A stretch of DNA of 32,000 nt, taken from Moraxella nasicaprae. Lineage in GTDB: Bacteria > Pseudomonadota > Gammaproteobacteria > Pseudomonadales > Moraxellaceae. Under the pieces are notes generated by a model. The model had not been told where the DNA came from and did not search any database. It worked only from the letters and a program-made list of their open reading frames with translations. Positions 1 through 32,000 of this stretch are shown one piece after another. The stretch covers positions 870,001-902,000 of the forward strand of contig NZ_CP089977.1 of assembly GCF_025643275.1 (NCBI RefSeq), read 5' to 3'. Each line of letters starts with the position of its first letter. Within the stretch, counting starts at the first letter, position 1. A program made the translations under genes and the position numbers.

Positions 1-82
1 ATTAGCGACATAATTCAAGCCAAGCCATTATTTTAGCAAGGATTATCAAGCTGGTCTGACTGTTAAGGAGAACGCATTTCTT

Positions 83-1288
83 ATGAAATATCATCTAAAA
101 CACGCACCTAAGGCATTGACCTTGTGCCTACTGGCTGCCACTGCAATGCCCGCCAATGCAGTATTCATCGATACGCCAGCCGTCCGTGATGGCAAACGCT
201 TTGGTATCTTTGTTAGTGTTGAGCCAACTTTGACCACCACCTCCAACAAATTTAGCTACACTTACGGCAACCCAAGCATCTATGGTGCAAATGGCACAAT
301 AGAGCAAGTGCTTGCCGACCAAGACCGCAAAGACAGTGACGAGCAGTATCGTCTGGATAATGTTGGTTATGGCTTGGTAGAATTTTACACCCAACAAAAA
401 CTGACCAAAAAGATGAGTTTAGGCGGCTCACTACTGATTCAAGCCAACCCAGACAGCCTGACCAACTTTGGTGCTTACTGGGGTACTCGCCTAGATTTTG
501 GTAGCTGGGGTGAACTGGGTAGTATCACGCTGGGCGGTCGTAACAATGGCTTGTCTGTCGGTCAAACTGGCATCAATATGCTAAACACCATCAACGATAG
601 CGGTTTTAACATCAATGGTCGTTATACTGGCATTCCTGATTTGACTTTATCCGCCTATCATATGTTCTCCCAATCTGCTGATGTACGCAACAGAAGAACA
701 GGAGGCTGGCATGACAGCAATGGTGTTTCTGCCAAATACGAATTCAACCTTGCTCCACGCAAAAATGCCACCATTGCCCTTGGTGCTAGTCGCTCCAAAG
801 GTCATGATTTACCATTTTATTGGGATGCAGCCGCTCGTGGCAAAGGTTATATGGCTGGCTTTAAAGCCCAATATAACGACCTAACTTTCGCTGCTGACTA
901 TGGCGAAAAAGAGCAAAGATTTAATGGTCTATATATTGATGACATCAACACCAAAACTTATGGGGCAAAAATCGACTACGAAATCACGCCTCGTTTGACC
1001 ACCAACATCAGCTATGGTCACAAAAAGACAAAAAACAGCAAGCCGATTGATTTTGCATTTTGGCGTGATGAATTGCAAACACCAAGCTCTAATGCAAATA
1101 TTGAAGAAAAACTATTCAATCAAGTCAAACAAGACCGCTATGGTTTGGGTGTGAATTACCAAATCTACAAAGGATTTAGCGTCAATGGTTCTGTTAATAG
1201 CACCAAAACTCGCAACTATGTAGCCGAAGGTGAATTTAGTAAACGGGAACGACTTGATGTGAATGTTGGTGCATCATTTAGCTTCTAA
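83..1288 (+). CDS. Outer-membrane general porin, paralogue 1 (beta-barrel)
   Basis: The 401-aa ORF has an AAGGAG Shine-Dalgarno (SD) site at 65-70. The N-terminal signal peptide ends ...AMPANA. The sequence has alternating beta-strand-like composition rich in G/Y/N/T and ends SFSF (aromatic terminal residue typical of OM barrels). Confidence 0.8.
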   Translation: MKYHLKHAPKALTLCLLAATAMPANAVFIDTPAVRDGKRFGIFVSVEPTLTTTSNKFSYTYGNPSIYGANGTIEQVLADQDRKDSDEQYRLDNVGYGLVEFYTQQKLTKKMSLGGSLLIQANPDSLTNFGAYWGTRLDFGSWGELGSITLGGRNNGLSVGQTGINMLNTINDSGFNINGRYTGIPDLTLSAYHMFSQSADVRNRRTGGWHDSNGVSAKYEFNLAPRKNATIALGASRSKGHDLPFYWDAAARGKGYMAGFKAQYNDLTFAADYGEKEQRFNGLYIDDINTKTYGAKIDYEITPRLTTNISYGHKKTKNSKPIDFAFWRDELQTPSSNANIEEKLFNQVKQDRYGLGVNYQIYKGFSVNGSVNSTKTRNYVAEGEFSKRERLDVNVGASFSF

Positions 1289-1324
1289 TTTTTAACTTTA
1301 TTTTAATTATGAAAGGATTTTATC

Positions 1325-2596
1325 ATGACTAAGCAAGCCACTTTTCGTCTAACTAAGCTAGCTTTGGCAGCTTCTGCACTGGGCATGGCATTCAACGCCA
1401 ACGCCATTTTTAACCTATACAATAAAGATGGTCTAAGCCTAGACATCAATGGTCAAATTGATATTCAAGCCACCAAGAATGACCGCACTCACACCCTATT
1501 GCAAGATGGTGCTGACTTGGTATATACCCAAGCTGGTACTTTGCAATTTGCCAACACCTCAAAAGCTGGTGCAGTCATTGACAGTACTGACAAAGAAACT
1601 CGCCTAAACCAAAATCAAGGCGTATCTTTCATCGATTTTCGTGGTTCACAAAAACTACCAAATGACTGGCGTGTCACTGGTAATGTTGGCACAGGATACA
1701 GCGATGACCGCAATCTATACCTGTCTAATTCTAGCTTGTCTTTGGACAAAAAAGGCATCGGTGCCATTACTTTGGGTCGTCAATACCTACACACCAACTA
1801 TGTAGGTCGCACTGGCACAGACACGCCACTAGACATTTTTAGCACCTCAGCACTTCGCCTAGACTACTACGGCATCAAAGGCTTACACGCCAGTGCTTAT
1901 TATAGTCTGGCAGGCAGCAACGATGTTCGTAAAGAAAATAACACCGAGCTAGAATCTGGCTATGGTGCGTCATTAAGCTATCGCTTCCCATTCTCTGATA
2001 AGCAATATGTGCGTTTTGGTGCAGGCTACACCCAAAGTGACTTTAACCCTGTGACTACGGGTAATGCATGGTTTAGCAACCAAAACACCCTAAACCGCTA
2101 TCCACAAGAGGCACAAGGCGTGGCTGGCTCTTTGGAATACAAATACGACAGATTCCTAATCGCTGCTGATGTTGGTCAGAAAAAAGAAACCATGTCAAAA
2201 AGCGAAAAAACACCGCTAGACACTCGCAAAACTGACTATCTGGGCGGTAAAGTTTCTTTTGACATCAATCCGATTTTCCAAGTCAGTGCAGGCTATGGCG
2301 TGAAAAAAGCCAAAACCACGCTAAAAGCTGGTGCAACACCACTGACCAACGACATCAATTCGATTTTCTTGGGTCATAGTGCATTCCACCCATCATTTGT
2401 TGGCTTGCAAGAAATGTATCTGTTTGATAAAGCAGACACCAAAGAGTTCTATGTTCAAGCTGACTATCGTATCCGCCCAAATGTTCGCCTGTACGGTCGC
2501 TATGATGAAGAAAATACCACCTACAAAGTGGGCGGTACTGATTTTAGCAAAGTTGAAGACAGAAACGCTCGTGCAGGCTTGGTATTTAGCTTCTAA
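1325..2596 (+). CDS. Outer-membrane general porin, paralogue 2 (classical Gram-negative porin-like)
   Basis: The 423-aa ORF starts 36 nt after paralogue 1 with no terminator between them. Its signal peptide ends ...AFNANA. The mature N-terminus IFNLYNKDGLSLDINGQID resembles the YNKDGNKLDLYGK start of general porins. The C-terminus is LVFSF. Confidence 0.85.
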   Translation: MTKQATFRLTKLALAASALGMAFNANAIFNLYNKDGLSLDINGQIDIQATKNDRTHTLLQDGADLVYTQAGTLQFANTSKAGAVIDSTDKETRLNQNQGVSFIDFRGSQKLPNDWRVTGNVGTGYSDDRNLYLSNSSLSLDKKGIGAITLGRQYLHTNYVGRTGTDTPLDIFSTSALRLDYYGIKGLHASAYYSLAGSNDVRKENNTELESGYGASLSYRFPFSDKQYVRFGAGYTQSDFNPVTTGNAWFSNQNTLNRYPQEAQGVAGSLEYKYDRFLIAADVGQKKETMSKSEKTPLDTRKTDYLGGKVSFDINPIFQVSAGYGVKKAKTTLKAGATPLTNDINSIFLGHSAFHPSFVGLQEMYLFDKADTKEFYVQADYRIRPNVRLYGRYDEENTTYKVGGTDFSKVEDRNARAGLVFSF

Positions 2597-2628
2597 TCCA
2601 ACCTTTTTTGACATTTGAGCAATATGGC

Positions 2629-2661
2629 GTGGTTTTTGGACAATCATTTGCCAAAAACCAC
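2629..2661 (+). terminator. Perfect 11-bp hairpin after the porin pair, without a clear U-tract
   Basis: GTGGTTTTTGG (2629-2639) pairs with CCAAAAACCAC (2651-2661) around an 11-nt loop. No T-run follows, so function as an intrinsic terminator is uncertain. Confidence 0.4.
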
Positions 2662-2692
2662 CACACAAGGAATACATATTTAGGATAATGCA

Positions 2693-5296
2693 ATGAAAAC
2701 ACTCAAAAAAAGTGCTTTGGCAATCGCAGTCATGTCCTGCCTAAGTCTGAGCAGTCATGCTGCTGATGACACCAGCACCAACAAAGCAAGTAAATTTGCC
2801 TACCCAGAAACTCGGGTTCATCAAGATGACCTAGACCCATTTTTGTTTGGCGAATTTGGTATGTCTGCCAATACCGCAGCCAGTAGCAATGGTATGCATG
2901 ACCCATCAGTACACCAACCTGATGATGGTGTTGATAGCTACATTGGCGGTGTTGATGTGGATAAATATCGCTGGTTGGAGAATTATGACCCAATCAACCC
3001 AGCCCAAGCCAAAGAGTACACCGAAGACCGTCAAAGAAACTTCATCGGCACACACGCTGAGGACGATCGTGGTTTGGCAGCAGAGGCGATTAGCTCTTTG
3101 CAAATCGTACCACCAAAATCATCAAGTGAAGTTAATGACTGGGTCAATGCCCAAAATGCTCTGACCGAAAACTACATTAAAAACTTGCCTGTCTATGAGT
3201 CGTTCAAAAAGAACGCCAAGAGTTTGCAAGACCGTGAGCACACTTACAGCACCATCACTCGTGAGGGCGTGGGAGAATTTCGCTACTACCGCCACGAAGA
3301 TGGCTTTAAGCGTGTTTCGCTGACTCGTGAAGATGGTTCTGTGATTGAGCTGGTGAATGAAAAAAATCTATCTATTCCAGAACGCAATGTCAATGCTGTG
3401 ATGAGCAGCTTTAAAGTCAGTAAAGGCGGTTCGTACATCTCATTTGTGGTGCGACACGGTCGTTCAGACGCTGACCCTTACTTTATTCATGTGCTTGACA
3501 GCAAAACAGGCGAGCTTGCCACACCAATCATTGGACGCATCAACCGCTCCAATCCAGCTCACACTTGGATTGATGACACCAGTCTGATGTATGCCGCCAT
3601 TGAACAATATCGCTCTTTGGTATTTAGACGAGATATTGGCAAAAAACGCTTCAATGACCCCATTGAAGTACCACTCAACCACATTGATGGTGCCAGCGTC
3701 AATAAAATCTCATTGTATGGCGATGATAAACGCTACATCGTGATGGATGTCTATGACAGTGGCGATACGGTTTATATCAAAGACCGTAAAACAGGCAATG
3801 CCTATCGCCTACATAACCAAGATTTTTATAACAAAGTCGTCAGATATAATTCAAGCTTTAACAATAATATCTTGGCAAAATTTGTCCATTTTGAGCCAAA
3901 AACTGGCGATGTATGGTTCATCAGTGGTGAAAATAACCGCAAAGGCGAAATCATCAAAAGCAACATCAAAAACCTAAAACACCGTGAGGTGGTCGTTCCT
4001 GCCATCGATGGCTATGACATCATGCGTGAGGCGTATTATCATGAAGAAGGCGATGGCTATTTCCTCATCAGCCTACTCAAAGATGGTGTCAGTCGTCTGT
4101 TGTTGGTTGATGCCAAGACCGCCAACATCGTCAAAGACCTAACCCCTGCTGAGGGTGCTGGTATCATCAACAATCTATCAGGCAATGTCGTTGGTGAAGA
4201 AAAAAACCCTGACGACGAGATTGACTATGATGATGCTGAAAGTGGCGAAAACTATGTCAAATTCAGTTTCTCAAACCCAACTTTCCCAGAGACGGACTAC
4301 AAATATAGCATCGCCAAAGACCAATTCTTGGACATTCGCCGTCATGATTTAACACCATTTGACCATACCAAATATGAGACCAAAACCGTGTTCTATCATT
4401 CAACTGATGGCACCAAAGTTCCAATGAACATCAGTTACAAAAAAGGCATCAAACTTGATGGCAACAACCCAACCATGCTGTACGGCTACGGTGGCTATGG
4501 GGTCATCTACGACCAACAATTTGGCTTCCCTGCCAATACCGAATGGCTTGAAAATGGTGGCGTATGGGCTCACGCATTCATTCGTGGTGGTGGCGAGTAT
4601 GGCGATGATTGGCAAAATGCTGCCAAACACACCAATCGCTTGATTGGCTATGATGATTTTGCAGCAGCGGCAGACTATCTCAACGAAAAAGGCTATGCCA
4701 ACCCAAATCATCTTGCCATCATTGGTGGCTCTAATGGTGGTCTATTGGTTGGTGCTGCGATGGTTCGTCACCCTGACAAATACCGTGTGGCTATCCCAGA
4801 GGTGGGCGTATTTGACCAGTTCCGCCACGAAAAAGCAGGGGTAACGCAATACTGGATGGAAGAGTATGGCACACCAGAAGAAGGTCGCTATACCTATAAT
4901 ATCCTAAAAAGCTACTCGCCTTATCACAACTTGCACAAAGGCACTTGCTATCCATCAACATTGATTGCCACTTCTAAGCGTGACGACCGTGTTGTGCCAT
5001 CGCATTCTTATCGCTTTGCTGCTGCCTTGCAAGAGGCTCAAAGTTGTGACCGTCCAGCATTCCTACACGCTGCCGAGGACGCAGGACATAGTCCAAATAC
5101 CTATGCAGAACGCAATGAGCGAGACCTACAGGTAATGGCGTTTGCACTGGGCGAAATGGGCGTAACCAGCGTTCCTGTTATCGAATATCGTCCATCGCTT
5201 GATGAGATGAAAACTGAAAAATGGCGTGCCGAAGATGCCAAAAAGCGTGAACGGCTGACCAAAAAACAAGCGGAAAAATCAACCAACACTCAATGA
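2693..5296 (+). CDS. Secreted prolyl oligopeptidase (S9A family serine peptidase)
   Basis: This is an 867-aa ORF. The signal peptide ends ...SLSSHA. It has the N-terminal YRWLEN motif typical of prolyl endopeptidases and the catalytic GGSNGGLL (GxSxGG) serine motif, followed by D and H regions (RDDRV, AGHS). The tail is lysine-rich. Confidence 0.9.
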   Translation: MKTLKKSALAIAVMSCLSLSSHAADDTSTNKASKFAYPETRVHQDDLDPFLFGEFGMSANTAASSNGMHDPSVHQPDDGVDSYIGGVDVDKYRWLENYDPINPAQAKEYTEDRQRNFIGTHAEDDRGLAAEAISSLQIVPPKSSSEVNDWVNAQNALTENYIKNLPVYESFKKNAKSLQDREHTYSTITREGVGEFRYYRHEDGFKRVSLTREDGSVIELVNEKNLSIPERNVNAVMSSFKVSKGGSYISFVVRHGRSDADPYFIHVLDSKTGELATPIIGRINRSNPAHTWIDDTSLMYAAIEQYRSLVFRRDIGKKRFNDPIEVPLNHIDGASVNKISLYGDDKRYIVMDVYDSGDTVYIKDRKTGNAYRLHNQDFYNKVVRYNSSFNNNILAKFVHFEPKTGDVWFISGENNRKGEIIKSNIKNLKHREVVVPAIDGYDIMREAYYHEEGDGYFLISLLKDGVSRLLLVDAKTANIVKDLTPAEGAGIINNLSGNVVGEEKNPDDEIDYDDAESGENYVKFSFSNPTFPETDYKYSIAKDQFLDIRRHDLTPFDHTKYETKTVFYHSTDGTKVPMNISYKKGIKLDGNNPTMLYGYGGYGVIYDQQFGFPANTEWLENGGVWAHAFIRGGGEYGDDWQNAAKHTNRLIGYDDFAAAADYLNEKGYANPNHLAIIGGSNGGLLVGAAMVRHPDKYRVAIPEVGVFDQFRHEKAGVTQYWMEEYGTPEEGRYTYNILKSYSPYHNLHKGTCYPSTLIATSKRDDRVVPSHSYRFAAALQEAQSCDRPAFLHAAEDAGHSPNTYAERNERDLQVMAFALGEMGVTSVPVIEYRPSLDEMKTEKWRAEDAKKRERLTKKQAEKSTNTQ

Positions 5297-5304
5297 TTTT
5301 TCAC

Positions 5305-5340
5305 AAAAAAATGACCCAATGATTGTTTGGGTCATTTTTT
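5305..5340. terminator. Bidirectional rho-independent terminator between convergent genes
   Basis: A6-ATGACCCAA-loop(7)-TTGGGTCAT-T6. The A-run on one side and T-run on the other would serve both strands. Confidence 0.75.
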
Positions 5341-5346
5341 ACATCA

Positions 5347-5664
5347 TTAGCGGTCAATGCGTTTGTAGATAACAGCACCTGTTTTGGCATCAATCTTAAC
5401 ATCATACTCAGTATTACCTTTTCTGACTTCAACATCATAATGCGGACGACCATCGTGGTCAAAATCAATACTGGTAACACGACCACCACCAACGGCACGC
5501 ACAGCGATTTGTTTGGCTTTTTGGCTAGAAATCTTGGCGGTTTGTTTGGCTTTGTACTCCGCTCTATCCTCCCAATCATCATCAGCATGAGCGATGCTTG
5601 GCATATTTAGGGCAGAAATAGCAACCAAAGCAGATAATAGTAATTTTTTCATTGTATTCTCCAA
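5347..5664 (-). CDS. PepSY domain-containing periplasmic protein
   Basis: This is a 105-aa ORF. The signal peptide is MKKLLLSALVAISALNMPSIAHA. The C-terminal YDVEVRKGNTEYDVKIDAKTGAVI is a typical PepSY beta-hairpin pattern. Confidence 0.75.
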   Translation of the reverse strand: MENTMKKLLLSALVAISALNMPSIAHADDDWEDRAEYKAKQTAKISSQKAKQIAVRAVGGGRVTSIDFDHDGRPHYDVEVRKGNTEYDVKIDAKTGAVIYKRIDR

Positions 5665-5867
5665 TTATAAACAAAATTCATCAAATCATCGACCTGATGA
5701 GGTGTATTATAATGGGCAAAACTTAAATTAAACTGAAACCGTGTTGATAATTTTTAATTGGTCAAATTGATTTATTTGATGATTTAACGCATTGTAACAA
5801 TACCATCAAGGCTTTGTGGTAAAATACAATTCATGACAGATAACCAAGCATTGATTAGGATAATCTT

Positions 5868-7229
5868 ATGACAACTCCTCTAAACATCATCATCTTGGGT
5901 GCTGGCAAAGGCACTCGCATGAAATCCACTCGCCCAAAAGTTCTGCAAACTTTGGCAGGTAAGGCACTCATCGAGCATGTACTAGACACCTGTCAAACAC
6001 TCCATGCTGACAACACAATCGTGGTGTACGGTTTTGGCGGTCAGATGGTGCAAGATGCTTTGGCAAACCGCACGCTACATTGGGCAGAACAAAGTGAGCA
6101 GCTTGGCACAGGACACGCTGTCAAGATGGCATTGCCACACCTGCCTAAAACTGGCAAAAGCCTGATTTTGTATGGCGATGTGCCACTGACCACCGCTCAG
6201 ACTTTGCAAAATCTATTGACCGCCAACACCCAAGGCATCAGCATGCTGACCCTAGAAGTCGCCAATCCATTTGGCTTAGGTCGCATCGTGCGTGACAACG
6301 GTCAAGTCATCGCCATCGTTGAACAAAAAGATGCCACGCCAGCACAACAACAAATCAAAGAAATCAACAGCGGTATCTATTGTGTGGACAACGCCCTCTT
6401 GCACGACTATCTACCTAAGCTAAGTAATGACAATGCACAAGGCGAATACTACCTGACTGACATCATCAAAATGGCGGTAGATGATGGCATTGAAATCGCC
6501 ACCATCAGTCCAGAGCATGAATTCGAAATCGAAGGGGTAAACGACCGCATTCAGCTTGCCAACCTAGAACGCACTTGGCAAGCCCACCAAATCCACACTC
6601 TACAATTAGCTGGTGTACAATTTGCCGACCCAAACCGTGTGGACATTCGTGGCAAATTGCAATGCGGTCAAGATGTGTTCATCGATATTAACACCGTCTT
6701 TGCAGGCGATGTGGTGCTGGGCAATGGCGTACAGATTGATGCTGGTACTATCATCAGCAATTCACGCATTGGCGATGGCACGCACATCAAGCCAAATTGT
6801 GTGATTGATGACAGTCAAATCGGTGCAAACGCCAGCATTGGTCCTTTTGCCCATTTACGCCCAAAAACACAGCTTGCCGATAAGGTTAAGATTGGCAACT
6901 TTGTCGAAACCAAAAAATCTGTGGTCGGTGCTGGCTCAAAAATCAACCATCTAAGCTATGTGGGCGATAGTCAAGTCGGTACAGGCGTGAATGTCGGTGC
7001 TGGTGTCATCACCTGCAACTACGATGGCGTGAATAAATTTACCACCATCATTGATGATAATGCCTTTGTGGGCAGTAATTCTAGTCTGGTTGCTCCTGTC
7101 AAAATTGGCAAAAACGCCACCGTTGCGGCAGGTTCGGTCATCACCAAAGACACACCAGATGACAAACTTGTGATTGCCAGAAGTCGTCAAAGTGTCATTG
7201 ATGGCTGGCAACGCCCCACCAAAAAATAA
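5868..7229 (+). CDS. glmU: Bifunctional UDP-N-acetylglucosamine pyrophosphorylase / glucosamine-1-phosphate N-acetyltransferase
   Basis: The 453-aa ORF has the LGAGKGTRMKS nucleotidyltransferase motif. The C-terminal half carries left-handed beta-helix hexapeptide repeats (IGDGTHIKPNCVI..., VGTGVNVGAGVITCNYDG). Confidence 0.97.
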   Translation: MTTPLNIIILGAGKGTRMKSTRPKVLQTLAGKALIEHVLDTCQTLHADNTIVVYGFGGQMVQDALANRTLHWAEQSEQLGTGHAVKMALPHLPKTGKSLILYGDVPLTTAQTLQNLLTANTQGISMLTLEVANPFGLGRIVRDNGQVIAIVEQKDATPAQQQIKEINSGIYCVDNALLHDYLPKLSNDNAQGEYYLTDIIKMAVDDGIEIATISPEHEFEIEGVNDRIQLANLERTWQAHQIHTLQLAGVQFADPNRVDIRGKLQCGQDVFIDINTVFAGDVVLGNGVQIDAGTIISNSRIGDGTHIKPNCVIDDSQIGANASIGPFAHLRPKTQLADKVKIGNFVETKKSVVGAGSKINHLSYVGDSQVGTGVNVGAGVITCNYDGVNKFTTIIDDNAFVGSNSSLVAPVKIGKNATVAAGSVITKDTPDDKLVIARSRQSVIDGWQRPTKK

Positions 7230-7234
7230 GTTGT

Positions 7235-7277
7235 AAAAAAATAAGCACAATCCTTCGTGGTTGTGCTTATTTTTTTA
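7235..7277. terminator. Bidirectional rho-independent terminator (glmU / rnr convergent)
   Basis: A6-ATAAGCACAA-loop(10)-TTGTGCTTAT-T7. Confidence 0.75.
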
Positions 7278-7291
7278 GATGATGATTTTCA

Positions 7292-9553
7292 TCAATCTTT
7301 GCTTTTGCGTCTGCTTTTTTTGCGTGATTTTTTGGCTTTTGGACGCTCATTAATCTCATCTAATTTTTCCACTAAAGCAAAATCAATTTGCAATAAATCC
7401 ATATTCACGCCAGCAACTTTGATAATGAGTGTATCGCCCAAGCCAAATGTTGCCCCATTATCGCCTAATAATTTTTGTTGTTTTTCATCATAAGTAAAAT
7501 AACTATCACCCAATCCAGAGATATGAATCAAGCCTTCGATGAATAACTCATTGAGCGTAACAAACAGCCCAAAATTGGTCACGGTGGACACAATGGCGGT
7601 AAATTCATCGCCAATATGACGCTGCATATAGTGGCATTTTAGCCAAGTTTCCACCTCTCGTGATGCCTCTTCGGCACGCCGTTCGGTGGTGCTGGTCTGC
7701 TCGCCTGCCTCGTCCAAAGAAGCATAAATCGGCTGAACAGGTTTTTGTTTGGTGACTTTGTCTTTGATGGCACGATGCAACATCAAATCAGGATAGCGAC
7801 GGATTGGACTGGTAAAATGACTGTACTCATCGTACGCCAAGCCAAAATGACCGATATTATCAGGGCTATAATTTGCCTGCATCATCGAACGCAAAAGCAT
7901 ACTATGAATACTGATGGCATCAGGTCGGTCGGCAGTCGCCTTGATGATGCGTTGATAGTCCTCGTGTGTGGGCGATTCTGACGGAAAAGACAACCCCAAA
8001 CTTTTGGCATATTCGTGCAGTCTGAGCGTTTTTTCGTCATTGGGTTTATCATGATTGCGATACAGCACAGGCAATTCATGTTTTAGGGCAAAGTTTGCCG
8101 CACAAGTATTGGCAAGCAGCATACACTCTTCGATGAGCTTGTGAGCATCGCCACGAGTACGAGCGACAATATCGACAATATCGCCATCTTCGCCAAATTT
8201 AATATAAGTCTCTGCCGTCTCAAAAGCCATCGCCCCTCGCTCTTCACGGCGAGCGTCCAGCACCTGATACAACTGATGCAAAGTATCAATCGATTTTAGC
8301 ACCTCAGGATTTTTGACCAAAGCATCAGGTAAAGTCTGGTTGGTTGGGTCATCAAAATAGGCATTGACCTGATTGTAAGTCAATCTGGCTTTTGAGTGCA
8401 TGATTGCAGGGTAAAACTCATAGGCGGTGATTTTGCCCGCTCGGGATAATTTCATATCCGCCACCATGCACAGTCTGTCCACATTGGGATTGAGCGAACA
8501 CAAATCATTGGACAGCTCTTCTGGCAACATCGGAATCACACGATGAGGAAAATATACCGAAGTGCCTCGTTCATAAGCATCAATATCCAAAGGCGAATTT
8601 GGCGTCACATAATGGCTGACATCAGCGATGGCGACCACCACTCGGTAGTTGCCCCCCGCTCGCTTACAGGCAAAAACTGCGTCATCAAAATCTCTTGAAT
8701 CCTCGCCATCGATGGTGACCAATGGCAACTCTCGCAAATCCACACGCCCCTGAAAATCTTGCTTACTTGGCTTGTCATAGTTTTGGGCTTGGGCGATGGT
8801 TTCATCACTAAATTGGTGTGGAATGGCGTGATTATACAGCGTGGTTTCGATAATCAGCTCTCTATCATTTAGACCGCTTAATAGCTCGGTAATCTTGCCT
8901 GTGGCGTATTCTTGATAGGTCGGATAGTCAATCAAAGACACCTTAACATCATCGCCAATGCCAGCTTTCATGGCAGCGACATTCTCATCAGTCACCGTGA
9001 TGGGCTGATGGGCATTCACGCCTTGCAACTGAACAAAATAGCCCTCGCCATCATATTCTAGTCGCCCCACAAACTCATGTTGCTTGCGTTCGATGACCGA
9101 CCCAATACGAGCCTCAGGTCTGCCCTTATATTCGCTGGCGATTGCCTCAACCTTATCGCCATCAAAGACCACACGCATTTGTTTTTCATGCACGAATAAA
9201 TCTGGCATATCATCAAGCACCACAAAACCAAAACCTTTGGCATTGGCGGCAATGGTTCCTGTCACGACCGTTGGCAAGGGAGCGATGCTATAATGAAAAC
9301 CATCTAGGCGTTCTAATTGACCATCACGCAGCATGGCTTTGAGTCGATTGGTCAAAGCAAAAAATCGATCTTCATCGTCCAAAAATCCAAAATGACTTGC
9401 CAAAGACTCTTGGGTGGCAGCTTCGCCAGCATTGGTCATCTGAGCGACTGTCTGCAAAATCAATAACCGAGACGGAATGGGGTTTTGATATTTTTGAGCC
9501 TCTGCGATGGCATTGGGGTCATTCCATGTGCTTTTTTTTGTTTTGTTTGTCAT
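7292..9553 (-). CDS. rnr: Ribonuclease R (3'-5' exoribonuclease)
   Basis: The 753-aa ORF has the RNB catalytic motif TIDGEDSRDFDDAV. A C-terminal S1 domain (EFTAIVSTVTNFGLFVTL) is followed by a basic K/R-rich tail. Confidence 0.95.
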   Translation of the reverse strand: MTNKTKKSTWNDPNAIAEAQKYQNPIPSRLLILQTVAQMTNAGEAATQESLASHFGFLDDEDRFFALTNRLKAMLRDGQLERLDGFHYSIAPLPTVVTGTIAANAKGFGFVVLDDMPDLFVHEKQMRVVFDGDKVEAIASEYKGRPEARIGSVIERKQHEFVGRLEYDGEGYFVQLQGVNAHQPITVTDENVAAMKAGIGDDVKVSLIDYPTYQEYATGKITELLSGLNDRELIIETTLYNHAIPHQFSDETIAQAQNYDKPSKQDFQGRVDLRELPLVTIDGEDSRDFDDAVFACKRAGGNYRVVVAIADVSHYVTPNSPLDIDAYERGTSVYFPHRVIPMLPEELSNDLCSLNPNVDRLCMVADMKLSRAGKITAYEFYPAIMHSKARLTYNQVNAYFDDPTNQTLPDALVKNPEVLKSIDTLHQLYQVLDARREERGAMAFETAETYIKFGEDGDIVDIVARTRGDAHKLIEECMLLANTCAANFALKHELPVLYRNHDKPNDEKTLRLHEYAKSLGLSFPSESPTHEDYQRIIKATADRPDAISIHSMLLRSMMQANYSPDNIGHFGLAYDEYSHFTSPIRRYPDLMLHRAIKDKVTKQKPVQPIYASLDEAGEQTSTTERRAEEASREVETWLKCHYMQRHIGDEFTAIVSTVTNFGLFVTLNELFIEGLIHISGLGDSYFTYDEKQQKLLGDNGATFGLGDTLIIKVAGVNMDLLQIDFALVEKLDEINERPKAKKSRKKSRRKSKD

Positions 9554-9703
9554 AATTACCTTAACGATTAATATGTTTGTATTTTTTACATCTTTGTGAT
9601 TATTGTATCATATCCCACACCAAATGTTGGCGGATAATGTGTGAAAACTTGGCGATGATTTTGTTAAAATAGTCATCAATCATCACCAATCAAGAGTAGC
9701 CCA

Positions 9704-10204
9704 ATGAATTCACCACAAGTGCTTGATTTACCAATCCTTTCTTATACCGATGAGCAAAAACAGCGGCTTGCTTATGCCATCGCCCAGCTTGAACAACAAG
9801 TGTTGCCAGAAGATGCTTGGCATGACGATGCCATCAATGAGATGTTTGGGCAGTTTGGTGTGGGCGTGCTGGCGGTCTATGCCACAACTGACGAATCCGT
9901 CAATCAGCTCATCGGCTACTGCTTGTATCAATCGGTTTTTGAGTTAGCAGAAATCCATCGCATTGGTACAATGCCGTCCTTTGCCAGACAAGGTGTTGCC
10001 ACCGCCTTGCTTCAAGCATTGTTTGATAAACTTGGCAATGATGACACAACCCAACGACTGCTGTTGGAAGTTAGGGCGGATAATGCACCAGCCATCGCCT
10101 TGTACACAAAGATGGGATTTGAGCAGATTGACTGTCGGATTGGCTATTACCAAACCGCAACGGGACGGATTGATGCACTGATTTTGCAACATTCCATAAA
10201 ATAA
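9704..10204 (+). CDS. rimI: Ribosomal-protein-alanine N-acetyltransferase-like GNAT
   Basis: The 166-aa ORF has GNAT motif A (ARQGVATALLQAL) and ...LEVRADNAPAIALYTKMGF, as in RimI-type enzymes. The specific substrate assignment is inferred. Confidence 0.75.
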   Translation: MNSPQVLDLPILSYTDEQKQRLAYAIAQLEQQVLPEDAWHDDAINEMFGQFGVGVLAVYATTDESVNQLIGYCLYQSVFELAEIHRIGTMPSFARQGVATALLQALFDKLGNDDTTQRLLLEVRADNAPAIALYTKMGFEQIDCRIGYYQTATGRIDALILQHSIK

Positions 10205-10225
10205 GGCTTGATAATCAAGCCTTAT
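10201..10225. terminator. Hairpin shared by convergent rimI and infC
   Basis: ATAAGGCTTGA-TAA-TCAAGCCTTAT forms an 11-bp stem with a 3-nt loop and includes the rimI stop codon. On the minus strand it is followed by TTTTA. Confidence 0.55.
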
Positions 10226-10238
10226 TCATCGAGGTGGA

Positions 10239-10761
10239 TTATTTTTTCTTGGCAGGGCCTAACAGCATACCAATTTGACGACCTTCCAATTTTGGTGCTT
10301 GCTCTACGCTTGCTACTTCGGTAGTGTCTTCAATGATGCGTTCTAGCTGTTTAAGACCGATTTCTTGGTGAGCCATTTCACGACCACGGAAACGGATAGA
10401 GACTTTGACCTTGTCTTTATTTTCCAAAAACTCGACAATTTTGCGTAGCTTAACTTGATAATCCGCTTCTTCTGTACCAGGACGCAACTTGATTTCTTTA
10501 ACTTGCGTCTGCTTTTGGTTCTTTTTGGCTTCTTTGGCTTTTTGTTTTTGGTCGTATAGATAACGCTTATAATCCATGATTTTACACACAGGTGGTTTTG
10601 CGTCAGCGACAATCTCGACCAAGTCCAAATTTTCTTCGGCGGCTGCATTTAGGGCGGTCTGAATATCCACCACACCCAACTGCTCGCCATCTTCTTTGAC
10701 TAAGCGGACTTCTTTGGCACGAATTTCTTCGTTAATGTTTAAGCGGTTTGACGGTTTAATG
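10239..10761 (-). CDS. infC: Translation initiation factor IF-3, initiating at a non-canonical AUU codon
   Basis: The tracked ORF (10239-10679) lacks the conserved IF-3 N-terminus. The same frame stays open upstream and reads [31 protein letters not shown], matching the IF-3 N-domain. An ATT at 10761-10759 lies 7 nt after GGGAG (10773-10769). AUU initiation is the known hallmark of infC. Confidence 0.9.
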
Positions 10762-10964
10762 GTCGTACTCCCAAGAATGAAAATTTTTGGCTATTCTACT
10801 TAAAAAATAGACAAATTTCAAGGTAAATTTACCAATCCAAGACCAAGCCAGCGACACCAAAAACACCATTTTTGATAAAAGTAGATGAAATTTAATGCCA
10901 AACTTGCTATCATATCACAAAAAAATTTATGCCAATCCAACCACCTATTAAGAGTATTATTACA

Positions 10965-11606
10965 ATGTCTGATTTACAAATCCAAGTCATCGACCACCCA
11001 CTTGTCCGCCATAAGCTATCTTTGATGCGTGAGGCGGATTGTAGCACCTATAAATTTCGCACCTTGACCAAAGAGTTGGGTCGCTTGATGGCGTATGAAG
11101 CCAGTCGTGATTTTGAAATCGAAAGTTTTGAAATGCAAGGCTGGTGCGGTCAAATCACTGGCGAGCAAATCAAAGGTAAGACCGTGACATTAGTACCAAT
11201 TTTGCGTGCTGGTATCGGCATGCTTGATGGGGTGCTTGATTTGTTGCCGACCGCCAAAATCTCAGTGGTTGGTCTGCAAAGAGACGAGGAAACCTTAGAG
11301 CCTGTGCCATTTTTTGAGAAGTTTGTCCAAGACATCGACAAACGCCCTGCCCTGATTTTGGACCCAATGCTTGCCACAGGTGGTAGCATGGTTGCCACCA
11401 TTGACATGCTAAAAAAACACGGTTGCACCAACATCAAGGCTTTGGTATTGGTTGCTGCACCAGAAGGTGTCCGCTTGGTCAATGAAGCCCACCCTGATGT
11501 GAAAATCTTCACTGCTGCCTTAGATAGCCACTTGAATGAAAATGGCTACATCATTCCTGGCTTAGGCGATGCAGGCGATAAGATTTTTGGCACAAAACAG
11601 CTATAA
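10965..11606 (+). CDS. upp: Uracil phosphoribosyltransferase
   Basis: It has the PRPP-binding motif [11 protein letters not shown] and the C-terminal [16 protein letters not shown]. The ATG at 10965 ([14 protein letters not shown]...) fits the length of E. coli Upp. The longer ORF from 10929 is possible. Confidence 0.92.
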
Positions 11607-11627
11607 AACAGCTATAAAACAGCTATA
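11595..11627 (+). repeat. Three perfect tandem copies of an 11-bp unit (AAACAGCTATA)
   Basis: Read directly at 11595-11605, 11606-11616 and 11617-11627. The upp stop codon (11604-11606) spans the junction of the first and second units. Confidence 0.85.
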
Positions 11628-11640
11628 AAAACCAACCGCC

Positions 11641-11683
11641 AAAAAATACCATCTTATTGTAAATTGTAAGATGGTATTTTTTT
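11641..11683 (+). terminator. Rho-independent terminator of upp
   Basis: ATACCATCTTA (11646-11656) pairs with TAAGATGGTAT (11667-11677) and is followed by a T-run to 11683. Confidence 0.75.
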
Positions 11684-11699
11684 ATCAAAATAACTTCAC

Positions 11700-11726
11700 A
11701 AAAAAACAGCCTGACTAATCAGGCTG
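11700..11726 (-). terminator. Rho-independent terminator of glyS
   Basis: CAGCCTGA-CTAA-TCAGGCTG. On the minus strand it is followed by T7 (the plus-strand A-run at 11700-11706). Confidence 0.75.
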
Positions 11727-11747
11727 CCATGGTTTTGCTTGCATTCA

Positions 11748-13847
11748 TTAAGACTGCAACAACCCAATGTCCGCCACGCTCAAAAATAACGCTCGCACTT
11801 GTTGTAATAGAGCAAGGCGGTTATTTTTTAGATTCTCGTCATCAGCATTCACCATCACGCCATCAAAAAACTGCGTCAAAGGCTCATCTAGTTGTACCAA
11901 CTCCTGCAACACACCCTGATAGTCTGACATGGCTTGGCGTGGAGCAACCGCTTGTTTGGCGGTGCTGACGGCAGAGAACAAGGCTTGTTCAGCAGCCTCC
12001 ACCAAAAGCGACCGCTCAATCTCATCAGCGATGTCGCCTTGTGCTTTGGCAAGAATATTGCCCACTCGCTTGTTATTTTGGGCAAGTGTCTTGGCTTGTG
12101 GCAAAGCACGGAACGCCTCAACCGCACGAATACGCTCATCAAAATCAAACGGCGTATCAGGATTGATTTCTTGCACCGCCAAGATGGTATCAACATTCAC
12201 GCCCTGCTCGGTGTACATCGCACGATAGCGAGAATTGATGAAAGTCATCACTTCTTCAAAAATCTTTTGATGATTGTCAAGCACTTCGCCATAAGCTGAT
12301 AATGACGCTTGCACCAAAGATGATAAGCCAATCGGCAATTTTTTCTCAATCAAAATACGCAAAATACCAATGCTGGCTCGTCTTAGGCTAAATGGGTCTT
12401 TTGAGCCTGTTGGCACTTGACCGATGCCAAAAATCCCCACCAAAGTATCAATGCGGTCAGCCAACGCCAACGCCGTACCAATGGCGGTTTGGGGCAAGTT
12501 ATCGCCACTAAATTTGGGCAGATACTGCTCTTCGATGGCTTGGGCAACGGCTGGATTTTCGCTATTTTTGGCATAATAAGTACCAGCTACCCCTTGCAGC
12601 TCTGGGAACTCACCCACCAAAGTTGTCGCCAAATCCGCCTTGCACAACATCGCTGCACGCACCACATCCTCGTCATTGATGTTCTGCCAGCCATCTTGAT
12701 TTGCCAAAGATTGGTTGATGGCGGTGGCAATCTTGGCAATGCGTTCGCTCTTTTGCCAAATCGTACCAAGTTTATCTTGGAATACTCGATTTTTAAGCAG
12801 CTGAGCAAAATAAGACAGCGGTTGTTTTTGGTCTTGCAAAAAGAAAAATTCAGCGTCTGCTAGGCGTGGACGCACCACTTTTTCATTACCCAAGATGACG
12901 GCGGATTTATCAAGGCTGTCAATATTGCTGACAAAAACAAAGTACGGTAATAATTTGCCGTTTTTGTCGGTCAAGCAAAAATATTTTTGGTCAGCCTGCA
13001 TGGTGCTAATGAGTGCCTCTTGGGGAACGGCTAAGAACCGCTCTTCAAAGCTGGCTCGTAGAGCGACAGGGAAATCGACAAGGGCAGTTACCTCATCAAG
13101 CAGCTCATCAGGCACAATGGCGTCTGCCCCCACTTCGTCAGCAAGGCGAGCGACTTGCTTACTGATGCTGGCTTGGCGTTCATCAAAATCAGCGATGACA
13201 TATTGATTTTTGAGCAGCTCTTGATAATCATCAGCATGAGCAATACTCACAAAATCAGGGGCATGATAGCGATGACCTCGTGTTTGATTGCCCGTCTTAT
13301 GCCCTTGAATGGTTGCATCAATGACCGCTTCATCACGCATCAAGACCACCCACTGCACAGGACGGACAAACTCATGACGGTCAGCCCCAGAACGCATTCG
13401 CTTGGCAATCGGCAAATTGTCCAACGCCTTTTGGAAAATTGCTGGCAGCAGTACATCAACCGCCTCGCCCTTGATGGTCAAATCATAACCAATGTATTCG
13501 CCTTTTTTGTCCGATACCGTGATGAGGTCGTCTTTGCTTAGGGTTAAGCCAGTCGCATTTAAGCCTTGCAAAAAGCCCTGACCTGCTCTTGTTAATTCGC
13601 CATTGTCATCAAACGCTGCTTTTAGTGCAGGTCCACGCTTTTGCTCGACCTTATCAGGCGTGGTGGTTGCCACATTATCCATCTGCACCGCCAGACGGCG
13701 TGGAGCAGCATAAGCCCTGATATTCTCATAGACAATGCCTGAGGCATCAAGTGCCGTGCGAACATTGTCAAGCAAGGCATCACGCAAAGTTTTTAGGGAT
13801 TTTGGTGGCAACTCTTCGGTGCCAAGTTCAAATAGGATTGTGTTCAT
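11748..13847 (-). CDS. glyS: Glycine--tRNA ligase beta subunit
   Basis: The 699-aa ORF has the N-terminus MNTILFELGTEELPPKSL, matching the conserved GlyS start (E. coli ...EIGTEELPPKAL). The size is typical for the beta subunit. Confidence 0.97.
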   Translation of the reverse strand: MNTILFELGTEELPPKSLKTLRDALLDNVRTALDASGIVYENIRAYAAPRRLAVQMDNVATTTPDKVEQKRGPALKAAFDDNGELTRAGQGFLQGLNATGLTLSKDDLITVSDKKGEYIGYDLTIKGEAVDVLLPAIFQKALDNLPIAKRMRSGADRHEFVRPVQWVVLMRDEAVIDATIQGHKTGNQTRGHRYHAPDFVSIAHADDYQELLKNQYVIADFDERQASISKQVARLADEVGADAIVPDELLDEVTALVDFPVALRASFEERFLAVPQEALISTMQADQKYFCLTDKNGKLLPYFVFVSNIDSLDKSAVILGNEKVVRPRLADAEFFFLQDQKQPLSYFAQLLKNRVFQDKLGTIWQKSERIAKIATAINQSLANQDGWQNINDEDVVRAAMLCKADLATTLVGEFPELQGVAGTYYAKNSENPAVAQAIEEQYLPKFSGDNLPQTAIGTALALADRIDTLVGIFGIGQVPTGSKDPFSLRRASIGILRILIEKKLPIGLSSLVQASLSAYGEVLDNHQKIFEEVMTFINSRYRAMYTEQGVNVDTILAVQEINPDTPFDFDERIRAVEAFRALPQAKTLAQNNKRVGNILAKAQGDIADEIERSLLVEAAEQALFSAVSTAKQAVAPRQAMSDYQGVLQELVQLDEPLTQFFDGVMVNADDENLKNNRLALLQQVRALFLSVADIGLLQS

Positions 13848-13874
13848 TGTTTGACCTGTTATTTCAATTTTAAA

Positions 13875-14417
13875 TTACAACACACGGTATAAAGTTTTCA
13901 TTTCATCATCACCCACAACGGCTAATTGTTTAAAGTCGTGGCGTGCATATAAATCAAGCAGTTTGTCAATGGGCTGGCATTCTAAGATGACGGCACGACC
14001 GCCAATGATTTGACGAGCGGACAATAATATTTCAAAAACTCTATCAAAAATATCCTGCAAGATAATTGGGTTATTTTCTACATTGGCATTTTTGCCGATT
14101 TGCCCAATTAAAAAAGTTCGTATGGTTTTGGCATTTTTATTAAAGCCATCTAATTTTTTCACAACGCTTTTGCTTAATTTTTCATTATCAATATTAACAT
14201 CTTTAAAAGACAATGAAAAATATGTCAACAGTTCTCCATTGTTAGAAACAATCAAATAAGTTCTGGCATTGTGCGTGCGTTCAAAGTCAATGGCTTTATT
14301 TTTCAAAAATCGCTCAACATCTGGATTTTTTGGACAAGAAAACTCATTTATCAATCGTTTGATTGATTGTTCTTTTTTATCGTTATCCAAAAAATCCAAT
14401 AATGGATAAATTCTCAT
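13875..14417 (-). CDS. GNAT-fold protein resembling TacT/AtaT/KacT-type acetyltransferase toxins, with a divergent cofactor loop
   Basis: This is a 180-aa ORF. From memory of TacT/KacT, the segment order matches: FSCPKNPDVERFLKNKAIDFERTHNARTYLIV (compare F-D/S-C-G..L..FLK......aRTyvl), LLTYFSLS, IRTFLIGQIGKN (beta4), GGRAVILEC, and LDLYARHDFKQL (compare FYahhGF, with the catalytic Tyr). The expected R/Q-x-x-G-x-G/A loop is replaced by VENNPII. The start codon overlaps the upstream small ORF in an ATGA. Confidence 0.6.
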   Translation of the reverse strand: MRIYPLLDFLDNDKKEQSIKRLINEFSCPKNPDVERFLKNKAIDFERTHNARTYLIVSNNGELLTYFSLSFKDVNIDNEKLSKSVVKKLDGFNKNAKTIRTFLIGQIGKNANVENNPIILQDIFDRVFEILLSARQIIGGRAVILECQPIDKLLDLYARHDFKQLAVVGDDEMKTLYRVL

Positions 14418-14587
14418 TTTTTATCCCAGCGTTTTTGTAAAATTTCCAAAAATTCATCAACGCTTGGCTGTTCTTTTTTGGGTGATTTAATTTGCACAGG
14501 CTTGGCATTTTCCAAATCATATAAAAACTCTTCAATCGCCTTTTCATCACGCACGATAAATTGTTTATCAAACGATGCAGTACTCAT
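14414..14587 (-). CDS. 57-aa putative antitoxin (DUF1778-like C-terminal neutralisation segment only, no RHH head)
   Basis: This ORF is below the 60-aa cut-off of the supplied track and was translated by hand: MSTASFDKQFIVRDEKAIEEFLYDLENAKPVQIKSPKKEQPSVDEFLEILQKRWDKK. AAGGA lies 6 nt upstream of the ATG (14587). Its TGA overlaps the ATG of the 180-aa ORF (ATGA at 14417-14414). The pattern F.v.DE...EF...L...P.....L..LL.+..W resembles the C-terminal half of TacA/KacA as I recall them. Confidence 0.5.
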   Translation of the reverse strand: MSTASFDKQFIVRDEKAIEEFLYDLENAKPVQIKSPKKEQPSVDEFLEILQKRWDKK

Positions 14588-14603
14588 TTTTAATCCTTAT
14601 TGA

Positions 14604-14825
14604 TTAATCATCATCTTTGTCATTATCACGCTCGCCACGCTCATTTTGGTCATCATCTTCATCACGACCATTGTCATTACGATTGTCATCACGGTCATCA
14701 TCACGATTGCTACGGTCGGACTGCTCGGTGCGGTCGTTTTCACGCTCGTTATTGTCGTTATTGCCAACCATACCACAGGCGGTTAAAAAAGTGGCTAAAA
14801 CAGCGATTAAAATAAGGTTTTTCAT
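14604..14825 (-). CDS. Small hyper-acidic low-complexity lipoprotein
   Basis: The 73-aa ORF has a canonical lipoprotein signal, MKNLILIAVLATFLTAC (lipobox LTAC). The mature part is almost entirely D/N/R/E (…NRDDDRDDNRNDNGRDEDDDQNERGERDNDKDDD). The SD is weak (AAGAG). Confidence 0.55.
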   Translation of the reverse strand: MKNLILIAVLATFLTACGMVGNNDNNERENDRTEQSDRSNRDDDRDDNRNDNGRDEDDDQNERGERDNDKDDD

Positions 14826-14875
14826 AAATATACTCTTGAAAATTTAATGGATTAAAATGAGATTGATATTTTTAT

Positions 14876-14950
14876 ATCATATCAAAATTGCTCAATCGCC
14901 TTTTCATCACGTACAATAAATTATTTATCAAAAGATATGGTGATTACTAT
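14876..14950 (-). pseudogene. Decayed duplicate of the first ~24 codons of the 57-aa antitoxin-like gene
   Basis: By hand alignment, 14876-14950 matches 14516-14587 at about 85% over roughly 60 nt, including a 20-nt identical core (TCAATCGCCTTTTCATCACG). In the copy, ATG has become ATA and the frame reads IVITISFDK*FIVRDEKAIEQF*YD, with two stops. Confidence 0.55.
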
Positions 14951-14968
14951 TTCCCTGCTAAATATCAT

Positions 14969-15403
14969 CTATTTTCTACACTCATCCTTAATATGCGAAA
15001 TTTCCGTTTTAACAGTATGAGGCAATGGCGTAAATACAGCAACTTCTTGGTTGTTGCGAAAAACTTGTATTTTTTTAGCTTTTGAGATGGCTTCATTAAA
15101 TTTTACCCACTCATTATCGCTTTCTTTGGTGGTTGTGATTGTTACTGGAATAGTATTATCAAACAAAAAGCTAAATTGATTTTTCTCAGTAACATCTATT
15201 GGCTCATCATCAATATTATAGCTAAAATAAATGGAGCGACCATATTCTTCTCCACAAGATATTTCTAGCGATTGACTTTTTTTATTCTCAATATAAAATT
15301 GAGCTTGACCAAAATTATGTCCATAACTCCAACTATTTGGAGTTGCATTAGCCACAACACAAGACAAACCAATAGTTAAAACCAATAATTTTTTCTTAAA
15401 CAT
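14969..15403 (-). CDS. Secreted/periplasmic hypothetical protein (144 aa), translationally coupled to glyQ
   Basis: The internal ATG at 15403 gives MFKKKLLVLTIGLSCVVANA, a good Sec signal. It lies 1 nt after the glyQ stop codon. A GAGGAGGAG SD sits inside the last glyQ codons. I recognise no family. The longer tracked ORF (to 15583) overlaps glyQ out of frame and is rejected. Confidence 0.6.
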   Translation of the reverse strand: MFKKKLLVLTIGLSCVVANATPNSWSYGHNFGQAQFYIENKKSQSLEISCGEEYGRSIYFSYNIDDEPIDVTEKNQFSFLFDNTIPVTITTTKESDNEWVKFNEAISKAKKIQVFRNNQEVAVFTPLPHTVKTEISHIKDECRK

Positions 15404-15404
15404 C

Positions 15405-16346
15405 TCACTCCTCCTCTTTCGGCAACCACTTCTCCAACGCTTCTTTTTTATGTGCTTCATCAGCCAAAGGAAAACCAAGTTTGGCACGAGCGATGGTATA
15501 GCTTTCTGCCACTTTACGAGCCAGCGTACGCACTCGCAAAATAAAGCGTTGGCGTTCGGTAACGCTAATCGCTCCACGAGCATCTAGCAGGTTAAAGCTA
15601 TGAGATGCCTTTAATACCATTTCATAAGCAGGCAACGGCAAGTTTACACCCACAAGGCGGTCAGCCTCTTTTTCATAAAAATCAAACAAATCAAAGAGTT
15701 TGTCCACATCGGCATATTCAAAGTTATAGGTGGACTGCTCCACTTCGTTTTGGTGGAACACATCACCATAGGTGACACGCCCAAACTCTCCGTCCGTCCA
15801 TACAAGGTCATAGACGCTATCCACGCCCTGAATGTACATCGCAAGGCGTTCAAGCCCATAAGTAATCTCTCCTGTCACAGGAAAACACTCAATGCCCCCG
15901 ACCTGCTGAAAATAGGTAAACTGCGTAACTTCCATACCATTTAGCCACACTTCCCAGCCAAGCCCCCACGCCCCAAGCGTTGGCGACTCCCAGTTATCCT
16001 CGACAAATCGCACATCGTGGGTAAGCGTGTCAATGCCAAGTGCCTTTAATGAGCCAAGATATAGCTCTTGGATATTGGCAGGGTTTGGTTTTAGGACGAC
16101 TTGAAACTGGTAATAATGTTGCAGACGGTTGGGGTTGTCGCCATATCGTCCATCAGTGGGGCGGCGAGAGGGCTGAACATAGGCGGCGTTCCATTTTTCA
16201 GGAGTTAAGGCTCTAAGGAAAGTGGCGGTGTGAAAAGTGCCTGCCCCCATTTCCATGTCATAAGGCTGTAAAATTACACAGCCTTGCTGAGCCCAGTAGT
16301 TTTGGAGAGTGAGGATAATTTGTTGAAAAGTCATGGTCATAAACAC
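15405..16346 (-). CDS. glyQ: Glycine--tRNA ligase alpha subunit
   Basis: It is near-collinear with E. coli GlyQ as I recall it ([96 protein letters not shown]). The true start may be the ATG at 16340 or 16334 rather than the GTG at 16346. Confidence 0.97.
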
Positions 16347-16384
16347 CTAAAATAAGCAAAAATATTTTTGAGTAAAAACATTCT

Positions 16385-16413
16385 AATTTACACAAAAGCC
16401 TGAAAATTAGCAA
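16385..16413 (-). promoter_or_regulatory. Candidate sigma70 promoter for glyQ
   Basis: On the minus strand it reads TTGCTA-17 nt-TAAATT, about 40 nt upstream of the glyQ start. This is a motif match only. Confidence 0.3.
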
Positions 16414-16446
16414 CTTAATTTTGGTAAAAATTAGGTAAAAAATCCA

Positions 16447-16475
16447 TTGACTGACAAAAAATATTTAGATAATAT
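16447..16475 (+). promoter_or_regulatory. Near-consensus sigma70 promoter for the zinc-ribbon membrane protein gene
   Basis: TTGACT (16447-16452), a 17-nt spacer, then TAATAT (16470-16475). It is followed by AAGGAGG and the ATG at 16519. Confidence 0.45.
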
Positions 16476-16518
16476 TTAGTGTAATGGAATAACGGTGCGA
16501 TATGACAAGGAGGACATC

Positions 16519-16836
16519 ATGACTGACTCAACCACACCCAAGCACACCTGCACCCGTTGCCAAGACGACTGTGATTATTACTTTAAGATTGGCGATTATG
16601 CAGTATTTAGTTGCAAAAATTGTCAATCCGCTTGGGGCAACTGGACGACCTTGATTTATTTTTCTATCATCATCGTCGCCTTGAAGCTACTTTGGCGGAC
16701 GGTTGATTTTTCAGGCGTGCCCGAATCAGTATTCATCGCCATCTCTGTGGCTTTGATGTGTATTTTGATTATTTTTCGACTGTTCGGTCATCGTATGAGT
16801 GCATTGAGAATCAGGCGATTGGACAGACATGATTAA
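16519..16836 (+). CDS. Small zinc-ribbon membrane protein (CxxC...CxxC plus two TM helices)
   Basis: AAGGAGG lies 5 nt before the ATG at 16519. The N-terminus has CTRC-x17-CKNC. Two hydrophobic helices follow (TTLIYFSIIIVALKLLW, VFIAISVALMCILIIFRLF) and then a basic tail. I recognise no family. Confidence 0.6.
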   Translation: MTDSTTPKHTCTRCQDDCDYYFKIGDYAVFSCKNCQSAWGNWTTLIYFSIIIVALKLLWRTVDFSGVPESVFIAISVALMCILIIFRLFGHRMSALRIRRLDRHD

Positions 16837-16850
16837 GGTATGAACCAAAC

Positions 16851-16885
16851 AAAAACCAACACGCTCATTGGGTGTTGGTTTTTTT
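16851..16885. terminator. Bidirectional rho-independent terminator
   Basis: A5-CCAACAC-loop(9)-GTGTTGG-T7, between convergent genes. Confidence 0.75.
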
Positions 16886-16887
16886 GT

Positions 16888-17112
16888 TTAATATTGATAA
16901 GAATCAGGGGTGGCTTCTGGCATCACAAGCCATGCAATCAAATAAAATAACACACCCCCAAAGAACGACACCGACGCAGTCAAAGGAATGGACAGCACGA
17001 ATATCCAACGCAATAATGCAGGTGACCAGCCGATGTATTCTGCCAAGCCGCCAAACACGCCTGCCAGCATACGATGATTGGTTGAACGATGCAGTTTGAT
17101 TAGTTTTGCCAT
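16888..17112 (-). CDS. PspC-domain membrane protein
   Basis: The 74-aa ORF has an AAGGAG SD. LHRSTNHRMLAGVFGGLAEYIGWSPALLRWIFVL...LFYLIAWLVMPE matches the PspC-domain pattern (R.....R.i.GVcgGlAeY.g.dp.lvR..fv). Confidence 0.75.
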   Translation of the reverse strand: MAKLIKLHRSTNHRMLAGVFGGLAEYIGWSPALLRWIFVLSIPLTASVSFFGGVLFYLIAWLVMPEATPDSYQY

Positions 17113-17270
17113 CTAAACAGTCTCCTTTTTCCATGATGATTGCAATGCTTAGCCGTTGGCTTTTTGTCATTGACTTGGATATAATGCTTAGATATGATTG
17201 ATTTGATAAATTTTCAAGCAATGCTTGATTGATTTTACATAATTTTACCCAACTTTACGAACACTTACCC

Positions 17271-18188
17271 ATGTCCATTTTGCACCGCACCGCTCTTTTG
17301 ACCATCAAGCCTGTGCCATTGACCCATCGCCATCTTCGATACATCAATGAGCTGGTCGCTCAATATCAAACCCTGCACATCGTGGTCATCGCAGGCGATG
17401 ACGATGTATCAAGCCCAACCCAACAAACAATGGCTCGCTGGCTGCAAGTATCGTGCCAAACGTTTGGTTTTGTATCAATATGGACGCTACACCAATTAGG
17501 GCTGACGACATCAACCACACCAGAGATGCTTCACGCCATCGGCATTGATGAAGCAAGCGTGCTGACCATGCCTGACTATCCGCCAGCAGGCTTTGATGAG
17601 CTGGCGTTGGCGTGCCGTTATTTTTATGCCACAAAAATCGCCATCGTGGGTGGTGAAAGCTCTGGCAAAACCACCTTGTTGCACAAACTTGCCAACCACT
17701 ACGGCTCAGCCATCGCCCTAGAAATGGGCAGACTCTACACGCACAGCCATCTGGGTGGCACGGAGGCAGGATTGCAGTACAGCGACTACCCCACCATTGC
17801 CATCAATCACGCCCAAGCCATTGAAAATGCTTGCCATCACACCTGCTGCCCTGTGGTGCTGATTGACACCGATTTTGTTACCACACAGGCATTTTGCCAG
17901 ACCTATGAACAAAAAACACACCCTCTATTAGATACTTTTATTCGTCAATATCACCCAAATAGTAACGACCCTCATCGCATCAATCACACCATCTATTTGG
18001 AGAATAATGTCGCATGGGTGGCAGATGGCATGAGACGATTGGGTGGCAATCATCGTTCTGCATTTGCCCAAACGCTGCTTCATCTGTATGACCAACACCA
18101 AATCCCTGTACATCGGATTGACAGCCCAGATTATCACGACAGGTATTTGCAAGCGGTGGCGATTATTGATAAGATACGCTCTTTTTAG
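17271..18188 (+). CDS. nadR: NadR-like ribosylnicotinamide kinase with a degenerate N-terminal NMN adenylyltransferase-like domain
   Basis: The C-terminal half matches the NadR RNK domain: Walker A IVGGESSGKTTLLHKLAN, then GRLYTHSHLGGTEAGLQYSDYPTIA and VLIDTDFVTTQAFC. The N-terminal ~130 aa align to the NadR NMNAT domain but read IKPVPLTHRH where GxFxPxHxGH is expected. The start is uncertain (TTG 17229 or ATG 17271). Confidence 0.8.
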   Translation: MSILHRTALLTIKPVPLTHRHLRYINELVAQYQTLHIVVIAGDDDVSSPTQQTMARWLQVSCQTFGFVSIWTLHQLGLTTSTTPEMLHAIGIDEASVLTMPDYPPAGFDELALACRYFYATKIAIVGGESSGKTTLLHKLANHYGSAIALEMGRLYTHSHLGGTEAGLQYSDYPTIAINHAQAIENACHHTCCPVVLIDTDFVTTQAFCQTYEQKTHPLLDTFIRQYHPNSNDPHRINHTIYLENNVAWVADGMRRLGGNHRSAFAQTLLHLYDQHQIPVHRIDSPDYHDRYLQAVAIIDKIRSF

Positions 18189-18242
18189 CCAACTGGCAAA
18201 ATTGGACACACTCATCTTTGATGATTGGCGTGCAAAATAAGA

Positions 18243-19070
18243 ATGAGCGGTTTTTTATACCAACCACTCATCGTTATGTTTAGTCTTATCATGCACCAAT
18301 CATACAATCAAGGACAGGCATTTTTAGATAATACAGCGATGATACGAATTACTTTTTTGGACAAACTGATTGACGAGTGGGCAAATCTATGGATAGCCAC
18401 TTGGTTTGTGCTGGGCAGTATTGCTCTTTTGGTAGGGTTTGCTTTGACCACCGAGCAGACACCGCTGGACTTATTTTATCTGATGGTGTCGATGCTTGGT
18501 CTGCTGTGCGTGGTCGGTTTATCCTTTCGCAAAAACAGGCTGGGCAATGGTTTTGGCATGGCGGCGACGGCTGGCGAAGTCATCGTACAAGGCACCTCAG
18601 GAGCAGTGGGGCTGATGCTTGCACCGCTATTTAATTTTTTTACCCACGCCTACGCCTTACGCTATTGGTCAAAAAACACCGATGGCGATGGGCAGATGAT
18701 TCCAAAATCCGCCACCAAACAAGTATGGCTCATCACCATATTATTTTTGGTGGTGGGCTTGGCGGCATTTCCTGCTCTCAATGAGTTTTTGACGGCACAA
18801 GGATTTGGCATCATTCAAAAAGATGGTAGTAGCTTTTTGGGCAAGATTGACTTTTTTTGGATTAATGTGGTGGCATTTGTGCTATCCATTACCGCCCAGA
18901 TTACGATGATTTTGCGTTATTCTTTTAATTGGTGGTTGTGGATTTTAGTCAATGCCGTTTGGTTGATTGTCAATCTGATGACAGGCAATGTCATCTTTGC
19001 CATTCAAAGTTGTATTTATCAAATTAACGCCATCATCGGATTATACGAATGGCAACGAAACGCTCAATAA
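18243..19070 (+). CDS. pnuC: Nicotinamide riboside transporter PnuC
   Basis: It is polytopic and hydrophobic. The C-terminal FNWWLWILVNAVWLIVNL motif is typical of PnuC, and the gene lies immediately downstream of the nadR-like gene. The start is ambiguous (TTG 18225, ATG 18243, ATG 18339). Confidence 0.8.
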   Translation: MSGFLYQPLIVMFSLIMHQSYNQGQAFLDNTAMIRITFLDKLIDEWANLWIATWFVLGSIALLVGFALTTEQTPLDLFYLMVSMLGLLCVVGLSFRKNRLGNGFGMAATAGEVIVQGTSGAVGLMLAPLFNFFTHAYALRYWSKNTDGDGQMIPKSATKQVWLITILFLVVGLAAFPALNEFLTAQGFGIIQKDGSSFLGKIDFFWINVVAFVLSITAQITMILRYSFNWWLWILVNAVWLIVNLMTGNVIFAIQSCIYQINAIIGLYEWQRNAQ

Positions 19071-19077
19071 ATCCAAT

Positions 19078-19108
19078 AAAAACCAACTTGATTAGAAGTT
19101 GGTTTTTT
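19078..19108. terminator. Bidirectional rho-independent terminator (pnuC / pgsA convergent)
   Basis: A5-CCAACTT-GATTAG-AAGTTGG-T6. Confidence 0.75.
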
Positions 19109-19112
19109 ATCA

Positions 19113-19766
19113 TCAATGGCGTTTTAGATATGGCCAAGCGGCTTTAAGATAAATGAGCATTGACCATAGCGTCAAAATCACTGCAATAACCATCAGCACA
19201 TAGCCAATCATCTGTAATGATTGCCAGTTTAGTAGTAACACCGTGATGGCAATCATCTGAAACGCTGTTTTTAGCTTGCCAACATAGGACACCGCCACGC
19301 TGGTTCTCGCCCCAAGCTCTGCCATCCACTCACGCAATGCCGACACAGCAATCTCTCTGCTGATGATGACGATGGCACAAGTTGCCATCACGATATTGGC
19401 GTGCCACTGCACCAGCACGACAAGTGCCGCTGCCACCATCAATTTATCCGCCACAGGGTCCAAAAACCGACCAAATGCCGAAGTGATGCCCATCTTTCTT
19501 GCCAAAAATCCATCTAGCCAATCAGTCAATGCAGCAAGCACAAACACAAAAGTCAGCAAAAAATGCCTCAGCATGCTATTGCTGTATTCCATCATGCCAA
19601 GCCGTGCGATGGCATTATCAGGTATGGCAGACACACCAATGCCCAATGCTGGCGGATAATAAGCAATCAGCACAAACAAAGGAATCATCACAATGCGTGC
19701 GATGGTCAGGTTATTAGGTAGATTAAAAATTGTGGTTGGCACGGTTTGCCGTGATTGTGTTGGCAT
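19113..19766 (-). CDS. pgsA: CDP-diacylglycerol--glycerol-3-phosphate 3-phosphatidyltransferase
   Basis: It has the CDP-alcohol phosphotransferase motif DWLDGFLARKMGITSAFGRFLDPVADK and an N-terminal NLPNNLTIARIVMIPLFV. The ATG at 19766 is preferred over the TTG at 19778. Confidence 0.92.
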   Translation of the reverse strand: MPTQSRQTVPTTIFNLPNNLTIARIVMIPLFVLIAYYPPALGIGVSAIPDNAIARLGMMEYSNSMLRHFLLTFVFVLAALTDWLDGFLARKMGITSAFGRFLDPVADKLMVAAALVVLVQWHANIVMATCAIVIISREIAVSALREWMAELGARTSVAVSYVGKLKTAFQMIAITVLLLNWQSLQMIGYVLMVIAVILTLWSMLIYLKAAWPYLKRH

Positions 19767-19985
19767 AATAGCAATCAAAAAAGCGTTAAGATTGGCTTAT
19801 GATACCCAATTTTGTCACAATTTTCAAAGACAATAGCAAGCAATGATGACTTTGATACAAAAAAATCGACCAATCCAGCCAATCTTTACCATCACGACAG
19901 CACGGTTTTATCTTTTTAAATTGTTCAAAATGCAAAAAAATGCTACCATGATTGACTTTTAAATCTTGGTATTTTGGGTAAAGCG

Positions 19986-21203
19986 ATGACCAGCATTCAT
20001 ACAGACGCACTCATCATCGGGGCAGGAGCATCTGGGCTATTTTGTGCCTTTGAGACAGCAGCATTTGGCAAATCGGTATTGGTCATCGATCACGCCAATA
20101 AAGCAGGCAAAAAAATCCTCATGTCAGGCGGTGGTCGCTGCAACTTCATCAATCAAGACATACAGCCACGCCATTTCATCAGCCAAAATCCTCATTTTGT
20201 CAAATCCGCTTTGTCTGGTTATGGCTATGATGATTTTATGATGCTCATCGACAAACATCGCATTAGTTATCATCACAAGGGACACGGTCAGCTGTTTTGT
20301 GATGGCAGCTCAAAAGATATTTTAAACATGCTGCTTGATGAATGTCAGCAGGCAGGTGTGCAAATCGAGCTAAACACCCAAGTCCATCGCATTGATGCCA
20401 TGGACGAGGGTTTTTGTGTTTATGTCAGCCAGCACAACAATCCCAAAACCATCATCGCACAGCATTTGGTCATCGCTACAGGTGGGCTATCCATTCCGAC
20501 CATGGGAGCCAGTGGTTTTGGCTATCAGGTTGCCACACAGTTTGGACACCAGATTGTGCCGACTTGTGCATCATTAGTACCATTGACCTTCACCGACCAA
20601 ACAGGCGACATGATAAAATCATTGTCAGGCATCAGTCTTGATGTCATCGCCTTTAATGACAAAATCAGCTTTGAGTTGCCAATGCTATTGACACATCGTG
20701 GCTTATCTGGGCCTGCCATCTTGCAGTTGTCAAACTACTGGCAATTAGGTGAACCTATTTTTATCAATCTATTGCCATCATTGGACATCGCTCGTCATTT
20801 GTTGGACAAAAAACGCACACAGCCTAAGGCGTTGATTCGCACCTTGCTTGCACCATTTTTTGCCAAAAAACTTTTGATTGCTTTGGAATCGCATTTTTGG
20901 GCAACAATCAAAGACATAGAAATCGCCAACATCAAAGATGATAAACTTATCCAGCTTGGCAATACGCTCAATACTTGGCAAATCAAGCCAAGCGGTACCG
21001 AAGGCTATCGAGTGGCAGAGGTGACTCGTGGCGGTGTGGATACCAAAGATGTGTCAGGTAAAACCATGGAAAGCCGCCTAAAACCCAATCTGTACTTCAT
21101 TGGCGAGGTGCTTGATGTGACAGGTTGGCTGGGCGGATATAATTTTGCGTGGGCATGGGCAAGCGGTCATGCGTGTGCCCAAAGTATCGGTACTCGCTGG
21201 TAA
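19986..21203 (+). CDS. YhiN/HI0933 (BaiN-like) family NAD(P)/FAD-dependent flavoprotein
   Basis: It has the dinucleotide-binding motif LIIGAGASGLFCA and MSGGGRCNFIN, characteristic of the HI0933-like family, plus a C-terminal FIGEVLDVTGWLGGYNF. The ATG at 19986 is preferred over the TTG at 19974. Confidence 0.85.
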   Translation: MTSIHTDALIIGAGASGLFCAFETAAFGKSVLVIDHANKAGKKILMSGGGRCNFINQDIQPRHFISQNPHFVKSALSGYGYDDFMMLIDKHRISYHHKGHGQLFCDGSSKDILNMLLDECQQAGVQIELNTQVHRIDAMDEGFCVYVSQHNNPKTIIAQHLVIATGGLSIPTMGASGFGYQVATQFGHQIVPTCASLVPLTFTDQTGDMIKSLSGISLDVIAFNDKISFELPMLLTHRGLSGPAILQLSNYWQLGEPIFINLLPSLDIARHLLDKKRTQPKALIRTLLAPFFAKKLLIALESHFWATIKDIEIANIKDDKLIQLGNTLNTWQIKPSGTEGYRVAEVTRGGVDTKDVSGKTMESRLKPNLYFIGEVLDVTGWLGGYNFAWAWASGHACAQSIGTRW

Positions 21204-21223
21204 ATCTGCTCTGACCGTCAATC

Positions 21224-21251
21224 ATTGATGTTAAAACAGGCTAACATCAAT
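21224..21251. other. 10-bp perfect hairpin downstream of the flavoprotein gene (possible U-tract-less terminator)
   Basis: ATTGATGTTA (21224-21233) pairs with TAACATCAAT (21242-21251) around an 8-nt loop. Neither strand has an adjacent T-run. Confidence 0.3.
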
Positions 21252-21398
21252 CACATCATCTTGCCATGTTGGATTGACATTGGCAAAGATAGGAGTTGCC
21301 ATTCGCCCTAAGCCTGCCTGCAAGTGGCAAAAAGCTAGGTCTTCTAAGTTTAGCACAAACAGTTTTCCTTGCATTTAGCGTCTTATGGGAAGTCTAAT

Positions 21399-21425
21399 AA
21401 AAAACCGCCAACATCATGGCGGTTT
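21399..21425 (-). terminator. Rho-independent terminator of the M16 peptidase gene
   Basis: AAACCGCCA-ACATCA-TGGCGGTTT. On the minus strand it is followed by T6. Confidence 0.7.
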
Positions 21426-21430
21426 ATTGG

Positions 21431-24397
21431 TTAGGCTAATTTTTTGACATCAAACCCAAGCTCTTTGACCGTTGATTCTTGTTCCATCGGAGCAAGTGTG
21501 GCTCTGGTGCATGGCTGATTTTTGAGGTATTTTTTGGCAACACGCTTTAAATCATCGATACTGACCGCCAAAATCTTAGCACGCAGCTGTTGTTGCCATG
21601 CCTTATCCCTATCATGCAGCTGAGCAAAACACGATTTGACCGCCTCGCCTGCTGGCGAACCTGGCTTATCCATGCCAGCAATGATGCCCAAAATTGCCTC
21701 ATGCAGTTGTTCTTCATCATGCTGATTGTCAAGCAACCAATCAATACTTGCCAAAAAATGCTCAAAAGTCTTGGCACAGTGCGGGTCTCGATAGCTAAAA
21801 AACTTAAACGCTGCGGCATTGCTATCAAAACTTGCTCCTCCGCCATACGCACCACCCTTTTCACGAATGGCACTGTGCAGATAGCCATTGCGTAAAAACG
21901 GTGCTAATACCATTAAGGCAGGCGTATCCTCATGCCCAGAAGTGGTGGCGGCATAAGCTGCGGCATTATGATGTACATTGGTAGAAATCAACCATGCAAT
22001 GTCCGTCTGCTGACCATCAAGATGACCAAGCTCATCAAACACCAAAGGAGGTTGTGATGGTGCTTGTGCAGACTTGATGAAGGTAAGCTGGCTTTGGATT
22101 TGGCTAAGCAGCTCATCGCTGGCAGACGGCTCACACACCAAAATCAACTCTTTGGGCAATGCCGCCAAAGTCTGATGCAGTGCTAACAATCTGGTGGATA
22201 ATGCCTGCCAGCTTTGCTCATCAGCACTTGCCAAAAATGATTTTAGGCAAGATAAGGCTGGCAATCCAGAATAAGCGTATTCTAGCTTGGCAAGACGACT
22301 AAGATTGGCAGAGGCTGTTTGCATGGCATAAGCGTGTCCTGCCCCTGACAGACGAGATTGCCAACTGCTTTGTTTTTGTTGTAGCAGTTCACGAATGCGG
22401 TCAGTTTCGGTAAATACTGACGCATTGATGGTGTGATGCAGTAGCTCAATGGCATCAAATTTACTGCCAAGTGAACGGGTTGCCACCACAAAATAACTGC
22501 TCATCTTATCAGCATCATGCAAGTCTGTTCGCTGGCTAATGCGAGCGGTAATCCCCGATGAACACGCCGCCTGCACCGCCTGAAAAGTGCGTGCATCATA
22601 CCGACTGGTGCCAACCTCTGCCACCAGATGTAGGTATAAAGGCAATAGCGGGTCACTCATCACTTTATCTGCCATTTGCCCTTGCAAAGGTGTGAGCACT
22701 TGATAATAATACAGTCCATTAGTACCAGCATGATACAGATGTACATGATAGGTCTCATCATAGGTCTCATCGCCAACTTGTAGCGTGTCTGCAATCTTAT
22801 CAATGAACGCCACTTCGCTAGGCACATCATCAAGCCCAACTTTGGGCAATAGATTGACATCATCAATCATCGCTTGGCGAGCTTGCAGGTTGGCAGTGTG
22901 TTGTCTGATTTGGTTGCGGTCATCATCACTAAGCGTGCTGTCTAACTGGCGTAATGCCTCCTGCTCAGCATCGATGAGTCGTTGGGCTTTTTTATCATCT
23001 GGCACTAAGGTTAGACGCACACGATGAGGATTGTCCAATAGGTATTGTTTGATGAGCTGCTGCACCCAATTTGGCTGACGAGCCTGCTCTTTTAGCCAAG
23101 CCAGATGTTCATCAATCTGCCAAATATCCATCGGGTCTCCCCCATGAATGGCGGTGCTAAATGCCTCCAACATCAAAGTTAAGCCATAAGGCATACTATC
23201 CCCACCAATATGGCGTTGGTCAAGCTCAATCTGATGCAGTACCGTCTCGATGACCTCAGGGTCGATAGGATTGCTTGCCACTTGTGTCAATAAATCCAAA
23301 ATCCCCTGTTCGACAGCATCAGCGTGCTGTGGTTCTGAGCCTCGCAATCCTGCATAAAACACCATTTGATAATGGCTATCGTCCAAACCAAGTAGAGGAC
23401 TGGGCGAAGTGCCAAGCTGATGGCTTTCTAGGTACGCACGAAGTGGCGAACCGCTATGCTCGACCAAAACCCCTTCCATCAACCGTAGCGACAGGCGAAG
23501 TTTTGGGTCGGTTATGGTGGGCAAAAGCCAGCCCAACACCTGATGGGTCATTTTTTCGCCCACTTCATCACTGCTATAAGCATCAGTGACCGCAATCGGA
23601 GCGGACAATGGGCTTTCTAATACCGAAGCAAATTTTTTGCCACGACTGATTTTTTCTTGGTCATCAAATCGCACCAAGGCATCATCATGCAGCTTGGCTT
23701 GAATCTCCTTCACCGCAATGTCGCCAAAACTCATGATGATGGCATTGCTTGGGTGATAATGCGTCTGATGAAACTTGACCAAGTCTTGATGGGTCAGATT
23801 AGGAATGTGTGCAGGGTCACCACCAGAATTATAATGGTAGGTGGTCGTTGGGAAAATGTGCGGTGTTAAGGCATAATACAACTGGTCAATCTCGCCACTC
23901 ATCGCCCCTTTCATTTCATTAAAGACGATGCCATGATAGTGTGGCTTGCCTAAGTCATCAAGCTCAACTCGCACGCCTTCTTGGGCAAAATCAAGCTCGT
24001 GAATGTTTGGAAAAAACACCGCATCTGTATAGACAGACAGCAGATTAAAAAAGTCTTTTTTGTTTTGGCTGGCAAAAGGATACACCGTCCAATCCGCCGC
24101 CGTCATCGCATTCATAAAAGTATTTAGCGAGCGTTTAATCATGCTAAAAAACGGGTCTCGCACAGGATATTTTTCGCTGCCGCACAGCACCACATGCTCC
24201 AAAATGTGTGCCTCGCCACGAGAAGTCATCGGCTGTGTGGCAAAGCCAATCATCAAGGCATTTTCAGGATTATCACACGCCAAATGATAGTGCATCGCTC
24301 CTGTGGCACGGTGGCGAGAGGTCAGGACTGTGATGCCCAATGCCTCAATGGCTTGGGTGCTTAGCAGTTCAAAACTTGGGTGAATGTCAGTTGTCAT
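21431..24397 (-). CDS. M16C (PreP/pitrilysin-like) zinc metallopeptidase
   Basis: The 988-aa ORF has the inverted zinc motif HILEH (HxxEH) near the N-terminus, followed by ...FNEMKG. The size and four-domain length are typical of presequence-protease-like M16C enzymes. Confidence 0.9.
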   Translation of the reverse strand: MTTDIHPSFELLSTQAIEALGITVLTSRHRATGAMHYHLACDNPENALMIGFATQPMTSRGEAHILEHVVLCGSEKYPVRDPFFSMIKRSLNTFMNAMTAADWTVYPFASQNKKDFFNLLSVYTDAVFFPNIHELDFAQEGVRVELDDLGKPHYHGIVFNEMKGAMSGEIDQLYYALTPHIFPTTTYHYNSGGDPAHIPNLTHQDLVKFHQTHYHPSNAIIMSFGDIAVKEIQAKLHDDALVRFDDQEKISRGKKFASVLESPLSAPIAVTDAYSSDEVGEKMTHQVLGWLLPTITDPKLRLSLRLMEGVLVEHSGSPLRAYLESHQLGTSPSPLLGLDDSHYQMVFYAGLRGSEPQHADAVEQGILDLLTQVASNPIDPEVIETVLHQIELDQRHIGGDSMPYGLTLMLEAFSTAIHGGDPMDIWQIDEHLAWLKEQARQPNWVQQLIKQYLLDNPHRVRLTLVPDDKKAQRLIDAEQEALRQLDSTLSDDDRNQIRQHTANLQARQAMIDDVNLLPKVGLDDVPSEVAFIDKIADTLQVGDETYDETYHVHLYHAGTNGLYYYQVLTPLQGQMADKVMSDPLLPLYLHLVAEVGTSRYDARTFQAVQAACSSGITARISQRTDLHDADKMSSYFVVATRSLGSKFDAIELLHHTINASVFTETDRIRELLQQKQSSWQSRLSGAGHAYAMQTASANLSRLAKLEYAYSGLPALSCLKSFLASADEQSWQALSTRLLALHQTLAALPKELILVCEPSASDELLSQIQSQLTFIKSAQAPSQPPLVFDELGHLDGQQTDIAWLISTNVHHNAAAYAATTSGHEDTPALMVLAPFLRNGYLHSAIREKGGAYGGGASFDSNAAAFKFFSYRDPHCAKTFEHFLASIDWLLDNQHDEEQLHEAILGIIAGMDKPGSPAGEAVKSCFAQLHDRDKAWQQQLRAKILAVSIDDLKRVAKKYLKNQPCTRATLAPMEQESTVKELGFDVKKLA

Positions 24398-24597
24398 TAT
24401 AATTGTCCAAAAAGTCAGATGAAGTTTTGTTATTATATTGTCAATCTATCTAAAATCAATGGCAAATCCACATCTTTTCATCAATCAATCGTCCTTGATG
24501 TCAATTACCGCCCAAAAATGATAAATTTTTGGTCAATCTTGGCAAAATTTTTGTTATACTAAACAAGAGGTTTGCCCACTTGACAAAGGAGAATGCC

Positions 24598-25047
24598 ATG
24601 TATCAGCACATATTATTGGTTACTGATTTACAGGACGATACTGACTTGGTCGCCGCCAAAGCCAAATGGATTTTGGACGCACAGCCCAATGCCGAATTGT
24701 CTGTCTTGCATATTGTCGAAGAGACGATGGTTGGGTTTGGTTATGAGCTGATTCCTGCCAGTGCCTTACAAGAAGAAGTGGATAGCGAACGCTGCCAAAA
24801 TGCTCGTGGCAGATTGGCTCAAATCATGGCTCGCAATCAATTACACCCAAATCATGTCAAAATCAAAACCGCCATCTCAGGTCGCAAGGGTATCGTGGAT
24901 TATTGCAATACTCACGGCATCGACCTTGTGGTCATCGGTCGCCACAAACGCACAGGGCTGTCTGCTTGGCTGGCAGGAGCGACGGCGGATAGTATTTTGC
25001 CCGATGTCACGGCTGATTTGCTGGTGGTTCAATTATCTTGCGATTAA
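24598..25047 (+). CDS. Universal stress protein (UspA family)
   Basis: AAGGAG lies before the ATG at 24598. The sequence reads MYQHILLVTDL...LSVLHIVE...DLVVIGRHKRTGLSAWLAGATADSILPDVTADLLVV, the typical Usp fold pattern. The upstream extension of the tracked ORF is unlikely. Confidence 0.85.
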   Translation: MYQHILLVTDLQDDTDLVAAKAKWILDAQPNAELSVLHIVEETMVGFGYELIPASALQEEVDSERCQNARGRLAQIMARNQLHPNHVKIKTAISGRKGIVDYCNTHGIDLVVIGRHKRTGLSAWLAGATADSILPDVTADLLVVQLSCD

Positions 25048-25076
25048 CTATTAACCCAAAAAAAGAGTATTTGAAG

Positions 25077-26087
25077 ATGACATTTGATGTGGTTGCCATT
25101 GGCAATGCGTTGGTGGACAGCGAATTTAGCCTAAGCCAAGATGAATTACAGCAAGTCGGTTTGACCTATGGCAATATGACATTGGCTGACGAAACCGCTC
25201 AGCAAGCACTGTTTGACGGTTTGCAAAAACAAGGGGTTACCCTTGCCAAACAGTCAGGCGGTGGCTCAGCTGCCAATAGCATGGTGGCATTTGGTTGCTT
25301 GGGCGGACAAGCATTTTATCATTGCCGAGTGGGCGATGATGAGCTTGGCAAATTTTATCTGGCGGACTTAGCCAACTGTGGCGTGCAAACAGACCCAGCA
25401 TTCGCCATCAGTGCAGAGGGTCAGACGGGCAGCTGTGCTGTATTGGTCACGCCTGATGGCGAACGCACCATGCAGACCCATCTGGGTGCTAGTAGCTGCA
25501 TTGATGAGAGCAATGTCAAGTTTGATGTCCTAACAGGGGCAAAATGGCTATATCTTGAAGGATATCTTGCGATGTCACCATCGGTCAGCGATGCCTTAGA
25601 CAAACTACACCAAACCGCTCGCCAAGCTGGGGCAAAAATTGCGGTCAGTTTTGCTGACCCTGCGGTGGTCAAATTTGCCAAAGATGGCTTAGAAAAGATG
25701 CTCGCCAAAGGCGTTGATGCCATCTTTTGTAATCACGAGGAAGCCACCCTATTTGCCCAAGCTGACGGCAATGCTGACCCCATCAACGCACTCATCAAAT
25801 ATAGCGAACTTGTGGTCATCACCAACTCAGATAAGCCAACCACCATTGCAGTGCGTGGCAATAACGGCATCGAAGAATATCAAGTCGATATCGTCCCTGT
25901 TCAAAGCGTCATTGACACCAATGGGGCTGGCGATAACTATGCAGGGGCATTTTTGTATGGTCTATCCCAAGATTATTCATTGACCGACTGCGGTAAATTG
26001 GCAGCAACTGTCGCTGCACGCATCGTGAGTCAGTTTGGCTCACGCTTGACCTCTACTGATTACCAAGCCATCAAGAACAGCCTATAA
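25077..26087 (+). CDS. PfkB-family carbohydrate/nucleoside kinase (adenosine kinase-like)
   Basis: The N-terminus is FDVVAIGNALVD and the C-terminal region has the DTNGAGDNYAGAFLYGL (DTxGAGD) anion-hole motif. The substrate is not assignable from sequence alone. Confidence 0.85.
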   Translation: MTFDVVAIGNALVDSEFSLSQDELQQVGLTYGNMTLADETAQQALFDGLQKQGVTLAKQSGGGSAANSMVAFGCLGGQAFYHCRVGDDELGKFYLADLANCGVQTDPAFAISAEGQTGSCAVLVTPDGERTMQTHLGASSCIDESNVKFDVLTGAKWLYLEGYLAMSPSVSDALDKLHQTARQAGAKIAVSFADPAVVKFAKDGLEKMLAKGVDAIFCNHEEATLFAQADGNADPINALIKYSELVVITNSDKPTTIAVRGNNGIEEYQVDIVPVQSVIDTNGAGDNYAGAFLYGLSQDYSLTDCGKLAATVAARIVSQFGSRLTSTDYQAIKNSL

Positions 26088-26095
26088 TATCAACC

Positions 26096-26129
26096 AAAAA
26101 AAAACCGCCATCATCATTGGCGGTTTTTT
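26096..26129. terminator. Bidirectional rho-independent terminator
   Basis: A9-CCGCCA-TCATCAT-TGGCGG-T6, between convergent genes. Confidence 0.8.
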
Positions 26130-26133
26130 ATTA

Positions 26134-26742
26134 TCATCGATAATACGCATTATCCGAGATGCTGTGGTCGGTATCATCGACCACTTGGGTCAGCTCTGGA
26201 ATTTGCTGTTTTAGCTGAACTTCCACGCCTTGACGCAAAGTCACATCGACCGCTGAACAACCCTGACAACCACCGCCAAATTTAAGCACCGCTGTCAAGC
26301 CTGCCTCATCTTCAATGACTTCAATCAGCTCCACCGAACCGCCATGGCTGGCAAGGCTTGGGTTAATCTCTGCTTGTAGTACATAGTTGATGCGTTCTTC
26401 AATGCTGGCATTTTCGCCCACTTGGGGTACTTTTGAGTTAGGAGCTCGGAAAGTCAGCTGTCCGCCAAAACGGTCTTTGTTATAATCAATCACCGCATCG
26501 TGCAGATAAGGAATGCTTGGCGTGTCAATGTGGGCAGTGAATTTGGCATAAGCGATTTGCAAATCGTCCTCGTCCACTTCGTCAGGTTGGCAATAACTCA
26601 TGCAACATTCGGCACGAGGTGTACCAGGATATTCCACAAAAATACGCACCCCAATGCCCTCGACTTCCTGCTTGGCAAGCAATTCAGCAAGATAATCTTG
26701 GGCAGATTCGGTGATTTTGATATTACTGGTTAATTCACTCAT
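26134..26742 (-). CDS. nfuA: Fe-S cluster biogenesis protein NfuA
   Basis: The 202-aa ORF has an IscA-like N-terminal half and an Nfu C-terminal half with [14 protein letters not shown] (CxxC). Confidence 0.92.
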
Positions 26743-26880
26743 AAGATACTCTTTATTATCAAATAATGGTCAATGTCCCAACAGGTGCAACACGATTGCT
26801 TATATGGTAACATAGCTTTGATTTATCAAGAACGATTTTTGGTAATTTTTCAATTTTATCACACCAAATAAGGATAATAA

Positions 26881-27903
26881 ATGAATCAATCATTCGACCA
26901 TCTGGTGTTCATCGGTCGTTTTCAGCCTTTTCATCAAGGGCATCATTTTGTGGTCAAGACCGCCCTTGCACACGCCAAATCGGTCGTCATGCTCATCGGC
27001 TCGGCAAATACACCACGCACCATCAAAAATCCTTTCACGCTTGATGAACGCAAACAGATGATTTTGGGCAGTTTTTCGCCAGAAGAACAAGCCAGAATCA
27101 TCTGCGTTGGTGTCAATGATACGCTGTATAATGACCATCGCTGGCTACAAGACATTCAACACGCCATACATAGTGTTGTCCCTACCGATGCTCGCATTGG
27201 CATCATTGGGCATCATAAAGACGCCAGTTCGTATTATTTATCATTATTTCCACAGTACGACAGTTTTTTGGTGGATAATTATCAAGCATTGTCCGCCACG
27301 CCCTTGCGACACGCCTATTTTGGCGATGACCCCATCGCTTATCAGCACGCCTTTGATAAACTGACCGACAGCAGCCAAGCCTTTTTGCACAAGTTTTATC
27401 AGACACCTGACTATCAAAAACTAAAACAAGAATATCGCCACATCAAAGCGTATCAAGACAGCTACAAAGACAGCCCTTATCCGCCCAGTTTCATCACCGC
27501 AGATGCTGTGGTGGTACAATCTGGGCATATTTTATTGATTGAGCGAGGCGGTGACTATGGCAAAGGACTGTATGCCTTGCCTGGTGGTTTTGTGGATAAT
27601 AACGAGACTTTTTTGGCGGCGGCGGTGCGTGAGCTTGGCGAAGAAACAGGTTTGAACCTAAGCCTAGAAGAAGCCACGCACCATCTAAAATCCGCCCAAC
27701 TGTTTGATGACCCTACTCGCAGTGCCAGAGGGCGAACCGTCACGATGGCGTATCATTTTGAATTACCAGCAAGAAATACTTTGCCAGTCGTGACTGGGGC
27801 AGATGATGCTTGTCGTGCATTTTGGCTGCCTTTGCATGAGTTGGACGCTGGGCAAATGTTTGAAGACCATCATGCCATCATTTGTCAATTACTCAAAATC
27901 TGA
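26881..27903 (+). CDS. nadM: Bifunctional NMN adenylyltransferase / Nudix hydrolase (NadM-Nudix)
   Basis: The N-terminus has the GRFQPFHQGH (GxFxPxHxGH) nucleotidyltransferase motif. The C-terminal Nudix box GGFVDNNETFLAAAVRELGEETGL fits GX5EX7REUXEEXGU. Confidence 0.9.
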   Translation: MNQSFDHLVFIGRFQPFHQGHHFVVKTALAHAKSVVMLIGSANTPRTIKNPFTLDERKQMILGSFSPEEQARIICVGVNDTLYNDHRWLQDIQHAIHSVVPTDARIGIIGHHKDASSYYLSLFPQYDSFLVDNYQALSATPLRHAYFGDDPIAYQHAFDKLTDSSQAFLHKFYQTPDYQKLKQEYRHIKAYQDSYKDSPYPPSFITADAVVVQSGHILLIERGGDYGKGLYALPGGFVDNNETFLAAAVRELGEETGLNLSLEEATHHLKSAQLFDDPTRSARGRTVTMAYHFELPARNTLPVVTGADDACRAFWLPLHELDAGQMFEDHHAIICQLLKI

Positions 27904-27908
27904 CGCAA

Positions 27909-27942
27909 ACTGACAAGCAGCTAGACCAAACTGCTTGTCAGT
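27909..27942. terminator. 12-bp perfect hairpin between convergent genes (weak U-tract)
   Basis: ACTGACAAGCAG-loop(10)-CTGCTTGTCAGT. Only a short TTT follows on the minus strand. Confidence 0.45.
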
Positions 27943-27961
27943 CTATCCATGATGTAAAAAA

Positions 27962-28921
27962 CTAAAATACTGCCTCCACACGAGAAAATAAGGCGATATG
28001 ATGGTCTTTGTCTTGGCTTTTATTATTATAATAACTGGCATCGCCCTGCACAAACAACCAATCACGCCATACAGGCTGACGATAGCTAAGATAAGGCCCC
28101 CAGACATTCAGGTCGGATTTTTTATCAACAATCTCGCCACCTGTGTACAGACCATAGCTAAAACTGCGAGTGCCAAGTGAGGCCGCCCAATCGTGCTGCT
28201 GGTACAAACTGTTGCTCCAATTTAGATTTTCGCCATCATGATTGGTATAATGCAAATGTGAACGATTGATGAGCGTGCGAGTATCAGACTGTGGCTGGCT
28301 AAATTCTAGCGTGGATAGTAGCATATGCTCGCTTTGGCTGCCATAGCGATACATCTGCTCAAAACGGCTGTCAATATTGTGCGGTAATTGCCAAGATTTT
28401 TCGGCTTTTAGACGGACGAACACATCATCAGAACGCACGCCCAAATCCACATCTAGCCCTGCATTTTTGCGAAACTTCGACCAACGCAGTGCCAATGAGG
28501 AGTTTTCATCTTTGGTACGGCGACGGTCAAAAGCCCTATCATCTGTATTGGGTATGGCTACTCGGTCATCATTATAGATACCACCGCCCATTTCATTATC
28601 CAGATTTTCATCACCAAACACCACGCTTAGACGGTCTTCTAGGCTTGGCAAACGCACTTTGGCACGCACACGAGGCTTGATGGTCGTACCATCATACTCA
28701 TTCCAAGTGCTATCTAACATCACTCGCAACTTGATGCGTGCTTCTTTGTTAGAATCGCCAAACCAATTATCCATGTGATTGACCGTACTAGACAGCCAAT
28801 TTTTGGTGTGGCGATGACCTTTGTCCAGCCAAGTTTGCTGTGTGCTGACAGACTCGCCTGCCAATGCTGGCATACTGCCTAACCCAACCAGCACCATCAG
28901 GCATGATTTGATTGATTGCAC
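27962..28921 (-). CDS. Putative outer-membrane beta-barrel protein, family unassigned
   Basis: A GTG start at 28921 gives the signal peptide MQSIKSCLMVLVGLGSMPALA. The composition alternates and is rich in aromatic residues, D and R. The C-terminus VEAVF ends in Phe. The tracked ORF begins at TTG 28960. Confidence 0.6.
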   Translation of the reverse strand: MQSIKSCLMVLVGLGSMPALAGESVSTQQTWLDKGHRHTKNWLSSTVNHMDNWFGDSNKEARIKLRVMLDSTWNEYDGTTIKPRVRAKVRLPSLEDRLSVVFGDENLDNEMGGGIYNDDRVAIPNTDDRAFDRRRTKDENSSLALRWSKFRKNAGLDVDLGVRSDDVFVRLKAEKSWQLPHNIDSRFEQMYRYGSQSEHMLLSTLEFSQPQSDTRTLINRSHLHYTNHDGENLNWSNSLYQQHDWAASLGTRSFSYGLYTGGEIVDKKSDLNVWGPYLSYRQPVWRDWLFVQGDASYYNNKSQDKDHHIALFSRVEAVF

Positions 28922-29025
28922 GACTTGATACTCTCTTTTGATGTCTTTTTTTAAAGCCAATCTAGCATACTGGATTTTTCATCACTTGAAAAGCAAAAAA
29001 TCATCAGATTTGCCCAAGCCATCAC

Positions 29026-29059
29026 AAAAAACCGCCCAAATCATGTATGTCTGAGCGGT
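29026..29059 (-). terminator. Probable rho-independent terminator of ssb
   Basis: On the minus strand, ACCGC-TCA...TGGGCGGT forms a stem with one mismatch, followed by T6. Confidence 0.4.
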
Positions 29060-29095
29060 AAGATTTGATAAACTTGATGCTAAAATGGCATCATC

Positions 29096-29848
29096 TTAGA
29101 ATGGAATGTCATCGTCAGCGATGCCTGCTGCTGGATTGATGGCGTTTTGTTCAGGCATTGGTGGCGTGCCAGATTTTGGCGTGCTTGGGGCAGACGCTTG
29201 GGCATTAGGCGTGTGATTAGGCGTATTAAAAGAATGAACCTGTGCCGTATTATTGCCAGACGCCCCCATGCCGCCTTGTGGGTAATTGGTATTATTGTGC
29301 GGTGCTGATGGATAGCCATAGTCATGCTGAGGCGATTGACTTGGGGCGTTAAATTGATTGTGGCTGTTTCGATTATAGCCACCTTGCTGATGATTTTGAT
29401 TGCCAAAATTACCATTATTGCCGCCATTGTACTGATTGTTATAACCGCCATTATAACCACCTTGACCGCCATAATTGCCATTGCCACCATAGCCGCCTTG
29501 ACCGCCATTATCGTTATTGGAGCTAAGCATACGCATCTCAGAAGCTCGAATTTCGGTAGAATAGCGTTCCACCCCTTGTTGGTCTTGGTATTTGCGAGTG
29601 TGCAAACTACCCTCGACATAGACAAGGCTACCTTTACGCAGGTATTGAGCAGCGATTTCGCCTAAACGGTTGAACAAACTGATGCGATGCCATTCAGTGC
29701 TTTCACGGCGTTCGCCTGTATTTTTATCCGTCCAGCGTTCTGATGTTGCCACGCTGATGTTGGTAACACCGCCACCATTTGGGAATTGGCGAACCTCTGG
29801 GTCATTGCCCAAACGACCAATGATAATCACTTTATTCATGCTACTCAT
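29096..29848 (-). CDS. ssb: Single-stranded DNA-binding protein with an unusually long G/N/Q/Y-rich linker
   Basis: The OB-fold N-terminus reads [39 protein letters not shown]...TEWHRISLF. The acidic tip is DDDIPF. A low-complexity linker of about 130 aa lies between them. The start is ATG 29848 (or 29839), not the tracked 29884. Confidence 0.95.
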
Positions 29849-30044
29849 AACAATACCTATACTTTTTTTATGAACAAACAACAATCCACTTGATGATTGA
29901 TGTTGCTACTTTACCCAAACTTGCAAAAAAATACCAGTCTTTTGTGCAAAAAGAGTGTGTTTTTGTACCTCGACCATGCAAATGGTGTTGGCAAAGCAGC
30001 CATCATTTTGGTCAAAACAGCATCACAAATCAGCAAGAAATATC

Positions 30045-32000
30045 CTATTTTTGGAGCAGTGGTTTTAAAAATCTTCCTGTATGCGACTTCTCATCGTCCG
30101 CCACCTGCTCAGGCGTACCTTGTGCCACAATCTGACCACCGCCATCTCCGCCTTCATAGCCTAAGTCCACCACCCAATCTGCCGTCTTAATCACATCTAA
30201 ATTATGCTCAATGACCACCACTGTGTTACCTTTATCTCTGAGTGTGTGTAAAATCGTGAGCAATTTGGCAATGTCTTCAAAATGCAGCCCTGTGGTTGGT
30301 TCATCTAGGATATACAGCGTTGCCCCTGTGTCTCTTTTGGCAAGTTCTTTGGCAAGTTTGACCCTTTGGGCTTCGCCACCAGAGAGCGTGGTTGCCGATT
30401 GCCCAAGGCGAATATAATCCAAACCCACTTCTGCTAAGGCTTGCAGTCTTCTATGAATGGCTGGAATCGCCTCAAAAAATACCAAAGCCTCTTCCACCGT
30501 CATATCAAGAACATCACTGATAGATTTACCCTTGTATTTGACTTCTAAGGTTTCACGGTTATAGCGTTTGCCATGACACGCATCGCACGGCACATACATA
30601 TCAGGCAAAAAGTGCATTTCTACCTTAATCATACCATCGCCTTGACATACTTCACAGCGACCGCCTTTGACATTAAAACTAAACCGCCCTGCCTTATAGC
30701 CCCTTGCCCTTGCATCTTCGGTTTGGGTGTATAGGTCTCGGATAAGCGTAAATACCCCCGTATAAGTGGCAGGATTACTTCTTGGCGTTCTGCCAATCGG
30801 ACTTTGGTCAATGTCCACCATCTTATCCAAATGGTCAAGCCCTGTGATGCTGTCATACTTTTCAGGCACAAGCGTGGTGGCATTATTGAGCGTGGTGGCT
30901 GCCAGCGGCATGAGCGTGCGGTTAATCAGCGTGGATTTGCCAGAGCCTGACACCCCTGTAATACAAGTCATCACACCCACAGGAATGGACAGATTGACAT
31001 TTTTTAGGTTGTTGCCACAAGCACCATTGAGGCGGATAAACTGTGGTTCATCAACGGTCTGCTTGCCTTTTTTGACAGTATGCAACTTAGGGGTGTGACG
31101 CACGCTTGGTACAGCAATTTTGCGTTTGCCAGACAGATACTCGCCCGTCAAAGAGCCTGCGGTATTGGCAACCTGCTCGGCAGTACCTTGGGCAATCACT
31201 CGACCGCCATGCACACCTGCCCCCACGCCAATGTCGATGATGTGGTCAGCTTGACGAATGGCGTCCTCATCATGCTCCACAACCACCACCGTATTACCCA
31301 AATCCCTTAGATGGGTAAGTGTCGATAGCAAGCGGTCATTATCCCTTTGGTGCAGACCAATGGACGGCTCATCAAGCACATACATCACGCCCATCAAGCC
31401 TGCCCCAATTTGGCTTGCCAAGCGGATACGCTGAGCTTCACCGCCTGACAAGGTCTCAGCACTTCTTGCCAAAGTCAAATAATCTAAGCCCACTTTGTTC
31501 AAAAAGCCAAGCCGTTCACGAATTTCCTTGAAAATCTTATCCGCCACTTCACCTTTTGCCCCTAAGATTTGCAAATTTTCGTAATATTGCCACGCCTCGC
31601 CAATCGGTAAGGTAATGATGTCGCCAATCACTCGCCCATCAACTTGCACATGGCGAGCGATGTCATTCAAACGCACACCATGACAGACATTGCAAGCGGT
31701 ATCAGATAAGTATTGTGCCAATTCATCTCGCACCAAATTACTGGTGGTGGACGCATAACGGCGTTCTAGATACGGCAAAATCCCCTCAAATGGCACTGTC
31801 TTTGTGGTTTTGCGTCCTCGCTCATCAACAAAATTAAACTCAATTTTTTCTTTGCCAGAACCATTGAGAATCAGCTGCTGCTGTTTGGCAGGCAGCTTTT
31901 GCCAAGAGGTATCCATGTCAATGCCAAAATGACGACAAACCGTACCAAGCAGCCCAAAATAATAAGCGTGTTTTTTATCCCAGCCGTGTATCGCTCCTTG
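30045..32000 (-). CDS. uvrA: Excinuclease ABC subunit A (5' end outside the window)
   Basis: It has ABC signatures [12 protein letters not shown] and [12 protein letters not shown], Walker [11 protein letters not shown], and zinc-finger cysteines CxxC...CxxC. The frame stays open upstream of the tracked Met to position 32000 (…[32 protein letters not shown]). Confidence 0.97.

What the first reader, a model, noticed from the sequence alone, without database searches (positions are those of the whole stretch)
13848..15404. glyQ and glyS are separated by a 1557-nt AT-rich co-directional cassette
**Established knowledge**
- In bacteria with the alpha2beta2 GlyRS, glyQ and glyS are normally adjacent in one operon. 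In E. coli they are a few nucleotides apart.

**Seen in the sequence**
- The glyQ stop is at 15405 and the glyS ATG is at 13847, both on the minus strand.
- Four small ORFs and one pseudogene fragment lie between them. The gaps are 1, 18, 50, 16, -4 and 27 nt.
- I found no strong hairpin-plus-U-tract terminator inside the interval. An AT-only hairpin at 14863-14885 was noted and rejected as a terminator.
- Spot hand counts of 60-nt lines give 28% GC (14101-14160) and 32% (15181-15240) inside the cassette. Selected lines give 57% in glyS (13081-13140) and 62% in glyQ (15961-16020).

**Inference**
- The cassette was acquired horizontally.
- glyS must now be expressed either by read-through across foreign genes or from a new internal promoter.
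- Either route would perturb the stoichiometric co-expression of the two GlyRS subunits.
Basis: partly seen in the sequence, partly recalled or inferred. Interest (0 to 1): 0.7.

Follow-up and report, generated by a model that had tools for sequence, protein, structure and literature searches.

The report
Swappable gene slot splitting Moraxella glyQS
In Moraxella the genes for the two subunits of glycyl-tRNA synthetase are always separated by a small slot holding different passenger genes in different species, and here the main passenger is an uncharacterised toxin-antitoxin pair whose toxin resembles enzymes that acetylate charged tRNAs.

Summary
glyQ (16346..15405) and glyS (13847..11748), both on the minus strand, are separated by 1557 nt. 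This is the most AT-rich stretch of the window: GC 0.328 against a mean of 0.446.

The insert is a mosaic, not one foreign cassette. It holds a secreted 144-aa protein whose start lies 1 nt after the glyQ stop, a 68-nt scar of an antitoxin gene, an acidic lipoprotein, and a two-gene module.

ORF4 models as a GNAT fold whose 38 best PDB neighbours are all tRNA-acetylating toxins (AtaT, TacT, KacT, ItaT, GmvT). ORF3 belongs to a small protein family with no known relatives. It precedes ORF4 relatives in 70 of 74 metagenomic loci.

All nine other Moraxella lineages examined also have 1-4 co-directional genes in this gap. These include the same toxin-antitoxin pair (intact, frameshifted, deleted or reduced to a 21-nt remnant), the lipoprotein, a RhuM/Fic candidate defence gene, or another GNAT. 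Acinetobacter and Psychrobacter have no gene there.

The M. oblonga pair is 99% identical in DNA to this one, while glyS is about 72% identical. So exchange is recent, at an old, genus-wide slot.

I found no convincing terminator or promoter inside. Read-through is inferred, not shown.

The parts
15405..16346 (-). glyQ, glycyl-tRNA synthetase alpha subunit. It is the upstream conserved flank of the slot. Its last codons (GAG GAG GAG) supply a Shine-Dalgarno-like sequence for ORF1.
   Evidence: Pfam PF02091, E 3.7e-152. Sequence read. 81-93% DNA identity to other Moraxella glyQ.
14969..15403 (-). ORF1, a 144-aa predicted secreted protein of unknown function. It has a signal peptide ending ANA and two conserved Cys. 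Its ATG lies 1 nt after the glyQ stop.
   Evidence: Only 4 homologues among 5.8 billion proteins, all carrying the precomputed Pfam tag PF27224. No hit in my Pfam, NCBIfam, PADLOC or PDB searches. GC 0.313, GC3 0.228. Absent from two near-identical contigs, L081 and L082.
14869..14936 (-). Scar of an antitoxin gene (roughly its first 26 codons, broken by a 1-nt deletion). It is of the 'IEQF' allele type seen in M. bovis and M. oblonga, whereas the intact ORF3 is 'IEEF' type. It marks a recombination joint between two cassette types.
   Evidence: Direct repeat D1, 84% to 14509-14576. 87-90% identical to the 5' part of the antitoxin genes of M. bovis, M. oblonga and M. nasibovis. Sequence read.
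14604..14825 (-). ORF2, a 73-aa lipoprotein (lipobox LTAC) with a low-complexity D/N/R/E-rich mature part. This is the commonest resident of the glyQ-glyS slot in Moraxella.
   Evidence: Weak lipoprotein-signal matches only. Homologues occupy the same position in L081/L082, M. nasibovis, M. bovoculi, a metagenomic Moraxella and M. porci. The window's signal peptide matches the M. porci allele.
14414..14587 (-). ORF3, a 57-aa putative antitoxin of an undescribed family (N-terminal motif M-S/A-T-x-S-F-x-K-x-F-I/V-V). Its stop overlaps the ORF4 start by 4 nt.
   Evidence: Conserved partner upstream of ORF4 relatives on Acinetobacter plasmids, in Moraxella sp. ZY210820, in Vibrio, and in 70 of 74 metagenomic loci. 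No Pfam, NCBIfam or PDB relative. AF2 model has two helices, pLDDT 73.
13875..14417 (-). ORF4, a 180-aa GNAT-fold protein and putative toxin, distantly related to the aminoacyl-tRNA-acetylating toxins TacT, AtaT, KacT, ItaT and GmvT.
   Evidence: AF2 pLDDT 96.2. The 38 best Foldseek PDB hits are all such toxins, E about 1e-9, TM about 0.7; ordinary GNATs follow at TM about 0.5. The family profile hits only those toxins in PDB sequences, E 1e-5 to 2e-4. The nearly invariant Y157 aligns with the Tyr/Phe position of the FY..GF motif. No Pfam hit.
13848..13874 (-). 27-nt spacer carrying the glyS ribosome-binding region (…aacaggtcaaacaATG). About 15 nt before the ATG are conserved in 8 of the 9 Moraxella variants compared (M. 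nasovis differs), whatever gene lies upstream.
   Evidence: No stable structure.
11748..13847 (-). glyS, glycyl-tRNA synthetase beta subunit. It is the downstream conserved flank of the slot.
   Evidence: Pfam PF02092, E 1.6e-191, plus DALR_1. 100% identical to the M. nasicaprae protein.
11705..11728 (-). Terminator-like hairpin (10 pairs) followed by a T-run, 20 nt after the glyS stop. It is the only convincing terminator on this strand from glyQ onwards.

Best explanation
**What it is**
- The window is from Moraxella nasicaprae.
- In the genus Moraxella, the junction between glyQ and glyS is a long-standing variable slot inside the operon. Different species and strains hold different whole genes there.
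- All of these genes point the same way as glyQ and glyS, and they are tightly packed.

**How the contents change (inferred)**
- Contents are exchanged by homologous recombination in the two highly conserved flanking genes, probably after natural transformation.
- This is how the 'minimal mobile elements' of Neisseria are thought to move. No integrase, transposase or site-specific recombination site is needed.

**What this genome holds**
- The slot here is a recombinant of two cassette types.
- One type contributed glyQ-ORF1-antitoxin. Only a 68-nt antitoxin scar of its antitoxin gene remains.
- The other type contributed lipoprotein-ORF3-ORF4-glyS.

**The functional core (inferred)**
- ORF3-ORF4 is a type II toxin-antitoxin module.
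- ORF4 is a divergent GNAT toxin. It is inferred to acetylate aminoacyl-tRNA and so block translation.
- ORF3 is a new kind of small antitoxin. It is inferred to bind and block ORF4.

**Expression (inferred)**
- The passenger genes and glyS are most likely transcribed from the glyQ promoter as one message, which ends at the hairpin after glyS.
- The module therefore rides on an essential operon. That placement gives it expression and makes clean deletion risky.

**Shown versus inferred**
- Shown: the anatomy, the fold relationship, the conserved gene pairing, the variability of the slot across the genus, and the recent inter-species identity.
- Inferred: toxicity, the tRNA target, read-through transcription, and the recombination route.
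For: **Organism**
- ORF4 and GlyS are 100% identical to the M. nasicaprae proteins.

**The slot is variable across the genus**

| Lineage | Content between glyQ and glyS |
|---|---|
| L081, L082 | lipoprotein, antitoxin, toxin |
| Moraxella sp. L089 | antitoxin plus toxin with an internal deletion |
| M. oblonga | antitoxin and toxin only |
| M. bovis | 150-aa secreted protein, antitoxin, frameshifted toxin |
| M. nasibovis | lipoprotein, antitoxin pseudogene, RhuM/Fic |
| M. porci | DUF2711, lipoprotein, RhuM/Fic |
| M. bovoculi and a metagenomic relative | lipoprotein plus a 21-nt remnant of the toxin 3' end (alignment score 42-47; shuffle maximum 34) |
| M. nasovis | a different GNAT |

- Outside the genus, the gap is under 250 nt in all but one of the 78 gammaproteobacterial loci where both genes were found.

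**Recent exchange**
- The toxin-antitoxin DNA is 99% identical to that of M. oblonga. Identity drops to 57-87% exactly at the ORF4 stop.
- Against L081, glyQ is 91% identical but the lipoprotein-to-glyS block is 97% identical.

**No mobility signatures**
- No bounding repeats and no XerC/D-type site.
- No recombinase gene appears in any gene list.

**Toxin-antitoxin identity**
- A small upstream partner is conserved in 70 of 74 metagenomic loci, and on plasmids, a conjugative element and phages.
- The decay pattern fits addiction logic. Every intact toxin gene seen with its upstream DNA (Moraxella, plasmid and Vibrio loci) has an intact antitoxin gene. The only broken antitoxin gene (M. nasibovis) lacks a toxin gene.

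**One transcript**
- The gaps of 1, 16, -4 and 27 nt, and 25 nt in M. oblonga, leave no room for promoters.
- There is no terminator inside the interval and a good one after glyS.

**Definition of minimal mobile elements**
- PMC3082526.
Against: **The toxin**
- The canonical acetyl-CoA loop of GNATs (Q/R-x-x-G-x-G/A) is not recognisable in the ORF4 family. The loop reads N-x-x-x-x-N-x-I.
- Pfam's GNAT models do not score ORF4, so enzymatic activity is not assured.

**The antitoxin**
- It has no DNA-binding domain that I could recognise, and its model is of only moderate confidence.

**Transcription**
- There are no transcript data.
- The 143-nt non-coding stretch 14826-14968 could hide a promoter. 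The AT-rich sequence gives weak promoter-like matches at chance frequency.
- A marginal 5-bp terminator-like hairpin lies inside the toxin gene of M. oblonga and M. bovis.

**Sampling and route**
- Ten lineages (this window plus nine others) are a sample of the genus, not the whole of it.
- Homologous recombination is inferred from identity breaks, not observed.
Confidence: 0.7

Rival explanations
1. A single foreign cassette was recently inserted between glyQ and glyS in this lineage. It forces a new mode of glyS expression and disturbs the balance of the two subunits.
For: The composition is strongly atypical. The toxin-antitoxin block has been exchanged between species recently. ORF1 is present in this genome but not in two otherwise near-identical contigs.
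Against: All nine other Moraxella lineages examined have genes in this gap, and decayed copies of the same module occur in distant species. So the separation is old and tolerated. The interval is a mosaic with an internal recombination scar. Nothing indicates a cost to GlyRS.
Confidence: 0.1
2. The position is functional, not accidental. ORF4 acetylates Gly-tRNA(Gly), and its placement inside the GlyRS operon couples production of the toxin and antitoxin to production of the enzyme that makes the toxin's substrate.
For: The nearest structural relatives include TacT bound to acetyl-glycyl-tRNA(Gly), and AtaT2. A published survey states that most GNAT toxins tested are specific for Gly-tRNA isoacceptors (PMC9177977 abstract). 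The module or its remains occupy this exact site in at least six Moraxella lineages. A second, unrelated GNAT sits there in M. nasovis.
Against: None of 80 metagenomic loci with ORF4 relatives has glyQ or glyS within 3.5 kb. Relatives sit on plasmids, a conjugative element and phages. In Moraxella sp. ZY210820 the pair lies between pdxA and ksgA instead. The same slot also holds unrelated cargo: RhuM/Fic, DUF2711 and secreted proteins. The toxin gene has decayed repeatedly. The target of ORF4 is unknown.
Confidence: 0.1
3. ORF3-ORF4 is not a toxin-antitoxin pair. It is an ordinary acetyltransferase with a small accessory or regulatory protein, for example one that modifies a metabolite or a protein.
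For: Sources annotate ORF4 simply as 'acetyltransferase'. The canonical acetyl-CoA loop motif is divergent. The partner is not a DUF1778 or ribbon-helix-helix antitoxin. No PADLOC model matches.
Against: The 38 best structural neighbours are all toxins, and ordinary GNATs score clearly worse. Profile hits in PDB sequences are to toxins only. The arrangement is a tight two-gene unit with overlapping stop and start, found on plasmids, phages, satellites and conjugative elements. The decay order (toxin gene lost first, antitoxin gene only afterwards) fits addiction logic.
Confidence: 0.1

Closest known systems
GNAT/DUF1778 type II toxin-antitoxin systems (TacAT, AtaRT, KacAT, ItaRT, GmvAT, AtaRT2)
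   Same: The toxin has a GNAT fold, and these toxins are its best structural and profile matches. The Tyr of the FY..GF motif is conserved. A small upstream gene overlaps the toxin gene. The module occurs on plasmids and other mobile elements.
   Different: Identity is only 14-20%, and Pfam does not recognise ORF4. The acetyl-CoA loop motif is divergent. The partner is a 55-65-aa protein with an M-A/S-T-x-S-F motif and no detectable DUF1778 or ribbon-helix-helix domain. In Moraxella the pair has no room for its own promoter or operator.
Minimal mobile elements (MMEs) of Neisseria
   Same: Two conserved genes flank alternative whole-gene cassettes in different strains and species. There are no mobility genes or repeats. 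Identity breaks lie at or within the flanks. The definition is from PMC3082526; the evidence is.
   Different: Here the flanks are the two subunit genes of one essential enzyme in one operon, so the cargo must be co-directional and allow read-through. I have not found such a site described in Moraxella: no paper in the library holds glyQ, glyS and Moraxella together. Exchange by transformation is not shown.
Defence and accessory-gene hotspots between core genes (as catalogued in PADLOC candidate systems)
   Same: Alternative cargo in the same slot includes a RhuM/Fic protein that matches candidate system PDC-S23 over its full length (E 8.5e-139). A Methylobacter genome has an AbiLi/AriA-like ATPase pair between glyQ and glyS.
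   Different: The window's own four ORFs match no PADLOC model. The slot is very small (0.4-2 kb) and lies inside an operon, not between operons.

Membership tests
GNAT aminoacyl-tRNA-acetylating toxins (TacT/AtaT/KacT type II TA) | GNAT fold closest to the known toxins rather than to other acetyltransferases | tested here: met
   AF2 pLDDT 96.2. Foldseek PDB ranks 1-38 are all toxins, TM about 0.62-0.72; other GNATs follow at TM 0.44-0.54.
GNAT aminoacyl-tRNA-acetylating toxins (TacT/AtaT/KacT type II TA) | Detectable sequence homology to the family | tested here: met
   A profile of 29 ORF4 relatives hits only GmvT, TacT1-3 and AtaT2 chains, E 1.1e-5 to 2e-4. The single sequence alone is not significant (E 0.72), and Pfam GNAT models miss it.
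GNAT aminoacyl-tRNA-acetylating toxins (TacT/AtaT/KacT type II TA) | Catalytic tyrosine in the C-terminal FY..GF motif | tested here: met
   Y157 is nearly invariant in the family. It aligns with the Y of 'FYERFGF' in GmvT and with the corresponding position in the TacT chains. That this Tyr is the catalytic residue comes from my own knowledge of the Y-to-F mutant structures listed.
GNAT aminoacyl-tRNA-acetylating toxins (TacT/AtaT/KacT type II TA) | Canonical acetyl-CoA pyrophosphate-binding loop Q/R-x-x-G-x-G/A after strand 4 | tested here: not met
   The family consensus after 'LIGQIGKN' is x-x-x-x-x-N-x-I-x-L, without the glycines. A loop of similar length is modelled with high confidence, so binding may persist, but this was not tested.
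GNAT aminoacyl-tRNA-acetylating toxins (TacT/AtaT/KacT type II TA) | Cognate upstream antitoxin with a DUF1778 / ribbon-helix-helix domain | tested here: not met
   ORF3 and 20 relatives have no Pfam or PDB match. The AF2 model shows two separated helices. An upstream partner exists but belongs to a different family.
GNAT aminoacyl-tRNA-acetylating toxins (TacT/AtaT/KacT type II TA) | Growth arrest by the toxin, rescue by the antitoxin, and acetylation of aminoacyl-tRNA | not testable with these tools
   Needs expression experiments and tRNA mass spectrometry.
Minimal mobile element (MME) | Two conserved flanking genes with different whole-gene cassettes between them in different strains or species | tested here: met
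   Ten Moraxella lineages with at least seven different contents between glyQ and glyS.
Minimal mobile element (MME) | No self-mobility functions or terminal repeats | tested here: met
   No bounding direct or inverted repeats. No XerC/D-type site. No recombinase appears in any of the gene lists.
Minimal mobile element (MME) | Incorporation by homologous recombination in the flanks | tested here: inconclusive
   Sharp identity breaks fit this route: 99% falling to about 72% at the ORF4 stop against M. oblonga, and 91% against 97% on the two sides against L081. They do not prove it.
Integron cassette or Acinetobacter pdif module | Flanking attC or XerC/D recombination sites | tested here: not met
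   No match to the XerC/D consensus with up to 3 mismatches anywhere in the window. No imperfect inverted repeats at the borders. attC was not searched with a dedicated model.
Known anti-phage defence systems (PADLOC) | Match of the window's proteins to a defence-system model | tested here: not met
   No PADLOC hit for ORF1-4 at E up to 0.1. Alternative cargo in other species does match: PDC-S23, and AbiLi/AriA-like.

The most novel reading that the evidence does not exclude
ORF4 is a Gly-tRNA(Gly)-acetylating toxin, and its residence between the two GlyRS subunit genes has been selected for. On this reading, toxin, antitoxin and the synthetase that makes the toxin's substrate are produced from one message. 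Changes in glyQS transcription or in translation of the message would then set the balance between charging and blocking of tRNA(Gly). The operon position would make the module a built-in brake on glycine decoding, not a mere passenger.
Probability: 0.1. Interest if true: 0.75.

Novelty: new variant of a known kind. Interest (0 to 1): 0.45.

Why it matters
- **An operon can carry passengers.** An essential two-subunit enzyme operon can be split for the long term by a swappable slot. That is of use to anyone who annotates operons or infers co-regulation from gene adjacency.
- **An unstudied toxin-antitoxin family.** The finding points to a widespread two-gene family: a divergent GNAT toxin with a new small partner. 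It is present on Acinetobacter plasmids, a Vibrio conjugative element, phages of Firmicutes and gut metagenomes. Current Pfam, NCBIfam and PADLOC models miss it.
- **A natural series of decay stages.** The Moraxella series runs from an intact module through frameshift and deletion to a scar, all at one fixed address.
- **A testable link to GlyRS.** Many GNAT toxins act on Gly-tRNA, so the site invites a direct test of whether the position matters.

Tried and rejected
**Scans that missed their aim**
It returned no Moraxella genome. I reached the Moraxella loci through exact-protein look-ups instead.
- One look-up, for the M. caviae protein, found nothing on record.

**Searches with no credible hit**
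- Pfam, NCBIfam and PADLOC gave nothing credible for ORF1-4.
- Rfam found nothing credible in 11500-16800.
- An XerC/D (pdif-like) site search found nothing. I had thought of it because relatives sit on small Acinetobacter plasmids.
- The paper search for glyQ, glyS and Moraxella together found nothing.

**ORF1**
- I suspected that ORF1 and the 150-aa M. bovis protein at the same position were homologous.
- BLASTP gave E 0.28 and hhalign gave a probability of 0.3%. I therefore treat them as unrelated occupants.
- The ORF1 family profile has no PDB relative.

**The antitoxin**
- The single-sequence search of 1.84 billion representatives gave only 5 hits.
- Its AF2 model is of moderate confidence and shows no recognisable DNA-binding fold.

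**Promoters and terminators**
- Promoter-like hits occur at chance frequency in this AT-rich DNA, so I draw nothing from them.
- The 5-bp hairpin inside the toxin gene of M. oblonga and M. bovis encodes the invariant GGR motif. In the window its T-run is interrupted. I do not regard it as a terminator.
Full report
**1. The observation**

glyQ (16346..15405) and glyS (13847..11748) lie on the minus strand and are identified beyond doubt (Pfam E 3.7e-152 and 1.6e-191). They are 1557 nt apart.

Reading the minus strand gives this order:
- glyQ stop.
- 1 nt.
- ORF1 (15403..14969, 144 aa).
- 143 nt of non-coding DNA, which contains a 68-nt copy of the start of ORF3 (14936..14869).
- ORF2 (14825..14604, 73 aa).
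- 16 nt.
- ORF3 (14587..14414, 57 aa), overlapping the next gene by 4 nt.
- ORF4 (14417..13875, 180 aa).
- 27 nt.
- glyS ATG.

Its four hand counts of GC are exact.

The interval has GC 0.328. It is essentially the lowest 1557-nt stretch in the 32-kb window (mean 0.446, sd 0.025). No window outside it goes below 0.421. GC3 is 0.293, against 0.461 in ten host genes.

No terminator-like site lies on this strand inside the interval. A 10-bp hairpin with a T-run follows glyS at 11728-11705.

**2. The organism and the normal state of the locus**

ORF4 and GlyS are 100% identical to proteins of Moraxella nasicaprae.

Both genes were found in 78 of 80 other gammaproteobacterial loci. In all but one of those 78 (a Methylobacter genome), glyS starts within about 250 nt of the end of glyQ. 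In Acinetobacter the two genes overlap, and in Psychrobacter the gap is 118-242 nt. So the separation is unusual for the class and for the family.

**3. What the four ORFs are**

*ORF4.*
- It has no Pfam or NCBIfam match.
- An AlphaFold model built on 29 relatives is very confident (pLDDT 96.2).
- Its 38 best matches among solved structures are all tRNA-acetylating GNAT toxins: AtaT, TacT1-3, AtaT2, KacT, ItaT and GmvT (E about 1e-9, TM about 0.7). Ordinary acetyltransferases come after them at TM about 0.5.
- A sequence profile of the family hits only those toxins in the PDB (E 1e-5 to 2e-4).
- The nearly invariant Tyr157 aligns with the Tyr of the FY..GF motif.
- The classical glycine-rich acetyl-CoA loop is not recognisable. 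I record that as a defining feature not met.

*ORF3.*
- It belongs to a family of 55-65-aa proteins with the N-terminal motif M-A/S-T-x-S-F-x-K-x-F-V/I-V.
- A small ORF in this position precedes ORF4 relatives in these places:
  - on Acinetobacter plasmids;
  - in Moraxella sp. ZY210820;
  - at the edge of a conjugative element in Vibrio parahaemolyticus;
  - in 70 of 74 metagenomic loci with enough upstream sequence.
- The family has no detectable relative in Pfam or the PDB. Its model shows two helices at moderate confidence.
- It is therefore not the DUF1778 antitoxin of the known GNAT systems.

*ORF2.*
- It is a lipoprotein with an acidic, low-complexity mature part.

*ORF1.*
- It is a secreted protein with only four homologues in 5.8 billion sequences.
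- Its start is 1 nt after the glyQ stop, behind a GGAGGAG formed by the last glyQ codons.

**4. The comparison that changes the picture**

I looked up the glyS or ORF4 proteins of other Moraxella and read their surroundings.

| Lineage | Content between glyQ and glyS |
|---|---|
| Two contigs 97% identical to the window across glyS | longer lipoprotein, ORF3, ORF4; no ORF1 and no scar |
| Moraxella sp., 98% GlyS identity | ORF3 plus an ORF4 with 124 nt deleted |
| M. oblonga | ORF3 and ORF4 only; ORF3 starts 25 nt after the glyQ stop |
| M. bovis | an unrelated 150-aa secreted protein, the antitoxin gene, a frameshifted toxin gene |
| M. nasibovis | the lipoprotein, an antitoxin pseudogene (stop codon plus frameshift), a 330-aa RhuM/Fic protein |
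| M. porci | DUF2711, the lipoprotein, RhuM/Fic |
| M. bovoculi and a metagenomic relative | the lipoprotein, then about 21 nt of the toxin's 3' end before glyS (alignment score 42-47; shuffle mean 18, maximum 34) |
| M. nasovis | a different GNAT of the Acetyltransf_1/3 kind |

Every one of these genes is co-directional with glyQ and glyS. The intervals are all AT-rich relative to their flanks (GC 0.32-0.40 against 0.45-0.50).

The slot is thus a feature of the genus, and the toxin-antitoxin pair is an old and repeatedly decaying tenant.

**5. Evidence for ongoing exchange**

- The ORF3-ORF4 DNA of M. oblonga is 99% identical to the window's. Identity falls to 57-87% from the ORF4 stop onwards into glyS, whose protein is only 73% identical.
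- Against L081, glyQ is 91% identical but everything from the middle of ORF2 to the end of glyS is 97% identical.
- The window's antitoxin scar is of the 'IEQF' allele type found in M. bovis and M. oblonga, while its intact ORF3 is 'IEEF'. The signal peptide of its ORF2 matches the M. porci allele, not that of L081.

The window's interval is therefore a recombinant of at least two cassette types.

I found no bounding repeats, no XerC/D-type site and no recombinase. [quoted passage not shown]

That Moraxella species are naturally transformable is my own background knowledge. It was not tested here.

**6. How it most likely works**

*Shown:*
- the anatomy;
- the fold relationship;
- the conserved pairing of ORF3 with ORF4;
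- the variability of the slot and the recent transfer;
- a decay order that fits addiction logic: every intact toxin gene seen with its upstream DNA has an intact antitoxin gene, and the one broken antitoxin gene has no toxin gene.

*Inferred:*
- ORF4 acetylates aminoacyl-tRNA and ORF3 neutralises it.
- The whole stretch from glyQ to glyS is one transcript. The gaps of 1, 16, -4 and 27 nt, and 25 nt in M. oblonga, leave no room for promoters, and no convincing terminator is present.
- Sitting between two essential genes gives the passengers expression and protection from deletion.

The only sizeable non-coding stretch, 14826-14968, could hold a promoter. The scans cannot tell.

**7. Does the GlyRS context mean something?**

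*Evidence for a link:*
- Relatives of ORF4 include TacT crystallised with acetyl-glycyl-tRNA(Gly).
- A published survey reports that most GNAT toxins tested are specific for Gly-tRNA (PMC9177977).

A link between the toxin and its address is therefore tempting.

*Evidence against a link:*
- None of 80 metagenomic relatives is near glyQ or glyS.
- In another Moraxella, the pair lies between pdxA and ksgA.
- The slot also holds unrelated cargo, including a RhuM/Fic protein that matches the candidate defence system PDC-S23 over its full length (E 8.5e-139).
- A Methylobacter genome has an AbiLi/AriA-like ATPase pair between glyQ and glyS.

The site looks like a permissive address for selfish or defence genes. 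I give the functional reading about 10%.

**8. Verdict**

- It misses the main point. This is a genus-wide, operon-embedded variable slot, and its core tenant is an undescribed variant of the GNAT toxin-antitoxin systems.
- I rate it a new variant of known kinds, and moderately interesting.

Noticed in passing
L066:1368-2937 (Methylobacter sp. MAG): A second, unrelated case of a split glyQS operon. A 346-aa ATPase (Pfam AAA_21/AAA_15; PADLOC AbiLi and AriA-like, E about 2e-18) and an overlapping 185-aa ORF sit between glyQ and glyS, co-directional, starting 4 nt after glyQ.
   Followed up: partly
L092:3431-4423 and L102:3485-4453: The RhuM/Fic protein that replaces the toxin next to glyS in M. 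nasibovis and M. porci matches the PADLOC candidate single-gene defence system PDC-S23 over its full length (E 8.5e-139).
   Followed up: partly
L083 and L084, 5573-8020 and 10358-11049 (Moraxella sp. ZY210820): The same antitoxin-toxin pair, with four other small ORFs, lies between pdxA/SLAC1 and ksgA. A PhdYeFM-PIN pair lies just before a Metallophos gene (possibly apaH) further along. Other housekeeping gene runs in Moraxella may therefore also carry embedded passenger modules.
   Followed up: no
L089:4067-4240, corresponding to window 14136-14259: In a 98%-related strain, the toxin gene has lost 124 nt, with the break adjacent to two copies of AATGCCA (…HNARTY… / …KNAKTIR… becomes …HNAKTIRTF*). 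This looks like a microhomology deletion that inactivates the toxin and leaves the antitoxin gene intact.
   Followed up: partly
window 16300-16900: A second AT-rich patch (GC 0.327 at 16300-16599) lies upstream of glyQ. The 540-nt gap between the PspC-domain gene (17112..16888) and glyQ holds a 113-aa ORF on the opposite strand (16495-16836) with CxxC pairs and a hydrophobic segment. In M. oblonga the same gap is only 208 nt and has no called gene.
   Followed up: no
L096:3988-4476 (M. nasovis): A 162-aa GNAT of the Acetyltransf_1/Acetyltransf_3 kind, unrelated to ORF4, fills the glyQ-glyS slot and overlaps the end of glyQ by 14 nt.
   Followed up: no
phage records H16-H25: ORF4 relatives (33-38% identity) occur in 32 phage and satellite records of Clostridium, Clostridioides, Staphylococcus and Streptococcus, often at the end of the genome. 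Their upstream partners in gut-metagenome loci keep the MATSS(I/F)xK motif.
   Followed up: partly
window 14604-14847, both strands: The repetitive GAT/GAC/AAT/CGT-rich coding sequence of ORF2 produces long overlapping ORFs in other frames and on the opposite strand (for example 14617-14847 on the plus strand, 76 aa). These are artefacts of low complexity, not genes.
   Followed up: no

Follow-up and report, generated by a model that had tools for sequence, protein, structure and literature searches.

Two short overlapping genes located between glyQ and glyS in the 32,000 nt stretch of Moraxella nasicaprae DNA analysed here (contig NZ_CP089977.1; hereafter the window) probably constitute a toxin-antitoxin (TA) type module of a large, mobile and so far uncharacterised family. 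The pair consists of a gene encoding a 57 aa partner protein, the putative antitoxin, followed by a gene encoding a 180 aa GNAT-fold protein, the putative toxin, and is best described as a probable TA module that represents a new variant and is trapped within the glyQS operon. Both ORFs are encoded on the minus strand, overlap in the sequence ATGA and are arranged with their neighbours as follows (window coordinates).

11705..11728, minus strand: terminator-like hairpin and T run 3′ of glyS (consensus scan only)
11748..13847, minus strand: glyS, glycyl-tRNA synthetase beta subunit (68-73% identity to the downstream neighbour of the pair at five Moraxella loci)
13848..13874, minus strand: 27-nt spacer from the toxin stop to the glyS ATG, holding the glyS ribosome-binding site
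13875..14417, minus strand: GNAT-fold gene (putative toxin), 180 aa (ORF read directly; profile and fold matches)
13947..13949, minus strand: codon of Y157, aligned with the catalytic tyrosine of GNAT toxins (hhalign)
14061..14081, minus strand: codons V113-E-N-N-P-I-I119, beta4-alpha3 loop (hhalign against reference toxins)
14414..14417, minus strand: ATGA overlap of the partner TGA and the GNAT ATG (read directly in the sequence)
14414..14587, minus strand: partner gene (putative antitoxin), 57 aa (ORF read directly; its MSTASF N-terminus, 14587-14570, is the family motif)
14594..14598, minus strand: AAGGA Shine-Dalgarno sequence of the partner gene, 6 nt ahead of its ATG
14604..14825, minus strand: 73-aa acidic lipoprotein-like ORF (MKNLILIAVLATFLTACG... 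followed by a D/N/R/E-rich tail; weak lipobox matches only)
14969..15403, minus strand: 144-aa ORF with a signal-peptide-like N-terminus, its ATG 1 nt past the glyQ stop
15405..16346, minus strand: glyQ, glycyl-tRNA synthetase alpha subunit (90-98% identity to the upstream neighbour of the pair at six Moraxella loci)
13875..15404, no strand: AT-rich block between glyQ and glyS (GC 0.28-0.40 against 0.42-0.53 in glyQ and glyS; composition profile)

The first-pass annotation of this DNA, made from the sequence alone, had read a 57-aa ORF at 14587-14414 with a TGA overlapping the ATG of the 180-aa ORF, and both the ORF and the overlap are correct. The partner gene begins 16 nt past the stop of the lipoprotein-like ORF upstream, and a motif of the aagga/aaggt type also precedes the partner ATG in other Moraxella copies. 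The spacer between the toxin stop and glyS has the same sequence in M. oblonga and a similar one, of 27-29 nt, in M. lacunata, M. bovis and a Moraxella MAG, and measures 36 and 79 nt in two further copies. The 73-aa lipoprotein-like ORF has no counterpart in other Moraxella loci and is co-inserted cargo outside the pair. The 144-aa ORF, for which library scans returned no family match and which has no counterpart in the other loci compared, is further cargo of the gap. Among the flanking genes, the glyQ equivalent in locus L087 is matched by the Pfam model tRNA-synt_2e and the glyS equivalent in L086 by tRNA_synt_2f and DALR_1. A consensus scan revealed no terminator-like site between glyQ and glyS, the sole site downstream of the pair on the same strand being that past glyS.

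The 57-aa ORF is not a chance ORF, as it carries an NCBI annotation (hypothetical protein, Moraxella nasicaprae), has many relatives (1782 at 90% clustering; 708 clusters at 50%) and shows low dN/dS values (0.02-0.03 relative to its counterparts in M. oblonga and M. lacunata; dS: 0.28-0.38). The dN/dS of the GNAT gene is 0.09-0.34, and both genes are under purifying selection. The coupling proposed for the two genes extends to their homologues: the partner immediately precedes the GNAT gene at 78 of the 80 loci surveyed in Gammaproteobacteria, Firmicutes, Synergistetes and others. Among the 53 loci with a placeable GNAT start, 47 have this start overlapping the partner stop, the overlap measuring 1 to 23 nt. 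Clustering of the neighbouring genes in the 80 loci identified no conserved third gene. Decay of the pair is asymmetric, the GNAT gene being broken beside an intact partner in M. bovis (L029, where it is frameshifted), in L023 and L055 and in the second copy of L066, while L015 also has an orphan partner. The opposite is observed once only, in the MAG contig L079.

Direct scans of the 180-aa protein against Pfam, NCBIfam and PADLOC gave no meaningful match. Pfam GNAT models do recognise the control GNAT toxin GmvT, which matches three of them, but not the 180-aa protein, and four of 36 family members touch Pfam Acetyltransf_1 (best e-value: 0.008). The HMM searches proposed as a check in the first-pass annotation were thus negative for Pfam models but positive when the family profile was compared with the PDB by hmmsearch, where it matches solely the TA-system GNAT toxins GmvT, TacT3, AtaT2 and TacT (e-values: 2.6e-5 for GmvT to 1.1e-3). 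Furthermore, alignment with nine DUF1778-linked toxins by hhalign extends over 138 columns (Probability: 98.6%; e-value: 6.4e-16), and the PHROG 1758 family (acetyltransferase) matches the protein at 2.6e-33. The predicted fold agrees with the profile-profile comparison in relating the protein to TacT/AtaT-type toxins, as had been claimed: the AF2 model (pLDDT: 95.8) has GNAT toxins as its nearest structures, the top 38 PDB matches in Foldseek being AtaT, AtaT2, TacT1-3, KacT, GmvT or an unnamed 'bacterial toxin' (7byy), with e-values of about 4e-9 to 1e-6 and query TM-scores of 0.62-0.72. Generic GNATs rank after the toxins (TM-score: about 0.5), and the N-terminal acetyltransferases Naa60 and Ard1 are among the next-best structural neighbours.

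The absence of the glycines of the R/Q-x-x-G-x-G/A motif and the retention of the C-terminal tyrosine region, both noted in the first reading of the sequence, are confirmed by hhalign. The VENNPII loop (V113-I119) aligns with the Q-G-x-G-x-G loop of true GNAT toxins, so that N115 and P117 take the places of the invariant reference-toxin residues G103 and G105, and all three loop glycine positions are substituted in the window protein. Cofactor use by the 180-aa protein is uncertain because the loop lacks the defining glycines. This glycine-poor loop is common to the whole family, plasmid and phage copies included. Y157 is nearly invariant in the family and falls on the invariant tyrosine of the reference toxins, aligning with FY/FF in GmvT and TacT; PDB titles give AtaT Y144F and KacT Y145F as mutant forms. 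All family-invariant residues are intact in the window protein.

The description of the partner as a headless, DUF1778-like antitoxin requires revision. No Pfam model matches the partner, and none of 38 partners matches DUF1778 (PF08681) at an e-value of 1 or below, while the positive control GmvA matches it at 2.7e-19. Against a nine-member DUF1778 profile, hhalign yields a borderline local likeness (Probability: 22%; P: 9.5e-4; 22 columns), in which partner residues 9-31 align with DUF1778 residues 64-85, the beta-B/alpha-C start of its C-terminal half. The score of 22.1 compares with 10.4 ± 2.3 for block shuffles and was reached by none of 400 and none of 120 shuffles, and the probability of 22% is obtained only with the nine-member profile, a single DUF1778 protein giving 0.4%. 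With sequence likeness at this borderline level, the partner is not demonstrably homologous to any known antitoxin. When the partner profile was compared with the PDB, only LOV/phototropin chains were retrieved (e-values: 0.006-0.05), which was treated as a chance match of a KNFVISD-like word and a helix-strand pattern. Neither an RHH nor any other DNA-binding domain was detected by profile searches, in the AF2 model or by hhalign against the RHH half of DUF1778, where the score of 9.0 equals background. The model of the partner alone (pLDDT: 74.5; pTM: 0.31) comprises a strand-like N-terminal segment followed by just two helices, at residues 15-26 and 43-56, which are 16 residues apart. The partner therefore lacks an RHH head, but not through truncation, as the family is natively about 55-65 aa in length and starts at a conserved MAT-x-S. 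The relatives listed are mostly 37-118 aa long, and the upstream extensions examined resemble mis-called starts.

The sole universal feature of the partner is its N-terminal motif M-[A/S/P]-T-x-[S/T]-[F/I], which in its narrower form reads M-[A/S]-T-x-S-[F/I] and which persists in phage copies whose remaining partner sequence has diverged completely. Residue 2 (n = 132) is A in 117, P in nine, S in four and T and N in one partner each, nearly all of which permit methionine excision. The conserved residues use every synonymous codon, Ser5 being encoded by both AGY and TCN; the constraint thus acts at the protein level, and an RNA-level constraint behind the conserved start of the gene is rejected.

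Outside Moraxella, the module is ordinary mobile-element cargo. The pair is found on 57 plasmids, 46 of them from Acinetobacter, and in 32 phages or satellites, where it directly follows an endolysin gene in three inspected phages. It is located at the edge of an ICE in V. parahaemolyticus, while its neighbours elsewhere are hsdR, RadC, relaxase, integrase or phage portal genes, and the family is abundant in the Firmicutes and their phages. Within Moraxella, the glyQ-glyS gap contains the pair not only in the window but also in M. bovis, M. caviae, M. oblonga, two M. lacunata strains, a Moraxella MAG and metagenomic contigs. The partner ATG follows the glyQ stop after 2 nt in M. caviae and after 25 nt in M. 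oblonga. Elsewhere in Moraxella the same gap harbors a ParE toxin with a small upstream partner gene, and the unrelated secreted-protein or lipoprotein ORFs it contains differ between species. Surveyed more widely, the position between glyQ and glyS recurs in several Moraxella lineages but not in Moraxella sp. ZY210820, where the pair is at another locus, nor near glyQ or glyS in any of 74 non-Moraxella loci; in a Haemophilus MAG, the pair lies between nusG and rplK. As such, the glyQ-glyS position looks like an insertion hotspot and not a link to glycine. A literature search on glyQ/glyS, Moraxella and toxin-antitoxin retrieved nothing relevant, the one GNAT paper that names both genes having cloned GlyRS as a reagent only.

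We suggest that the 180-aa protein is a GNAT-fold enzyme of common stock with TacT, AtaT, KacT and GmvT which, when free, would most likely acylate the alpha-amino group of at least one aminoacyl-tRNA and thereby stop translation, a reaction that the conserved Y157 would serve. The 57-aa protein, which is encoded just upstream and presumably translationally coupled, would represent a minimal antitoxin consisting of the toxin-binding strand-helix-helix segment only, which probably folds on the toxin and blocks its cofactor or substrate site. As the 57-aa protein lacks a DNA-binding domain, classical autoregulation of the module is not expected. In Moraxella, the module appears to have inserted into the glyQ-glyS gap, a putative landing site for foreign genes, and would now be transcribed within the glyQS operon and inherited with it. 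Co-transcription is likely given the tiny or absent intergenic gaps.

A model in which the partner simply wraps the toxin does not explain why conservation in the partner is strongest over the first six residues and not in the helices. It could be argued that the pair is instead one of enzyme and substrate or pseudo-substrate, the GNAT protein acting on the partner N-terminus (Ala/Ser-Thr-x-Ser-Phe after Met removal) either by acetylating it as a dedicated N-terminal acetyltransferase, whose small substrate or regulator the partner would be, or by being plugged by it, such that tRNA-based arrest is not required. The confinement of universal conservation to the extreme N-terminus even in the diverged phage copies, the predominance of a residue 2 that permits Met excision (A in 117/132), the protein-level constraint and the presence of Naa60 and Ard1 among the next-best structural neighbours after the toxins are all consistent with this proposal, and the title of VanDrisse 2017, as cited in PMC6698736, refers to a Salmonella toxin that acetylates its cognate antitoxin. 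The closest relatives in sequence and structure are, however, aminoacyl-tRNA acetylating toxins and not protein N-terminal acetyltransferases, and mobile carriage and asymmetric decay suit an addiction or defence module, and we therefore consider this arrangement unlikely. A mechanism in which the free alpha-amine of the invariant partner N-terminus neutralises the GNAT protein by entering the acyl-acceptor pocket, normally for the aminoacyl end of a charged tRNA, is similarly doubtful; the N-terminus would there serve as a pseudo-substrate or itself be acetylated as a timer, and the glycine-free loop of the enzyme may in addition signal a donor other than acetyl-CoA.

The two explanations offered in the first-pass annotation fare less well than the reading as a TA-type module of a mobile family. 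One holds that the pair is tied to glycyl-tRNA synthetase, with the toxin acting on Gly-tRNAGly and the pair serving for addiction or for the regulation of glyQS expression in Moraxella. The recurrence of the pair between glyQ and glyS in several Moraxella lineages, the short distances (2-25 nt to glyQ in two species; 27-29 nt to glyS in the majority of copies) and the lack of a terminator-like site separating the pair from glyS agree with it, and eight of 14 tested DUF1778-linked GNAT toxins are Gly-tRNAGly-specific (PMC9177977). The present family lies outside those tested toxins, however, and glycine specificity is therefore not transferable to it. Furthermore, the gap also takes a ParE module and varied secreted-protein or lipoprotein ORFs, the pair occupies other sites in ZY210820, the Haemophilus MAG and all 74 non-Moraxella loci, is ordinary mobile-element cargo outside Moraxella, and a frameshifted toxin is tolerated in M. 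bovis. While the transcriptional half of the claim is likely to hold, its functional half is not supported, and a GlyRS-directed role seems quite improbable. The same M. bovis frameshift, together with the replacement of the three loop glycine positions in the window protein, could point to a domesticated or inactive remnant, in which cofactor binding was abolished together with the glycine loop and the genes are retained solely through their location in an essential operon. The glycine-poor loop is, however, a family-wide trait that plasmid and phage copies share, Y157 and the family-invariant residues are intact in the window protein, and dN/dS values of 0.09-0.34 for the GNAT gene and down to 0.02 for the partner are recorded; this explanation is accordingly very hard to sustain.

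If the pair is indeed a TA-type module, the range of GNAT toxins, known almost only with DUF1778 or, rarely, DUF4065 partners, would be extended to the Lachnospiraceae, to Acinetobacter plasmids and to the temperate phages and satellites of Clostridioides, Clostridium, Streptococcus and Staphylococcus. The Pfam, NCBIfam and PADLOC libraries cover neither of the two proteins. A partner of about 60 aa without DNA binding would provide a small system for the study of GNAT-toxin neutralisation and prompts the question how a module lacking autoregulation is controlled, while the missing glycines of the cofactor loop raise that of donor use. Should neutralisation by the N-terminus be true, it would represent a new mechanism for GNAT toxins, in a family found across the plasmids and prophages of both Firmicutes and Proteobacteria. 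In Moraxella, the placing of a putative toxin module within an essential operon, that of an aminoacyl-tRNA synthetase, which leaves no space for a separate promoter, would offer a natural example of an addiction module that is very hard to lose, and the glyQ-glyS junction emerges as a cargo site in the genus.

Experiments on members of this family were not found in the literature searched, nor was a study of it among reports on GNAT toxins in anti-phage defence. Comparison with known systems places the family nearest to the tRNA-acetylating GNAT toxins. It resembles TacT1-3, AtaT, AtaT2, KacT, ItaT and GmvT in the GNAT fold, toxins being its nearest structures, and shares with them a profile over about 138 residues, including an N-terminal F-x-C-x-x-x-[DL]-x-x-[FW]-L motif, the Y-[YF]-S-L strand, beta4 and the FY/LY-x-x-x-G/D-F tyrosine motif. 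Both have a small upstream partner gene overlapping the toxin start and are frequent on plasmids, but the family described here lacks the Q/R-x-x-G-x-G/A loop. The partners differ more strongly: DUF1778/TacA antitoxins have an RHH domain, whereas the partner here is an RHH-free protein of 55-65 aa with no DUF1778 match. Its elements nevertheless run from a short strand through a helix that stops ahead of a proline, and then a linker, to a C-terminal helix, an order like that of beta-B/alpha-C/alpha-D in the toxin-wrapping region of KacA (PMC6698736), to which the partner adds an invariant N-terminal hexapeptide that is missing from DUF1778. DUF1778-type GNAT toxins are, furthermore, almost absent from the Firmicutes (PMC9177977), where the present family is abundant. 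The DUF4065 (Panacea)-GNAT pairs (PMC9177977) likewise combine a GNAT toxin with a non-DUF1778 antitoxin, but the partner here is much shorter and has no DUF4065 Pfam match. Bikmetov et al. 2022 (PMC9177977) describe TA-like bicistronic GNAT loci outside the DUF1778 'true TA clade', with short upstream ORFs lacking a DNA-binding domain, and leave these loci uncharacterised, with no family definition, sequence motif or experiment; by that description only, the pairs reported here, with GNAT-toxin-related genes following short ORFs without a DNA-binding domain, can be likened to them. Type II TA systems in general are matched in the adjacent, co-oriented and overlapping genes, their co-occurrence, patchy spread and mobile carriage. 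They differ from the present pair in that its partner has no detected autoregulatory DNA-binding domain, and an autoregulator-free module that would be constitutively expressed inside an essential operon is atypical of the class.

The two ORFs of the putative module lie between glyQ and glyS, the glycyl-tRNA synthetase alpha and beta subunit genes, in the following gene order:

16346-15405, minus strand: glyQ, first in gene order
15403-14969, minus strand: 144-aa ORF with a signal-peptide-like N-terminus, between glyQ and the 73-aa ORF
14825-14604, minus strand: 73-aa ORF, acidic and lipoprotein-like, between the 144-aa and 57-aa ORFs
14587-14414, minus strand: 57-aa ORF (partner, putative antitoxin), with an AAGGA ribosome-binding site
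14417-13875, minus strand: 180-aa ORF (GNAT-fold, putative toxin), with an ATGA overlap with the 57-aa ORF
13847-11748, minus strand: glyS, starting 27 nt past the end of the 180-aa ORF
11728-11705, minus strand: strong terminator-like site after glyS (consensus scan)

No terminator-like sites were found by the consensus scan between glyQ and glyS on the minus strand, and the composition profile of the intervening block (GC 0.28-0.40) differs from that of both synthetase genes (0.42-0.53). Annotated M. nasicaprae proteins share 100% identity with both products of the pair, under the names 'acetyltransferase' (180-aa) and 'hypothetical protein' (57-aa). The 73-aa ORF (14604-14825, minus strand) encodes a lipoprotein signal (…LTACG) and, behind it, a low-complexity tail that is D/N/R/E-rich and extremely acidic; none of the other Moraxella loci has a counterpart.

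The 57-aa ORF is a real gene, given the contrast between dN (0.007) and dS (0.28-0.38) against the M. oblonga and M. lacunata copies and the size of its family, for which profile searches recovered 1782 relatives at 90% clustering and 708 clusters at 50% identity among 1.84 billion representatives. No Pfam domain is on record for any of these relatives, and every named one is 'hypothetical'. Most are 55-66 aa in length, while the longer ones examined have mis-called upstream starts, with the Shine-Dalgarno sequence often translated as 'KGGV' ahead of the true Met. The family N-terminus is invariant (M-[A/S/P]-T-x-[S/T]-[F/I]-x-K-x-F) and is the only part surviving in very divergent phage copies. 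All four Thr3 codons are used, and Ser5 is encoded by both AGY and TCN, which rules out a constraint on the RNA at the gene start and places it on the protein. In the AlphaFold2 model of the partner (pLDDT 74.5), the N-terminal segment is loose and two helices (15-26 and 43-56) are joined by a 16-residue linker; no ribbon-helix-helix (RHH) is present.

The 180-aa protein has no match in Pfam, NCBIfam or PADLOC, while its 164 relatives among 5.8 billion proteins searched occur in Moraxella, Vibrio, Shewanella, Proteus and many Lachnospiraceae. Family-level comparison and fold nevertheless bear out the GNAT relationship proposed in the first-pass annotation. The only PDB matches of a 36-relative profile are GNAT toxins of toxin-antitoxin systems (GmvT, TacT3, AtaT2, TacT and TacT1), and profile-profile comparison aligns the family with a reference set of nine plasmid GNAT toxins adjoining annotated DUF1778 genes (probability: 98.6%; E: 6.4e-16; 138 columns). 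The AlphaFold2 model is very confident (pLDDT 95.8; pTM 0.89), and its best 38 Foldseek PDB matches are, without exception, the unnamed 'bacterial toxin' 7byy or entries titled AtaT, AtaT2, TacT1-3, KacT or GmvT, with unrelated GNATs such as Naa60 ranking after the toxins at clearly lower TM-scores.

The annotation's three sequence observations on this protein were correct. Y157 falls on the tyrosine that is invariant among the reference toxins and mutated in the PDB structures AtaT Y144F and KacT Y145F. The beta4 motif reads G-Q-I-G-K-N in place of G-R-L-A-V-D, and in the Q-G-x-G-x-G loop the invariant glycines align to N115 and P117. Gammaproteobacterial members share the loop x-x-N-P-[IV]-x-L, and those of Firmicutes and phages retain no more than one glycine ([IL]-[ST]-G). 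The glycine-poor loop is a family trait and no lesion of the window copy. In Moraxella, the GNAT gene is under purifying selection (dN/dS 0.09-0.34).

The proposal of a DUF1778-like antitoxin was only weakly supported, by a borderline local likeness at the segment originally named. No partner family member matches DUF1778 (PF08681), even at E<=1, whereas the control antitoxin GmvA does at 2.7e-19. With a nine-member DUF1778 antitoxin profile, hhalign reaches a probability of only 22% (P 9.5e-4) and aligns partner residues 9-31 (QFIVRDEKAIEEFLYDLENAKPV) with DUF1778 64-85. The observed score of 22.1 compares with 6.9 and 8.6 for reversed profiles, 9.0 for the RHH half of DUF1778 and 21.7 for its C-terminal half, and was reached by 0/120 column shuffles (9.2 +/- 1.9) and 0/400 shuffles in blocks of 7 (10.4 +/- 2.3; maximum 20.8). 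The aligned DUF1778 stretch corresponds to the KacA beta-B/alpha-C/alpha-D segment, which wraps the toxin (PMC6698736). This resemblance hints at a toxin-binding segment, either shared or convergent, and does not prove membership.

At least 541 loci with a relative of the 180-aa protein were found when one genome per species was scanned. In 78 of the best 80, the partner gene is immediately upstream; one exception lacks upstream sequence, and in the other, a MAG contig, the partner start is rearranged. The GNAT start overlaps the partner stop in 47/53 loci where it could be placed, and neighbour clustering of the 80 loci revealed no conserved third gene. In Shewanella the pair is next to hsdR (type I restriction) and RadC, in Lachnospiraceae to a MobA/VirD2 relaxase, in Pseudoalteromonas to a phage-type integrase and in Acinetobacter pecorum to a phage portal gene; in Vibrio parahaemolyticus it sits at the edge of an ICE with tra genes. 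It is also carried by 57 plasmids, including 46 Acinetobacter plasmids, many of them small, and by 32 phages or satellites, directly following the endolysin, the usual moron position, in three of those inspected. The lysin gene directly precedes it in phages of streptococci, staphylococci and Latilactobacillus (L107:1405-1898, L108:1-14 and L106:1-207), and in S. pyogenes it adjoins streptodornase D in the lysogenic-conversion region. Both genes are present in PHROGs, as phrog_1758 ('acetyltransferase') and phrog_3291 (unknown function).

A broken GNAT gene accompanies an intact partner in M. bovis (single frameshift), loci L023 and L055 and the second copy of L066, and L015 holds an orphan partner gene; the reverse occurs only in L079. 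This asymmetry points to the large protein as the harmful component and to the small one as protective. The lone frameshift in M. bovis CCUG 2133 (L029:3950-4499) falls right after ...ADNP in the cofactor loop and is probably real, as the 111-aa fragment recurs on 13 contigs, including a Moraxella bovis record. Two partner copies are present in L015, an Aliikangiella MAG (505-681, an orphan beside a 683-aa gene, and 3792-3968), and in L066 (303-512 and 3262-3456, the latter preceding the truncated GNAT gene).

Other Moraxella loci with the pair in the glyQ-glyS gap are those of M. oblonga, M. caviae, M. bovis, a Moraxella MAG and two strains of M. lacunata, NCTC10359 and CCUG 4441. In CCUG 4441 (L002:4544-6374), glyS starts normally after the pair (MNTILFELGCEELPP...) and breaks off about 14 codons in, at an insertion whose 567-aa ORF weakly matches AAA_16 ATPase; no remaining glyS sequence occurs within the next 4 kb. 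Most copies have 27-29 nt on the glyS side and two have 36 and 79 nt, and the glyQ-side gaps of M. caviae (2 nt) and M. oblonga (25 nt) leave no room for a promoter outside glyQ, making co-transcription with glyQS likely. Between the window and M. oblonga (L001), the GNAT gene and glyQ are each 98% identical and glyS only 73%, which hints at recombination or at exchange of the glyQ-pair segment between species. The same gap holds different secreted or lipoprotein ORFs in other species and two such ORFs in the window, while Logan metagenome contigs show the order glyQ, small gene and ParE toxin, pair, glyS. In these contigs (L086-L089, e.g. L087:1151-1664), the 67-aa and ParE-family genes place two toxin-type modules in tandem. 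Moraxella sp. ZY210820 carries the pair at an unrelated locus, and an uncultured Haemophilus MAG (L027:3164-5412) has it inserted between the highly conserved, translation-related nusG and rplK. Given this varied cargo and the occurrence of the pair elsewhere, we conclude that the glyQ-glyS junction is a cargo site in which the module became trapped.

On balance, the pair is probably a toxin-antitoxin-type module. The free GNAT enzyme would acylate aminoacyl-tRNA, while the small partner, made first and translationally coupled, would fold onto the enzyme and block it, in a module without DNA-binding autoregulation; a part in phage defence or element maintenance would fit this reading. The invariant partner N-terminus also prompts the reading that the partner is a substrate or pseudo-substrate of the enzyme, which we consider unlikely. 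Slightly less likely still is a specific tie to GlyRS, as proposed from the position of the pair: most tested DUF1778-linked GNAT toxins prefer Gly-tRNAGly (PMC9177977), a preference that cannot be transferred to this outlying family, and the ParE and secreted or lipoprotein ORFs sharing the gap, the pair's presence elsewhere and the 74 non-Moraxella loci, none of which is near glyQ or glyS, leave a functional link to glycyl-tRNA unsupported. An inactive remnant, to which the missing glycines had seemed to point, is very improbable with a family-wide loop and a gene under purifying selection.

No published characterization of this family was found in the papers searched, and the GNAT and mini-partner family appears uncharacterized. 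PMC9177977 mentions, and leaves open, GNAT loci outside the DUF1778 clade that are bicistronic and TA-like and whose short ORFs lack DNA-binding domains. The partner fails the DUF1778 tests apart from a borderline local resemblance at 9-31, and the 180-aa enzyme departs from TacT/AtaT in two defining features, having neither the glycine loop nor a DUF1778 partner, although it is related to these toxins and putatively acts in a like manner.
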